A stretch of DNA of 64,000 bases from Methanobacteriota archaeon. GTDB lineage: Archaea; Halobacteriota; Methanosarcinia; Methanosarcinales; Methanoperedenaceae. The stretch covers positions 9,279 through 73,278 of the forward strand of contig CAWCBK010000017.1 in NCBI GenBank assembly GCA_963793805.1. The letters are read 5' to 3'. Below are positions 1-64,000 of this stretch, piece by piece; position 1 is the first letter of the stretch, and each line of letters opens with the position of its first letter. A program made the translations under genes and the position numbers. Below the pieces are notes generated by a model that ran no database searches, was not told the DNA's origin, and saw only the letters and a list, made by a program, of their open reading frames with translations.

Positions 1-1039
1 TTTCTCCCAGGATATAAAGAGCTGTGAACTTTTCAGGTTCTGTAGTTACTTTTGCATATACCAGCATGGCGCTGACGATCAGTATTGCAATGATCATGGT
101 CTTTATCAGCATCTTCTCAAGCGCAGGATCGTATTCAGGACCTGTCTCTGTTTCTTTGCTCCTGAGTGTCCTGTAGAAGGACTTGATGTGTTCGGTGGAG
201 AAATAATAAGCCTGTTCTCCAAGCATCCGCCTCCTTATATATGCCGCGGCAAGAAGTATTACCATAATGAGGGTAAGGCTCATCACTATCGAATTGGGTC
301 GAAAACCCCATGGAGTGTAGTTAAGGGCAAATCCATCGAATACGAATATCGCTATGCTAAGACCTATGCTCAGGGTAAATCTTTCAATCGGGGAAAGCTC
401 CCCTTTTTTTGGGAACATTGCGGTGATAAACAGATATCCGGGCAGGAAGAGAAGGAACGGCAGCGCGAATACTATCCGAAGGAAGTTCTGGTTATATGGA
501 GGCAGCAGTATAAATACTATTGACAGGAGGATAAGAATAAGGACGAACTTGAGATCGAACGCGGATACGTTGATCTTTTTTCCTGAAAGCCTGCTCCCGA
601 TAAGAATGAGAGAGGAACCCAATGCCAGCCCTATACTGTCAGCAAGGAGATCCCATACGCTCATCGTCCTTCCTGGCACGAATGACTGGTGAAACTCATC
701 GCTTGCGCCATACGCGGTTCCGATGATGATAGTAAAGATGAAAGCATGGTTCCTCAGGCTCTGATAAGGGGAATTTCGCAGTGCAGCAAAGAGTATGAAC
801 CCGAATCCTGCATAAAGGGCTGCATGCGCAGCTTTGTCCGGGTATGCAGCAACGAAATAGAATGGGAACAGAAGGAACTCAAGATACGAGCTATCAAATT
901 GTTTCAAAAATTGTTCTATGAGCTTTATCATCTTTCCCGGATTTGGGACGCCTGAAGTAGACGACAGGTAAAATATGAACGCTGCATATAGCATAGCGAG
1001 TGAGAGATATATCTTGTAGCGATCCTTCATATTATTCAT
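1..1039 (-). CDS. VanZ-like domain + DUF1616 membrane protein fusion (3' end runs off the window)
   Basis: Not in the ORF track. Manual translation from ATG 1039: MNNMKDRYKIYLSLAMLYAAFIFYLSS...PDKAAHAALYAGFG...YGASDEFHQSFVPGRTMSVWDLLADSIG (VanZ motifs). The same frame at the window edge reads AKVTTEPEKFTALYILGE (DUF1616 motif). Confidence 0.75.
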   Translation of the reverse strand, partial: MNNMKDRYKIYLSLAMLYAAFIFYLSSTSGVPNPGKMIKLIEQFLKQFDSSYLEFLLFPFYFVAAYPDKAAHAALYAGFGFILFAALRNSPYQSLRNHAFIFTIIIGTAYGASDEFHQSFVPGRTMSVWDLLADSIGLALGSSLILIGSRLSGKKINVSAFDLKFVLILILLSIVFILLPPYNQNFLRIVFALPFLLFLPGYLFITAMFPKKGELSPIERFTLSIGLSIAIFVFDGFALNYTPWGFRPNSIVMSLTLIMVILLAAAYIRRRMLGEQAYYFSTEHIKSFYRTLRSKETETGPEYDPALEKMLIKTMIIAILIVSAMLVYAKVTTEPEKFTALYILGE

Positions 1040-1284
1040 GCCGATATCTGTTATTTTACCATTCCTTCATACAGAGAAAACAGTATATAGTTTTGTATCG
1101 AGCAAAAAATCAATTCAAAGCTATGATAAGCATAAGTATTAGAATAATCATGCTTTTATATTTTGAGAACGATAAATTTATATACTTTGATGAGCTTAAA
1201 TTAACATATTACTCAAGGATATGGTGGAAAATATGCCATAGTAAATAAAATTTGAGTAAATATACATTAAAGGGAGAAACAAAT

Positions 1285-1815
1285 ATGAAAAATAAAATGT
1301 TAACGATCGCTGCATTGTTTGCAGTGATGGTGGCAATGACGGGAATAGCGGCGGCGTCAGCAGTAGATGTTGACCCATCAACACCTGCAAATCCTTTACC
1401 CCATCCTCTAGATGGATCAACGAAAACCTATCCAGTACAATTCACGGCAATGGTGGCAGGCGAAAGATATATTAATGTCACTAATATTGGACTTACCAGT
1501 GTAAAAATATATGGTGACGAAATACCTGGCGGATTAACTGTTCCTGCCGGTGGCTCGGCTTCTATATTGTGGACACCAAGTTCAACCCCGGTAGATAATT
1601 TAAATTTAGATGTTACTACATCCACAGGAGGGGAAGTTACAATAGAAACTTGTTTGGTATCTGGAGGAGCTGATTGCGGCACTTCTGGTAAAATAGATTT
1701 TGGCACAGCATCTCAACAATTTGACATACCCGAATTCTCAACAATAGCCCTGCCTGTAGCAGGAGCGCTCGGATTGATATTCTTCTTCCAGCAGAGGAAG
1801 AAAAAAGAAGAGTAA
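1285..1815 (+). CDS. PEF-CTERM sorting-domain surface protein
   Basis: Signal peptide MKNKMLTIAALFAVMVAMTGIAAA; C-terminal IPEFSTIALPVAGALGLIFFFQQRKKKEE; RBS GGGAGA before ATG 1285. Confidence 0.9.
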   Translation: MKNKMLTIAALFAVMVAMTGIAAASAVDVDPSTPANPLPHPLDGSTKTYPVQFTAMVAGERYINVTNIGLTSVKIYGDEIPGGLTVPAGGSASILWTPSSTPVDNLNLDVTTSTGGEVTIETCLVSGGADCGTSGKIDFGTASQQFDIPEFSTIALPVAGALGLIFFFQQRKKKEE

Positions 1816-1837
1816 AACCACCGAACATCGATTGAAC

Positions 1838-1877
1838 ATGCTGGGTACAGTCCCGGCATATCTCTTTTATTTTTTTA
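1838..1877 (+). terminator. Hairpin + T-tract terminator
   Basis: atgctggg-tacagt-cccggcat followed by T-rich runs, just after the stop codon. Confidence 0.55.
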
Positions 1878-2068
1878 TCCTATAAAGAATGAATAAACTT
1901 TTTGTCACCATATTGTATGATAATAATTATAAGTATATAGATGTATGTATATTAAACTAACGATAATTTTAAATACTTGCGGGATTAATAAGTTATTTAT
2001 GTTACTCATGGGTTGGTGGCGAACCTCCCGGAGTTAATAAAATATTTGATTGTTTGGGAGAGATAAGA

Positions 2069-2554
2069 ATGAGAAATAAAATAAAGAAAATATTGTCAAT
2101 GTTGTTGATAGGAATAATGTTTGGGGGTATACCCGCAGTAGCAGAAACAGGCATCACGACCTGGGATGGAAATGGCGCCGAAAAAGTGGGCACGTGTAAC
2201 TCAAACGAGGAACCATATCTGCATTGGGTCTTCACAAAAGACGGGTACACTTTGAACTCGGTAATGTTAACCCTTGTGGTCAATGGGATCGCATCCGCAC
2301 CAGTGGTAATGGAACAGCATGCCGACGGCTCATACACGTATGATGCAATTGGGTCATACGACCCGGAGACGCTCACCGGGACGCATGTCGACTTCAACGT
2401 GGTTACATCGGGAAATGGGAATCTTGTTCTCACGATCAGTGGTGGGTGTACAGGAGGCACAGAAATCCCCGAATTCTCTACAGTCGCCCTGCCCATAGCA
2501 GCAGTCCTCGGTCTTGTATTCTTCTTCCAGCACAGGAAGAACAAGAAAGAATGA
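2069..2554 (+). CDS. PEF-CTERM sorting-domain surface protein
   Basis: Signal peptide MRNKIKKILSMLLIGIMFGGIPAVA; C-terminus EIPEFSTVALPIAAVLGLVFFFQHRKNKKE. Confidence 0.9.
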   Translation: MRNKIKKILSMLLIGIMFGGIPAVAETGITTWDGNGAEKVGTCNSNEEPYLHWVFTKDGYTLNSVMLTLVVNGIASAPVVMEQHADGSYTYDAIGSYDPETLTGTHVDFNVVTSGNGNLVLTISGGCTGGTEIPEFSTVALPIAAVLGLVFFFQHRKNKKE

Positions 2555-2577
2555 AACTGGCGAAGCATTGGATAATC

Positions 2578-2608
2578 AAGTTGGGCTAAAACCCAACTTT
2601 TCTTTTTT
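2578..2608 (+). terminator. Hairpin + T-tract terminator
   Basis: aagttggg-ctaaaa-cccaactt followed by ttcttttttt. Confidence 0.65.
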
Positions 2609-2657
2609 AGTAAGCCATTTCATATTGATCTTAGAATCCCATTGTAAATAAGGAGGA

Positions 2658-2708
2658 ATGAACCTGGAAATAATCGAAATAAAGTGTCAAAACTTTAATA
2701 CATCATGA
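2658..2708 (+). pseudogene. Truncated copy of the Zn-finger microprotein gene
   Basis: MNLEIIEIKCQNFNTS*; about 40 nt nearly identical to 3770-3812; RBS AGGAGG. Confidence 0.55.
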
Positions 2709-2885
2709 TCCGATATAGAGAGCTTCATCGAATTATTTATGATAATGATGATAATAGTTGTTATTATATAGATATATATTTTTTTAAGTAAATAGATATA
2801 TATACCAATACGTTGAAGTAAATAGAAAATAAAGATGGTGGAAACCCCTTCATAAATGTGTGAATGACCTGCATGGAGAAATAGA

Positions 2886-3779
2886 ATGAGAAATAAACTG
2901 ATCTTGTTGATAATGATTGCGACCTTGATGATAGGAGTTGCGACCTTGATAATAGGAGTTGCGGATGCCGATAGTTCTAAAATAAAAGGGATGACAAAAT
3001 ACATCAATCCGAATGATCAAGATCAAGTCTCATTCATCGTGGAAACGGATTCTGGAACAAGTGAAGTGACTGTTAATGATCATGAATTGGAAAAGATCGG
3101 GAACAATAGATGGCATGGAAATATCCCATTAACCGAAACAGACGAAGATACTGATACCGTCAAAATAAAAGCCAAAAAGGATGTTGAAGATATTGATGAA
3201 GAAAATATTGGAAATGGAGGCTGTCCGGGCAGGGATAGCTTTAATTCCCACGATATGGAATATGAATTTGCGCGAATAAACCCCGTGCCTCTGTATGGTA
3301 CGCAAACCACCTATTATCTTGACACATTTTATAGATCTGGCGCCGGTGTTATTGGATTTTGTGTCTATCCTGAACCGGGTTATGATCCCAAGAAAGGTTT
3401 GTTAAAGTTGGAATATAATACAACGAGTTGGGAAATAAAATACAATTTAAAAAGTGAAAAGAAGGATTATTTTGGATTTGGAAGAAAGGGTGGAAATCAG
3501 GAGAACATTCGTGTTGATGGGACGAAAAATATACTACTTGCAAGAAGTACTTTTGGTCAAGATTCCAATTCAGGAAAAATATTGATGCATATTCTGGATA
3601 AAGATGAGTGCTCAAAAACAAATAATAATGAGGACAACGATAACAATCCTGAAACTTGCTTCCGAAGACCGGGAGAACAAGAACAAAGTATTCCTGAATT
3701 TTCAACCTTCGCCCTGCCACTGGCAGCAGTCATTGGTCTTGTATTCATCTTCCAGCACAGAAGAAAAAAGGAGGAATGA
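2886..3779 (+). CDS. PEF-CTERM sorting-domain surface protein
   Basis: Signal peptide containing a duplicated heptapeptide; C-terminus SIPEFSTFALPLAAVIGLVFIFQHRRKKEE. Confidence 0.9.
   Translation: MRNKLILLIMIATLMIGVATLIIGVADADSSKIKGMTKYINPNDQDQVSFIVETDSGTSEVTVNDHELEKIGNNRWHGNIPLTETDEDTDTVKIKAKKDVEDIDEENIGNGGCPGRDSFNSHDMEYEFARINPVPLYGTQTTYYLDTFYRSGAGVIGFCVYPEPGYDPKKGLLKLEYNTTSWEIKYNLKSEKKDYFGFGRKGGNQENIRVDGTKNILLARSTFGQDSNSGKILMHILDKDECSKTNNNEDNDNNPETCFRRPGEQEQSIPEFSTFALPLAAVIGLVFIFQHRRKKEE
2919..2963 (+). repeat. 21-bp tandem duplication within the signal-peptide coding region
   Basis: gcgaccttgatgataggagtt / gcgaccttgataataggagtt / gcg, encoding ATLMIGV-ATLIIGV. Confidence 0.85.
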
Positions 3780-3916
3780 ACCTGGAAATAATCGAAATAA
3801 AATGTAAAAACTGCGGTAAAGAACTATATATCCAGGAGGAGTACGTCAGGGAAAAGATGTTCTGCACTCTGGGATGCATGGATTTATATTCAGAAGCGGC
3901 TTCACCGCACCCATAA
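3776..3916 (+). CDS. 46-aa Zn-finger microprotein (CxxC...FCxxxC, TRASH/FCS-like)
   Basis: MNLEIIEIKCKNCGKELYIQEEYVREKMFCTLGCMDLYSEAASPHP; ATGA overlap with the upstream stop; paralog at 30955..31125. Confidence 0.7.
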   Translation: MNLEIIEIKCKNCGKELYIQEEYVREKMFCTLGCMDLYSEAASPHP

Positions 3917-4008
3917 GACGGCTTCTGTTTTTTTCTCTATCTTTTATTATTCCTCTTTCTCAATAATCTTTATAGATAATGATTGTTATTTAGACCTAAG
4001 GTGTTCAT

Positions 4009-4971
4009 TTGAATAATCTCTACTGGGTCGTCCTTGAAATAAGTCTTTTATTTTTCTTTCCATTATTTATCATCCTTATCACTACGCCATACCTCATACG
4101 AAAGCTCACAAAAAAAGGTCTCGTGGTAAAGGACTACTACAAGAGGGGGGTAAAAATGGTCCCCACGGGCGGCGGACTTGCGATAATGCTCGCAGTCCTG
4201 TTCTCGATGTCCATAAATTCCATGTTCTACAAATTCGATGCAACGAACTTCGTGGCATTGAACGTGATAATGCTCTTCGGGTTATTCGGCATACTGGATG
4301 ATATGATAGACATCGGGAGACCTGCAAAACTCTTGCTGATGTACTACTGCTCCTATCCCCTGATGCAGTATGCCGCACAAACATACGTCCTTTTCCCGTA
4401 TCTGGGCAGTATCGATTTGGGGATAGCATACAGCCAGTTCATTGTACCCACTTTTGTCCTTGTCACTGCAAATCTTGTGAACATGCATTCAGGTTATAAC
4501 GGGATGTCATCAGGTCTATCGGTAATAATACTGGTCTCTCTCATCATTAAGTCCCTGATGACTGGAAATATAAATAACGTCACTGCGATAATTGCAATAA
4601 CAGGCGCTACATTTGGTTTCCATCTGTTCGAACGCTATCCCTCCCGCATCTTCTGGGGCAATATCGGATCTCTCACCGTGGGTGCAACCATCGGTGTGAT
4701 GATAGTGATGCAGGGATTCATATTCAGCGGCTTTATCATGCTGCTGCCTCATACAATAAATTTCCTGATGTATGTTTACTGGCGCATCAAAAAGTATCCC
4801 CAGGTAAAGTTCGGGAAGGTAAGAGACGACGGCACGCTTGAAGTACCCAACAACCTTACCCTTAAATGGGTGCTTCCATATTACAGGAATGTCACAGAGC
4901 AGCAGGCAACATACGCCATGTACGCCGTCACTGCTGTTTTCTGTATTATAGGGATATTGATACCGGGGTAA
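4009..4971 (+). CDS. Glycosyltransferase family 4 (MraY/GPT/AglH-like) polyprenyl-phosphate HexNAc-1-phosphate transferase
   Basis: Multi-TM protein; motifs [32 protein letters not shown]. Confidence 0.85.
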
Positions 4972-4976
4972 TAAAA

Positions 4977-5627
4977 ATGGATCAGGAGAATTTCAAGATT
5001 TATGGACAAAGCCGTATTGGAAAGAATGCCATAATAGGTGAAAGAGTGATTATCGGATATCCAACAGCCGATATCTTAAAACAGGCTGCATCTTCTGGAA
5101 AAAATATCGAAGATATGAACTTTAAAGGCGCTGTCATTGGAGATAACGCCGTCATAAGATCAAATTCCACAATTTACACTGATGTTGAGATTGGAAATGA
5201 ATTTCGAACCGGACACAACATTATGATCCGGGAAAAGACTGTGATCGGTAACAAAGTTCTTATTGGAACGAACACGATCATAGATGGTCATACAAGGATA
5301 GGCAGCAATGTCAGCATCCAGGGAAATGTGTATATCCCACTGAATGTCACCATTGAGGACAATGTTTTCATTGGTCCATGCGCCGTTCTCACGAACGATA
5401 AATATCCGATCAGAAAAAAAACATCTCTCGGAGGGCCAATTTTGCGACGCGGTGCGTCAATAGGGGCAAATGCCACCCTGCTTCCGGAAGTAGAGATCGG
5501 CGAGGGTGCGATGGTAGCAGCCGGAGCGCTTGTATCAAAGGACGTCCCGCCCTGGAAACTGGCTGTGGGTTTCCCCGCAAAGATCAGGGATCTGCCGGAA
5601 GAATTAAGGATAGTAAATAACATCTGA
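4977..5627 (+). CDS. Hexapeptide-repeat N-acetyltransferase (WbpD-like)
   Basis: Left-handed beta-helix hexapeptide repeats; [23 protein letters not shown]. Confidence 0.85.
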
Positions 5628-5632
5628 ACATT

Positions 5633-6721
5633 ATGATCCCAATTGCAAAGCCACTTATAGGTGATGATGAAATAAATGCCGTCACGGAAGTTCTGAGATC
5701 AGGAACTATCGCTGAAGGACAGAAAGTAAAAGATTTTGAGGCTGCTTTTGCTGATCATACCGGCACCTCCCACGCTGTCGCGGTGAATTCGGGGACTGCC
5801 GCGCTCCATGTCGCACTCCTTTCCCATAATATCGGCGCAGGCGATGAAGTTATCACAACACCTTTTAGTTTCGTGGCTACATCAAATTCTGTCTTGTTCA
5901 CAGGCGCAAAACCTGTTTTTGCAGACATCGATGAAAAGACGTTCAATATTGACCCTGAAAGCATCATAGAAAAGATAACTCCAGGAACAAAGGCAATTAT
6001 TCCAGTCCATCTCTATGGGCAGGCGGCTGATATGAAAAAGATAATGGAAATTGCAGAAGATCATGACCTCATAGTTATCGAGGATGCATGTCAGGCGCAC
6101 GGAGCAACTTACGATGGCAGGAAAGTTGGATCATTTGGCACAGGTACGTTCAGTTTTTATCCCACCAAGAACATGACAACCGGGGAAGGGGGCATGATCA
6201 CAACAGATAATAAGAATGTAGCTGAACGAGCAAGGATGATCCGATCACATGGTTCAAAGCAGCGATATTTCCATGAGATGCTCGGTTACAATCTTCGCAT
6301 GACTGATATAGCCGCGGCAATTGGACTTGTCCAGTTGCAGAAGCTTGATAAATTCAATATTACTAGGATCAGTAATGCCAGATATCTGAGTGGCAAATTA
6401 AATAATATCAAAGGATTGAGACTTCCAGCTATTGATAAGCGCTGCGGGCATGTATTCCATCAGTACACAGTAAGGGTAAACAGCAGCACCATATCACGAG
6501 ATGAAGTTGTGTCTTTTTTAAATAAAAAAGGGATCGGGACAGGGATATATTATCCACTTCCGATCCATAAACAACCATATTATAAAGAAATTGGTTTCAA
6601 TGATTCTTTGCCTGTTTCAGAAAAAGCATCTTTTGAGGTTGTTTCTCTTCCTATCCACCCGGCGATCAATAAAACAGACCTTGATATGATCTCTGAAGCA
6701 ATAAGTGACCTGTCTTTATGA
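5633..6721 (+). CDS. DegT/DnrJ/EryC1/StrS sugar aminotransferase (WbpE-like)
   Basis: NSGTAALH, EDACQAHGA, FSFYPTKN (PLP lysine). Confidence 0.92.
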   Translation: MIPIAKPLIGDDEINAVTEVLRSGTIAEGQKVKDFEAAFADHTGTSHAVAVNSGTAALHVALLSHNIGAGDEVITTPFSFVATSNSVLFTGAKPVFADIDEKTFNIDPESIIEKITPGTKAIIPVHLYGQAADMKKIMEIAEDHDLIVIEDACQAHGATYDGRKVGSFGTGTFSFYPTKNMTTGEGGMITTDNKNVAERARMIRSHGSKQRYFHEMLGYNLRMTDIAAAIGLVQLQKLDKFNITRISNARYLSGKLNNIKGLRLPAIDKRCGHVFHQYTVRVNSSTISRDEVVSFLNKKGIGTGIYYPLPIHKQPYYKEIGFNDSLPVSEKASFEVVSLPIHPAINKTDLDMISEAISDLSL

Positions 6722-6744
6722 TCAAAATAGTTCAAATATAGCTA

Positions 6745-6909
6745 TCAGTGCTTGCTTCGACAAGCTGTCAGATGGGGAAGATGTATGGCTGTGTCGATAT
6801 AGGATAAGTCAGAAAAATAATGGCCATATTCTTCTATGTACCTTTGCTCCCAGCACCTGTCAAGTGCATTCCAGTCTATTCCATTGCCAGAGTCCTTTTT
6901 TATTCTCAT
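6745..6909 (-). CDS. Small hypothetical protein
   Basis: MRIKKDSGNGIDWNALDRCWEQRYIEEYGHYFSD...; fills an intergenic gap; no recognisable motif. Confidence 0.3.
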   Translation of the reverse strand: MRIKKDSGNGIDWNALDRCWEQRYIEEYGHYFSDLSYIDTAIHLPHLTACRSKH

Positions 6910-6978
6910 CATAATTATAACCATTGACCTCATTTTTAACAATGACCCCATGCTATATATAATTTACCGAATGCAGTA

Positions 6979-6998
6979 ATAATCATAATTATGATTAT
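6979..6998. promoter_or_regulatory. Perfect 20-bp palindrome, candidate operator
   Basis: ATAATCATAATTATGATTAT is its own reverse complement; lies upstream of a TATA-like element and the 7113 gene. Confidence 0.45.
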
Positions 6999-7112
6999 AT
7001 TATTGGCACGATATATTTAAATATTTTAGCGTCGTGCATTATGTAATGGTCGCTTTTTAAATTTATAATTACGACCAATGGTTTAAAAAACAATATATCT
7101 GGTGGTTTTAAT

Positions 7113-8054
7113 TTGAGAATAGGTGTAATCGGTACGGGGGCAATGGGGCAGCATCATTTAAGAATTTATAGTGAGATGAGAGATGTAGAACTTGTGGGCC
7201 TCTGTGATGTAGATAAGAATAGAGCCGTTTCGCTTGCAAAAATGCACAATACTACTGCTTATTTTGATCACAGGGAGCTTCTTAAGCAAGACCTTGATGC
7301 AGTAAGCGTTGTTGTGCCCACGACCCTTCATAAAGAGGTCGCATTTGACGTAATTAATTCAGGCACGCATTTGCTTGTTGAAAAACCAATAGCTGATACC
7401 CTTGAAAATGCAGACATGATGATAAAAGCCGCGCATGATGCAAAAGTAAAACTTATGGTCGGACATATCGAAAGATTTAATCCCGCTGTCTTGAAATTAA
7501 AAGAGATAATCGACTCTGGTATGCTGGGAAAGATCGTTTCAATATCGTCCCGCCGGGTAGGTCCTTTCAACCCGCGCATACGCGATGTAGGGATAATAAT
7601 GGATCTTGGGGTACATGATATTGATGTTATATCTTACCTGTATGGGCGTAAGATCAATGAAGTTTATACTATCGCAGGCAATGATATTCATTCATTCGAA
7701 GACCATGCGACCATATTATTAAGATGCGACACCAATCTTTCAGGAATGGTAAAAACGAACTGGCTGACACCGAATAAAATTAGAAAACTTACCGCTATAG
7801 GATTAAAAGGTGTAGCTTACCTCGACTATATTAAGCAGACAGTCGAAATTGAAGATGATACCTGGGTAAGGACTGCAAAGATCGAACCAAGAGAACCTCT
7901 AAAGGTCGAACTTGAGCATTTTGTGAATGCAGTAGGAAACGGTCATGATGTGATATCTAACGGAGAAACAAGCAGACATGCACTACAGGTCGCAATGGCG
8001 GCTATTGAATCTTATAAAAAAGGGAAAGCTATAGAGATTAAACCCCGTATTTAA
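7113..8054 (+). CDS. Gfo/Idh/MocA oxidoreductase (UDP-sugar 3-dehydrogenase, WbpB-like)
   Basis: IGVIGTGAMG, EKPI, VGHIERFNP, DLGVHDID. Confidence 0.9.
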   Translation: MRIGVIGTGAMGQHHLRIYSEMRDVELVGLCDVDKNRAVSLAKMHNTTAYFDHRELLKQDLDAVSVVVPTTLHKEVAFDVINSGTHLLVEKPIADTLENADMMIKAAHDAKVKLMVGHIERFNPAVLKLKEIIDSGMLGKIVSISSRRVGPFNPRIRDVGIIMDLGVHDIDVISYLYGRKINEVYTIAGNDIHSFEDHATILLRCDTNLSGMVKTNWLTPNKIRKLTAIGLKGVAYLDYIKQTVEIEDDTWVRTAKIEPREPLKVELEHFVNAVGNGHDVISNGETSRHALQVAMAAIESYKKGKAIEIKPRI

Positions 8055-8061
8055 TACGGGG
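8043..8061. terminator. Inverted repeat between convergent genes
   Basis: ccccgtatt-t-aatacgggg at the two convergent stop codons. Confidence 0.5.
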
Positions 8062-8062
8062 A

Positions 8063-9485
8063 CTAAGAATTGATCTCGTGATTGTTTTTGTCTCCCCTTC
8101 CTATTCCTTTGTAAATAAATCCCTCTTTTATAAAGGCATCCGGATCAATGACGTTCCTGCCATCTATTATCACCGGATGAGGCAAACCTGTTAATTTCCT
8201 GATCTTGCCCGCTTTAAGCTCAAAATACTGCCTATGCCCCGTGAAAATTACAACTGCTGTTGCGTCTTTTAGAGCTTCTTCAATATCCTGAGTTATTTTA
8301 ATAGCGCTCGATTCAGAGACATAAGGGTCATGGACCGAGACTTGCGCGCCCTGCTCCATGATTTTAAGGTAATATGGTTCTGACGGCGTATTTCTGGTAT
8401 CGTCTGAGTTATTTATAAATGCCCAGCCCAGTATGGCAACTTTTGAACCCCTGGGTTCTTTCCCGGCCCTTGAGAGAGCCTCAACTGTCAGATTATACAT
8501 ATGGTGGGGCATGAAGTCATTTATTTTTCTTGCCACTACATAGAGCGACTCCGCATTTTCGGGAAAATCCAATTGTCCTGCCATTCTGGCCCCCCGTTCA
8601 AGATGATATGTATCCTTGGTAAGGCAATGCCCTCCCACACCTGCACCCGGATAAAGTACAGCTCTTGTTATTCCCTCTCCTTTAAGGCTATCAATACCAT
8701 CCCTGACATCATAGACATTGATCCTCATTGCCTCGCAATAGAGGGCAAGTTCGTTTATAGCAGCTATTTGCAGGTCCCGGAATGTGTTCTCTGCGGTTTT
8801 TGTAGCTTCGGCTGCTGTTGAATCCATAGGTATTATTTTGCCACTGGTTAAAATAGGTTCATAAAGTTCAATTGCCCGCAGGGTGCTTGCTTCATTTATA
8901 CCGCCCACTATCCTGTCATGCTCCTGAATATTTCTTATTAATCGCCCCACCATTACTCTCTCAGGCGCATGTGCAAGTGCAAAATCCTCACCAGCTACAA
9001 GTCCTGATTCTTTACTCAAAATATCAGTCGCAAGGCCTGTCGTCGTTCCTGGTGTTATAGTCGATTCAAGGACGACAAGCATCCCCGTCTTCAAATACCT
9101 GCCCACCTGCCTTAGACCTTCTTCCAGGGCGCTAAAATCAGGTTCAAGACTGACATTATCCTTAAAATGGTGTTTGTATTGCTAAAGTGACAGCATCGAC
9201 CTCTGTAATCCTCGAAAAGTCCGATGTGGCTTCGAATCTTCCGGATTTTCTGACCTTTTTTATAAGGTCTTCAAGCCCCGGCTCTTCTCCCTTTAAAGGA
9301 CTTTCTCCGCTGTTTAGCATTTCTATTTTATAACCGGAACTTGGTGAATCGCGCTGGAAGCCCAGGACAAGATCAAAATGCTCGGCAAATAAAACTGCTG
9401 ATGGGATTCCCACGTATCCCATACCCACTACACCTACATTCTTGATTCTGCCCCTATTATCCAAAATTGTTTTTAGGTCTTTCAT
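8063..9485 (-). CDS. UDP-N-acetyl-D-glucosamine/mannosamine 6-dehydrogenase (WbpA/WecC-like), with one frameshift
   Basis: N-part VVGMGYVG...AIQTPF and C-part LESTITPGTT, PERV, GVGGHCL. An extra T in a TTTT run near 9164-9167 breaks the frame; removing it gives ...TPFKDNVSLEPDFSALEEGLRQVGRYL. Confidence 0.85.
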
Positions 9486-9648
9486 ATTGTTCTTCTTTTT
9501 GAATGTCAATATATCCCAATAAACTTTTTGTGTTCAATGTTATCTTTTCCCGAAAAATTGTAGTATCCCGAAATATGAAAACCATATATTTAAGAAGTCA
9601 AATGAAGTAAAAGAAACCCTGAATTATTAAGAATATCATCGGTAAAAC

Positions 9649-11007
9649 ATGAACTCTAATTTCATCACCAGGGTAAAACTCGCAAAAGCCGCCTCTATCC
9701 CTATTGCCAGCGTGCCGGGAGAAACGAAGAACAAAGCCCTTGCATCAATGGCGCAGGCTTTGGACTCTAACAGGGAAATTATCATCAATGCTAACAAAAA
9801 AGACCTTGCAGCAGCTGAAAAACTTGTAGATGTCGGAAAACTCTCAAAATCTCTTCTCAAAAGGCTGAAAGTGGATGACATAAAAATAGACGAGATGATC
9901 GCAGGTATCAAAGACGTCATTAGATTTGAAGACCCGGTAGGAAAGACGCTCTCAGCGCTAGAACTTGACAGCGGACTTGAATTGTATCAGGTGAGCTGCC
10001 CGATCGGCGTGATAGGCGTCATATTTGAGTCCCGTCCTGATGTTGTTCCCCAGATCATGGCACTTTGCCTGAAGAGCGGGAATGCCACCATATTCAAAGG
10101 CGGCAGCGAAGCCGCTTACTCCAACAGAACTATCTTTGACGTTCTCGTGAATGCCATTGAGAGTACATGGGGTATGCCGCATGGCGCTTTTGCGCTGATG
10201 GAAACAAGGGAAGAGGTTATGGAGATGCTCAAACTTGATGAATATATAAATCTCATAATTCCCAGGGGATCAAATGAGTTCGTGAAATATATCCAGGACA
10301 GTACGCGTATTCCTGTCCTGGGCCACTCTTCTGGAATTTGCCATGTTTATGTGGACAGACTTGCAGACATTCAAAAAGCCAATGATGTATGCTACGATGC
10401 AAAGGTGCAGTATCCGGCTGTATGCAACGCAATGGAAACCCTGCTTGTTCACAGGGATATCGCAGGAAAGTTCCTTCCTGAGATAGGAAAGAGATATGAT
10501 GGGGCAGGAGTTGAAATGAGATGCGATGACCCGGCGTTTCATCTGCTGAAAGACAGGGGATTCCTGAAAGCCATACTTCATGCAACAGAAGAGGACTGGA
10601 GCACAGAGTATAATGACCTGATCTTATCCATAAAGATAGTGGACTCACTTGATGAGGCTATTGACCATATAAACAAATACGGCTCACATCATACGGATGC
10701 GATCGTGACAGAAGATAAAGCGAATGCCTCAAGGTTCATCAGCCTTGTGGACTCTTCAAGCGTGATGTGGAATGCTTCGACCAGGTTTGCAGACGGATTC
10801 CGTTACGGAAAAGGCGCGGAGGTGGGTATAAGCACCAACAAGATACACGCCCGCGGACCCGTTGGGATGGAAGGTCTTTTGATATACAAATATGTGCTCA
10901 TCGGGAAAGGGGATAAAGTGGCTGATTATATTGGAAAGAGCGCAAGGAAGTATACTCATAAAAAGTTAAGTTTAAGCCTTGATGATAAAATGGATGGCAT
11001 CAGATGA
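9649..11007 (+). CDS. proA: Gamma-glutamyl phosphate reductase
   Basis: PIGVIGVIFESRP, YPAVCNAMETLL, GAEVGISTNKIHARGPVG. Confidence 0.95.
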   Translation: MNSNFITRVKLAKAASIPIASVPGETKNKALASMAQALDSNREIIINANKKDLAAAEKLVDVGKLSKSLLKRLKVDDIKIDEMIAGIKDVIRFEDPVGKTLSALELDSGLELYQVSCPIGVIGVIFESRPDVVPQIMALCLKSGNATIFKGGSEAAYSNRTIFDVLVNAIESTWGMPHGAFALMETREEVMEMLKLDEYINLIIPRGSNEFVKYIQDSTRIPVLGHSSGICHVYVDRLADIQKANDVCYDAKVQYPAVCNAMETLLVHRDIAGKFLPEIGKRYDGAGVEMRCDDPAFHLLKDRGFLKAILHATEEDWSTEYNDLILSIKIVDSLDEAIDHINKYGSHHTDAIVTEDKANASRFISLVDSSSVMWNASTRFADGFRYGKGAEVGISTNKIHARGPVGMEGLLIYKYVLIGKGDKVADYIGKSARKYTHKKLSLSLDDKMDGIR

Positions 11008-12134
11008 ACGCCATGGACAGGAGAGAACTTTTCAGGGACATTAAGACCATCGTTGTGAAGGTCGGCACATCGTCATTGACCAATGAAGACGGTAGTTTTA
11101 ACAGGAGGCTTACAGAAGACACAGCCCGGCAGGTTGCAGAACTCAGGAAGACCGGGAAAACCGTTATCATAGTAAGTTCAGGCGCCATAGGGATAGGCGT
11201 GGAAGAATTAAAAATGCCCTCGCGCCCGCGGGAGATACCGCTGCGCCAGGCCGCTGCTGCTGTGGGACAGAACATCCTTATGCAGGAATGGATGGCAGCG
11301 TTCAAGAAATACGACATCAAGGTGGCACAGATCCTGCTCACTTACGAAGCTTTCTCTAACAGGATGACGTATTTGAATCTGCGAAACAGCATTTCTGCTC
11401 TTCTTGAAAGCGGTGTGGTACCCATAATCAACGAGAACGACCCGATATGCGTTCATGAGATAGAGGCGACCTTCGGGGATAACGATAAGCTCTCTGCAAT
11501 GGTGGCAAGCAAGGTCGAGGCTGAACTCCTCATACTTTTATCTGATATTGACGGTCTGTACAATAAGAACCCCAAGAAAAATGAAGATGCTATTCTTATA
11601 AACACGATAGAGAAGATAACGCCCGAGATAGAAAGCTACGGAGGAAGCCCCACCAGCATGAAAGGCGTGGGCGGGATGAGGACAAAGATAGAGGCAGCAA
11701 AGATAACTTCCATTGCAGGTTGCCACATGGTGATAGCCAACAGCGCGGTAGAGGACGTGATACTTAAAGTGACGGCGGGAGATAATATCGGGACGCTGTT
11801 CCCTGCGCAGAACGGGAAGTACAGGAACAGGACGCGCTGGATAATCCTGTCAAAAACCTCCGGAAAGATCATCGTGGATAAAGGGGCAGAAAATGCGGTG
11901 AAGAAAAAGATGGGGCTTTTGCCATCCGGCATACTTGAGGTATCGGGTATGTTCGACAGGGGGGATATCGTGGATATCGAGAGCGATGGAAAGGTATTTG
12001 CAAAAGGCATTACGGATTATACATCTTCGGAACTGAATAAGATAAAAGGGAAGCATTCTGATATGATCGAAAAGACACTCGGATACAAGAATTATGACGA
12101 GGTCGTGAGGAAGACGAATATCGGACTGCTGTAA
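11004..12134 (+). CDS. proB: Glutamate 5-kinase with PUA domain
   Basis: VVKVGTSSL, VPIINEND, FGDNDKLSA, GGMRTKI. Confidence 0.95.
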   Translation: MNAMDRRELFRDIKTIVVKVGTSSLTNEDGSFNRRLTEDTARQVAELRKTGKTVIIVSSGAIGIGVEELKMPSRPREIPLRQAAAAVGQNILMQEWMAAFKKYDIKVAQILLTYEAFSNRMTYLNLRNSISALLESGVVPIINENDPICVHEIEATFGDNDKLSAMVASKVEAELLILLSDIDGLYNKNPKKNEDAILINTIEKITPEIESYGGSPTSMKGVGGMRTKIEAAKITSIAGCHMVIANSAVEDVILKVTAGDNIGTLFPAQNGKYRNRTRWIILSKTSGKIIVDKGAENAVKKKMGLLPSGILEVSGMFDRGDIVDIESDGKVFAKGITDYTSSELNKIKGKHSDMIEKTLGYKNYDEVVRKTNIGLL

Positions 12135-12151
12135 CTGAGGTCTTTTCTTCC

Positions 12152-12607
12152 ATGTTTGAATCACTTCAGAGTTTTTTATTGAATTATGGTTACGTCGGTC
12201 TTTTTATTTCAAGTTTCTTAGCCTCCACTATACTTCCTTTCGGGAGCGAAGGTATTGTGGTTCTTCTTGTCTCCCGGGGATTTAATGCCATGGTTGTGGT
12301 AATGGTCGCCTCGATCGGCAATTTTTTTGGCGCTTGCACCAGTTATTATTTAGGATTCATGGGGCGGGGATATATGGAAAAATATCTCAGGTTCGACCAG
12401 CACGACCTTGAAACGGCTGAAAAATACTTCTCAAAATACGGCTCGTATGTGCTGCTGTTCACATGGGTTCCGTTGATCGGAGACGCCATCACGGTCACAG
12501 GCGGGCTTCTGAGGCTTAAGTTCACGACCTTCGCTATACTTGTATTTGTTGGGAAGTTTTTGCGGTATTTTGCTGTGGCTTACCTTGCAGGGATTGTTTT
12601 ATTATAG
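12152..12607 (+). CDS. YqaA / DedA (SNARE-associated) membrane protein
   Basis: FLASTILPFGSE, LLFTWVPLIGD, GKFLRY. Confidence 0.85.
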   Translation: MFESLQSFLLNYGYVGLFISSFLASTILPFGSEGIVVLLVSRGFNAMVVVMVASIGNFFGACTSYYLGFMGRGYMEKYLRFDQHDLETAEKYFSKYGSYVLLFTWVPLIGDAITVTGGLLRLKFTTFAILVFVGKFLRYFAVAYLAGIVLL

Positions 12608-12731
12608 GACTTGTGCATAAAAACTAAATCGACATTAAATCTGGGCGCATTGCGCTTTAGTTTAAAATCCACCATTGGCAATGACCGTTATAAAACAAAT
12701 CCACCATAGTATGATAATATAAACTAAGGTT

Positions 12732-13580
12732 TCACTTCTTAACCAGATGGAAAAGCCCCATATTCTTAAGAGCTTCTGCCATGTCAGTTTCAGTTGGTTT
12801 CATTATCTCCATAAACTCAGACATGGATTTATCAGGGTCTTCAGACTCATCCTTTATTAGGTAGGTCATCCCCTGCTTTTTCATATTTTCTCCGATGTCT
12901 TTACTTCCCGTAACGAGGTTCATTAATTTATCAGCCTCAGGAGCATCTTCACTACGAGCCCCCTCGAATTTACGGAAAAGCCTTTCATTTTCCATTTGTT
13001 CCCTTATTTCAGCCTCATCAATGACGACTTTTGACAGTCGGAGATATCTGATAAAATCATCAATATCGGTTTTAGTAGGGTGAGGGAAGTTGTTGAGGAA
13101 CAATTTTATTTCAACCTTCACCTTTTTTTTGGCGATTGAATCTTTGACGTGCAAATTGATCTTATCAGTGATCTTATGTTCAATCGTTTTGGCTTCTCCT
13201 CCGTATTTCTTTGTAAGGTATTTTGAGTAATCCTGAATATCAGTTTCAGTTTGGAGAGTGTTTTTCTCAAGATAAGTTTCAATTTCCTTTTCAATCCCTT
13301 CATCTAATTTTGTTTCAGGCACGACCTTAGTGTCAACCTGTATTTTTTTCTCCCCCAACTCCAATAGTTTGTCTCTTGTCTTTTTTGCTATGCCAGGTCC
13401 TACACGCGGAACAAGTGATTTTTCAAGATTTTCCAAAAAAGGCATAAGCTTGCTATTATCCAGTGTTTCCAAATCTGAGTTTATATTCTTGCAGGCTTCC
13501 ATAACTAATGACTTTGCGTTTGCATTGCCTATATTTGGTGCCAATAAAAGAATGGCTTTATCCGCAAGATCGCTTGGCAT
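12732..13580 (-). CDS. Hypothetical, charged helical protein
   Basis: Long ORF with typical composition; no motif recognised. Confidence 0.7.
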   Translation of the reverse strand: MPSDLADKAILLLAPNIGNANAKSLVMEACKNINSDLETLDNSKLMPFLENLEKSLVPRVGPGIAKKTRDKLLELGEKKIQVDTKVVPETKLDEGIEKEIETYLEKNTLQTETDIQDYSKYLTKKYGGEAKTIEHKITDKINLHVKDSIAKKKVKVEIKLFLNNFPHPTKTDIDDFIRYLRLSKVVIDEAEIREQMENERLFRKFEGARSEDAPEADKLMNLVTGSKDIGENMKKQGMTYLIKDESEDPDKSMSEFMEIMKPTETDMAEALKNMGLFHLVKK

Positions 13581-13652
13581 ATTAATTCCCTTCAATAAAT
13601 TAACTAATCTTATACTATATAAGTATAATCATGATTATAGGAATGATGTGCA

Positions 13653-14996
13653 TCATGTTGATTTATCAAGCCCTTGCATTGCGATCTTATTAAGCTCCCT
13701 TGCCCTTTTATCCGTCTTCCCCTCAGAGAATACCCTTACCTTTGGCTCTGTGCCGCTGGCTCTTACAAGGAACCACCCATCCTCATAATCCACGCGAACG
13801 CCGTCCATATCCGTTAAACGTTCATAATCATGCGGTATTTCCTTTTTCAGCCTGTCCAGTACAGCCTGTGGTTTTTTTCCCTCGGGCAGGACTTTTGCAT
13901 CCTTTATCTGGTAATATCTCGGATACGAAGCCACAAGTTCCGAAAGGCTCAGCCCTTCATTCGAGAGTATCCCTGCCATAACCCCTGCGAGCATTGGACC
14001 TTCGCGGCTCCATTCAAGCAGCACGGAACCGTGCTCCTCAAGCCCTACCTGCGCGCCGCACATGAGTTTTGCCTGTGCAAGATAGGGTTCGCCAACTGGC
14101 GTATATATTACCTGCGCACCCAGGCGCTCTGAAACGTCTTTTATAAGGTTAGAGAATGCAATGGTTACGGCAATTAACTTTTTCTTATCGTGGCATTGCC
14201 GCAGCACATGGTCGGCGATTATCGCTGCGCTGACATCCCCCTGTACGAATTTCCCGTTCTCATCGATGAACGCGGTCCTGTCGCCGTCGCCATCATGCGC
14301 TACGCCCATGTCAGCTTTTTCTGAGATAACAAGCTTCCTGAGCTTTTCCAGGTTAGCATCCGTTGGTTCAGGATTCCTCTCCCTGAACATGCCGTCGTAT
14401 TTGCAGTTGAACCGCACCACTTTATACTCAAGCCTTTCAAGGATTTCCGGGGTAACCGTGGAAGCAGAGCCGCCTCCGCCGTCCACTACGATTTTCATAG
14501 GTTTCACGGGAAAGAGCTTATGTACATACTGGATAATGTGAGCCCTGTAACGGTCGCTCGCTTTGCTGTCTGTGAACCTTTTTCCTTTTTTTGTTCCTTC
14601 CTTTATGTCGCCAAAATAAATATTCTCTATCGAAAGATCTTCTTCAGGAGAGAATCCCCTCCCGCTTTTGCTCAAACACTTTATGCCGTTGTATTCAGGA
14701 GGGTTATGCGATGCTGTTATCATTACTCCCGCGTCTGCCTGCCGGGCAATTTCCAGCGAAAGCGTGTTCGGGGTTATTATGCCAAGAGTCAGCGCATTGC
14801 ATCCGTGTTCAGTGATGCCCTCGATGAGTGACCCCTCAAGCATATCAGAGGAGATGCGCGGGTCTTTTCCAATGGCAATGGTCTTTCCTTCACCCAGGTA
14901 CAACGCCAGAGAAGCGCCCACCCGTTTTACCTTATCAGCGTCAAACCCTTCATTAACTATGCCGCGAAAGCCGAATGTGCCGAAGAGTTTTTTCAT
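13653..14996 (-). CDS. glmM: Phosphoglucosamine mutase / phosphohexomutase
   Basis: LFGTFGFRG, TASHNP, DGDGDR, RASGTEPKVR. Confidence 0.85.
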   Translation of the reverse strand: MKKLFGTFGFRGIVNEGFDADKVKRVGASLALYLGEGKTIAIGKDPRISSDMLEGSLIEGITEHGCNALTLGIITPNTLSLEIARQADAGVMITASHNPPEYNGIKCLSKSGRGFSPEEDLSIENIYFGDIKEGTKKGKRFTDSKASDRYRAHIIQYVHKLFPVKPMKIVVDGGGGSASTVTPEILERLEYKVVRFNCKYDGMFRERNPEPTDANLEKLRKLVISEKADMGVAHDGDGDRTAFIDENGKFVQGDVSAAIIADHVLRQCHDKKKLIAVTIAFSNLIKDVSERLGAQVIYTPVGEPYLAQAKLMCGAQVGLEEHGSVLLEWSREGPMLAGVMAGILSNEGLSLSELVASYPRYYQIKDAKVLPEGKKPQAVLDRLKKEIPHDYERLTDMDGVRVDYEDGWFLVRASGTEPKVRVFSEGKTDKRARELNKIAMQGLDKST

Positions 14997-15181
14997 TATA
15001 CGCATCTTTTTATAATCATCAAATTTTTTTGTGAATTTTTCGCAGGGCATGTTGACAGAATATGCTTTGGTCGTATTAAAATTAACTAAATATTGCAGAA
15101 AAAGACGGGAGCGATATACAGGGAACAAAATAGCACCAGAAAATAGGCAATATAGTAATGCTCGACAGAATTAAAAAAGGT

Positions 15182-15204
15182 TGAGCGATTATTATAATCG
15201 CTCA
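15182..15204 (-). terminator. Hairpin downstream of the cytochrome c peroxidase-family gene
   Basis: tgagcgatta-tta-taatcgctca, followed by a T-run on the minus strand. Confidence 0.5.
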
Positions 15205-15224
15205 TTCTAGATATGTGGCTGTTT

Positions 15225-16420
15225 CTATGGTATTGTGGCAGTATGGGAATCGGATAACGTCTTCAGGAATGCGACGATATCTGCCTCCTCATCCGGCGTC
15301 AGTCCGAGATTGCCAATCTCTTTCAGATTCATGTTAATAGCTATTTCAGGTAGCGGCCAGCAGTCAACGCCTGGATTATTCTTTATACCGCCGCAAACAG
15401 GCAGAACGTCCCTCGTATTATAGAAGTGAACTATCGACTGCAAACTCTTGAAATAACCATTGTGCCCGTATGCTTTAGTAACACAATTGGGATTTGCAGG
15501 TTCTGCTTCGCAAGATCCCTTTGCCACATTTCTCAGGGTAGGTACCTTTTCCTTGCCATATTCAGTTCTTGCAACATTGTAGTACTTTGTTTGTGTTGAC
15601 AGGAATCCTCCCAATCCTTCATCGATCCATGCAGCTCCGGCAGGATTAAAGATTAACTCCTCATAGAAAGGATTTTCGGGATTCCTGGGTATTCCAAGAT
15701 TATCGAAAGTGTAATCAGTGAACAAAGGTTGTTTACCCAAACTGGGTGGCACCTGTCACATTTACCTTTTCCTTTAAAGAGGGCAAGTCCTTTTCGTTCT
15801 TGCCTGGAAAGAGTTCCCTGATCAAACCTGGAAGTAAATGAACTGACATCAAAAGACCTTTCGTATGCAGCAATAGCTCTACCGATACAATCATATTTAT
15901 CTGAGACTGAGGGATAAAGACTGTCTGAACAAACTGTGTTGAATAGAGCGTTGTAACTTGATGCCTGTACCCTGGAAACTACGTCAGCCGGGCCGGCAAG
16001 ATTTTGCTCCAGTGGGTTCAGGAAAGGTCCAAGTGCCTGTTCAGCAAGAGGATCCATCAATCTCCAGCCGGTGGCTCTGCCATCCCAGAACATACCGCCT
16101 GTCCATGATCCTCGTGCAAAAGCCAATACAGGACTGGCACCCGCATATGCTGCAGCAGGCGGTTTGCGGTTCCCGAATCTCCCGGGAGTTGCGCCTTCGT
16201 ATACTGCTCCATGTTTATTGATAGTGTCATTATCCCCTGTAAATCCTACACCAGGAGCATGGCATGCTGCACAATCCTGTCCTCTGGGTTCAGATAAATT
16301 CTCGTCAAAGAACAAATTTTTCCCCAGTTGCTCCTGATTGGTCAACTGTGCTGTTGTTGTTCCTGCAGAAGCGGCTAACAACACCAAAACCGCAACGCAA
16401 AGCCATATTATTTTCGACAT
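15225..16420 (-). CDS. Secreted di-heme cytochrome c peroxidase / MauG-family protein, with one frameshift
   Basis: Signal peptide, LGKNLFFD..LS, CAACH, MFWDGRA, CDRCH. A C is missing in the CCC run near 15744-15746; the frame then continues FTDYTFDNLGIP...KVPTLRNVA...YGHNGYF. Confidence 0.85.
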
Positions 16421-16750
16421 TTGTTTACCTCTTTATTTTGTTTATTTCAGGCTTTGGCGTTTTTGAAATAACCTGAAGCCATTACAGGTGTCATATATGT
16501 GGCTATTTTCATTTTCGCCCCACAATTATAACTGCCATTTCTAAATTTTCCCCGGTGGTAACAGAATACCCATGAAAGAGATAGCTCCCGATGTATATAA
16601 TTCTTTTGAAAGGGCAGATGCTATGTGGTTTATGCATCTGCGGGAGGAGGCGCTTATTGCAGGGGTGCAATATTTTCCCCACCCATAACAAAAATATTTA
16701 AAGATAAACAACACTATATATTTTAAAATTGGTACAAATAGGCGATCCCC

Positions 16751-17461
16751 TTGCTCTCCGTCGAAACACACTCTCTCACTAAACGATTCGGCAATCTGAC
16801 AGCAGTAGAAAATCTGAACCTGAACATCAACCCGGGCGAACTCTTCGGCTTCATCGGTCCAAACGGCGCAGGCAAGACAACCACACTGCAGATGCTAAGC
16901 GGTCAGATACCCCCCACATCCGGCACCGCGAAAGTATTGGACATAGATGTCGCCTCCGACCCCATCTCGGTAAAATCCGCCATCGGCATAGTTCCCGAAC
17001 TTGAATACCCGCCATCCTTCCTTACAGTTGAAGAATATCTGCATTTTGTGGCATCGGTCAGGGGACTGCCTGAGAACGGGAACGTGGATACGTGGATAGA
17101 GTTCTTCGGATTAGAAGAAAAACGCGAGACAATGTGCATGAGCCTCTCCAAAGGCCAGAAGAAAAAAGTCACACTCTCGGCAGCGCTGCTTCATGAACCC
17201 AGGCTGCTCTTCATGGACGAGCCTTTCCTTGACCTTGACCCGCTCATCCAGAGGAAACTCAAAGCATGGCTGCTTGACTTCGTAAGCAGGGGAGGGACTG
17301 TGTTCCTCAGCACCCACATCCTTGAGCTTGCCGAAAAGCTCTGCACAAGGGTTGGCATAATTGATAAGGGAAAACTCGTGGCTGTAGGCAGCCTGGAAGA
17401 ACTCCGCAGTGGCGCGGGTGAAGACCTTGAGCACATATTCGTGCGGCTTGTTTCGGCTTAG
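16751..17461 (+). CDS. ABC transporter ATP-binding protein
   Basis: GPNGAGKTT, LSKGQKKKV, LFMDEP. Confidence 0.92.
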   Translation: MLSVETHSLTKRFGNLTAVENLNLNINPGELFGFIGPNGAGKTTTLQMLSGQIPPTSGTAKVLDIDVASDPISVKSAIGIVPELEYPPSFLTVEEYLHFVASVRGLPENGNVDTWIEFFGLEEKRETMCMSLSKGQKKKVTLSAALLHEPRLLFMDEPFLDLDPLIQRKLKAWLLDFVSRGGTVFLSTHILELAEKLCTRVGIIDKGKLVAVGSLEELRSGAGEDLEHIFVRLVSA

Positions 17462-17469
17462 GAGAACCC

Positions 17470-18915
17470 ATGCTCGATTTAAAGATACTGAAACTGATGT
17501 TCAGGGAGGAGTTCAGGCTCCAGGCATCTTTCTTCAACCGTTCCTATTTTCTCTTCTCATCCCTGACCATCGTCATTTTCACATTCATAATGGGAGCGAC
17601 CCTTCCCATGCTGCGCCGCGCCGTTGCGATAGACGATATGCTTCTCGTGGCGCACTGGGTGCTGCTGTTCTACGGGCTTAGCGTTGGCGGTTTTGCCATG
17701 TTCGGTGACCGCATACTTGAGCGGCGCTTTGGAAGCGTCAGCCTCCTCCTTGGCAGCGGCTATACCCTGCCAATACGTTTCAGGCGGCTGTTTTTACTGT
17801 TCTACATCAAGGATACCATTTACTATATCTTCTTCACGATCCTGCCGATGATACTGGGACTCGCGCTGGCGTCAGTGTTCGTGCCGATCTTTTTTTCGTC
17901 CCTCTTTTATCTCTTCGTGTCCCTGACCCTGTCTTTCCTCATCGGAATAAGCATAAGTGTCTTTCTCTTCGCGGCAATTGCACGCCTGGGCGCTGCCGTA
18001 CTTGCCATAGCTGCTGCCGTGGGATCATATATATGGTTTACAGGGATCGATATTAAAATGGTTGCAGCTCAACTCCCGGCGATTGTGTTTTACCATTCCC
18101 ATTCTTTTTACCTCGTGCTTGAAGTATTGATAATATCACTGCTGCTCGGAGCCGTTTCATCCTTTTTCATAAAAGAGGCGCCCGCTCCCCATGAGCGAAA
18201 AGCAAAAGAAGCTTTCATGAGAACACTTCGATTGACTTCCAGGATCGTATCGAAATACGGTCCAATGCTGTCCAAGGATATCCTGGACCTTGTCCGCAGC
18301 GGCATTATATTCCCGGTCATACTGACGTTCCTGACGCCTCTTCTGTTCTTATATGCAGTGACATGGTTCATCGAATCAGTAATCCTCTGGAACTTTAGTT
18401 TTTCCCTGCTATTTTATGCAGCAATGGTAGGCTTCTTCTGTACCCTGCTCTATAGCTGGCTCTCAAACATTGATATTTCAGAATGCTATAATTCCCTGCC
18501 CATTTCCATGCCACATGTGATCAGGACAAAACTGATCCTTTTCCTGTTCTTTATATGTGTCGTTGCAGTGCCTTATCTTGCTGCGATCGGATACCTGAAA
18601 GGGGAGACTGACCTGCTGTGGATAGGACTTTTCATAATGTTCACAGTATCAGCTTATGTGGGTTCTGTACTTGCTTATCTCACAGGATTGTTCACGAACA
18701 GCTATCTGCTTGACGCGAAGATACTGATGCTGTTCTCGATGGCTGTGGTTCCTGTACTGCTGGCTGAAACGCTTCTGTCATTCTATTATCCGGTAAACAG
18801 TAATACTTCGGCGATTTACATCGCAGGTCTTGGTCTTGCCATTATCGCAGTTTCGATGATGTTCCTGAACAGGCTCGACAGCCGCTGGAAAGGCAGGATG
18901 TTCAGGATAGCATGA
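17470..18915 (+). CDS. ABC transporter permease (about 12 TM)
   Basis: Highly hydrophobic; directly follows the ATPase gene. Confidence 0.75.
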   Translation: MLDLKILKLMFREEFRLQASFFNRSYFLFSSLTIVIFTFIMGATLPMLRRAVAIDDMLLVAHWVLLFYGLSVGGFAMFGDRILERRFGSVSLLLGSGYTLPIRFRRLFLLFYIKDTIYYIFFTILPMILGLALASVFVPIFFSSLFYLFVSLTLSFLIGISISVFLFAAIARLGAAVLAIAAAVGSYIWFTGIDIKMVAAQLPAIVFYHSHSFYLVLEVLIISLLLGAVSSFFIKEAPAPHERKAKEAFMRTLRLTSRIVSKYGPMLSKDILDLVRSGIIFPVILTFLTPLLFLYAVTWFIESVILWNFSFSLLFYAAMVGFFCTLLYSWLSNIDISECYNSLPISMPHVIRTKLILFLFFICVVAVPYLAAIGYLKGETDLLWIGLFIMFTVSAYVGSVLAYLTGLFTNSYLLDAKILMLFSMAVVPVLLAETLLSFYYPVNSNTSAIYIAGLGLAIIAVSMMFLNRLDSRWKGRMFRIA

Positions 18916-19178
18916 GTTGTTGATCAAATTTCTTTTATACTTATTGGTTATGAGGTAAATCTTCTGCATTCGAAATGCATATATATGGAAATAGACATAG
19001 TTCTCAAAAAGTAATTGATTTTAATAAGGAGTGAGCAACTGAGCGATGAAACTCCTATTGTCGAGTAGACTATATTGATTTCATGGGAGTGAAATAATTG
19101 GATTTCTATGAATCCATTATTCCTGGAAACAGTTTTTTTCTTTAAATTGAAATAGCCATTTTAAAAGGAGGTATAAAA

Positions 19179-19538
19179 GTGACAAAAACAGTAGAAGAAA
19201 TTAAGAAAGAGATGGAAGTGGACATAAACGAGCTTGTGGCAAGTTTTATGAAATACAAGGAAGGAGGCTTCGAGTTTAAAGAGATTGCGAAATTTACTTT
19301 TGAAGCCGGAAGTAAACTTGTTGAAGCAGTGGAAAATGTTGAGGGCATTTCAGGACCTCAGAAAAAAGAAGTAGTTAAATCGACAGTTAAAGAGATTTAC
19401 AAGAAAGTAAATCCTGATATACCCCTGATCCCAGAACCTTTTGAAACATGGGTGGAAGATGTAATGCTCGATAAATCATTGGATGCTTTCATAGATTTTA
19501 TTGTGAGCAAGTATAAAGATAAAGGAATATTTGATTAG
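19179..19538 (+). CDS. Hypothetical protein (amphipathic helical, GxxKK motif)
   Basis: Strong RBS AGGAGGT; 119-aa ORF; first gene of a 3-gene AT-rich cluster. Confidence 0.75.
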   Translation: MTKTVEEIKKEMEVDINELVASFMKYKEGGFEFKEIAKFTFEAGSKLVEAVENVEGISGPQKKEVVKSTVKEIYKKVNPDIPLIPEPFETWVEDVMLDKSLDAFIDFIVSKYKDKGIFD

Positions 19539-19604
19539 AATATTTTTTTTAGAAAAATAAAATTTTAAAGACATTGCAGGAACCAGAAATGGAAGGTCAT
19601 AGCT

Positions 19605-20207
19605 TTGCTCAGTGAGATGAGATGTATGGATGGAAACAGGCAGAAATTAGAAAATATAAATGTTTCTTATGAAGATTATTACATAAACCTGAAAAAAGAA
19701 ATTAAATCTGCAATAGAAGAAGGTGTTAAAGAAGGGATTAAAGAAGGAGTGAAAAAAGGAATTTTAAACGGGCTGAACGAATGTATTGATCTGGGTTTGT
19801 TAAACATCAGGAAAACGAAAGTAAAAGAAATTGATGAAATTTTAAAAGAAATAGTTTCAGAAACTATTCAAAAGGAGACAAAGAAAGCCGTAGCAGAAGA
19901 AGTATGTCCGATAGTAAAAGTTCAAATGAAAAATTATTGCGATAAAATCTTAGATAAGATCAATGAGGATAAAATAATATCAGATGTTGTTGATGTGACA
20001 GGTAAATTTGATATAGAAAAACTGACTGAAAAAAAAATGGAAAAAATTCTGCAATATATCAGGCAAAACCTTCCAAATAATTTTATGTTCATTGCTATTT
20101 TCGATGGATTTCAGAAAGGTATGTCCGAATGTTTAGCGGAAAATATAAAGAGATGCATTAAAAGGATACAGAATACATCTGATATTAAGACCGGTGGTGG
20201 GGAATGA
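19605..20207 (+). CDS. Hypothetical helical protein with EGVKEGIKEGVKKGI repeats
   Basis: 200-aa ORF ending 3 nt before the next gene; start uncertain. Confidence 0.65.
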   Translation: MLSEMRCMDGNRQKLENINVSYEDYYINLKKEIKSAIEEGVKEGIKEGVKKGILNGLNECIDLGLLNIRKTKVKEIDEILKEIVSETIQKETKKAVAEEVCPIVKVQMKNYCDKILDKINEDKIISDVVDVTGKFDIEKLTEKKMEKILQYIRQNLPNNFMFIAIFDGFQKGMSECLAENIKRCIKRIQNTSDIKTGGGE

Positions 20208-20210
20208 AAT

Positions 20211-23200
20211 ATGGGAAATGATGAGCGATCTGGTGTTGATATTGGAACTCCGGTAAAAAAAATATCAAAAGAAATAACAGAAAAATATGTCCAGGAAATT
20301 ATAGAAGAAATAATTAGAAGAACCTTAAAAAAACAGACTGAGAAATCAAATGAGAATAAAGTCCTGGAATTAGAAGAGAAACTTAAGAAATTATCCGATG
20401 ATGAAAAAATCCATAGATTCAAAGGTTCGGTTGACAGGGTAACAGACAAAATTTTCAAAGGGGGTATGGGAGATAAAGAACTGATAGAAAAAATAGGAAC
20501 TGAATTTGAAAAAAATATCTCTTCCATCCTTCTGCCCACAACAAAAATAATCATAGCAGTTTCAGTCCTGTCCGTTGTACTCATCTCCACTTATATAATA
20601 TTTACACCAGAGACCAGAGCCATGATAGAGTCCGTCACCCCGAACCCGGCCAGTGAAGGACAGATTGTGACATTCAATGGCTGGGGTATACCTGCCGGAG
20701 CAGATGACTATATAACTGCTTACAGATGGGAATCGGACCGGGATGGTTTCTTAGGCAGTTCAAGTAACTTGGAGATATCAACACTTTCAGCAGGGCAGCA
20801 TAAAATTACGCTTCAGGTGATGGATAATCACGGCAAGTGGTCAAGAACGGATTCAGTTATTATAGTAATCCGGACGAGCACAAAACCAACAGCACATATT
20901 GAAAGCATAAAACCTGACAAAACAGTATTCAATGGGACGCAGATGACATTTTCAGGTTCCGGCACTCCATCTGACAGAGGCGGTTCGATTACAGGTTACA
21001 GCTGGGATTCGGATAGAAATGGGCTTCTGGGCAGTTCTGAGACCATCGAGATCTCAACTCTATCAGAAGGAAGGCATTTAATAACTTTCCGCGTGATGGA
21101 CGAAATGGGTGTATGGTCGGAACCAGATACAGCTCAGATCGATGTCCTTCCGGTTAGTCTGCCAGTAGCCCGGATCGACTATATCAAACCCGATACCACC
21201 GTACTCACAGGAACATCGATGATATTTTCTGGGTCAGGCATACCCGCAGACAAAAATGATACCATCATATCATATGAATGGAGCTTTAACACTACTATTT
21301 TAAGTAATTCAAATTCATTCACCTATCCAAATTTACCGATCGGTGTACACGACATCAGTTTCAGGGTCAGAGACAGTCGCGGTGCCTGGTCAAAACCTGA
21401 TATAGTGCAAGTAGAGGTTCTTAAACGTGAAGCTCCACAATTATCAAGGATCTGGGATGAAGCATGGGCGGTTGGCCCATATACATGGGATGCGTATAAT
21501 TTTGCGGGATTCTTTTATGACCTCGATGAAAATATAGGCAAAGAAAAATTGCAGATACTTCAGCCAATATTAACAGCAAATCAAAGAACGATCGATATAA
21601 ACAGATTGGTATACTACACGGGTGCAGATCAAAAAAGATTGAAAGTCGTAACGGAGGCATCTGGTAACAATGCCGGGGCTGCCAATATATCAGGTCTTTG
21701 CTGCATAGGTCCCGGACAGGCATTCGAAGATGGTAACTACTATACAGCAGGCTGGCAGGGAGATAAGTATGTGGCTTTGAATGGAAAAGTTGACAAACTC
21801 GGTATGCTTGCAATTGAGCAGGGAGCCTCATCTGCTGATAAGAAAACCTTAACCGTAGGCGAGACATGGGAAATAGGAGATGGCTGGAAGCTGACCGCAC
21901 AATCAATAAATGCCAAAGCAACGCCAAGGCAGGCATGGCTTGTGCTCAGCAAGGACGGTAACAAGAAAGACGAAAAAGTGATCTCAACAGGCACGATAGA
22001 TGCCAGACCAATATACACCTATATCGAAAAAAGCTTCTGTGGAGAAACCGACGTACCGGTTTTCATAACCTACCTTGACAGTGTATTCTCAGGGGCGACC
22101 TCCGATATGTTACAGCTTCGATATACATGGTTGATCGCCTCAACCTGCACAGAGATCAAAAGCGATAGTGGTTACGGCGTGTTCAAGGTCGCAAATATAG
22201 ATACAGCAGGCAGGATGCTGGAACTCAGGAATACCGGCACTCCAGTAACTTTAAGCAGAGATTCAACTGTTGACCTGATGGGCAACTTGATGTTCAAGAT
22301 TGCAGACAGGGATGATATCTTAAGGTTCATGCCAGTGACCTTACGCACTCTGCCGGGAAATTATGAGATACGCGGAGCCGTGTGGGACCAGAATTCAATA
22401 AATGGATTCGGAGGCACTGGCACTGCAACAACCTGGAATGTCTATAACTTTGAAGGATTCTTCTATGACCTTAACGATGATCTTGGCAAGGAAGAGTTGC
22501 AGGTTCTACAGACAGATTTGAATGCAAACCTGAGAACGATCGGTTCTAGTAGGTTGGTCTATAAAACAGGTGCACAACCAAAGATGTTGAATGCTGTAAA
22601 AGCGGCATTCAGTGGCAACACGACTGCTGCTGAAATATCGGGTCTATGCTGCACAGGATCAGGAAGAACTTTTCAGGACGGGAGCTACTATACTGCAGGC
22701 TGGCAGGGAGATAAGTATGTAGCTTTGAATGGAAAAATTAACAAGCTCAGTAAGCTTGCAATTGAGCAGGGAACCTCATCTGCTGATAAGAAAACCTTAA
22801 CAGTCGGTGAGACCTGGGAAGTTGGAGATGGCTGGACGCTGACTGCAAATTCGATAGATGCCAAGTCAACCCCAAGACAGGCCTGGATCACGTTGATCAA
22901 AGACGGGGTCAAAAAAGACGATAAAGTGATCACAACGGGTACGGTAAATGCAGAGCCGACATACACATTTGTCGAGAAAAGCTTGTGTGGAGAAACCGAT
23001 GTACCGGTTTTTGTAACCTACCTTGACAGTGTGTTTTCAGGTGCAACCACTGATATGTTGCAGCTTCGGTATACATGGCTGATAAGCTCAACCTGCAAAG
23101 AGATCTGGAGCGGCGATAAGTACGGTGTGTTCCAGGTCGTAAATATAGATACAGCCGGGAGGAAGCTGGAACTCCAGAATACTGCCAATGCAGTAACTTT

Positions 23201-23306
23201 GACTCCGGATTCAACAATTAATCTAATGGGCAACCTTACATTCAGTGTCGCCGACAGAACAGAAGTATTAAGGTTCTATCCCAAAGTCGATGTTAAAATA
23301 ATATAG
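20211..23306 (+). CDS. Membrane-anchored protein: cytoplasmic N-terminus + TM + 3 PKD/Ig-like domains + 2 Methanosarcinales S-layer duplication domains
   Basis: TM KIIIAVSVLSVVLISTYIIF; three repeats of ITxYxWxS...LSxGxHxITxxVxDxxGxWS; two copies of WxxYNFxGFFYDL...KKTLTVGETWE...LRFxP. Confidence 0.85.
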   Translation: MGNDERSGVDIGTPVKKISKEITEKYVQEIIEEIIRRTLKKQTEKSNENKVLELEEKLKKLSDDEKIHRFKGSVDRVTDKIFKGGMGDKELIEKIGTEFEKNISSILLPTTKIIIAVSVLSVVLISTYIIFTPETRAMIESVTPNPASEGQIVTFNGWGIPAGADDYITAYRWESDRDGFLGSSSNLEISTLSAGQHKITLQVMDNHGKWSRTDSVIIVIRTSTKPTAHIESIKPDKTVFNGTQMTFSGSGTPSDRGGSITGYSWDSDRNGLLGSSETIEISTLSEGRHLITFRVMDEMGVWSEPDTAQIDVLPVSLPVARIDYIKPDTTVLTGTSMIFSGSGIPADKNDTIISYEWSFNTTILSNSNSFTYPNLPIGVHDISFRVRDSRGAWSKPDIVQVEVLKREAPQLSRIWDEAWAVGPYTWDAYNFAGFFYDLDENIGKEKLQILQPILTANQRTIDINRLVYYTGADQKRLKVVTEASGNNAGAANISGLCCIGPGQAFEDGNYYTAGWQGDKYVALNGKVDKLGMLAIEQGASSADKKTLTVGETWEIGDGWKLTAQSINAKATPRQAWLVLSKDGNKKDEKVISTGTIDARPIYTYIEKSFCGETDVPVFITYLDSVFSGATSDMLQLRYTWLIASTCTEIKSDSGYGVFKVANIDTAGRMLELRNTGTPVTLSRDSTVDLMGNLMFKIADRDDILRFMPVTLRTLPGNYEIRGAVWDQNSINGFGGTGTATTWNVYNFEGFFYDLNDDLGKEELQVLQTDLNANLRTIGSSRLVYKTGAQPKMLNAVKAAFSGNTTAAEISGLCCTGSGRTFQDGSYYTAGWQGDKYVALNGKINKLSKLAIEQGTSSADKKTLTVGETWEVGDGWTLTANSIDAKSTPRQAWITLIKDGVKKDDKVITTGTVNAEPTYTFVEKSLCGETDVPVFVTYLDSVFSGATTDMLQLRYTWLISSTCKEIWSGDKYGVFQVVNIDTAGRKLELQNTANAVTLTPDSTINLMGNLTFSVADRTEVLRFYPKVDVKII

Positions 23307-23338
23307 CAAAGATGAATGTCATCTCTGGAGCCAATCAT

Positions 23339-24709
23339 TCATCTTACTTTTCCCCTCGCAAGCGACATGAATATCCCGACAAAACAAAACCCCGCAAAAA
23401 CCACAAACGCTGCATTTACGCTTCTCATGAAAAGCGGATAATATTCCGGACTTATCTGCACATTCCCCATGTAAACGGCAACTATCAGGGTCGCAATGCC
23501 CATACTGAGCATCTGTCCTGTAAGCCTCATGGTTCCCAGGGTCGCAGAGGCTACACCATAAAACCTTTTCTCGACAGAACTCATGACGGCATTTGTATTT
23601 GGTGAGGAGAACATGGCGAACCCGAAACCCAGTACGATAAGACTTACCACAATATATTCTACAGATGTCTCTTTATCCAGGAAGCTCAGGAGCAAGAGCC
23701 CTACTGTCGAAAAGGCCATACCTGCCGAAGCCACCACTCTCGGCTCGATCTTATCCGAAAGCTTTCCTGCAAAAGGCGAAAAAACCGCCATAACGACAGG
23801 CTGGGCCACCATAATTAATCCGGCTGTCTGGGGATCGAATCCCTTTACGTTCTGAAGATAGAGGCTCATGAAGAACGCGGCTGCGAACGTCGCGCTGTAG
23901 TTCAATAAAGCGGCTAACATAGAGAACGTCAAGACCATGTTATTCCGAAAAAGATTGATATCAAGTACCGGGAATTTCACACCTGTTTCCCATTTAACGA
24001 AAATAGCAAGCCCTGCAATGCTTGCAAGGATCAGCCATGTCCCCTGTATCCCGGGAAGCAGAGAAAATCCATACATCATTGCGGCAAGTGATAAGCCGTA
24101 AGCTATGGAACCGACTGAATCCAGTTTCTCTCCTTTTGCATCAGCCCATTCACTATTCATTTTGAAGAGAACTAATGCGATTATTATCAGTTCAAGAGGA
24201 ATGTATGATGCAAAGATACTCCTCCAGCCAAAATACTGGGTCAGTAACCCGCCAAATACAGGGCCGAGGGAGAGGCCCAGATAGACCCCCGCGACATTTA
24301 TTCCGAGCGCTTTACCTCTTTCTGCCGGAGGATATGCAGATGTCAGGATCGCTATCCCTGTTCCGAATATCATAGCTGCGCCAATACCCTGAATGACACG
24401 CAGGACGATCATCTCCATCTCGTTGAACGAGAACACGAGCAAAAGCGATGCGATAATATCGATGGCTATACCGTATTGGAATATCTTTTTCCTGCCATAA
24501 ATATCTGCTATCTTTCCGAACGGGACAAGGAACATCGCAGCAGCAAGGAGATATGCGGTGGATACCCAGCTCAACATGACAACATCCATTGAGAATTCCT
24601 TTCCTATAGAAGGAAGTCCTATGAATACAGATGAACCCATAAAGGGCGCAAGAAAAGAACTCATCGTCGTAATAAGCAAAACAACATTTTTATTTACTGT
24701 ATTGTTCAT
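23339..24709 (-). CDS. MFS transporter (DHA2 / EmrB-like)
   Basis: GKIADIYGRKK motif A; 14-TM pattern. Confidence 0.9.
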   Translation of the reverse strand: MNNTVNKNVVLLITTMSSFLAPFMGSSVFIGLPSIGKEFSMDVVMLSWVSTAYLLAAAMFLVPFGKIADIYGRKKIFQYGIAIDIIASLLLVFSFNEMEMIVLRVIQGIGAAMIFGTGIAILTSAYPPAERGKALGINVAGVYLGLSLGPVFGGLLTQYFGWRSIFASYIPLELIIIALVLFKMNSEWADAKGEKLDSVGSIAYGLSLAAMMYGFSLLPGIQGTWLILASIAGLAIFVKWETGVKFPVLDINLFRNNMVLTFSMLAALLNYSATFAAAFFMSLYLQNVKGFDPQTAGLIMVAQPVVMAVFSPFAGKLSDKIEPRVVASAGMAFSTVGLLLLSFLDKETSVEYIVVSLIVLGFGFAMFSSPNTNAVMSSVEKRFYGVASATLGTMRLTGQMLSMGIATLIVAVYMGNVQISPEYYPLFMRSVNAAFVVFAGFCFVGIFMSLARGKVR

Positions 24710-24777
24710 ACATTCTCCATGTTCTTTATGGAAAAGGATATAATAATTACTTCCCATGGGGTTATTCAATAAAATTT

Positions 24778-25473
24778 ATGATATCAATTCTTCTTGCCTT
24801 TATTGCCGGTATGTCAGATTTATTAAGCGGCCTTATCCCTTTTTATTATAAAATAGAAGAATCCTCAACACGGTATATCATCGGTTTTGCAGCAGGAACC
24901 ATGCTTGGCGCCGTGTTTTTTGAAATGCTCCCTGAGCTTGCGCCGACTGATTCCACATATATAGCCGTGGGTTTCTTTTTTTTCTACCTGCTTGAGCGGC
25001 TCACAATGATACATTCTTGCGGAGAATACGAATGCACCTCTGAAGTTCACAGGATCGGATGGCTGCCTGTTATAGGAATGGCTTCCGACAATATCATTGA
25101 TGGGATAGGGATCGCTATCGCATATCTGATAAATCCGATAACAGGCATAGTTGTAGCGCTTTCTGTAATAGTTCATGAGATACCCCAGGGAATTACCACC
25201 ACTCTGCTTTTGAAACGTGGAGGGCAGGCAAAAAACACCATCTTATTTGCGCTGGGAACTGAATCCATACTCTATCCCATTGGAGCAGCCCTTTCCATAT
25301 TTGTCCCCAACACCCTCAATACAACAGTACTGGCGCTGGTAACCGGAGATTTCCTGTATATCGCAGCCAGCGACCTGCTCCCGGATGCGCATAAGAAATT
25401 TAATATAAAAGTTATTTTTGCGGTTATCATGGGCGCTTTTTTTGTATTTGCGATGGAAACCTTGATGAAATAA
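24778..25473 (+). CDS. ZIP family metal transporter
   Basis: GFAAGTML, DNIIDGIGI, VHEIPQG, FLYIAASDLLP. Confidence 0.9.
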   Translation: MISILLAFIAGMSDLLSGLIPFYYKIEESSTRYIIGFAAGTMLGAVFFEMLPELAPTDSTYIAVGFFFFYLLERLTMIHSCGEYECTSEVHRIGWLPVIGMASDNIIDGIGIAIAYLINPITGIVVALSVIVHEIPQGITTTLLLKRGGQAKNTILFALGTESILYPIGAALSIFVPNTLNTTVLALVTGDFLYIAASDLLPDAHKKFNIKVIFAVIMGAFFVFAMETLMK

Positions 25474-25509
25474 AAAGAATTTCTGTGACCTCTTCAAAAG
25501 ATATGCCAA

Positions 25510-26964
25510 TCATCTGCTCTCTCTACGTAAATCTTCCTTTCCCCGCATGGCTGATACGATAATTGCAGGCACTGTGATAATTGAAGACAAAATGAAAGCC
25601 CCTGTTATTCCACCTGTAAATGCTTCCTGAACTGCCACGGGCATATGCGCTCCACCTATGACGAACATGTCCATCATTTCAGGAAGCGAAATCGTCCCCA
25701 TGATCAGCGGGAAGGCTATTCCCATGCTCAGCACCATTCCTGCACTATTGAAAAACGCCCTCATGGATGATGCTACACCGCGCCTCTCCGGAGATACTGA
25801 TGCCATGATGGCGCTTGTATTCGGAGGCTGGAAAAGTCCTGAACCGAAGCTGTTTATGAACATCCATACCGCCAGTATCCAGTAAGGCGTATCATAATGC
25901 ATTGTCGCAAGACCCAGGAGACCTGCAAGGGAAATGACCAGTCCGGCAGTGCTTATGATCCTGGAGCCGTATTTATCCGAAAGCACCCCTCCTATAGGTC
26001 CTGTTATCGCAAGTCCGATGGCAAGAGGAATGGTGAGTATGCTTGCGGTAAGGGGGTCATAGCCGCGCGGTCCCTGAAAGAAAAGGATAAGAAGTATCAT
26101 TACCGCACCCCTTGCTATGGAATTCAGGAGATTGCTGAGCTGGCCGTATGAGAAAATCTTTATTTTGAAGAGGTTTAAATCCATCAGAGGATAGACCGCT
26201 CTCCTTTCAACGCGCAGGAAGGCGGCAAAACTCACGATCGCGATAACAAGCGAGAGAAGCATCGGGAGTGATGTCAGTCCGATTACGAAACCCGCTGTGA
26301 GATAGATCATGGATGTGAGAAAGGCGATAGTAAATAAGACCATTCCTTTAAAGTCGAATGTTTCACCTTTTGGCAGCACTGCAACATCTTTTAATTTGAG
26401 ATGCGCCCATATTGTGACAACTATACCTATCGGGACATTAAAAAAGAAGTTCAGCCGCCAGTCTATCATTGTAAGGAAGCCTCCAAGTATCGGGCCGACA
26501 ACAAATGCCGCGGCCATGATCATACTGAGGATACCCATTGCTTTTCCGAGTTCTTTTTTCCTGAAAGCATCGGTTACTATTATTGTGCCGTTGGCAACAA
26601 GCATCGACCCACCAACTGCCTGCAAAACCCTGAAAGCAATAAGCTGGCCAATGCTGGCCGAAAGGCCGCAGAGAAATGACCCGATAGTAAAAACAGCCAG
26701 CCCGTAAACGTATAATTTCTTTCGCCCGTAGATATCTGCAAGCCGGCCCCATGCAGGCGCGAGTATTGTGAGGAGAAGGGTATAACTTATCAGTACCCAC
26801 ATTATCCCGAAAAGGTCTGTGTTCAGTTTCACCATCATTGTGGGGAGGGCGATTATCAAGGTGCTGGCATTGAGTATCCCGACAAGCATTCCGAGGGAGG
26901 TTACTGAAAGTGCGGTCCATTTATAATCATCTGAAATATTATTTTGTTCGATGTTTACATCCAT
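25510..26964 (-). CDS. MFS transporter (DHA2-like)
   Basis: GRLADIYGRKK; 14-TM pattern. Confidence 0.9.
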   Translation of the reverse strand: MDVNIEQNNISDDYKWTALSVTSLGMLVGILNASTLIIALPTMMVKLNTDLFGIMWVLISYTLLLTILAPAWGRLADIYGRKKLYVYGLAVFTIGSFLCGLSASIGQLIAFRVLQAVGGSMLVANGTIIVTDAFRKKELGKAMGILSMIMAAAFVVGPILGGFLTMIDWRLNFFFNVPIGIVVTIWAHLKLKDVAVLPKGETFDFKGMVLFTIAFLTSMIYLTAGFVIGLTSLPMLLSLVIAIVSFAAFLRVERRAVYPLMDLNLFKIKIFSYGQLSNLLNSIARGAVMILLILFFQGPRGYDPLTASILTIPLAIGLAITGPIGGVLSDKYGSRIISTAGLVISLAGLLGLATMHYDTPYWILAVWMFINSFGSGLFQPPNTSAIMASVSPERRGVASSMRAFFNSAGMVLSMGIAFPLIMGTISLPEMMDMFVIGGAHMPVAVQEAFTGGITGAFILSSIITVPAIIVSAMRGKEDLRRESR

Positions 26965-26990
26965 AATTTCCTCACTAAAAAACCGTTATC

Positions 26991-27629
26991 TTATCCTCCA
27001 AGGGCGATGACAACACCTGTAATCGCTATGCCAACACTCATCATAGTGACACCTGTCCAGAACCTGCTTCTTCCCACATAACCTCCCCATCTGTAGCCGA
27101 TGGCATAGAGCATCACAAAACCAATGATGCTGGAGAGCCTCAATGCCCAGATGCCGTCAAGAAATATGAATGGTATTAGAGGAGGCACTCCTGATACGAA
27201 GACAAGCATACCAGCCGCAATGCCGCCCAGGATATCATCCTTGTTCACACTGGTACGGTTTTCAACCGGCTTAAGACGCATCAAGATGTGTTGGGCAACC
27301 TCATGTCTTTCGCGTTCACCCAGGGTATCCACGATAGTGCCTTCAAGCTCTTCTTTTATCGCCCTGAGATCGCATCCTTCCCCCGTGCATGTGGAAGCCT
27401 CCTGCGCAGCCAGTGCAATTCTCCCTCTCTCAAGCAGGCTGCTGTAAACATATATTATGCCATCTACGATCCCCCATGCAACGCATGCGCCTATCCCGGC
27501 GCTTATAATCGCTTTTGTTGAGTGAGTCCCAAGCCAGACAGTGCCTGTGATGGCAAGCACCATGATCAGCCCGAAAAGCATTTCGGAATGGCGGTCTGAA
27601 GGCGAAAGAATCGCGCGAAATTTCATCAT
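26991..27629 (-). CDS. VIT1/CCC1-family membrane protein
   Basis: SEMLFGLIM, AWGIVDG, PPLIPF. Confidence 0.75.
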   Translation of the reverse strand: MMKFRAILSPSDRHSEMLFGLIMVLAITGTVWLGTHSTKAIISAGIGACVAWGIVDGIIYVYSSLLERGRIALAAQEASTCTGEGCDLRAIKEELEGTIVDTLGERERHEVAQHILMRLKPVENRTSVNKDDILGGIAAGMLVFVSGVPPLIPFIFLDGIWALRLSSIIGFVMLYAIGYRWGGYVGRSRFWTGVTMMSVGIAITGVVIALGG

Positions 27630-27632
27630 ATA

Positions 27633-28394
27633 TCATATCTCGATCTTTGAAAACAGATAGCTTCCTAAAACCATGAAAAGCGCTGTGATCCCTGAAAGCA
27701 CTGCAAGATCGGTTATAAAGCCAAAATGCATCTGACCGATGAGAGCGCCTCTTAATCCGTCAACTCCGTATGACAGGGGATTCAGGCTTGCTATTATGCG
27801 GATCGAATCAGGAAGCCCTTCAAGGGGAAAGAGGGCGCCTGAAAGGAAAAAGATCGGCATCACAAGGAAATTCATGACCATCTGGAAGCCCTGCATGTCT
27901 TCAAGGAGCGATGCAATCGCTGTACCCATGGCTGTGAAGAGCAAAGATACCAGTATCATTATTAACAGAGCCTCAGGCAGGAAAATGAGGCTGGCCGGCC
28001 TGAATCCTGCGGCGATCGCGATGAAGAACACGATAATTCCCTGGAGTGTTGCTACTGTGGCCCCGCCAAGCGTCCTTCCTATCATTATATTGAGCCTTGA
28101 TACAGGTGCAACAAGGGTTTCTTTCAGGAATCCGAACTGTTTATCCCATATTATCTCTATCCCGGAAAATATCGCGGTGAATAGAATGCTCATTGCAATA
28201 ACGCCGGGTGCAAGGAATTCAAGATAGTTTCCAGCGCCTGCTTTCTGGAATATCGGGCCGAAGCCATATCCCAGGGCCACCAGGAAAAGAAGCGGCTGCC
28301 CTAGAGAGCCTATAAGCCTTGATCGTGACCTTAAATACCGTTTGAGTTGCCTCAGCCAGAGAATGTAAATGGTTCGTATCATTATCTGCTCCAC
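27633..28394 (-). CDS. ABC-2 type permease (DrrB-like)
   Basis: YLEFLAPG, GFLKETLVAP, FLSGALFP, NPLSYGVDGLR. Confidence 0.9.
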   Translation of the reverse strand: MEQIMIRTIYILWLRQLKRYLRSRSRLIGSLGQPLLFLVALGYGFGPIFQKAGAGNYLEFLAPGVIAMSILFTAIFSGIEIIWDKQFGFLKETLVAPVSRLNIMIGRTLGGATVATLQGIIVFFIAIAAGFRPASLIFLPEALLIMILVSLLFTAMGTAIASLLEDMQGFQMVMNFLVMPIFFLSGALFPLEGLPDSIRIIASLNPLSYGVDGLRGALIGQMHFGFITDLAVLSGITALFMVLGSYLFSKIEI

Positions 28395-29197
28395 ATCCTG
28401 CGGTTCATACGCATCTGATCAATGCTTCCTGCTTCTTCCTCGCGAATTTTTTTGCCTGTCAGCGAAAGGAAAGCTTCTTCAAGCGATTTTGTTCCTGTTG
28501 TTTTCATCAATTCCTCAGGGCTGCCCCCGCTGACGATCCTGCCTTGGTCTATTATAGCCACACGGTCTGCTACGCGCTCTGCTTCGTCCATATAATGCGT
28601 GGTGAAGAAGACCGTAATACCAGCGGTTGAGTTCAGGTCTTTCAGGTATTTCCAGATGTGATTGCGCGTCTGCGGATCAAGTCCTATTGTCGGCTCATCC
28701 AGGAATAATACCTGTGGCGTATGCAGGAGACCGCGTGCGATCTCAAGCCGCCGTTTCATCCCGCCGGAGAAGTGTTTAACCGCATCATTTTTCCGGTCCC
28801 AAAGTTCTACGAAATTCAGAAGCTCTTCGATCCTTTTTTTCAGGATCTTATCCGGCACCCTGTACAGCACACCATGGAATTCCATGTTCTCGTAAGCTGT
28901 GAGCTCATCATCAAGACTCGGGTCCTGGAACACTATGCCGAATGAACGTCTGACTGCATCCTGGTTTGTGGCAGGATCAAAACCGTTGACAAGCATTGTT
29001 CCACTTGTGGGGCGAAGAAGAGTGGTCAGCATCTTTATAGTTGTTGTTTTCCCCGCGCCATTGGGTCCCAGGAATGCGAAGGTCTCGCCGCGTTTGACCG
29101 AAAAGGAAATATTATCGACTGCAGTGAAGTCGCCGAATTTTTTTGTAAGATTACTTACTCTTATAGAGTAATTTTGTGCATTATCATTTTGCGTCAT
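28382..29197 (-). CDS. ABC transporter ATP-binding protein (DrrA-like)
   Basis: GPNGAGKTT, FSGGMKRRLEIARG, DEPTIGLDP. Confidence 0.92.
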   Translation of the reverse strand: MTQNDNAQNYSIRVSNLTKKFGDFTAVDNISFSVKRGETFAFLGPNGAGKTTTIKMLTTLLRPTSGTMLVNGFDPATNQDAVRRSFGIVFQDPSLDDELTAYENMEFHGVLYRVPDKILKKRIEELLNFVELWDRKNDAVKHFSGGMKRRLEIARGLLHTPQVLFLDEPTIGLDPQTRNHIWKYLKDLNSTAGITVFFTTHYMDEAERVADRVAIIDQGRIVSGGSPEELMKTTGTKSLEEAFLSLTGKKIREEEAGSIDQMRMNRRMWSR

Positions 29198-29288
29198 ATC
29201 TTAGATAATTAAATATAATGAGACGAACGTTACGATAGTATACTCACATATTTAATAGTTTGTGCGAATAATTCGCAATAATATCATT

Positions 29289-29741
29289 ATGGACAATACA
29301 GACAAACAGATAATCGAACTGCTGCAGCAGGATGGAAGAATGGATGATGTTGAGATAGCACGTAAAATAGATATCTCCCATGATACCGCCAAAAGACGAA
29401 GGAAAAAGCTCGAAGAGGCAGGCTATATTAAAATCCAGGCGAATATCAATCCACGCAAGCTTGGATATACGAATGTATTCATCCTGGGGCTGACCCTCGC
29501 ACCTGGTGTTGATGTCAGGAAGGCAGCTAAAAAACTGGCATCCATGAAAGAATTTTTTTTTGTGGCCCTTTCTCTGGGTCCAACTCATTCAATCGTTGCT
29601 TCATGTTTTGCCCGGGATCAGATAATTCTCAATAAACTTGTTGAAGAATTAAGGACATGGACGGAGATAGAAAAAATAGAGACCAATATCATATACGAAG
29701 TTTTGAAATCGGGATATCACGATATTCCCTTGCAGGATTGA
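29289..29741 (+). CDS. Lrp/AsnC family transcriptional regulator
   Basis: MDNTDKQIIELLQQDGRM..EIA HTH; divergent from the ABC operon. Confidence 0.9.
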   Translation: MDNTDKQIIELLQQDGRMDDVEIARKIDISHDTAKRRRKKLEEAGYIKIQANINPRKLGYTNVFILGLTLAPGVDVRKAAKKLASMKEFFFVALSLGPTHSIVASCFARDQIILNKLVEELRTWTEIEKIETNIIYEVLKSGYHDIPLQD

Positions 29742-29794
29742 TAGCATGTGCCCTGCTGGCAGGGCTCAATAATATATGCTCGCATGGAAATGCT

Positions 29795-30751
29795 TCATAG
29801 AGCCGGTGGACGCTGCATGGACGGCGCCTTTTCAAGCACGCACTTGAGCTTTACTTTCTCGTGTCCCCTGAAGAATTCCATTTCCACTCTGTCACCGACT
29901 TTATGTTTATTGAGCACTTTGATAAGGTCTCTAACGTTATTTATCTCTATATCATCCATCCGGATCAGGATATCTGCTATCTCTATACCTGATTTGTCAG
30001 CTTCGCTTCCTTTTACTACATCAGTAACAACTGCCCCCTTAGTAGTGGGCAGGTCATAATATGCCACCAGTTTGGGATTGACATCTATGGCATTGAAACT
30101 GATCCAGGGTCTTACGATCTCTCCATGCTTAATTAACTGGTCTGCAATTTCTATTGCGGATTGTATCGGTATGGCGAACCCGATGCCCTGCGCAAAGGGA
30201 ATGACGGCACTGTTTACTCCTATCACCGCACCTTTGCTGTTTATCAACGGACCTCCGCTGTTGCCGGGATTGATAGCAGCATCGGTCTGTATCAATCCTT
30301 CCATGAATGTTGCCTCGGTCTGGATAGACCGGTTCACAGCGCTTACGACACCTGCTGTGACAGTGGGGCCTCCTACAAGACCCAGGGGACTGCCTATTGC
30401 AATTGCCATCTGCCCTATCTTGAGGTCGTTGTTTTTTGCGATATCTGGTACTGGAAGATCACTGGCTTTAATTTTGATTACTGCTAGATCCTTGAGGGTG
30501 TCCAGTCCTCTTATTTCACCCTGGAATATCCTTCCGTCTTCCAAAGCCACTTTTATCTCCTGTGAACCCAGCACCACATGGGCATTGGTGAGTATAAAGC
30601 CATCCTTATTTATTATGAAACCTGAACCCACACCAGGAACAGGATGGACATGCAGATAGGCGTCCTTCATTAATTTCACTTCGCTGATGTTTACAACACT
30701 CGGTATTACCTTTTCTACGGCACCAGTAACCATTTCATCAAAATCTGTCAT
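29795..30751 (-). CDS. HtrA/DegP-type serine protease with PDZ domain
   Basis: GSGFII, TNAHV, DLAVIK, INPGNSGGPL; C-terminal PDZ; no signal peptide. Confidence 0.92.
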   Translation of the reverse strand: MTDFDEMVTGAVEKVIPSVVNISEVKLMKDAYLHVHPVPGVGSGFIINKDGFILTNAHVVLGSQEIKVALEDGRIFQGEIRGLDTLKDLAVIKIKASDLPVPDIAKNNDLKIGQMAIAIGSPLGLVGGPTVTAGVVSAVNRSIQTEATFMEGLIQTDAAINPGNSGGPLINSKGAVIGVNSAVIPFAQGIGFAIPIQSAIEIADQLIKHGEIVRPWISFNAIDVNPKLVAYYDLPTTKGAVVTDVVKGSEADKSGIEIADILIRMDDIEINNVRDLIKVLNKHKVGDRVEMEFFRGHEKVKLKCVLEKAPSMQRPPAL

Positions 30752-30954
30752 ACTTATTACCCCATTAGACTGATTTATTCTCTTTATATTTGAAGATATT
30801 TATCGCTTCATCTTATACCGATGTTTTTTTAATATTCAGAGCAATACTCTATTTACATTCAGTTCGATGTTATAAGATTTGAACCTTAGGGGGAAAGAAC
30901 AATGGGAATTCCAAACATGCTTTTTGTATCTAAGCAGATATCCAGGAAAATATT

Positions 30955-31125
30955 TCACGGTTTAAATAAAGGAAAATAGCTATGCATCACTGGAATTTCT
31001 GTAGAATATGAATCCATACACCCAATTGTACAGAACATCTTTTGTCTAATATTAGTGTCTTTTACAAATAGTTCCTTACCACAATTTTCACATTTGATAA
31101 CAACTATTTCTCCACGTTTATTCAT
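30955..31125 (-). CDS. 56-aa Zn-finger microprotein (paralog of 3776..3916)
   Basis: MNKRGEIVVIKCENCGKELFVKDTNIRQKMFCTIGCMDSYS... Confidence 0.7.
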   Translation of the reverse strand: MNKRGEIVVIKCENCGKELFVKDTNIRQKMFCTIGCMDSYSTEIPVMHSYFPLFKP

Positions 31126-31401
31126 ACCTGGATTTTGGTTTACTAAAGTTCTTCTGCAATTCGCTAGCATTAATGCCAAAATAGTGTTTAACATTGACCT
31201 TCTACCTCCCACTCATAAAGTTCTGTCAGCAGATTTTTTCTTGCTAACAATAATCTGGATATAGTTGATAACACATAATACTTTCGTTAACGAGAACCTT
31301 TTCTTGGTTAATCTCTCGGTCTTTTCCATGGTCCATTGAAGTGCAACAAGGTTTCCTAAAGCCGTGAACTGAGCGATACATTGCGTCGCGAAAATAATGG
31401 T

Positions 31402-32616
31402 TCAACACCCTTCCTTGAAATCAAAAAGTGACTTTTGTGCCTCTGGCGCTTTAACCGGCGCTGCGCCGCCAAGCTCCACTTTCCCATACTGCCCCCCGCC
31501 TCCCGGGATAACCCTAACCCCCCCATTCCTGAAAGCATTTATTGCATCTATCACGCGCTCATCCACTCCGGAATCATTGACAGCGCTATCCACAAGCACA
31601 GCCACCTCAGAACCATACTGCTTTATGAGAACATCCCATATTTTCCGGACTCCTCTGGTATTTGTCCCGATCCCCAGAGCCATCGCGATAATCTCGGACA
31701 GCGGTATAAGGTGAAGATACGGCGGTCTGTGGGACGGATGATGCGGCGTGTCATAAGACGCAAGTTCGTTCACCCTGTCCTTCACTCCCTTTTTGATAAT
31801 GCCGCCGCATGAGCACCTCCAGTTCTTTATGATGCTCTCCCGCAGGGTATAATGTTTGAAGCACCGGATGCATGCGCTCTCGTTATATTTTCCCTCCTCA
31901 GGAGGCATTCCTACATTCAGGAGAGGCTTTCTCCCTTTCTCCCTGATTATCGCCATCGAAAGCTCGTCAAAACTGACGTCTTCCATCTCAAACCTGTTGA
32001 ACTCGCGCGCAAGTTTGTTGACATATGGAGAATGGGCGTCCGAGTTGGTGAGAAAGGTAAGGCAGGAAAGTTCTGATATCCTGTCTGCATAAGAGGTATC
32101 TGCGCTCAGTCCCAGTTCGATAAGATAGATGTAACCAGCCATATCCCCGTAGCAGTCTTTCAGCGAATTATGGTACGCATACATGGCAGTCCACGGCGTA
32201 AATGCATGCGCCGGACCGATAAGCGCCCCTGCATCCTTTGCAGCCTGCGCGAGCTCAACGCCAGTCAGCCTGACTGTGGGCCTTCCATCCGAGTTGATGT
32301 TGTTTGAGTGAGGCTTCATGAACTCGTACAGTTCCTCAGCTTTTGATACTGAAGGAATGATAATAAGATGGTGAACCTGGTTTGCATCCTCTACCTCTGT
32401 AGTGAGGACGAAATGGATATTATCAATTGAAAAAACGCCGTTCTCCTCCCTGATCTTCTTAATTTCAGAAAGCCATTTCGGATGCAGGCAGTCGCCAGTG
32501 GCGACAAGCTGGATGCCTTTTTTTCTTGATTCTGAGGCAAGCGTGGGCAGGTCCATCTTCGGGGAGGTAGCCATGCTGTATTTTGAATGGATGTGAAGGT
32601 CTGCGTTTATGTGCAT
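31402..32616 (-). CDS. endoQ: PHP-domain endonuclease Q (TIGR00375 family)
   Basis: DLHIHSKYS, TGD, PAHAFTPW, ELGLSAD, NSDAHS, GKY..AC..C...CSCGG.IKKGV, PGGGGQYG. Confidence 0.8.
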   Translation of the reverse strand: MHINADLHIHSKYSMATSPKMDLPTLASESRKKGIQLVATGDCLHPKWLSEIKKIREENGVFSIDNIHFVLTTEVEDANQVHHLIIIPSVSKAEELYEFMKPHSNNINSDGRPTVRLTGVELAQAAKDAGALIGPAHAFTPWTAMYAYHNSLKDCYGDMAGYIYLIELGLSADTSYADRISELSCLTFLTNSDAHSPYVNKLAREFNRFEMEDVSFDELSMAIIREKGRKPLLNVGMPPEEGKYNESACIRCFKHYTLRESIIKNWRCSCGGIIKKGVKDRVNELASYDTPHHPSHRPPYLHLIPLSEIIAMALGIGTNTRGVRKIWDVLIKQYGSEVAVLVDSAVNDSGVDERVIDAINAFRNGGVRVIPGGGGQYGKVELGGAAPVKAPEAQKSLFDFKEGC

Positions 32617-32983
32617 GGTGTGGTTAATTAACTGGATGGGATATAGGGATTGTGATATATTTTCATTCCGAACTTTTCTTCCTCATAATCATTATAACGG
32701 TTATTATTATTTAAATGATTAAATATATAAACTTCAGGATTCAATGTAAGAGATATGATGTCCAGGATAAATAGAAAAATGGTGGATATAGAAAACAGAA
32801 CGGTTGAGAATGGACATCAAATTGCTGAACAGCTGAATCTGCCAGTCACAATAAAATATAACTCAAATGATTAGCTGGCGATATACATAGAAGAGACGAT
32901 TTAGAGCTAAAATCTCAATAGAAGAGGATCAAAAAAAACTCCTGTTTTTAATGTTAATAAAAATGGGGTTAGGAGTTCAGGAA

Positions 32984-33160
32984 ATGTTAGAGACGCCACA
33001 GGAAAGAGTGAAATTATTAAAAGCAGGCATAGATTGTAAAACAATAGAGATACTATACATAACTTACAATAATTTCAAAATAGTGAGCAGTCCCGTATTT
33101 TTTGATTTTAATAGAATGCAAATACACTCCTGTGAAAAAGAAGAACAAAAATCAGAATGA
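32984..33160 (+). CDS. Small hypothetical protein
   Basis: MLETPQERVKLLKAGIDCKTIEILY...; AGGA-type RBS upstream. Confidence 0.5.
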   Translation: MLETPQERVKLLKAGIDCKTIEILYITYNNFKIVSSPVFFDFNRMQIHSCEKEEQKSE

Positions 33161-33213
33161 AAAATTTATATCTCAATGTCAATTCAAATCCTGACCAGGA
33201 TAGTGGGTAAAAG

Positions 33214-33378
33214 ATGACACGTATCGAAAAAATACAGATAGAAGAAAAGTTGAAACGAAAGAACCTCGAGATAAAAGAGCTTGAGGGACAATTAAGAAAG
33301 CAGTATGATGAGATACAGGAACTTATAAAAAAGCTGGGTAAAAGGCCTGCAAATACTGTCTATGTTCGTTCAAAGTGA
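33214..33378 (+). CDS. 54-aa coiled-coil microprotein
   Basis: MTRIEKIQIEEKLKRKNLEIKELEGQLRKQYDEIQELIKKLGKRPANTVYVRSK; heptad pattern; below the ORF-track cutoff. Confidence 0.5.
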   Translation: MTRIEKIQIEEKLKRKNLEIKELEGQLRKQYDEIQELIKKLGKRPANTVYVRSK

Positions 33379-33485
33379 GTAAGACTATAAAATATAATAT
33401 AGCTCAGGATAATTCAAGATAGGATTTAAATTTAAGACTAAGGATAGATTTTAGGGGTAGATTCCAGTGTGGATTAAGAACATAG

Positions 33486-33644
33486 CTATCTTCGAATTCC
33501 CATATAATCACTGATATTCTTGTTATTCGTTATTATAAAAGATATTTTGTTATCTGATGTGCTCCAGTCCAAAATTTCGAGTTCCTGGGTTGAATATGAT
33601 GTTTGTTTGGCTATATCTTTTGCACAATCTTTTGGGTCACACAT
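33486..33644 (-). CDS. Small hypothetical protein
   Basis: MCDPKDCAKDIAKQTSYS...; RBS GGAGG upstream. Confidence 0.35.
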   Translation of the reverse strand: MCDPKDCAKDIAKQTSYSTQELEILDWSTSDNKISFIITNNKNISDYMGIRR

Positions 33645-33875
33645 AGTTTTCCTCCGTTTAGAGTTCATACATTATAGTATATACTTATATGAATCAATTT
33701 ATATTTAGTCATGTTAATGCAAATGATTCTCATGTAAATGGAAATCAATTGATTTTATGAGGTACTCTAAGTAATCCCAACTGCTGCGACCTGATTTCTA
33801 TGAAAGAAAGAATGATCTAAAAAACCTCATAAAGTATATATAATCGCCTACACTAAATAAAATTGAGGTGAAAAA

Positions 33876-34004
33876 ATGATGTTTTCATTGAAGAGCTTCG
33901 TATTACAGCACCCGAAAATCGTGGTTGGAATAACAGTGCTCGCAATCGCATTGCTTGCTAACCCGGCAACTGCAGTGTCTCCGGTTATTGGTGTAATTTT
34001 GTAG
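33876..34004 (+). CDS. 42-aa signal-peptide-like microprotein (putative secreted peptide precursor)
   Basis: MMFSLKSFVLQHPKIVVGITVLAIALLANPATAVSPVIGVIL; RBS GAGGTG; AxA cleavage motif. Confidence 0.55.
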   Translation: MMFSLKSFVLQHPKIVVGITVLAIALLANPATAVSPVIGVIL

Positions 34005-34562
34005 CAATAACGACACAGCTTCTTAAGTGAAATCATTCCAAATTTTTATTTTTATATCTATTTTTGAGCCAAGTTTCATATCTTGTATATCTGTGGTTTG
34101 GGTATATCGGAGGGGGGCAATGATGCATCTGCGTTGTGGAGTATTTTCAAAAGCAGTAAATACATGCCTAGAAATTAAGTCAGAGATTTGTGAATAATTC
34201 ATGCTCCTAAATGTCAATAAGAAACCAGAGTTTCTCAAGATTTCGGCGCTCCTTATATAATTTAATGTAATTAATTCGATTTTTCAAAGATAATTCATTT
34301 TATATCCTTTCTTCTCCTTTTTTTAAAAAGTAATTGACTTTATTGTATACGCGTTTATTACTTCTATTCATGAGTATTATTGTTATAAGAAAAACCTAAA
34401 TACTATTAGGATAATGCAAAACCAAGGGAATATGATTAAAAACGGTATATTTGTGGAAATTTGAAAACTACAAGGGCTAGATGTTTCCATCGTTTTTCTC
34501 ATATTCAAAATAGTCGAGTGGATATCAATATAAAAGAAAGGTGGCAAGAAAGGTGGTAAAAG

Positions 34563-37355
34563 ATGACTTATAAACCTCAATATTATCCTGGCAATACTTC
34601 AGTTGCCAAGAATAGAAGAAAACATATGTCTAATAAAATAGAAAAACTGCGCGATATCTCAGATGATGATTTGACAGCAATCATGGGTCATAGAGCATCC
34701 GGGTCAGATTACCCCAGTACACATCCACCGCTTTCAGAAATGGGTGAACCGGACTGCCCGATAAGAGAGATCGTGGAACCTACTCCCGGGGCAGCAGCAG
34801 GGGACAGGATCAGATACGTGCAGTTCTCGGATTCAATGTATAATGCTCCTGGAACTCCATACTGGAGATCGTACCATGCAGCCATGAACTTCAGAGGTGT
34901 CGACCCAGGCACACTGTCAGGGAGACAAATTGTCGAGATGAGGGAAAGGGATCTTGAAGCATTCACCAAGAGGGTAAGCGAGACCGAAATAACTGACTGG
35001 GGTCTTGCAGGTATGAGGGGCTGTACAGTTCACGGCCACTCCCTGAGATTGCAGGAAGATGGCGTGATGTTCGATATGCTGGACAGGCGAAGGCTTGAAA
35101 ATGGAGTTATCGTTATGGATAAGGACCAGGTCGGAGTACCGATCGACAGAAAGGTCAACCTCGGCAAACCCATGAGCTTGGCAGAAGCTGCCAGGAGAAC
35201 CACCATCTACAGAGTGGACAATGTGCCCTTAAGAAAAGACACAGAAGTCGTCGAACATGTACAGAGACTCTGGGAATTAAGAACAATTTATGGCTTCCAG
35301 CCCGCTCCGAAGGAAACGATTGTAACAGGTGTTGCAGCTATAAAAAAAATAGATTTTTATTTAAATGATGAACATGTTGACAATTCAGGAGGGTCAGAAT
35401 TCATTTGCGCTAAACCTGGAGATGCCGACGAGTATCTTTGGTTTAGCTGGGACAGAATTCCAGGAGACCATAGTGGAAATATTGGAATTTTTCTGAAGCG
35501 ACACTATAGTATTGAATTGTTAACAGCAAGAATTGAAAAAAGTCGTGATGAAAAAACAATCAACGTCACAGATGGATTACATTCTCTTTCTATTGAACTT
35601 GATGATGAAAAACTTAAGGCAACCAAAGCATTTCTGGAAATCGATGACGGTAGAACTGATGAATTCGCTGTGAAGATGGAGGAGGGTAAGCTAAACATAT
35701 ACGCTCACGAATATCATGACAGTAATTTTGAACTGAAACTTTTTGATTCTGCGGAAGTGTATCGAACAGATGAACCAGATCTTGCTTCGGTTTTAATAAC
35801 ATTTATATTTGAGCTTCCTGCATTCGATTACGATGCTGAATATTCATGGTCTGCAATCCTTTATTCCAATATCGATTATGAGGAGGAGGCTGAAGAAGGA
35901 GGAGCTTCAGCCTATAGTATTTTCAAGACTGACTGGTCTGGTGCATTACTTAATACCCACCAAATGGTTATTAAAACGCATGAAATGACGCGATTTTTTT
36001 CAGCAGAGGAGAGTAGTTATCATGTGGAAAAAGATATTAGAATCTCTGATAACCGATTGGTATGCGCAGGGAAGGCTCCGGTGGGCTCAGGATTATGCCC
36101 TTTAGTAATTATTGGAGTTGAGGTGAGAGTTTCAGCTCTTGATGGCACTAATCAGCTTTTTTGTTTGGCCCGATTAAAAGATTGGGACCAATTTCCGCCA
36201 GGAATCCGATATTCTGTAAAACGAAGTGCTGAAAAACCACCGGTCGATTATCAGATTGCGGTCAAGACAGGTGATATACCGCGTGGTGGTACAAGAGCCA
36301 ATGTTTATATAACTCTTTTTGGAACAAATGGTTATGATGAAGAAAGACCATTGGGTGAATCATCAGGATATCCCATTGAAAAAGCAAAAGGAAAAACAGA
36401 TCGTTTTTGTATCACAAGAGCGGATTTAGGAGATATTACACATATAAGAATTCGCCATGATGATAAATATGAAAGGCCTGGATGGTATCTGGATGAAATT
36501 CGTATTCGAAATTATTGCAGCGGTAAAGAATATGTTTTTTCCTACGATGGATGGCTCGGTAGAGAAAAAGATGATGGAAGAATTGACAGAATACTCATCG
36601 AGCAATCAGTGACACCCATTGAATATGAAATCACAGTAATAACAGGTGGACTGGAAGGTGCAGGGACAGATGCCAATATCTATATGACACTTTTCGGAAC
36701 GACTGCTATTAGCGGAGAAATAGAATTTCCTGATCCAGATGAGACGAGATTTGAGGAAGGGGAAACAGCTAAATTTATTGAAAAATTACCCGTTTTAGGT
36801 GAAATCGAAAGCCTAAGAATCCGCCATGATGATACCGGGGATGACTCCCCTTGGTATCTCCATGAAATCAGAGTCAAAGATAGATCCAGAGAAATAGAGT
36901 GGATTTTTCCATGTGATAATTGGCTTGGTAAAGATGGAATCTTCGAGAGAATGCTTAATCCTATTGTAAATCCGGTCGAATATAAGATTTCAGTGAAAAC
37001 AGGAGATAAGGAAGGAGCCGGGACAGACGCGAAGGTTTATATCACTCTATCTGGAACAGAGGGCAATGATAAAGAAAGATTGTTGGATAATTCGGGTCAT
37101 GATGACTTTAGACAGGGAAAAACTGATGATTTTAACATTGTGGCTAGTAATTTAGGAGATCTTAGAGAACTTAGAATCCGCCATAATGATAAGGAAGAAG
37201 GTTCAGGATGGTATCTCGAAGAAATTCGTGTGCTTGATAAAAGTGCAGGGAAAGAATGGCTTTTTGAGTGCGATAAATGGCTTGCTACAGATGAAGATGA
37301 TAAACGTATCGACAGAACGCTTAAAGCACAATTAATTTGGACACTCGGTGGATGA
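34563..37355 (+). CDS. mcrG: Methyl-coenzyme M reductase gamma subunit fused to an unknown region and 3 PLAT/LH2 domains
   Basis: aa 1 to about 247 is McrG (YKPQYYPG..VAKNRRKHM, HPPL.EM.EPDCPIR, GTLSGRQIVE.RERDLE, RGCTVHGHSLRL..DG.MFDML, YGFQP). The C-terminus has three repeats of YxIxVxTG....GTxAxVYxTLxG...LG.I..xRIRHD......WYLxEIxV...WL (PLAT). Confidence 0.9.
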   Translation: MTYKPQYYPGNTSVAKNRRKHMSNKIEKLRDISDDDLTAIMGHRASGSDYPSTHPPLSEMGEPDCPIREIVEPTPGAAAGDRIRYVQFSDSMYNAPGTPYWRSYHAAMNFRGVDPGTLSGRQIVEMRERDLEAFTKRVSETEITDWGLAGMRGCTVHGHSLRLQEDGVMFDMLDRRRLENGVIVMDKDQVGVPIDRKVNLGKPMSLAEAARRTTIYRVDNVPLRKDTEVVEHVQRLWELRTIYGFQPAPKETIVTGVAAIKKIDFYLNDEHVDNSGGSEFICAKPGDADEYLWFSWDRIPGDHSGNIGIFLKRHYSIELLTARIEKSRDEKTINVTDGLHSLSIELDDEKLKATKAFLEIDDGRTDEFAVKMEEGKLNIYAHEYHDSNFELKLFDSAEVYRTDEPDLASVLITFIFELPAFDYDAEYSWSAILYSNIDYEEEAEEGGASAYSIFKTDWSGALLNTHQMVIKTHEMTRFFSAEESSYHVEKDIRISDNRLVCAGKAPVGSGLCPLVIIGVEVRVSALDGTNQLFCLARLKDWDQFPPGIRYSVKRSAEKPPVDYQIAVKTGDIPRGGTRANVYITLFGTNGYDEERPLGESSGYPIEKAKGKTDRFCITRADLGDITHIRIRHDDKYERPGWYLDEIRIRNYCSGKEYVFSYDGWLGREKDDGRIDRILIEQSVTPIEYEITVITGGLEGAGTDANIYMTLFGTTAISGEIEFPDPDETRFEEGETAKFIEKLPVLGEIESLRIRHDDTGDDSPWYLHEIRVKDRSREIEWIFPCDNWLGKDGIFERMLNPIVNPVEYKISVKTGDKEGAGTDAKVYITLSGTEGNDKERLLDNSGHDDFRQGKTDDFNIVASNLGDLRELRIRHNDKEEGSGWYLEEIRVLDKSAGKEWLFECDKWLATDEDDKRIDRTLKAQLIWTLGG
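36243..37328 (+). repeat. Three tandem PLAT/LH2 domain repeats
   Basis: Repeats begin at about 36243, 36618 and 36975, each with the RIRH(D/N)D and WYLxEI motifs. Confidence 0.85.
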
Positions 37356-37803
37356 GATGGAAAAAATAACAGGTTATCCGGGTATTTCAAATATATTTTT
37401 TATTTTAGCCCAAAACTCCTTTGCGATTTTGGCACAATACCGCGCCTAACAAACGAAAATACATAGGTAGCCTCAAGATTCGTGAGTTCTCGAGCCCCTC
37501 AGATACCCGATTCCTCAGAACGGTTGTCGTTGACGCAAGCCTCGAAACACAAAGAATGGCAAAACAACTGGCATCACACGAACAAGACCCCCTTCATAAA
37601 ATGCAAACCCTAGGCCTCCCTTATTTCCAAAATCCACCATGCATCTCTCCTCCTGCATCAAAAGAACTGAAAGCACGGATACCCGCGAAGTTCATAGTTC
37701 CTCAATATCGGCAGCCACGATCCTGAACACAGGCGAACCTAAAGGCGCCCCTGTGATTTCCTCAGACATAGCATTTAATCTGCGTTTATGCGGTTTATTA
37801 TTT

Positions 37804-39072
37804 TCAGACCTTTCTCGGGTCCTTGATCTCCCCGTACAGCGCGCTCGCAGCCGCCGTAGCAGGAGAAGAAAGGTACACGAATGCATCAGGGCTTCCCTGC
37901 CTGCCCTTGAAATTCCTGTTCGACGTGGACAGACCCACTTCACCTTTCCCCAGCAATCCGAACGAGCCGCCCATACACGGCCCGCAGCATGGGGATTCCA
38001 CTATGGCGCCGGCTTCCATGAACTGCTCCACGTATCCTGCCCTTAGCGTTTTCATGTATTCGGTATGCGAGGCAGGGATAATCAGCAGGCGCACGCCCTT
38101 TGCTACCTTCTCGCCGTTCATTATCTTCGCAACTATCTCGATATCCTCAAAGCGCCCGTTGGTGCATGAGCCCACGAACACCTGGTCTATCTTTGTTCCT
38201 TCAACTTCTTCAACTGATTTCACATTATCAACATTATGCGGACATGCCACCTGTGGGGAAAGGTCGCTGACATCGTATTCTCTTGTCTCGGAAAATACCG
38301 CATCCTTATCGCTCTTCCACTTACCATCAAGTTTAAAATCCGGTATGCGTTCCCTCAGATATTTTTCTGTGGTTCGGTCAGCCTCAACGATACCTGCTTT
38401 TCCTCCCATCTCGATAGCCATGTTGCTCATGGTCATCCTTGCCGGAATATCCATATCCCTTACAGTGGAACCGCAGAATTCCGCTGCCTTATATCTTGCC
38501 CCTTCCACTCCAACATCGCCAATAAGGTGAAGGATAACATCCTTCGAGTGCACCCGCCGCGGGAGCTTTCCATTTACTTCAAATCTCATGGTCTCTGGAA
38601 CGCGGAACCACAGCTTTCCTGTTGCGAACACAAAAGACATGTCTGTGCTGCCTATGCCTGTGGAGAATGCGCCAAGGGCTCCATAGGCGCACGTATGAGA
38701 GTCCGAACCCACGATGAGGTCACCCGGCAAAACGTGTCCCTTCTCAGGCATCACCTGGTGGCACACACCTTCGAAAACATCGTAATTCAGGATGCCCTGT
38801 TCATTTGCGAACTGGCGCAGCATAATGTGGTTCGCGGCTGCAGCAAGTGAATCTGCAGGCACCTGGTGATCAAAAAGTATGACTATCTTTTCAGGATCCC
38901 ATACCTTCTGTTTTTTCTTGCCTTTCACGATCTCCCTGAATCCCTCTACAGCCAGAGGCCCTGTGATATCATGGGTCATGGCACGGTCTATATCAGCAAG
39001 CACGAAATCCCCGGCTTTTACTTTCTTACCCGATGCTTTTGAAAAGATCTTTTCTGAAATCGTTTGAGACAT
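37804..39072 (-). CDS. 3-isopropylmalate dehydratase / homoaconitase large subunit (LeuC/HacA family)
   Basis: [29 protein letters not shown]. Confidence 0.9.
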
Positions 39073-39112
39073 GTTTCCCTATCATAGCATTGGATTATTT
39101 AATCTTTTGGCA

Positions 39113-40054
39113 TTAGAAGAAGAGTGTCCCTGCAAGCAGGCTCCCAGCCGCATATCCCAGTATAACACCGGTGTTAAGGAACGGTAGACCCGCCTGGGGC
39201 TTTCCTTTGATGACAAGCCCCATAAGGACTGCAAATCCCACGAACGTACCTACTATAGCGCCAAGAGCCGGAAGATTTATGCTTCCGATAAATGGAACAT
39301 TGAATGAACTTGCCTGCACAAAAAAGTTCGCAGAAACTACAAGCAAAGTAGGCATAACCGCATCGCCAAGACCCATAAAGAAAGCCTCTCGCTTCTCTTT
39401 ATCAAACTTTTCCGTAAGAAATGAATAGTTCCAGTTCTTCGGGACAACAAGCAGGATGGGGAGCTTGAGATCCATTACTCCTTCTGCCAGCGCGACCATG
39501 TGCTTTGTCCTGTACACCGCGATATAATCATAAACCGCCAGAACGACAAGGAGAAGAAGCGTTGGTATTATAGCAAGAGAAATACCGAACATGGTGCTTG
39601 AACCCGCGCCGATCAGCACGCCGACAGTATCGACCACATACCATTCCGGATACTTATATAGAAGAATGGTAAGACCTGCTGATAGGATGAAAAGCGAATA
39701 GTAAACTGTACCAAGATTAATGCCGGTTGAAAGCGGTATTGTAAATGTAATGTAAGGGCCGAAAGAGAAGAATGGTATGAAAACAAAATAAAGTGTTGAA
39801 CCCACTGCAAAAAATATGAACGCCTGGATCATCCATTTCTTATTCAACTTTATTACCAGGAAAATAAAAGCCGTGAAGATCAGGATGATCGCTACCCAGA
39901 CCACCACGTTTCCAGGGTCATCAGGATTGGAAAATGCTTTTATCTCATTCACCTTAAATGGTCCGGTTAGAGCAATAGCTATCAGCTGCACAAGAAGAAG
40001 CATTAACCCCATGCCGATAAATGGAATATATTCTTTAAATTTCAAAGCGATCAC
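39113..40054 (-). CDS. Presenilin-family intramembrane aspartyl protease (PSH)
   Basis: VYDYIAVY, MGLGD, PQAGLPFLN. Confidence 0.92.
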   Translation of the reverse strand: MIALKFKEYIPFIGMGLMLLLVQLIAIALTGPFKVNEIKAFSNPDDPGNVVVWVAIILIFTAFIFLVIKLNKKWMIQAFIFFAVGSTLYFVFIPFFSFGPYITFTIPLSTGINLGTVYYSLFILSAGLTILLYKYPEWYVVDTVGVLIGAGSSTMFGISLAIIPTLLLLVVLAVYDYIAVYRTKHMVALAEGVMDLKLPILLVVPKNWNYSFLTEKFDKEKREAFFMGLGDAVMPTLLVVSANFFVQASSFNVPFIGSINLPALGAIVGTFVGFAVLMGLVIKGKPQAGLPFLNTGVILGYAAGSLLAGTLFF

Positions 40055-40143
40055 ATCTTATATGTGTGAACTTGTTTTAAAAGTTTGCCAGCTGGAATTT
40101 CGGGCAATAAAGTATTTCTTCTGTCCTTCAATATATGGTGTGA

Positions 40144-40950
40144 ATGATTATAGGGATATTAGGACCAGAGGGTTCATATTCGGAAAAAGCCGCTAAACAA
40201 TGGAATATAGCAGGAAATCTGCATTATTACGACGATATCCAGGATACCGTTGAAGCGTTATTGAACAACGAAGTGGATTATAGTATAGTACCTGTGGAGA
40301 ATTCGCTTGAAGGATCTATAACACTAACTCTTGATCTACTAATGGAACACCAGTTAATGATAGTTGGCGAGGTTATCGTTCATATAAGCCACTGCCTGCT
40401 TGCAGCAGGCAGGCTTTCAGATATTAAGGTCGTCATGTCCCACCCCCAGGCCCTTTCCCAGTGCAGGAAGTTCTTGAAAAATAATTTCAAGAACGCACAA
40501 GTCCGTCCTGTCCTTAGCACTTCCCTTGCAGCGAAACTTGCTTCAGGGTCAAAGGATATGGCAGCCATTGCGTCTGAAGAGTCGGCACAGAGGTATGGAT
40601 TGAAAATACTCGAAGCGGATATACAGGACATTTTGGAGAACTATACCCGCTTTATCGTTATCGGGAAAGAAACGCCACACGCTACTGGAAATGATAAGAC
40701 CTCTATTATCCTATATCTTCAAAAGAATAGACCCGGAGCGCTCTTTGAAATACTTGAGGAGTTCGCGAATAAAAATATCGACCTTACCAAGATAGAATCG
40801 CGTCCAACAAAAAAGCTTCTTGGGGATTATCTCTTCCATATAGACCTTAAAGGGCACATTGAGGACAGGATAATTATGGAGACTCTCGAGAATATAAAGA
40901 ATAAAGTCGGGATGCTCAAGATACTTGGATCGTATCCCGCTGCCCGATGA
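40144..40950 (+). CDS. pheA: Prephenate dehydratase
   Basis: LGPEGSYSE, PVENSLEG, SHPQALSQC, NYTRF, IESRP. Confidence 0.95.
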   Translation: MIIGILGPEGSYSEKAAKQWNIAGNLHYYDDIQDTVEALLNNEVDYSIVPVENSLEGSITLTLDLLMEHQLMIVGEVIVHISHCLLAAGRLSDIKVVMSHPQALSQCRKFLKNNFKNAQVRPVLSTSLAAKLASGSKDMAAIASEESAQRYGLKILEADIQDILENYTRFIVIGKETPHATGNDKTSIILYLQKNRPGALFEILEEFANKNIDLTKIESRPTKKLLGDYLFHIDLKGHIEDRIIMETLENIKNKVGMLKILGSYPAAR

Positions 40951-40995
40951 AAAGCTTTATACATGAAAAACTCATAATTGAGATGCAACTCAAAA

Positions 40996-41655
40996 ATGAG
41001 TGAACTTATGGATATATTATCTCTTAAAAAACTTGCACAATTGGGGGCTCACAATAAGCCTCTTGAAATCTCATCTGTGGAATTCGCATCTCATATAGAT
41101 ACAAGTCCCCAGACTGCGGCAAGGAAGCTAAAAAGCCTTGAAGATGAAATGTTCATAACGCGGCAGATACTGCATAGCGGGCAGCTTGTCAGTATAACAA
41201 AGAATGGTATTGGGGCGCTGCAAAAAGAGTTCAATGATTATCGTACGATATTTTCGGGCAATGGACAAAAAAAAATCCTGACTGGAAAGGTAATCACAGG
41301 ACTGGGAGAAGGGCAGTATTATATTTCACTTGCCGGGTACAGACAGCAGTTCATCGAAAAACTCGGGTTTACACCCTTCCCGGGCACTCTGAACATAAAA
41401 CTTGACCCTGCCAGTATCGGGATCAGAAAAGGAATAAGCGCAGACATTAAGATCGCAGGATTCACAACAGAGAACAGGACTTTTGGCAGCGGCTCCTGCT
41501 TTAATGTAATGATAGATGATGTAAAAGGAGCGGTTATCGTTCCTGAGCGCACTCACTATCCAGAGGACATAATCGAGATAATCGCACCCGTGAACCTGAG
41601 GGAACATCTAAATATCAGGGACGGCAGCGCTGTTGAAGTGGAGGTAATAAAATGA
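40996..41655 (+). CDS. ribK: CTP-dependent riboflavin kinase with N-terminal HTH
   Basis: SPQTAARKL HTH; GLGEGQYY, PFPGTLN, PERTHYP. Confidence 0.92.
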   Translation: MSELMDILSLKKLAQLGAHNKPLEISSVEFASHIDTSPQTAARKLKSLEDEMFITRQILHSGQLVSITKNGIGALQKEFNDYRTIFSGNGQKKILTGKVITGLGEGQYYISLAGYRQQFIEKLGFTPFPGTLNIKLDPASIGIRKGISADIKIAGFTTENRTFGSGSCFNVMIDDVKGAVIVPERTHYPEDIIEIIAPVNLREHLNIRDGSAVEVEVIK

Positions 41656-42338
41656 GTCTTGAAAAAGCTAAAGAAGCTCTCAGAAATGGAAAAATGATAC
41701 TACTATACGATGCAGATGATCGTGAGGGAGAGACTGATCTTGTCATACCCGCGATATGTACCACCCCTGCTGACGTTGCACGTATGCGATGCGATGGCGG
41801 AGGGCTGATCTGCGTTGCAGTTCATGGAGATGCGGCAGACAGACTGGGACTGCCGTTCATGTCCGAACTTTTAAAAAGCGTTTCACTTAATGGCCATAGC
41901 TCGTTACGTTCAATGGTTGAAAAGAAAGGCGATATCCCTTACGACTCTCGTTCCTCTTTCTCCCTCTGGGTAAACCACAGGGATACTTTCACCGGGATTA
42001 CAGACAACGACAGGGCGTTTACCATAAAAAAGGTAGGGGAGACCGTAGAGAAAGTTATGAAAGGTGAGAAGCTGGATTTTGGCATGGAATTCAGGTCCCC
42101 GGGTCATGTTGCCCTGCTTCGCGCAGCGTCAGGTCTTCTTGATGAGCGCCGCGGACAGACTGAGCTTTCGATACAGCTTGCACTGATGGCAGGGATTACT
42201 CCTTCGATGGTAGTCTGCGAGATGCTGGACGGTTGTACCGGAAAAGCCCTGTCCAAAGAGGACGCCAGGAAATACGGGATCAGGCATCATATGCCTTTTA
42301 TCGAGGGCAGGGACTTATTAAAGGTAAGCATCATCTGA
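41652..42338 (+). CDS. ribB: 3,4-dihydroxy-2-butanone-4-phosphate synthase
   Basis: DDREGETDL, TGITDNDR, FRSPGHV, RRGQTE, CEML. Confidence 0.95.
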   Translation: MSLEKAKEALRNGKMILLYDADDREGETDLVIPAICTTPADVARMRCDGGGLICVAVHGDAADRLGLPFMSELLKSVSLNGHSSLRSMVEKKGDIPYDSRSSFSLWVNHRDTFTGITDNDRAFTIKKVGETVEKVMKGEKLDFGMEFRSPGHVALLRAASGLLDERRGQTELSIQLALMAGITPSMVVCEMLDGCTGKALSKEDARKYGIRHHMPFIEGRDLLKVSII

Positions 42339-42753
42339 CCTTTTCGTCCCCTGCTTCACCTGGTGAATTACGGCTATCAATTAACTTCTGGGCTTTCATG
42401 TCCCAGATATCATCCAGTATAGCAGAAGTTATAGCTCCCCTTTCCACCACTACTTTTGCTTTATGATCGGTTATCACAGTTGCCACTACCGCATCTTTCC
42501 TGTCGCCGTAACCTGAATTCCTGCTCTGGTATTCAAAATGGAATTCAAGGCAAAGTGTACAATTGAGAGGAATTGTCCCTGTTAATTTGAATGTTTCGGG
42601 AATACCGTCGAATTTATAGGTAGCTTCATTCTTTACAAAGTTCGATGCAATCAAAGCATTGCCATCTTCTGTTAAATTTAGCAAGGCAAATGTCGCAACC
42701 AGCGCCAATGAAAGAATAACCGAAATTACCAGAAGTTTTCGGGTATTGTTCAT
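42331..42753 (-). CDS. Hypothetical secreted or membrane-anchored protein
   Basis: N-terminal TM; TYKFDGI, SRNSGYGDR, WDM. Confidence 0.7.
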   Translation of the reverse strand: MNNTRKLLVISVILSLALVATFALLNLTEDGNALIASNFVKNEATYKFDGIPETFKLTGTIPLNCTLCLEFHFEYQSRNSGYGDRKDAVVATVITDHKAKVVVERGAITSAILDDIWDMKAQKLIDSRNSPGEAGDEKVR

Positions 42754-42787
42754 AAAATACCTTTTCCCCACTCCCATTTTGAAGGAA

Positions 42788-43162
42788 TTATTTACTTAAT
42801 TCTTTCAGGCGTTTGATACTTGCCATCATAGCCTGGGATTCTTTTTTCTTCTGGTTCTCCAGATATTCTATAATTTCCTCTATGCCTGTCTTGAGTTGAT
42901 ATATCTTATACGGTCTGCCTTTTCCCGGCTTCTTCTCTTCCCTTTCTCCTATCCAGCCGAGTTCTTCAAGTTCACGCATTGCTATGCTGACTTCAGGCTG
43001 CCTCAGGTCAGAACCCATCTCAAGGTCCCTGGAAGTAACTTCTTTAACGTTTTTCAAATATGTAAGCACTTTTGCTACATTTCTCTTTAATCCTAAATCG
43101 ATGAGTGTATCAGCGAATTCTTCGTCCGATTTGTCAAGGACATTTACTGAAAGACTTTTCAT
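42788..43162 (-). CDS. Winged-HTH transcriptional regulator
   Basis: TSRDLEMGSDLRQPEVSIAM, GKGRPYKIY. Confidence 0.85.
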   Translation of the reverse strand: MKSLSVNVLDKSDEEFADTLIDLGLKRNVAKVLTYLKNVKEVTSRDLEMGSDLRQPEVSIAMRELEELGWIGEREEKKPGKGRPYKIYQLKTGIEEIIEYLENQKKKESQAMMASIKRLKELSK

Positions 43163-43429
43163 AAACATTTCACCCTTCGATTAAATGTATTCATGGAATA
43201 TAAATCTTACGTTTTAATATTAACCATCTATGAAAAGTTATCAAATAAAAAAAAGGTCGACCCATTTCGAATAGTAATCATATTATAATGATGTTTATGT
43301 TAATGATGTGCATTTATATATTATTATTACTTTTTTATCATTACCAATATTTCAGTGGGACATTATTCTTTATTCACTGTCAATCAAAACACATATATCC
43401 ATTGTTTTCCTTAAGGAACTGGGATTTAC

Positions 43430-44302
43430 ATGGAGCAGTTAATTTATTTCAATGGAAAATTCGTACCAAAACAAGAGGCGAGAACCTCAGTTTACGACCA
43501 CGGTTTCTTATACGGCGATGGTGTTTTTGAAGGAATAAGAGCATATAACGGCAGGGTATTCAGGCTTGATGAACACCTTGACAGATTGTATGACTCTGCA
43601 AAAGCGATAGACCTTAAGGTTCCGCTTTCAAAAGAAGAGATGAAAAAAGCCATTATAGAGACCCTGAAAAAGAATGGATTGAAGGACGCATATATTCGCC
43701 CCATTGTTACAAGAGGTGACGGTGACCTGGGTCTTGACCCCAGGAAATGCTCGGTTCCAAATGTGTTTATCATCACACAGGAATGGGGCGCCATGTACGG
43801 TGACCTTTATGAGAAAGGTCTGACAGGAGTCACCGTTGGCATAAGAAGAAATGCGCCGGAAGCTTTACCGCCAAACATTAAATCGATGAATTACCTGAAT
43901 AACATACTTGCAAAGATCGAAGCGAACGTGAAAGGCGGCGATGAAGCGATAATGATCGATGTCCATGGCAACGTATCTGAAGGCTCAGGCGACAATATAT
44001 TTGTTGTAAAGAATGGCAAGATCATTACGCCGCCGACCCTTAACAATCTTCGCGGTATAACGCGCGCTGCTGCCATAGAACTTGCCATAAAAGACAGGAT
44101 ACCGGTAACAGAGACCAATATGGGTCTGTTCGATATCTATACTGCGGATGAGGTATTTGTTACGGGCACCGCGGCTGAGATAGCCCCCATGACAAAAGTC
44201 GACGGGCGCATTATCGGGGAAGGCAAACCCGGTCGTATAACGAGGAAATTAATGGCAGAGTTCAAGGAATTGACAAAAAAAGAAGGTACGCCCATCGTAT
44301 AA
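43430..44302 (+). CDS. ilvE: Branched-chain amino acid aminotransferase
   Basis: [41 protein letters not shown]. Confidence 0.95.
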
Positions 44303-44316
44303 GTTATTATCAGAAT

Positions 44317-44682
44317 TTACGAAACCAGCAGAAAATACAGGTTGTTCAGGTTGATGAACACATACATAAAGATCAATCCTGCCATTGTATTTTTTGCAAG
44401 TCTGTGGCTGTTTTCAGGTATATGGTACATCGTGTACATAATGAGAAATACCATTGTCAGTTTGACAGGAATGAACCAGTCATTGCCATAAAATGGATTG
44501 ACTTCCTTAATATCAGGATTTTTAAGTGCATAATGTGTCAGAATAAGGTCTGATATCTGAAGAAATGTGAATATCAGTCCAAATAAAATTATGAATTTTA
44601 TGTATCTTGACCTGTCATGATGACCGGCTTTGAAGTAATATTCCCTTACACCATTTATCCAATCATTTTTCAAGACAGTCAT
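44317..44682 (-). CDS. Small membrane protein (DUF5658-like)
   Basis: DLILTHYAL...EVNP...K motif; 3 TM. Confidence 0.65.
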   Translation of the reverse strand: MTVLKNDWINGVREYYFKAGHHDRSRYIKFIILFGLIFTFLQISDLILTHYALKNPDIKEVNPFYGNDWFIPVKLTMVFLIMYTMYHIPENSHRLAKNTMAGLIFMYVFINLNNLYFLLVS

Positions 44683-44857
44683 ACGTCACCATTCCTTCCA
44701 TGAATCTTTATATACATAAATATATCGAATTGTTTTTATAATTATAGTAATTGTTATTATGATGTGAATTTTTGACTGAAAGTTAAGTGACAGAATACGC
44801 CAGAATAGCAGGAAACAATAAAATATATCATCAATGAACAGAAACATTAGAATGATC

Positions 44858-45265
44858 ATGAATTTCACAAAAATCCAGATATCTGCCGATTCCCAGAGCG
44901 AGGATATCGCCCCCTTTGCGTTTGCGGTACATGAGCTGTTAGGTCTTCCTGTAACCATGAGAACCCTTAATAAAAAAGGCGTAAGGATAGAAAGGGGAAA
45001 AATCCTTGATACTGATTATTCAGGTCCGGTGCTGGAACAGGTCTTAAAAGAGAACAAACTCGTGCGTAAGATTCCCACAAGCGGTAAATATTCCGGTATC
45101 CCTGTCGTTGTCGTACCTATAAGGAACAAAGAAGGTTACGGGGTCGCAGCTCTTGGCGTTGTGGACGTTGTGGGTACGGTGGATCTTGGTTTTATCTTCG
45201 GGGATTATCCTGAAGTCGTAAAGCAGGTACAGGAATGCGTAAGGTCAAGAGTAGCAGTTCCTTGA
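44858..45265 (+). CDS. DUF2111-family methanogen protein
   Basis: HELLGLPVTMR...GVRIERGK...YSGPVLE...G.YSG.PV.VVP. Confidence 0.8.
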   Translation: MNFTKIQISADSQSEDIAPFAFAVHELLGLPVTMRTLNKKGVRIERGKILDTDYSGPVLEQVLKENKLVRKIPTSGKYSGIPVVVVPIRNKEGYGVAALGVVDVVGTVDLGFIFGDYPEVVKQVQECVRSRVAVP

Positions 45266-45708
45266 AACCGGTCATACGCCGGGCTAAGAAAGAGGACTTG
45301 CCAGCTATTCTGGAACTTGAGAAAATATGTTTTAAAGAAGAAACGTTCCATAAAAAGCAGCTTGAATATCTGCTTTTAAAAGCAAGATCTCTTTTCCTTG
45401 TAGCTTCTGCTGAAGGGGAAATTATTGGTTCAATAATTATCCTGTTAAGAAAACACATATCAAATGCCAGGATATATTCCCTGAACGTTCATCCTTCATA
45501 CAGGCGCATCGGTATCGGAAGTTTACTCATGGAGCGCGGTGAAGCATTGGTGTCAAAGATGGGATACAGGAATTTCACGCTTGAAGCAGGTATTAATAAT
45601 ATTGCAGCCCAGAATCTGTATACCTCAAAAGGCTTTTCAGTGGAACGAAGAATTGAAAAATATTATAAGAATGGCGACGATGCGCTTCGTTTCATCAAAA
45701 AATTATGA
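45262..45708 (+). CDS. GNAT acetyltransferase (RimI-like)
   Basis: RIYSLNVHPSYRRIGIGSLL, AQNLY...GF, YYKNGDDA. Confidence 0.85.
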   Translation: MKPVIRRAKKEDLPAILELEKICFKEETFHKKQLEYLLLKARSLFLVASAEGEIIGSIIILLRKHISNARIYSLNVHPSYRRIGIGSLLMERGEALVSKMGYRNFTLEAGINNIAAQNLYTSKGFSVERRIEKYYKNGDDALRFIKKL

Positions 45709-46563
45709 TGCCAGCGCATTGATGATCTTTTCATATATATCCTGGTCTATCGTATCTTCGAAACCCTGGTAAATGCTGGGATTATCATTGATCTCGATAA
45801 CCCTGTATCCATCTTTCGTTTCCTTCACATCAAGTCCGTAAAGTCCGTCGCCCACGCATTTAGAAAGACTTATGCAAATGTCTTTCAATTCCTGTGATAT
45901 GGAATCCTTTGGCACTGCAATAGTATCGCCCCAAACATTCCTTCCATTTATCTTTGATTTAACTTTCCATCCTCCTTCAGGGATACAGTACTTGCACAGG
46001 TACAATATTTCATTTTTAAGTACTCCGACACGCCAGTCAAAATCCGATCGTATGTATTCCTGCACTATCACTACTTTCGATTTTCTAAGGAATTTTTTTG
46101 AAATATTGATAAATTCTTCCATGTTATTTGCCTTTTCAACATGAGAGGAGAAACGGGTATATGGTGATTTAATAATAACTGGTGTTCCAAGCATGTCGAA
46201 TATTTCCTTAATTGAATTTTCTTCACCTGTGAACAGCACGGATTTTGGAGATGGTATTTTATTTTTATTGAAGAGATCATGAAGTATCGCCTTGTTCGAG
46301 CACGTCCTGATAGAATGCGGGTCATCGATTACCTTGAGTCCATGCTGTTGTGCAAGCCTTGAGGCGATATAAGCGGAATTGCCAGGATCTGTCGTTGCCC
46401 TTATAAATAAAGCATCGTACTGTGGTATTTCTGGAATTTTGTCCTTAAAGATAAATTCGAACGAGTGCCCCAGGGATTCAGCGGTCGATCTGAACTTTGA
46501 AAGAGCGCCTCGCTCTGATTTATCGTTGAAGTTATAGGCTTCTACAAAACATGCTAATTTCAT
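45703..46563 (-). CDS. RimK-family ATP-grasp peptide ligase
   Basis: YDALFIRATT, VIDDP, QEYI..DFDWRVGVL, LYGLDVK, IEINDNP. Confidence 0.88.
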   Translation of the reverse strand: MKLACFVEAYNFNDKSERGALSKFRSTAESLGHSFEFIFKDKIPEIPQYDALFIRATTDPGNSAYIASRLAQQHGLKVIDDPHSIRTCSNKAILHDLFNKNKIPSPKSVLFTGEENSIKEIFDMLGTPVIIKSPYTRFSSHVEKANNMEEFINISKKFLRKSKVVIVQEYIRSDFDWRVGVLKNEILYLCKYCIPEGGWKVKSKINGRNVWGDTIAVPKDSISQELKDICISLSKCVGDGLYGLDVKETKDGYRVIEINDNPSIYQGFEDTIDQDIYEKIINALAS

Positions 46564-46569
46564 ACAGGT

Positions 46570-47217
46570 TCAGTTCTTTCGTTTTATTTCATGCAATTTT
46601 TCGTGAACCAGGTCCCACTTTACTTCATTTTTAAGTGCCGGTTCACAGTGGTTCAGGATAACACTCCCATCTTCTATCTGCACTATTAGTTTACAGATGG
46701 GGATATTGAATATCTCATAGAATTTTTTTGTGAACCCGCTTGTTTCCTCACATGTAGATTCACCGAACATCTGCACGATTTCATGAACCTCGCCTTTGAC
46801 TGGATGAAGTGATACCGGGAATCTGGCGTTCATGCTCATTTTTTTTATCATTTCTTCCAGTTTAGAGCTTGAGTTTACTATCTTCATCGAGTTATTGGTA
46901 AAAGGATTTACTGCGAACATCATTACTGGCGTATTCAGGTCATCAAAAGCTTTTGTAATAAGCCTGTAGCCAGATGTTTGCAAACCATTCCTTCTTGCCT
47001 TCTCGATCAGTAACGGGTTCCTGTATGCATCCATAATTTCTGTACAATCCGGTGTGACTTCCACTCCATAGGTTTCAGCATGCGCAGATACATAATATCC
47101 CATCCGCAGGTAGCGGTAGTCATGGTTGACATTAAGTACGGTATCGTACACTGGTTGCCTTAAAAAAAGAAACGGACTAGAGTCACTTTCATCTTCTTCT
47201 TCACTGACTATTATCAT
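46570..47217 (-). CDS. RimK-like ATP-grasp N-terminal (RLAN) domain protein
   Basis: VLNVNHDYRYLRMGYYVSAHAE..G..V.P matches the RLAN signature; operonic with the ligase. Confidence 0.75.
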   Translation of the reverse strand: MIIVSEEEDESDSSPFLFLRQPVYDTVLNVNHDYRYLRMGYYVSAHAETYGVEVTPDCTEIMDAYRNPLLIEKARRNGLQTSGYRLITKAFDDLNTPVMMFAVNPFTNNSMKIVNSSSKLEEMIKKMSMNARFPVSLHPVKGEVHEIVQMFGESTCEETSGFTKKFYEIFNIPICKLIVQIEDGSVILNHCEPALKNEVKWDLVHEKLHEIKRKN

Positions 47218-47300
47218 TTTAGATATCAGTCCACTGCATTACAATTAAATGCTAGGTATAAATAACTAACGAGTGCAAAGGTCTGTTTCGCATGAAAATA

Positions 47301-47747
47301 TTATCTTGAGAACTCAGGAAGCTCATGAGGGCGATATTTTTTATTTATTGATGATTTTAACACTAAATACCAATTATAGGCAAATAATACAAAACTGATA
47401 AATCCAAGCATTTCCAGTAATTCAGTAAATATCATAACATTGGCAATGCCTGTCCCTTCAATGACCTTATGTCCCATGAAAAATACAGTAAAAGAAAAGA
47501 CATATATGCAGTTCCTTTTGAAGAAAGATTCATTGATTAATGTATTTATCTTAAATTCATCTTTAATGACATCTTTCCATAAGAACCATATCTGGATAGC
47601 GAAGTATATGAATGTCAAATACAAAGCGAATATAATAAACTCTATAAATTTATATATTACAAATTCATCCAAATCCAAACACTTCCTGTCCTGATAGGTT
47701 CTTTTCTCTTTAATGGATATAAATGTTTCGGAACTGTTAAATGTCAA
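47301..47747 (-). CDS. Hypothetical membrane protein (3 TM)
   Basis: Hydrophobic segments; AT-rich; start uncertain. Confidence 0.55.
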   Translation of the reverse strand: MTFNSSETFISIKEKRTYQDRKCLDLDEFVIYKFIEFIIFALYLTFIYFAIQIWFLWKDVIKDEFKINTLINESFFKRNCIYVFSFTVFFMGHKVIEGTGIANVMIFTELLEMLGFISFVLFAYNWYLVLKSSINKKYRPHELPEFSR

Positions 47748-47840
47748 AATTTAGAGGAAAAAATTTTCGGCACGAAAATGACCGCACTAATAGAAAACAA
47801 GAAATAAAACTATATATAATCATCAATAATAGTTTTGTTG

Positions 47841-48491
47841 ATGGAATTTAAAGACTGGTCACCCATATACGAAGAAATAATCCGGGATTTCGGCTGGACA
47901 AAGGAGAAAGATGAGGAGGCTGCAAAGCTCTTATCCCGCCTGCTCGCCGGAAAATCCGGTAATGTATCCATCCTCAGGAAAAAGATCGAAGGAAAAGATG
48001 TTCTTGTATGCGGTAACGCTCTCACGCTATCAAACGACCTTGACAGGATCGCTGCGGACAAATATCTGGTAATCGCAGCAGACGGCGCAACGAGCACACT
48101 TCTTGAAAAAGGCATATTTCCTGATATAATTGTGACCGATCTTGACGGCTATATCCCGGATGAGATAAAGGCAAACAGGAATGGTGCAATTATAGTGGTG
48201 CATGCTCATGGCGATAATATGAGCCGTCTTGATAATGTCAGGAATATGAGAGATGCTATCGGGACAACACAGGCAGAGCCTTTAGAAAATATACATAACT
48301 TCGGAGGATTAAGCGACGGGGACAGGTGCGTTTTCCTGGCTCATGAATTTGGAGCAAGTAGCATTACTCTTGCTGGGTTTAATTTCCGGGATGAAAAAGT
48401 GACTGATATCAAGAAGAAAAAGCTCAAATGGGCAAAGAAGCTTATCAGTATGATACCCGGTGTCATTAATTTTGAGATGCCTCAAAATTAA
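47841..48491 (+). CDS. mptE: 6-hydroxymethyl-7,8-dihydropterin pyrophosphokinase
   Basis: IAADGAT, IVTDLDG, VHAHGDN, TTQ, NFGGLSDGDR. Confidence 0.9.
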   Translation: MEFKDWSPIYEEIIRDFGWTKEKDEEAAKLLSRLLAGKSGNVSILRKKIEGKDVLVCGNALTLSNDLDRIAADKYLVIAADGATSTLLEKGIFPDIIVTDLDGYIPDEIKANRNGAIIVVHAHGDNMSRLDNVRNMRDAIGTTQAEPLENIHNFGGLSDGDRCVFLAHEFGASSITLAGFNFRDEKVTDIKKKKLKWAKKLISMIPGVINFEMPQN

Positions 48492-48614
48492 AAATCAGGT
48501 TCAATAGAATGTGGGTTTTTTAAAGACAACGTTGAAAAGAGCCCTAATTTTTTATCACGTAAACTATATATTTAAGCAAGACATTATTTATAATTATCAT
48601 AATGAGGGACAAAT

Positions 48615-49652
48615 ATGGCATCAAAAAATACAGAAAAAAACCCGCCTGCCGGGTCGAAAGTTATGTTCATCGGTGTGGATCTGGGTACGAACCATACTGC
48701 AATATCAACGAGCGAGGGTAAGAAAAACAGCATTTTTAGCGTCGTAGGGACTCCAAAAGATGCAGTTGCATCAAAATTCCTTAAAAAGGAACACCTGTTT
48801 GGTGAGGAAGCGCTCACTCACAGGGTAGCCCTGAACCTGTTTAAGCCCATCGAGGATGGCGTACTGAAAAACCAGCCTGAGGAAATAGATGCTGCTAAAG
48901 GATTAATTGAGCATGTTCTCAACTCTGTTGATGGGAACAAGGAACTAAAAAAATATGCGATTATAGGAGTACCTGCCAGGGCAAGCGTACTCAGTAAGAA
49001 GATCGTAATGGATATGGCTGATGAGTTCTTTGACGGCGTAATGGTGGCAAGCGAACCATTCTGTGTGGCTTACAAGCTTGGAAAACTAGAGCACACGCTT
49101 ATCGTTGATATAGGCGCGGGCACCACTGACCTGTGCCGTGTGCATGGGACTTTGCCGGGTTCTGAGGATCAGATAAGCACTAACAAAGCAGGGAATTACA
49201 TTGACAGGGAATTCGTCAGGCTCCTTCAGGACAGCTATACCGACGTGAGGGTAACGCTTGAGATGGCAAGGAAATGGAAAGAACAGTATTCATTCGTTGG
49301 AAAAATTGAAAAGAATATTATCGTTGAATTACCGGTTAATTCCTCTATCCTAAAACTCTCGGTCGCAAAAGAATTGAAACAGGCATGCGAATCCATTATA
49401 CCTGACATTATTTCAGGAATTTCGAAACTTATTTCGACTTATGAACCAGACTTCCAGGATACCCTGCGCTCAAATATATATCTTGCAGGCGGAGGCAGCC
49501 AGATCAGGAACCTGCCGGAAGTGCTCGAAATGCACCTTGAACTAATCGGAGGAGGCAAAGTTTCGATCTTCAAAGACCCGGTTTACGGCGGTGCAGATGG
49601 GGCTCTTAAGCTTGCAATGGATATGCCCAGGGAGTTCTGGCAGACATTATAA
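48615..49652 (+). CDS. Actin-like ATPase (MamK/MreB-related)
   Basis: GVDLGT, IGVPA, SEPF, VDIGAGTTD, KAGNYID, KE, LAGGGS, GADGALKLA.DMP..W. Confidence 0.88.
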   Translation: MASKNTEKNPPAGSKVMFIGVDLGTNHTAISTSEGKKNSIFSVVGTPKDAVASKFLKKEHLFGEEALTHRVALNLFKPIEDGVLKNQPEEIDAAKGLIEHVLNSVDGNKELKKYAIIGVPARASVLSKKIVMDMADEFFDGVMVASEPFCVAYKLGKLEHTLIVDIGAGTTDLCRVHGTLPGSEDQISTNKAGNYIDREFVRLLQDSYTDVRVTLEMARKWKEQYSFVGKIEKNIIVELPVNSSILKLSVAKELKQACESIIPDIISGISKLISTYEPDFQDTLRSNIYLAGGGSQIRNLPEVLEMHLELIGGGKVSIFKDPVYGGADGALKLAMDMPREFWQTL

Positions 49653-50243
49653 ATGCAAACGGAAATCAGGGAAGATACTAACGAAAAAATACTTGAACAG
49701 TGGCTCAGGTTCATGCTTGAGAGAGTCGGGCATAACAACCTTCCACTTCTCCTTGATCACTATGAGGATATTGGCTGGATAAGCTCGAATGTATCGGATA
49801 AGTTGATCGAACTTGCCGAATCTCAAAAACAGCGCTATGTGGGGCCTTCCTGGACGCTCTCTGCCGAAGAACACCGTGTCTCAATGCTCTTTATCGAAAA
49901 GCTCCAGGGAAAGCCCGTTGAGATATCGGTTCTTTCTACCATTGCTCCAAAAAAGGCAAAGCTGCAGCAGATTGAAAGGGCGGCTCCAAGGGAGGGTTAT
50001 ATCGAGTCGCACAGGCTTGAGAAGGAGGATCTTGAGTTTGCGGTGCAGCGCCGTGAAGTTACAATAAGGAACCTGGAGGTAGAAATTGAAAAAAAGGATG
50101 CCGATATCAGCAAGCTGAAAGAAAATATTCAGGAACTTGAGTATCAGCTAAATGAAAGCAGGGATGAGGTTAAAAACCACAGGATTTACAGGGGTGTGCT
50201 GGAAGAAAATATCAGATTGAAACAGACGGATATTGTTAGATAA
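49653..50243 (+). CDS. ArlD/E (FlaD/FlaE)-domain protein with C-terminal coiled coil
   Basis: WLRFMLERVG.....LLDHYEDIGWIS ... LSAEEHRVSMLFIEKLQG; heptad-rich C-terminus. Confidence 0.8.
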   Translation: MQTEIREDTNEKILEQWLRFMLERVGHNNLPLLLDHYEDIGWISSNVSDKLIELAESQKQRYVGPSWTLSAEEHRVSMLFIEKLQGKPVEISVLSTIAPKKAKLQQIERAAPREGYIESHRLEKEDLEFAVQRREVTIRNLEVEIEKKDADISKLKENIQELEYQLNESRDEVKNHRIYRGVLEENIRLKQTDIVR

Positions 50244-50352
50244 TATTATCAAATGATTTGTTAGTAAACTTTACTATTATATAATTACATATAATAAACA
50301 TCAATATGTCATCTACGAAATGTGAAAATCGAAAATAAGACAGAGGGATACA

Positions 50353-51704
50353 ATGAAAGGAAAAAACGCAATATTATATGCAGTTGTGGCCGCACTGGTC
50401 GTGCTGTCACTTGCGCTCCCGGTATATGCAGCAGATGCTACATATGCAGGGACTGAGGCATGCAAGAAATGCCATTTGGACAAATATAACCTGATAAAGG
50501 GCTCGATCCATCAGAAAATGATACAGGATGCTTCGGTGCCTGGCAATGTACACGGCAACTTGAGCGATCCCAGGGCGCCGCCAGGCACAGGCGGGCTACC
50601 TGACCCCAAAGTAATAAATTACGTGATCGGCGGATGGTATAAGGAAGAGAGTTATATCCAGTACAACAGCGCCACAGGGAAGTACAACGTTACAAATTAT
50701 GAATGGAGCCCGATAAACGGGCATTATGCGAACGATAAGAGCATAAGGGACTGGCTTGTAACATGCGCCGGATGCCATACCACGGGATTCGATCCCTCAA
50801 CAAAAAAATTCAATGAAATGAACATAGGCTGCGAAGCCTGCCACGGACCGGAAGCGCGCATGTAACTTCAAATAGCAAAACCGATATCGTAATTGATAAG
50901 TCACCTGAAGCCTGCGGGCGCTGCCATATCAGGGCTACTGCGGCGGACGGGTCAGGATTTAACTTCCCGGTCGGATACGTAGCCGGCAAACCCGAAACTC
51001 TGAAATACGTACCTGAACCCTATAATGTGACTGCGTCATTCTTCCCTGACAAGACAACGAGCCGGCACAGGGAACAATTCCTTGACTATAAGGAGTCCAG
51101 GCATTATACAGTTGGAACTACATGCGTTAGCTGCCACGACTCACATAAAGTGGGAACGGTAACAGTATACGATGCTCTCCCGGCAGGTGTATATGGCATA
51201 AAGATATACGACAATGTCGCCAAAACGATAAAATATGCTGCATGGGACGGAGCTGGACTTGTAAAACCCAAAGCTGAACTATGTAAGTCCTGTCACGGCG
51301 GGGTAGCAGTAACACACAAGCATGAATTCAATACGGCTGCAAAGGGTGCATCTCTGATATGCACGGACTGTCACATGCCTGATGTTATCAATGTTGACCC
51401 TGTAACCTTGAGGGGCGCTCTTTCCACGCATAACTTCAAAGCATTGAGCCCAGATAACTCACTCAAATACGGCGCTGATAAGATGCCCAACTCCTGTACT
51501 TACAGGTGCCACCAGGACAAAGGCACTGATAAGACAGCGAGGGCGCAATGGGCAGCAGATGCATTAAAAGGTAAATCAGCAGCGACAACGACGACAGCAG
51601 CAGGACAAACCGGGCCAACTGGAACGCCGGGTTTCGAGGCAACGATCGCTATCCTGGGTCTCCTGACTGTATTGTTTGTTAGATCAATGGTTAGAAAGCT
51701 ATAA
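50353..51704 (+). CDS. Multiheme (8 motifs) cytochrome c with PGF-CTERM anchor, with one frameshift
   Basis: CKKCH, CAGCH, CEACH; a G is missing near 50850-50851; then CGRCH, CVSCH, CKSCH, CTDCH, CTYRCH; Thr-rich linker and TPGFEATIAILGLL...RK. Confidence 0.85.
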
Positions 51705-51742
51705 AGGGAATTTAAAATCCCTTTTATTTTTTCTCTTTTTTT
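51703..51742 (+). terminator. Hairpin + T-tract terminator
   Basis: aaaggga-atttaaaa-tccctttt followed by T runs. Confidence 0.55.
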
Positions 51743-51780
51743 CGGTTCAAGATTTTTTTATTCAGGTAATACTTTTGCTA

Positions 51781-51886
51781 AATGTGACATTATAAATCAT
51801 GTTATTTATATTGTAATCCAAAGAAAGATTTAAATAACGGTTTTTGCATATAGTAATTCAATAAATGTGACATACCATATTACGTT
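51781..51886 (+). promoter_or_regulatory. Two related imperfect palindromes flanking a TATA box (candidate operators)
   Basis: AATGTGACATTATAAATCATGTT (51781) and AATGTGACATACCATATTACGTT (51864), either side of TTTAAATA at about 51829. Confidence 0.5.
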
Positions 51887-51901
51887 TATTTAGAGGCGGA
51901 C

Positions 51902-52333
51902 ATGAGAACGATCCTGAAGAGACATCTTTACACACCTGAATGGCTTGCTTTGTATGAGAGAGACATTGCTGGCGAGATAATTCTCAGTCCGGAGCCGGGG
52001 GAGGTAATAAGGGAGTACAGGACCAGATATGGTATGTCTCAGGAAGAACTCGGGGAAGTAATGGGCTTAAGGCGTGAATCCATTTCGCGCATTGAGAATA
52101 GCAGTGTGACTCCCACGTTTGATTTTGTGAAATCGTTCATCAGCGCTGTGGCGCTTATCGAGGCTATCAGGGTTGAAAGAGCGCAGAATAAGGAAATAAA
52201 TGTTCATTTACTTGAAAACATAGCAAGAGAGTCAGGTTTTTCCATCGAAAAACTGCCTCTCGTGTTAAAACTGGCTGTCGAAAGTTATGATAAGAAACTC
52301 ATTAAGATCAGGAAATCGTTAAAGGTGAAATAA
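51902..52333 (+). CDS. XRE-family HTH transcriptional regulator
   Basis: IAGEIILSPEPG..IREYR...GMSQEELGEVMGLRRESISRIE. Confidence 0.88.
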   Translation: MRTILKRHLYTPEWLALYERDIAGEIILSPEPGEVIREYRTRYGMSQEELGEVMGLRRESISRIENSSVTPTFDFVKSFISAVALIEAIRVERAQNKEINVHLLENIARESGFSIEKLPLVLKLAVESYDKKLIKIRKSLKVK

Positions 52334-52334
52334 A

Positions 52335-54614
52335 ATGGCAAATGATATGGTCGTATGGCTTGAAGAAGTTGGAAAAGAGGATATAGCAATTGTAGGCGGG
52401 AAGGGCGCAAGCCTTGGGGAAATGATACGTGCTGAACTCCCGGTACCGCAGGGATTTGCGGTCACAGCCCAGGCGTTCAGGCGTTTCATTGATGAAAATG
52501 GCATAGCTGAAACCCTTTTTGGCTCCCTTGATGTGGACGTTGATAATGCTGATATCCTTCGAAATGCAGAGAAAAGTGCAAAAAAGATCATTTCTGACGC
52601 AAGTATCCCTGCGGATATAGAACAGAGCATTAAATCAAAATACAGGGAACTTTGCAAGAGAGAAGATGCGGAAGTTTTCGTGGCAGTACGATCAAGCGCT
52701 ACAGCCGAGGACCTGCCAGACGCAAGCTTTGCAGGCCAGCAGGATACATTCCTCAATATCAAAGGAGAAGCAAATGTGGTGGAAGCTGTTAAGAAATGCT
52801 GGGCGTCTCTTTATGGCTCAAGGGCTATTTACTACCGCGTCAAGCAGGGATTTGACCATTCCAAGGTGAACCTGTGCGCTGTGGTCCAGATGATGGTGGA
52901 CGCAGAGAAAGCCGGCGTCCTGTTCTCGTCCCATCCGTCAACAGGTGAACCCCTCACGATCATCGAGGGAGCCTGGGGGCTGGGCGAGAGCGTTGTATCC
53001 GGTTCAGTTTCTCCGGACTATTATGTTGTTGATAAAAGGAATAAAAAGATCACCGAGCGCAAGGTCGCAACGAAGAATATCATGCATATAAGGGACCCAA
53101 AGACAGGTAAAACAGTGGAGATCCCCCCGCCCGATGATAAGAAGAACGCTAAGGTGCTTGATGACAATGAGATTCTGAAACTTGTTGAACTTGGTGAAAT
53201 AGTCGAAGATCTCTATGGCATCCCGCAGGATGTGGAATGGGCTATTAAGGACCACGAGATATTCATGCTCCAGTCAAGACCTATAACTACAATAAAAAAG
53301 AAACAAGAGACAAAAGAGAAAGTAGCGACATCAGCCATGCTCGAAGGGCTGGGCGCTTCACCGGGTATGGCGTATGGTGAGGCAAAGCTCGTGGCAGATG
53401 CAACTGAGCTTGGAAAAGTGAAAGAAGGGGATATTCTCGTTGCTGTCATGACCACACCTGACATGGTGCCTGCAATGAAGCGCGCCGCTGCTATTGTGAC
53501 TGATGAAGGAGGTATGACGTGCCATGCTGCTATAGTTTCGCGAGAGTTGGGCTGCCCTGCTGTTGTTGGAACAAGGAAAGCTACCCAGTTACTGACTGAC
53601 GGTATGAAAATAACAGTGGACGGCGAAAAGGGGCTTGTATTTGAAGGAAAGAAAGAGGTCGCTGCGGCACCAGCAGCACAGTCTCACGCAAATGTGTCGT
53701 TCGCAAGATCAAAACCGATCACAGCAACAGAGGTAAAAGTAAATGTCTCGATCCCTGAAGCCACGGCAAGAGCCATTGAGACGCAGGCTGACGGTGTCGG
53801 GCTGCTTCGCATCGAGCACATGATACTTGGACTTCCAAAACATCCAAAGCAGTATATTAAAGAGGGTAAAGCTGACGAGTATGTAAATGAACTGGTCACG
53901 CGCATCCAGACAGTTGTGGATGCTTTCTATCCAAGACCAGTGTGGGTGAGGACACTTGATGCGCCCACAGATGAGTTCAGGGCGATGGAAGGCGGCGAGG
54001 GTGAGCCAATTGAGCCAAATCCTATGCTCGGATTCAGGGGCATCAGGCGCGATCTTATCGATACTGAGCACTTCGAGCTTGAGGTAATGGCTTTCAAGGA
54101 GCTTATCAAGCGCGGGTTCAGCAATATGGGGATTATGATACCTCTTGTGCAGCATCCTTCAGAACTGCGGCGCGCAAAGGAGTTCATGCGCGCAAAGGGG
54201 CTGAATATTGATAAGATAGAAATAGGCATAATGGTCGAGATCCCTGCCGCAGCCCTCATTATCGATCAATTCATTGCCGAGGGGCTTGATTTTGTGAGCT
54301 TTGGCACCAATGACCTCACGCAGTACACGCTTGCCGTGGACAGGAACAACGAGCATGTGGCGCACCTGTATAATGAGCTGCATCCAGCCATTATGAAGCT
54401 GATCGAGCATGTCATCATCGAGTGCAACAAGGCAGGAGTGAAAACAAGCATCTGCGGGCAGGCCGGGAGCAATCCGAAGGTGGCAAAGAGGCTGGTGGAG
54501 CTTGGGATAACGAGTATTTCTGCGAATATTGATGCTGTGGAGGCTGTGAGAGATATGGTGGCGAGGACTGAGATGCAGTTGTTGCTGAAGGGGGCGAGGG
54601 AGAGGAAGGGATAG
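52335..54614 (+). CDS. ppsA: Phosphoenolpyruvate synthase
   Basis: GGKGASLGEM, VRSSATAEDL, GGMTCHAAIVSRE, SFGTNDLTQY, SICGQ. Confidence 0.96.
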   Translation: MANDMVVWLEEVGKEDIAIVGGKGASLGEMIRAELPVPQGFAVTAQAFRRFIDENGIAETLFGSLDVDVDNADILRNAEKSAKKIISDASIPADIEQSIKSKYRELCKREDAEVFVAVRSSATAEDLPDASFAGQQDTFLNIKGEANVVEAVKKCWASLYGSRAIYYRVKQGFDHSKVNLCAVVQMMVDAEKAGVLFSSHPSTGEPLTIIEGAWGLGESVVSGSVSPDYYVVDKRNKKITERKVATKNIMHIRDPKTGKTVEIPPPDDKKNAKVLDDNEILKLVELGEIVEDLYGIPQDVEWAIKDHEIFMLQSRPITTIKKKQETKEKVATSAMLEGLGASPGMAYGEAKLVADATELGKVKEGDILVAVMTTPDMVPAMKRAAAIVTDEGGMTCHAAIVSRELGCPAVVGTRKATQLLTDGMKITVDGEKGLVFEGKKEVAAAPAAQSHANVSFARSKPITATEVKVNVSIPEATARAIETQADGVGLLRIEHMILGLPKHPKQYIKEGKADEYVNELVTRIQTVVDAFYPRPVWVRTLDAPTDEFRAMEGGEGEPIEPNPMLGFRGIRRDLIDTEHFELEVMAFKELIKRGFSNMGIMIPLVQHPSELRRAKEFMRAKGLNIDKIEIGIMVEIPAAALIIDQFIAEGLDFVSFGTNDLTQYTLAVDRNNEHVAHLYNELHPAIMKLIEHVIIECNKAGVKTSICGQAGSNPKVAKRLVELGITSISANIDAVEAVRDMVARTEMQLLLKGARERKG

Positions 54615-54718
54615 AAATGCTGGATGATATATCTTAAAATAGATAGATGCGGTATAAATCATATGATTTCTAATAGCTGATATGTGCACTTAAGGACCAA
54701 ATTATATGGAAGTACAGC

Positions 54719-55639
54719 ATGAATAATATCTCGGAAGTTGCAAGAAGAAATATAATAGATTATTTGCTTATAAGGAGATATCCTTTTCATGGAAGGCTGG
54801 ATTTAATAGATTTCCTGAATAGAATTTGGAATTTATCGACGATGCCATCTACAGATAGCAGGTTTAAAAATGCTACAGGAGATATATGGCAACATGTAAT
54901 TAACAACTCAGATTATGATTACGGTTACTTACTGTATAAATATTTTAATTTACTTGACTGCGACGACGACACATTTCTCAAATTCATAGAAACCTGTCTA
55001 CATCCAGTTGTTTTATCCGATGAAAAAGAAGTTTCGGAATCTTTAGCAGAATTCAACAAATTTTTGACGCCAGATGGATATAGATTAGAAGCATACTCAA
55101 AGATATCTGGAATGCCTGTATATAAAGCGTTTAAATCTGACGAGGAGTTTATTTCGACATCTACTGATGTGAAAAAAGTAAAAAAGGTAATAACTTTTTT
55201 GCCATCTGTCTTTAGTGTTCCTGAAAAACCAATTAATCCAAATTTGGTATCTGTTATGATGCCATTTAAAATGGAATATGATAAAGTTCTCAAAATTATA
55301 AAGGATGCATGCCATGATGTTGGTATACCCTGTCAAAGGGTAGATGATATTTGGAATAATAGCGCTATTATCCAAGATATCTTTGAGCTAATTTATTGTT
55401 CTTCAATCGTTATTGTGGATTTTTCAGGAAAAAACCCAAATGTATTTTATGAAGCGGGAATTGCTCATACTTTAGGAAAAAATGTAATACCGATTACACA
55501 AAGTATTGAAGATATCCCTTTTGATATGAGGCATCATAGATCTATACAATATTTAAACAATAATGAAGGATTATTAAAACTAAAAAAGCATCTTGAAACA
55601 AAAATAAAGGCATTAATTCAAGAATCAAAAACCCGATGA
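54719..55639 (+). CDS. AbiJ N-terminal domain 3 + nucleoside deoxyribosyltransferase/TIR-like effector (putative anti-viral defence)
   Basis: GRLDLIDFL.RIW.L..MPSTDSRF.NA.GDIWQH..NN.D...FLKF.E..LHPVV (AbiJ-NTD3); VMMPF...RVDD...NPNVFYEAGIAHTLGK...IPFD. Confidence 0.8.
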   Translation: MNNISEVARRNIIDYLLIRRYPFHGRLDLIDFLNRIWNLSTMPSTDSRFKNATGDIWQHVINNSDYDYGYLLYKYFNLLDCDDDTFLKFIETCLHPVVLSDEKEVSESLAEFNKFLTPDGYRLEAYSKISGMPVYKAFKSDEEFISTSTDVKKVKKVITFLPSVFSVPEKPINPNLVSVMMPFKMEYDKVLKIIKDACHDVGIPCQRVDDIWNNSAIIQDIFELIYCSSIVIVDFSGKNPNVFYEAGIAHTLGKNVIPITQSIEDIPFDMRHHRSIQYLNNNEGLLKLKKHLETKIKALIQESKTR

Positions 55640-55651
55640 GGCAAGAAATAG

Positions 55652-55921
55652 ATGATAACCGAAAGGGATACACAAATAATTACACAGTACGCAAAAAAAT
55701 ACAACGTCTCTTCTATAATCCTATTCGGCTCATCATTAGAAAAAGGCAAAAAAGCCAATGACATAGACCTTGGAGTAAAAGGGATCAAACCTCAATTATT
55801 TTTCAAATTTTACGCTGAATTATATAAATATCTATCCAAACCAGTTCATCTTATTGATCTTTCCAAGAAATCATTATTTAACGACCTTGTAGAAGAAACA
55901 GGACAAAAAATCTATGGATGA
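55652..55921 (+). CDS. Minimal nucleotidyltransferase (MNT), orphan
   Basis: ILFGSS....NDIDLGV. Confidence 0.8.
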   Translation: MITERDTQIITQYAKKYNVSSIILFGSSLEKGKKANDIDLGVKGIKPQLFFKFYAELYKYLSKPVHLIDLSKKSLFNDLVEETGQKIYG

Positions 55922-55996
55922 ACTAGGGAAGGCGCATGCTCCATAGAAATATCTTTAAATGATTCCATGTGTATATATTATAAAAGGTGAGACCTC

Positions 55997-56211
55997 ATGT
56001 CCAATGCAGAAATATTGAATGAGATAAGAAACGACTTATTTTCCTGAAAGAAAAGGTAATCAGCATGGAAATTACAATAAATGAAATTGACAGTGATATT
56101 CACAAAGAACTCAATCCCGAGTATGTAAAAACGCTTGATAAAATTGAGAGAAAAGATAAAAGAATTCATTTCAGGAACATAGAAGATTTCGATAAGCATT
56201 TTGGACTATAA
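55997..56211 (+). pseudogene. RelB/DUF2683-like antitoxin, frameshifted
   Basis: MSNAEILNEIRNDL, a frameshift near 56040, then FLKEKVISMEITINEIDSDIHKELNPEYVKTLDKIERKDKRIHFRNIEDFDKHFGL. Confidence 0.55.
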
Positions 56212-56219
56212 GAGTGCCT

Positions 56220-56282
56220 ATGCCGTATGGATTTGAACTCACGGAAACGCTTGAGCATCATGATGAAGCCTATAAAAGGTGA
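56220..56282 (+). pseudogene. RelE/YafQ-like toxin remnant with central deletion
   Basis: MPYGFELTETLE-HHDEAYKR: resembles both termini of archaeal RelE toxins, directly after the antitoxin. Confidence 0.45.
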
Positions 56283-56284
56283 AT

Positions 56285-56569
56285 ATGAACAAAGAAAACC
56301 TCTTTAAAAATATCATCAAGCTCATCAAAAAGCACGGCGCAAAAAAGATAGCCGTCTTTGGCTCATACGCAAGAGGTGAAGAAAAGCCAAAGAGCGATAT
56401 AGATATTCTTGTCGAATTCTCGGAGAGGAAAAGTCTGCTTGACCTTGTGGGGATAGAACAGGAGCTATCCGATGCACTTGGTATGAAGGTCGATTTGCTG
56501 ACTGAAAAATCCATAAGCCCTTATTTAATTGGCAGGATTAAAAAGGAAATGAAGGTAATTTACGAATGA
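56285..56569 (+). CDS. MNT antitoxin (nucleotidyltransferase)
   Basis: VFGSYARGEEKPKSDIDILV. Confidence 0.9.
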   Translation: MNKENLFKNIIKLIKKHGAKKIAVFGSYARGEEKPKSDIDILVEFSERKSLLDLVGIEQELSDALGMKVDLLTEKSISPYLIGRIKKEMKVIYE

Positions 56570-56901
56570 AGAAAGATGATATTGTTTATTTAAGGCACAT
56601 TTTGGACGCTATATCTCGAATCGAAGAATATATCAAAGGACTGAACTATGATGATTTTATGGATAATAACCTTGTTCAGGACGGCGTGGTGAGGCAGATT
56701 GAAATAGTAGGGGAAGCAACAAAAAGAGTGTCTATCGAGATGAGAGAAAAATATCCTGATATACCATGGAGGAAAATGGCTGGGATGAGAGATAAGCTGA
56801 ATCACGATTATCTTGGTGTGGATTTAGATGCTGTTTGGGATACTGTAGAAAAAGATATTCCTGTATTGAAGCAAACAATAGCAAAACTGATTGAACTGTA
56901 A
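56566..56901 (+). CDS. HEPN / DUF86 RNase toxin
   Basis: YLRHILDA, EIVGEA, IPW..MAGMRDKLNHDY (Rx4H). Confidence 0.9.
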   Translation: MKKDDIVYLRHILDAISRIEEYIKGLNYDDFMDNNLVQDGVVRQIEIVGEATKRVSIEMREKYPDIPWRKMAGMRDKLNHDYLGVDLDAVWDTVEKDIPVLKQTIAKLIEL

Positions 56902-56915
56902 GAAATAATGATAAT

Positions 56916-57719
56916 ATGCCCGACAACAACAGATCGCTAAAATATATCATCCTGTTCCTTTCAGTCTTACTCGTCGCCTCATCTCTATATTCATACGGGC
57001 AACTCAAACTCCATGATGAAACGATCAGTACATTCTCAGCCATTTCAGAGAACCAAAAACAGACCATAACCCTGCTTGAACAAAATATCTCCCGGCTTGA
57101 ACAGAACCTGTCCTTAACTGAAAAGTCATTAAAAAACGAAACACAGACAAGGCGGGGTCTTGAAAAGGATATCATTAACCTCACAACGGTTGCAAAGAGC
57201 GATTATGCCGTCATGGCCGTGGATGAGAACGATAAAGGGCATCTGATACCTCTTGAGATCATAATAAAGAGCGGCAAAGGCAACCTCTTCCTTAATGTGG
57301 CAAATGTTATTGTCGATGAAACTCTCCAGTCTTCTGCACAGACAGCCATACTCGTTGCCCGTGAAGTATCAAGGAAAAGCCTGTCAGATAAGGATGTCCT
57401 TATCAATATCGAAGCGGCTGTTCAGGAACAGAAGATATCGATAGCAGGAGGAAGCGGAGGCGCCGCCATGACACTTGCTGCGATCGCGGCTATGCAGAAC
57501 AAGACCATCAGAAAAGATGTGTTAATAACAGGAACGATCAGCGAAGACCATACGATCGGGAGGATCGGCGCGCCGCGGGCAAAAGCAATGGCGGCAAAAG
57601 AGAACGGCGCTGTGATGTTCCTTGTACCTGCGGGGCAAAAGAGCGAGGTGGGAGATGTGGGCATCGAGGTGAGGGAAGTAGGAACCATTGAGGAAGCGGC
57701 AAGTTATACGCTGGAGTAA
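56916..57719 (+). CDS. Membrane-anchored S16 (Lon-type) protease domain protein with coiled coil
   Basis: N-terminal TM, coiled coil, AGGSGGAAM (catalytic Ser), ITGTI...IGRIG...AK (catalytic Lys). Confidence 0.8.
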   Translation: MPDNNRSLKYIILFLSVLLVASSLYSYGQLKLHDETISTFSAISENQKQTITLLEQNISRLEQNLSLTEKSLKNETQTRRGLEKDIINLTTVAKSDYAVMAVDENDKGHLIPLEIIIKSGKGNLFLNVANVIVDETLQSSAQTAILVAREVSRKSLSDKDVLINIEAAVQEQKISIAGGSGGAAMTLAAIAAMQNKTIRKDVLITGTISEDHTIGRIGAPRAKAMAAKENGAVMFLVPAGQKSEVGDVGIEVREVGTIEEAASYTLE

Positions 57720-57732
57720 ATTTCACTAATGA

Positions 57733-57973
57733 TTATTTCTTTCTCTTCCCCTCATGCATCTTCTTGATCTCATCCTCAGCAGCCTGCATTTTCACTTTAT
57801 TCTCTTCATAGATCTTTGAGACATTCTCTGTCACCCTCTCAAGTCTCTTCTTGAGAACTACCAGGTCCTGTGTCGAGAGTTTATAATCGGGTGTGTTCTC
57901 TATCCAGAGTCTGCTCAATATCAATAAGGGCGTTAAGGGCAGCCTTTGTTCTGTTTATTGTGTTCTCGTCCAT
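57733..57973 (-). CDS. Small helical hypothetical protein, one apparent frameshift
   Basis: MDENTINRTKAALNALIDIEQ, an extra base near 57910, then LWIENTPDYKLSTQDL...KRKK. Confidence 0.5.
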
Positions 57974-58019
57974 ACGGGGTAATAATACTCTTAAATAAAT
58001 TAATGTTTGCACAGACGAT

Positions 58020-58898
58020 TTATAAATTTATTCGAGGTTTTTTCTGTTCTATCATATTCTTTTTTCCCCTGAGGCTGAGTAACCTGTTCCCGAAAAGTGT
58101 GCATACAAATGGTAACGGTGAAAAAGCATATGCATATGAACCCATCAGGTACATCATTTTTCTGGATCTTTTTAATTCAGATATTCGATCATACATAGGG
58201 CATTGGATGTTATTGAAATTCAAGAGCATCTTTGATGATTCATAAGCCACACGAATGCTGTAATTTACTATATCCTTAAGTGGCGCCGGCTTACCACCGT
58301 ATGAAGTCTGCCCTTTCTTTATGGCTCTTCGAAACTCCTCCTGTGAATTACCTGAAAATGTTGTGTAACCATTACCTATCATGCTGCTTGAATGCGCATC
58401 GCTTCCCCCGAGTTTTGCATGTCCATTGCAGCTTTCAAGTGCCAGGGCATTAGAATACCCGTCCCTGTGCAATGAATTGAACACTTCGATACCATCCAGT
58501 CTCAGTGCATGAAGCTCATTGCCAACACACGGGCAGTAAACGCTGAACGGATGCGGCGCAAACGCTACTCCGTCCTGTTCATGTATGAGTTCTATAGTTT
58601 CTTCTGCGCTCAAACCCGGTTTGATCTCTTCCTGCAAGAAAAGTCCGATTATTTCCCCACTTTTTGAACGGATCTCTTCACCTATGACAACAAGGTCGTG
58701 GTTATATTTCCTGGCTTCGACAGCGCCTTTTATCGTATTGTGGTCTGTTATGCATAGAAGATCAAGCCCGATTTTTTCAGCTATCCTTACTGCTTTCTTA
58801 GGTGTGGTCACGCTGTCAGGGAATGAAAGGTAAGAATATTTAGAGAATCCCGAATACATGGTATGCGTATGAACATCTGCCACTCCATCTTCTATCAT
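58020..58898 (-). CDS. PHP-domain metal-dependent phosphoesterase
   Basis: DVHTHT, ITDHN, GEE, APHP, GGSDAH. Confidence 0.88.
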   Translation of the reverse strand: MIEDGVADVHTHTMYSGFSKYSYLSFPDSVTTPKKAVRIAEKIGLDLLCITDHNTIKGAVEARKYNHDLVVIGEEIRSKSGEIIGLFLQEEIKPGLSAEETIELIHEQDGVAFAPHPFSVYCPCVGNELHALRLDGIEVFNSLHRDGYSNALALESCNGHAKLGGSDAHSSSMIGNGYTTFSGNSQEEFRRAIKKGQTSYGGKPAPLKDIVNYSIRVAYESSKMLLNFNNIQCPMYDRISELKRSRKMMYLMGSYAYAFSPLPFVCTLFGNRLLSLRGKKNMIEQKKPRINL

Positions 58899-58974
58899 GA
58901 TCTCTCCTTTTATACCATATCAACACATATCCATTTTTCATTAAATGTACAATTATATTACATATAATCTACAT

Positions 58975-59436
58975 TTATATAAGGTGTTCCGCTATACTCT
59001 CTGATATCACATGGTCGCAGTAGATGCATCGCAGTTCCACAGGTTTTTTATTTACCAGGAATTTTGATATAACCGGTTCATTCGTATTTGAAATACAATT
59101 AGGATTGGAGCACTTTACCACGCCATCGAGCCTCTCTGGAAGGTCGACCCTGTATTTTTCTATAACTTCAAAATCGCGGATGATATTGATGGTAGCGTTC
59201 GGCGCTATTAACGATATCCTGTCTACCTCTTCTTCTTCTAACTCCCTGTCCTCTACTTTGACAATATCTTTTGACCCAATTGCCCCCGAAGGCACGTTCA
59301 TGGCTACACTCACTACTGCACTGGTAGTGCCCGACACTCCTAGAATGCGAAGCACATTGAGAGCCTGTCCGGCAGTTATGTGATCTATCACGGTACCGTG
59401 TTCGATCCTGCGAACTCTCATTTCTTTTTCTATCAT
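58975..59436 (-). CDS. pyrI: Aspartate carbamoyltransferase regulatory subunit
   Basis: [24 protein letters not shown]. Confidence 0.95.
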
Positions 59437-60347
59437 ATTGCCTCCATTGCCATAGCGAGCAACGTCATCCTGACAGGGACGCCGTAGAATGACTGTTCGA
59501 AATACCTGGCGAATTTAGTCTTGTCAACGGCAGGATCAATTTCATCCACCCTGGGAAGGGGATGCATAATAATGAGATTCTCGCGGGCGCTTTTCAGAAT
59601 TTCTTCGGTCACCCTGTACACGCCTGCGACCTTCTGGTACTCGGCAGGGTCGGGAAAGCGTTCTTTTTGTATCCTTGTGACGTATAACACATCCACATCC
59701 CCTATAACTTCCTCGATGCTGGTGGTTTCCCTGACGACAGCGCCCTGTTTTTTCAGGTCTTTCTTGATAACTTCGGGCATCTTAAGTTGAGCAGGTGAGA
59801 CAAGAGTCACATCAGCGTGATACAATGACAGGGCATAAGCCAGGGAATGAACTGTCCTGCCATATTTTAAATCTCCCACAAGCGCTATTTTGAGTCCTGA
59901 AAGACTGCTCTCGCGCATTATTGTATAAAGGTCAAGCAGAGTCTGCGTTGGATGATGTCCCGCGCCGTCACCGGCATTGATTATAGGGATTTTGGAAAAC
60001 TCACTTGCCATCCGCGCCGCACCTTCGCGCGGGTGGCGAAGCACTATGGCATCCGCATAGTTCCCTATTACCCTGATGGTGTCCGCAAGGTTCTCTCCCT
60101 TGATAATAGAACTTGATTCTATCGAGCCCAGATCGATCACTTCTCCCCCGAGGCGCTTCATGGCTGTCTCAAAAGACATACGCGTGCGCGTGCTTGGTTC
60201 ATAAAAAAGAGTGGCGAGTATTTTTCCAGAAAGCAGGTTCGATCGCTTACCTCGCGCCACAGGTTCAAATTCCTTTACCCTGTTTAAAATAATATCTATA
60301 TCATCACGTGAAAAATCTTTCATTGAGATGATATGATTTTGCATCAT
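59433..60347 (-). CDS. pyrB: Aspartate carbamoyltransferase catalytic subunit
   Basis: [22 protein letters not shown]. Confidence 0.96.
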
Positions 60348-60376
60348 ACCATATATGATGTTTTTCGACTTATATT

Positions 60377-61006
60377 TTATTGAGGTTCGTCCTGCACCAG
60401 GCTAAGGTACTGCGGGGGTATCTCATCTGAAAGCACTATGTTATCGTTCGCAGTAAGCAGACTTAACCCATCATTTTGTGCTTCTGCCGCATTTATTTTG
60501 ATCAATACAGGATCATCGGTATGGATTTTTGCGACTTCAAGTGCTTTCTCAACCGATGTGCTCAGGTGTACATACCTTTGTTTTATGGGTCTTATACCCT
60601 TTTCAAGTAATATGTCCACTTCTTCGCGGCTTGCCCCATAATACAGTTCAGGAAGTTCAGTCTCGGGATAATCAAGGTCGACATCCACAGAATGACCGTA
60701 CCTTGCGCGGATCTTCCTGCCATTGATCTCGTATCTGCCTTTTTCATCAGATTCGATCATCGAAAAAAGCTTGTCTTTGTTAGACCATTTGTACCGTGTT
60801 CTCATGGCGTCGCACAAGACATCTACGTCCACCCAGCCGTGCTGGTTCATCGCAAGTCCAAGGTCGTCTGGAAAATGGCGCAACGCCCCGGAAACAAATC
60901 GACCAAGCCTTTCTGTCTGATCATCGTCCAGGATGAGAATCCCGGGTTCACCGCAATTACATTCGGTTCCTCTGAAAATTCCATGAATTGCACAATTTTT
61001 TATCAT
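60377..61006 (-). CDS. kptA: RNA 2'-phosphotransferase (Tpt1/KptA)
   Basis: LRH, KGRYE, RARYGHS, R.YVHLS. Confidence 0.92.
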   Translation of the reverse strand: MIKNCAIHGIFRGTECNCGEPGILILDDDQTERLGRFVSGALRHFPDDLGLAMNQHGWVDVDVLCDAMRTRYKWSNKDKLFSMIESDEKGRYEINGRKIRARYGHSVDVDLDYPETELPELYYGASREEVDILLEKGIRPIKQRYVHLSTSVEKALEVAKIHTDDPVLIKINAAEAQNDGLSLLTANDNIVLSDEIPPQYLSLVQDEPQ

Positions 61007-61204
61007 TTCTGGCTCATATACGGTTCATCATGTTATATAATTTACCAACATCCTGATACATAGTTTTTTTGAAAAGATATTATAAAAAAATTACCGCAAT
61101 CTTAATTTATTGACCGGACACTTTAACTCCTAATAAGGGAGAAACGAAATGGTCATCACTGAAATCGCAATAAAAGTATTCAGCTTTAAAAATGCAGGGG
61201 CTGG

Positions 61205-62614
61205 ATGTATATGTTAGATACGCTATTCTACCCCGCGTCCATTGCAGTTATCGGAGCGTCCAATAATGAAATTAAATGGGGCGGACGTATATTGAAGAAC
61301 ATCCTGAGTGATTTTAAAGGAAAGGTCTATCCAGTCAATCCCGGTGAAACAAGTATTCAGGGGCTGGTTTCATATTCCTCTGTCCTGGACATCCCGGATG
61401 ATGTGGAGATGGCTTTGATAATCGTTCCCGCTAAATTTGTTCTTTCAGTTGCGGAAGAATGCGGAAAAAAAGGCGTTAAGGGGCTTATTGTTGTGAGTGC
61501 GGGTTTTAGTGAGACTGGAAATAATGAACTTGAAAGCCAGCTGGTATCGATCGTGAGAAAATATGGGATACGCATGATAGGACCGAATACCCTTGGCATC
61601 GTGAACGAACCTGTGGGTCTTAATGCAAGCATTATTGGCAGGCTTCCGCGTCCAGGTTCGATCTCTTTTATTACGCAGAGCGGCTCTCTGGGTCTTGCAC
61701 TTGCTGAGTGGACTATCGATACAGGAATAGGGCTTTCCAAGGTCATCAGTACAGGCAACAAGGCTGACATTGATGATGTTGATCTCATAGAGTACCTGAA
61801 CAGCGACCCATCGACCGGAGTAATTGCCATGTATGTGGAGGGAATAAAACGTGGGAGGGAGTTCATAGACGCTGTCCGAAGGGTGAATAAACCGATCGTT
61901 GCTATCAAGACAGGAAGGTCGAAGAGGGGTGCAAAGGCGGTATTTTCGCATACGGGCTCGATTGCCGGCTCTGACGAGGTGTATTCAGCAGCTTTCAGGC
62001 AGGCTGGAATACTTCGCGTAGATGATATCGATGATCTCTTCGATTCCGCGCTTGCTTTTTCGTGCCAGCCTCTCCCGGATGGGAATAATGTGGCGATCTT
62101 ATCCAATGGCGGCGGCGCTTCAATAGTTGCGGCTGATGAATGTGAGAGGCAGGGGCTGAATATTGTTGACCTGTCAGAAAAAACGCGTGAGCAAATAAAG
62201 AGCGTCATTCCTGAATTCGCATCGAGTTCCAATCCCATAGATACAGCGGGGACTGTTTCTTTCAAAATATATACTGATTCAATACAGGCGCTGCATGATG
62301 ATCCGAACGTTGATGCAATTGTTGTTATTTATGTGCATACTATGATGACAAATGCAATGCCTCCGGCTGAGGCTGTGGTCGAGATGAGGCAGAAATGCAT
62401 GAAAGCGAAAAGCACAAAACCGATTATTGCATGCTGGATGGGCGGGGCAGGCACTGAGCAGGGAGTGGAAATACTTAAGAGCGGATGCATTCCGAATTAT
62501 CCTGTTCCTGAGAGGGCAGTGAAAGCGCTGTCCTGTCTCATAAAGCACAGGGAATTTCTTGATAAGGTAAAGATCGGGTCTGAGCACAGGGATAAAATGG
62601 GGAGATGCAAATGA
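61205..62614 (+). CDS. acdA: Acetate--CoA ligase (ADP-forming), alpha subunit
   Basis: IAVIGAS, YPVNP, IGPN, TQSG, SHTGSIAG, SNGGG. Confidence 0.88.
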   Translation: MYMLDTLFYPASIAVIGASNNEIKWGGRILKNILSDFKGKVYPVNPGETSIQGLVSYSSVLDIPDDVEMALIIVPAKFVLSVAEECGKKGVKGLIVVSAGFSETGNNELESQLVSIVRKYGIRMIGPNTLGIVNEPVGLNASIIGRLPRPGSISFITQSGSLGLALAEWTIDTGIGLSKVISTGNKADIDDVDLIEYLNSDPSTGVIAMYVEGIKRGREFIDAVRRVNKPIVAIKTGRSKRGAKAVFSHTGSIAGSDEVYSAAFRQAGILRVDDIDDLFDSALAFSCQPLPDGNNVAILSNGGGASIVAADECERQGLNIVDLSEKTREQIKSVIPEFASSSNPIDTAGTVSFKIYTDSIQALHDDPNVDAIVVIYVHTMMTNAMPPAEAVVEMRQKCMKAKSTKPIIACWMGGAGTEQGVEILKSGCIPNYPVPERAVKALSCLIKHREFLDKVKIGSEHRDKMGRCK

Positions 62615-63255
62615 ATATTCTTACAGAGCATGAAGCGAAGAAGCTTCTTGCAAAATACGGGATACCAGTAACGCAGGGCAGCATTGCAAAAAGCGAGGAC
62701 GAGGCTTTTCGTATCGCATCCAGCATTGGTTTTCCTGTGGCAATGAAGATATCCTCACCTGACATTTCTCATAAATCGGATGTGGGCGGTGTAGTATTGA
62801 ACGTTAAGAAAGAGGATGTGAAGTCTTCATATTCCAATATGATATCAAGGGTCAGGAAAGCAGTCCCTGGCGCGAATATCGAGGGCGTCCTTGTGCAGCA
62901 GATGGCGCCTCAGGGTCATGAGGTCATCGTGGGACTTAAGAAGGATGCGCAGTTCGGTCATGCCCTGATGTTCGGACTAGGGGGCATTTTCGTGGAGGTC
63001 TATAAGGATGTCTCGTTCAGGGTGACCCCTATCGATATTAAGGAGGCGCTTGAGATGATATCTGAGATTAAAGGGTATCAGATATTGAAAGGTATCAGGG
63101 GCAGGAAACCTGCTGATGTGAATGCCGTGGCGAAGGTGCTTGTTTCTGTGTCCGAGATAGCGGAGAAGGAGAATATTATTGAGCTAGATATAAATCCACT
63201 GATGGTTGGAGAGAAGGGGGCGGTTGCGGTGGATGCAAGGGCGATGGTGGAGTGA
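62605..63255 (+). CDS. acdB: Acetate--CoA ligase (ADP-forming), beta (ATP-grasp) subunit
   Basis: EHEAKKLL, HKSDVGGV, FGLGGIFVE, ELDINP, VDAR. Confidence 0.88.
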   Translation: MQMNILTEHEAKKLLAKYGIPVTQGSIAKSEDEAFRIASSIGFPVAMKISSPDISHKSDVGGVVLNVKKEDVKSSYSNMISRVRKAVPGANIEGVLVQQMAPQGHEVIVGLKKDAQFGHALMFGLGGIFVEVYKDVSFRVTPIDIKEALEMISEIKGYQILKGIRGRKPADVNAVAKVLVSVSEIAEKENIIELDINPLMVGEKGAVAVDARAMVE

Positions 63256-63301
63256 AATAAACATTTTAAGATCTCAATCATTTAAAAAAGATACATAATA
63301 A

Positions 63302-63384
63302 TGCGGGGGATGGGATTTGAACCCACGAATGCCTGCGCAACAGGATCTTAAGTCCTGCACCTTTGGCCGCTCGGTAACCCCCGC
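63302..63384 (-). tRNA. tRNA-Leu (anticodon TAA)
   Basis: Reverse complement GCGGGGGTTACCGAGCGGCCAAAGGTGCAGGAC-TTAAGA-TCCTG...GGTTCAAATCCCATCCCCCGCA; long variable arm. Confidence 0.95.
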
Positions 63385-63471
63385 ATGGGGACATGCGTAA
63401 TAGCCCTTGGATTACATTAAGCTAACGCATATTCGACATGGTTATGTACGAGCCGGTACAATTCCGGGATA

Positions 63472-64000
63472 ATGACACCTCCATTTGCCACCTTCTCCCG
63501 CAACGTGTTCATACCACTTACCAACATCTGCAGGAACAGGTGCAGATACTGCGGCTTTCGCCGTGACATCGGTCATCCTGAGGCAAGCCTCCTGACCCCT
63601 GCCGAAGTAGCTGATATACTTGACAGGGGAGCCCGCGCAGGCTGCTCAGAAGCGCTTTTCACATTCGGTGAGCGTGCAGAAGAAGTGGAAGGCTTCATTT
63701 CGCTGCTCCGGAATCTTGGGTATCATTCCATAATTGATTACCTTGCTGACATGTGCAGGCTGTCGATACGAAAAGGATTGCTCCCTCACAGCAATCCAGG
63801 CATACTTGAAAAAGACGAGCTTGAAAAATTAATGTCATGCAATGCAAGCATGGGGCTTATGCTTGAGACCACAGGCATCATTGAAGCGCACAAAGGATGT
63901 AAGGGAAAAAATCCGGCAGCGCGGATAAAAACAATCAGGACAGCCGGTGAACTGCGGATTCCCTTCACAACAGGGATACTCGTTGGCATAGGAGAAACAC
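63472..64000 (+). CDS. cofG: 7,8-didemethyl-8-hydroxy-5-deazariboflavin (FO) synthase subunit, partial
   Basis: MTPPFATFSRNVFIPLTNICRNRCRYCGF (CX3CX2C), EALFTFGE, LPHSNPG, SMGLMLE, PFTTGILVGIGE; runs off the window. Confidence 0.92.
   Translation, partial: MTPPFATFSRNVFIPLTNICRNRCRYCGFRRDIGHPEASLLTPAEVADILDRGARAGCSEALFTFGERAEEVEGFISLLRNLGYHSIIDYLADMCRLSIRKGLLPHSNPGILEKDELEKLMSCNASMGLMLETTGIIEAHKGCKGKNPAARIKTIRTAGELRIPFTTGILVGIGET

Follow-up and report, generated by a model that had tools for sequence, protein, structure and literature searches.

A full-length McrG fused to three PLAT domains in a Candidatus Methanoperedens genome: a possible exchangeable gamma subunit of MCR

Why would a methane-oxidizing archaeon carry the gamma subunit of methyl-coenzyme M reductase (MCR), its methane-activating enzyme, at the front of a much larger protein, on a contig that has no other subunit of the enzyme? 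Few known enzymes are as conserved as MCR, and its positioning and regulation within ANME cells are at stake. The window (the whole 64,000-nucleotide stretch of contig CAWCBK010000017.1 that was analysed) contains, as a first-pass annotation had claimed, a single unbroken open reading frame at 34563-37355 on the + strand, which encodes a protein of 930 amino acids (P0001). According to the ORF call and Pfam, the protein consists of McrG, a middle region, and three PLAT domains. The complete McrG domain occupies residues 1-247 (34563-35303, +; identified by Pfam, by TIGR03259, and by alignment to the operon mcrG). Behind it lies a tail of 683 amino acids: the middle region (residues 248-562; 35304-36248, +), which has an acidic part of ~220 amino acids that is split by a mini-transposon, and then, beginning at residue 563, the PLAT domains. 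Each of these has a Pfam PLAT match (36249-36620, 36621-36977, and 36978-37352, all +). P0001 begins with McrG, and its highest mean hydropathy over 19 residues is 1.71, which agrees with the earlier statement that there is no signal peptide.

Is the fusion real? As previously noted, the McrG part is richer in GC than the tail (48% versus 39%), and the step at the junction is sharp. The second mcr operon of the same genome has frameshifts. Both observations would fit an assembly chimera, or an overlooked stop behind the McrG part. We looked for the junction in eight sequencing-run checks, which involved seven different runs. In X1, which is possibly the source sample, a 389-nt contig extends across 35034-35405 with 0 differences. 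In X4, which is from another study, an 875-nt contig extends across 35063-35928 with 85 differences, and its indels (+3 and a net +6, with 11 gap letters) are in-frame at the junction. The junction, where the first-pass annotation had proposed to look for a chimera (35250-35450), is bridged by contigs from two studies; and the stop after YGFQP, which it had suggested raw reads might contain, is absent at the junction in X1 and from the junction indels of X4. The relative in X4 is ~90% identical to our gene, and pieces at 88-96% identity cover most of it. Its frame was assessed from the listed indels (the piece at 36121-36685 is outside of that list), and within PLAT3, a +1/-1 pair returns the frame. 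A third study (X7) has a 248-nt piece of the McrG part, with 1 difference, that ends short of the junction. Also, the McrG of P0001 is unlike both operon copies, and McrG-PLAT proteins (P0002 and P0003) are known from other sources. The fusion is real and is not an assembly artefact; we consider a chimera or an overlooked stop to be extremely improbable. X4 also contains a second allele, in which 2,631 nt of the gene are replaced by 67 nt. We considered this as a potential empty site, but the end of PLAT3 remains, so it is a deletion-type allele.

The host genome (G000, from the genus Ca. Methanoperedens) comprises 2.18 Mb in 23 contigs and is 66% complete. Two operon copies of mcrG are on contig C10, which is also the only contig with mcrA or mcrB; the fusion is on C17. 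Copy 1 is part of an intact mcrBDGA operon, and copy 2, which is 98-99% identical, lacks mcrD and is frameshifted. So, the fusion is not the second mcrG of this organism, as had been proposed, but the third. It is indeed an extra mcrG outside of the mcrB(D)GA operon: tblastn found no McrA, McrB, or McrD on the contig that includes the window, and no Mcr family was named when 47 ORFs from the window (43 of the 65 ORFs with at least 150 amino acids, plus 4 small ones) were scanned with Pfam. The McrG of P0001 and the host's operon McrG are 83% identical as proteins and 79% identical as DNA.

The McrG part is intact. The Pfam family MCR_gamma matches residues 5-246 (profile positions 1-246 of 246, E = 4.6e-113), so the earlier description of a complete McrG stands, and the TIGR03259 score is 377 bits, compared to a cut-off of 172. 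The two motifs that had been reported as retained are both present: GTLSGRQ (residues 116-122; 34908-34928, +; seen in the translation and in an alignment to McrG structures) and RGCTVHGHSLRL (residues 152-163; 35016-35051, +; from the same structure alignment), which includes His159. We take GTLSGRQ to be the CoM-side loop, given the established structures of MCR. More broadly, the CoM/F430-lining motifs LSGR and GCTVHGHSLR are kept, as are 108 of the 110 columns that are invariant across 38 operon copies and 8 outgroups, and buried and cofactor-lining positions are as conserved as surface positions. His159 is described, in the available part of PMC12413448, as a methylated residue in the MCR of ANME-2d.

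Relaxed selection had been named as an observation that would speak against a functional fusion, and it is not visible in the McrG part. By the NG86 method, dN/dS is 0.098 against L031 (the other orphan for which DNA is available; see below) and has a median of 0.104 against 41 operon copies, while the baseline among operon copies is a median of 0.098 over 795 pairs; in other words, dN/dS is ~0.10 either way. A large share of this divergence may be older than the fusion. Proteins that are already fused can be compared in two cases: P0002 versus P0003, and P0001 versus the relative in X4. P0002 and P0003 are 88% identical in McrG, 43% in the middle, and 50% in PLAT, so McrG is conserved in the fused state and the tail is drifting. 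In the X4 relative, among the codon changes that were listed, 6 of 11 in McrG are silent (23% expected, p = 0.023) and the rest are conservative. In the tail, 3 of the 17 listed changes are silent (p = 0.79), so these changes look neutral. For the same listed changes, the difference in silent share between McrG and the tail has p = 0.095 (Fisher). These counts are small and partial: 31 positions were kept from 40 listed of 142 substitution rows, after dropping 2 non-coding rows and 8 rows (7 positions) that were carried by deep contigs of other copies of mcrG or of the module in the middle region, or by X5. The codon adaptation of the McrG part is 0.56, versus 0.69 for the operon copy, and 0.56 is still at the 99th percentile.

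Where did this McrG come from? In three protein trees, P0001, P0002, P0003, and L031 form one group, with long branches. This clade of tail-bearing McrGs is moderately supported (SH-aLRT of 87 in the first tree; 0.90 and 52/69 bootstraps in the second; 85/77 in the third); the last two trees omit the fragment L032, the long-branch P0005, the partial sequences L034 and L058, and two ANME-2c-like rows. L031 is an orphan mcrA-mcrG pair from another genome of the genus (G012); it has an unusual gene order, it lies on a 5-kb contig, and its two subunits have similar short acidic tails. In a DNA tree, the McrG of P0001 groups with L031 at 100/96, and the pair is nested within operon copies of a subclade that is not the host's. 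Grouping with the host's own copy is rejected with DNA (p-AU = 0.04) and, for the pair, with protein sequences (p-AU = 0.01); with L044 added as a third row, the protein test does not reject a grouping with the host's clade (p-AU = 0.07). The four tail-bearing McrGs also share valine at position 124, in the stretch RQIVEMRERDLE (34923-34958, +; from the McrG alignment), with 8 of 8 outgroups, while all 38 operon copies from the genus have asparagine. Valine may be the ancestral state. A DNA pattern for this stretch matched one other genome in the GTDB collection (contig L062), and it had no match in metagenome contigs or viral contigs. A recent duplication of the host's mcrG was rejected: dS between the two is 1.23, which is among the highest of 41 values, and 0 of 69 bootstraps support it.

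The fusion gene and the stretch upstream of it (32617-34562, no strand assigned; 28-38% GC, with short ORFs only, by composition and an ORF scan) form a 5.2-kb island between housekeeping genes. The genes that flank the island are 89-91% identical to those of G023, a member of the host's clade, and none of five relatives shares gene order across the island. Given the separate lineage of its McrG, and the foreign placement of McrG as compared to these host-clade neighbors, we infer that McrG was probably acquired horizontally, from a separate McrG lineage of Methanoperedens. Just 5' of the ATG is a duplicated purine-rich 12-mer (34534-34556, +; read from the sequence), which is likely a ribosome-binding site. 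The leader with this 12-mer is unlike the leader of the operon mcrG. A scan for promoters and terminators performed at chance level; its model is bacterial and the host is archaeal.

A foreign gene in an AT-rich island could be the remnant of a Borg, a virus, or a plasmid that used the fusion, swapped in as a gamma subunit, as a docking tool to grip, relocate, or throttle the host's MCR to its own advantage, and left a copy in the chromosome. GC3 is 0.49 in the McrG part and 0.26-0.28 in the tail, which is below the lowest decile (0.36) of 1,106 long frames from G000. The foreign placement and the long terminal branches also fit, as does the L031 pair, with its odd gene order, its 5-kb contig, and acidic tails on both subunits. 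Furthermore, the available part of a preprint (10.64898/2026.05.22.727314) reports MCR genes in 27 Borgs. But those are described there as BDGA or BGA operons, without fusions, and the neighbors of our fusion are ordinary chromosomal genes: there is no integrase or transposase among the 47 window ORFs that were scanned with Pfam. Nor did we find Borg-type tandem arrays at the locus or any match of McrG to viral contigs. We think that an origin as a mobile element's tool is unlikely.

To find relatives of the fusion, we searched 7,993 candidate proteins of 511-1,628 amino acids, and 10 passed. Five of these have a full McrG, four have fragments of McrG within TPR, CHAT, TIR, or ATPase proteins, and one carries only the mini-transposon module. 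The five with a full McrG are P0001; P0002 and P0003, which each have one PLAT domain (McrG-X-PLAT); P0004, with an M36 peptidase; and P0005, with an N-terminal extension. So, the search for McrG with PLAT that had been suggested earlier yields two proteins besides P0001. P0002 and P0003 are full-length homologs of each other. The middle regions of P0001 and P0002 are 25% identical and have no recognizable relation. P0004 is unrelated to P0001 and derives from an operon-type copy. Among 49 genomes of the genus, 41 have a match to McrG, and only G000 has a full McrG in a long ORF; G024 has a 66-residue piece of McrG within a CHAT-type protein. G000 is also the only genome with PLAT among those 49 and among 284 Methanosarcinales genomes. 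With PLAT in just 1 of 284 genomes, chance is an unlikely explanation for three proteins that pair it with McrG.

Among 120 listed of 807 shorter matches to McrG, we inspected 20 proteins; in P0315 and P0322, McrG is fused or extended and its motifs are decayed. A search of 50% clusters gave 91 matches and added few fusions, because fusions cluster with ordinary McrG. The tail had nothing but one weak 32-residue match in metagenome contigs. McrA shows a weaker trend, with one decayed McrA joined in a long frame to the module and to pentapeptide repeats; in the same kind of search, no McrB was found within a long frame. Together, these predicted proteins show that domain shuffling with pieces of Mcr is common in the genus Methanoperedens.

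The fusion might then be just a by-product of shuffling: the gene would be in the process of being lost, and McrG would be no more than a leader that is translated well and folds. This would account for the McrG fragments in TPR, CHAT, TIR, and ATPase proteins, for the decayed McrG and McrA fusions, and for the unrelated McrG-M36 protein. It would also account for the neutral-looking tail, the deletion allele in X4, and the rarity of the fusion in the genus (1 of 49 genomes). However, despite a dS of ~1, the active-site motifs are still there, and so are 108 of the 110 invariant residues. Between P0002 and P0003, conservation is also two times higher in McrG than in the tail, the listed changes in the fused relative in X4 are enriched for silent ones in McrG, and P0001 is undecayed, unlike the mosaic proteins in which a fused McrG has decayed. 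We doubt that shuffling alone explains P0001.

The tail was previously described as ~310 amino acids of unknown sequence followed by three PLAT repeats. The PLAT domains are confirmed, and most of the middle region fits that description, but ~90 of its ~315 residues are an in-frame mini-transposon (a MITE; 35432-35702, +), which is recognizable from its decayed terminal inverted repeats. G000 has 16 copies of this module (residues ~290-380) in 14 unrelated ORFs, one of which is HisRS, and the module is present in 72 of 121 genomes of the order. In the consensus (37 of 38 copies), the two ends can pair at 13 of 14 bases, and 4 of 37 copies have a perfect 8-bp target duplication at the offsets where it should be. 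The insertion in P0001 is old, and the 8-mers on its two sides (35424-35431 and 35703-35710) agree at 6 of 8 positions. The element resembles the Rickettsia palindromic elements, which are in-frame insertions: it has terminal inverted repeats and an 8-bp target duplication, and it is read in frame in unrelated genes. It is not specific to this gene, and it accounts for residues ~290-380 only. With 40 sequences, the module is predicted to be a compact domain (pLDDT of 89). It has no match in Foldseek's PDB or viral libraries (E ≤ 0.001), no Pfam family, and no Atlas lead, and it is most likely a passenger. Profile searches found no family or homolog for the other ~220 acidic residues of the middle region, and Atlas gave only sub-threshold PLAT-like leads (0.79) for residues 250-560. 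The single-sequence fold of the middle region (pLDDT of 31) is not a usable model. The first-pass annotation missed both this transposon and the separate lineage of tail-bearing McrGs.

The three matches to PLAT (PF01477) extend over the beta-sandwich, with E values from 2.7e-25 to 2.9e-18, and the domains are 38-52% identical to each other. They are eukaryote-type binding domains. Their nearest relatives among 776 PLAT domains are mostly environmental proteins, plus one protein from Gemmatimonadales, and the PLAT domains of P0001, P0002, and P0003 fall outside any one clade. PLAT2 has a net charge of -15. The closest solved structures to PLAT3 are the PLAT domains of coral lipoxygenases (E = 5e-13). 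PLAT3 retains GTD and D-x-x-x-H-D-D-F, as aligned to 2fnq and 3vf1, and PLAT1 has lost both; we presume that these acidic loops are the Ca2+-binding residues of lipoxygenase PLATs. The first-pass annotation had proposed that PLAT could tether MCR to membranes or to inclusions. This is weakened by PLAT3, which has polar residues in place of the W/F/Y loop residues that insert in the lipoxygenases (2fnq and 3vf1); according to the available part of PMC10889196, it is mainly aromatic side chains that drive PLAT to bind membranes. Membrane tethering is possible, and it is no better indicated than binding to a protein. PLAT/LH2 domains are also found in LOXHD1-type proteins, lipoxygenases, and polycystin-1, and P0001 shares the tandem layout of PLAT repeat proteins, with 26-51% identity to those that were listed. 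In P0001, the domains belong to an archaeal protein and are joined to a subunit of a metabolic enzyme.

We propose that P0001 is an extra gamma, likely acquired, that would replace one canonical gamma in the host's MCR, with the PLAT domains tethering the enzyme to a membrane or to a partner. We put the probability of this reading at roughly 45%. The McrG of P0001 would dock into the host's alpha2beta2gamma2 enzyme, and the tail would exit from the C-terminus of gamma, where ANME-1 and ANME-2c have short extensions. The three PLAT domains would then anchor MCR to the membrane surface or to a partner protein; as tandem acidic domains, they might bind by avidity, perhaps via Ca2+ bridges, instead of by deep insertion. 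Given its own leader and its weaker codon bias, the fusion would be produced at lower levels, and just a fraction of the MCR in the cell would carry it.

That a fused gamma could replace a canonical one, as was suggested earlier, is plausible because McrG is the MCR subunit that can swap into the enzyme of another organism (PMC9584954). In the portion of that study that is available, McrG is readily incorporated into MCR of another origin, in contrast to McrA and McrB; host McrG made up 30% of the gamma in recombinant MCR, ANME-2b McrG co-purified with methanococcal MCR, and McrG is proposed to join last or to exchange. The same source suggests that the C-terminal extension of ANME-1 may hinder hybrid assembly. 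A natural docking handle would be expected to look like this: a gamma that is intact, has a gene of its own outside of the operon, and carries a tail.

A free gamma could also act outside of active MCR, as bait: the McrG part would mimic free gamma to trap a modifying enzyme, A2, or a protein from a virus or a Borg, and the tail would send a signal or sequester what was caught. Pieces of McrG recur in TIR, CHAT, and TPR/ATPase proteins, whose domains are typical of conflict systems, and the tail evolves quickly. According to the available parts of these papers, McrG is bound by the A2 component of activation (PMC12176620) and free gamma exposes His159 (PMC12413448). On the other hand, profile searches recognized no effector domain in the tail of P0001, the Pfam scan of 47 window ORFs found no defence genes adjoining the fusion, and buried and cofactor-lining positions of McrG are conserved to the same degree as surface positions. 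We consider a decoy to be quite unlikely.

If P0001 does replace a canonical gamma, then a gamma paralog with binding domains would reveal a way to regulate MCR by subunit exchange. The in vitro promiscuity of McrG would gain a physiological use, and the C-terminus would be a ready handle for immobilizing or targeting MCR. A broader and more tentative idea is that Methanoperedens lineages trade tool-bearing gammas: the swapping of McrG would be the docking handle, and interchangeable tails (PLAT repeats, other domains, or short acidic tags) would set the location or the partners of MCR, which is more abundant than any other enzyme of anaerobic methane oxidation. In the literature that we found, not counting the mcr gene clusters in the supplements to the Borg preprint, a McrG fusion is not described; specifically, there is none in the available portions of PMC9584954, PMC12413448, PMC12176620, PMC10889196, PMC13444090, PMC12180501, PMC12660748, or 10.64898/2026.05.22.727314. 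Literature searches also found nothing that links PLAT domains to archaea and methanogens, and nothing on immunogold labeling of MCR at membranes.

The fusion is best viewed as a rare, apparently undescribed variant of a known subunit. The gamma of Ca. Methanoperedens MCR (9qr1 and 9qqt) matches the McrG of P0001 over its full length (E = 1.5e-144), and the two share the active-site motifs and His159; but that gamma is a 249-residue chain that is encoded within mcrBDGA (PMC12413448, available part). Like the Borg MCR operons, P0001 represents extra mcr DNA of the Methanoperedens type that has probably moved horizontally. Borg MCRs, though, are whole BDGA or BGA operons on linear elements with tandem repeats (10.64898/2026.05.22.727314, available part), and the fusion is a lone fused mcrG between chromosomal genes. 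The ANME-1 and ANME-2c McrGs (3sqg, 279 amino acids; 9qm5, 265 amino acids) indicate that extra residues at the C-terminus are tolerated in native MCR; those extensions are 15-30 residues on an operon subunit, without folded domains, unlike the tail of P0001. Finally, in the hybrid MCRs of Shao et al. 2022 (PMC9584954, available part), gamma was produced separately from alpha and beta, as P0001 would be, and entered MCR. Those hybrids were laboratory constructs with small N-terminal tags, instead of a natural gene with a large C-terminal tail.

The window's McrG-PLAT protein is not the only fusion of this subunit, as we identified three further, independent ones. In P0004, an operon-type McrG is joined to an M36 peptidase; in P0005, McrG is joined to a 283-amino-acid N-terminal part; and in P0315, a McrG with decayed motifs is joined to a PF13289 domain. 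Retrocopying of abundant mcr mRNA may be one source of smaller McrG pieces, such as residues 1-66 within a CHAT-type protein (L032; G024:C252:3280-5223). A reverse transcriptase, labelled by eye as group II intron-like, lies 2 kb from L032.

The in-frame MITE domain found in the fusion's middle region also occurs in other proteins. In a mosaic ORF (L110; G006:C106:1151-3373), it is accompanied by pentapeptide repeats and by an McrA that has decayed (59%). In the host genome, it lies in the C-terminal part of a housekeeping enzyme, histidyl-tRNA synthetase (identified by eye; L096, G000:C3:67260-68933).

Within the window, a hydrophobic ORF of 42 codons lies upstream of the fusion (33876-34004, + strand). 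It had no match in a Pfam search, and it possibly encodes a small secreted or membrane peptide. A dispersed non-coding repeat of ~200 bp (37550-37790) occurs four more times on G000:C13, and G007 and G023 also hold several copies. An MreB/actin-like gene is followed by an archaellum FlaD/E-domain gene (48615-50243).

The orphan pair L031 (G012:C23:1007-3648) consists of a divergent mcrA (86%) and then mcrG, with no mcrB on its contig. The two subunits have similar acidic C-terminal tails (ETETP..D[ED].L), which could be a targeting tag.

The host genome also contains a lone mcrD (G000:C23:119564-120085; 75% identical to the operon mcrD), with an Hdr-like gene cluster directly downstream. A second mcr operon (L095; G000:C10:88516-92290) lies 36 kb from the first and is 98-99% identical to it. 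As assembled, it has single-base frameshifts in mcrB, in mcrG, and at the mcrA start, which may be either errors or decay. It lacks mcrD, and its gene order, mcrBGA, resembles that of some Borg operons.
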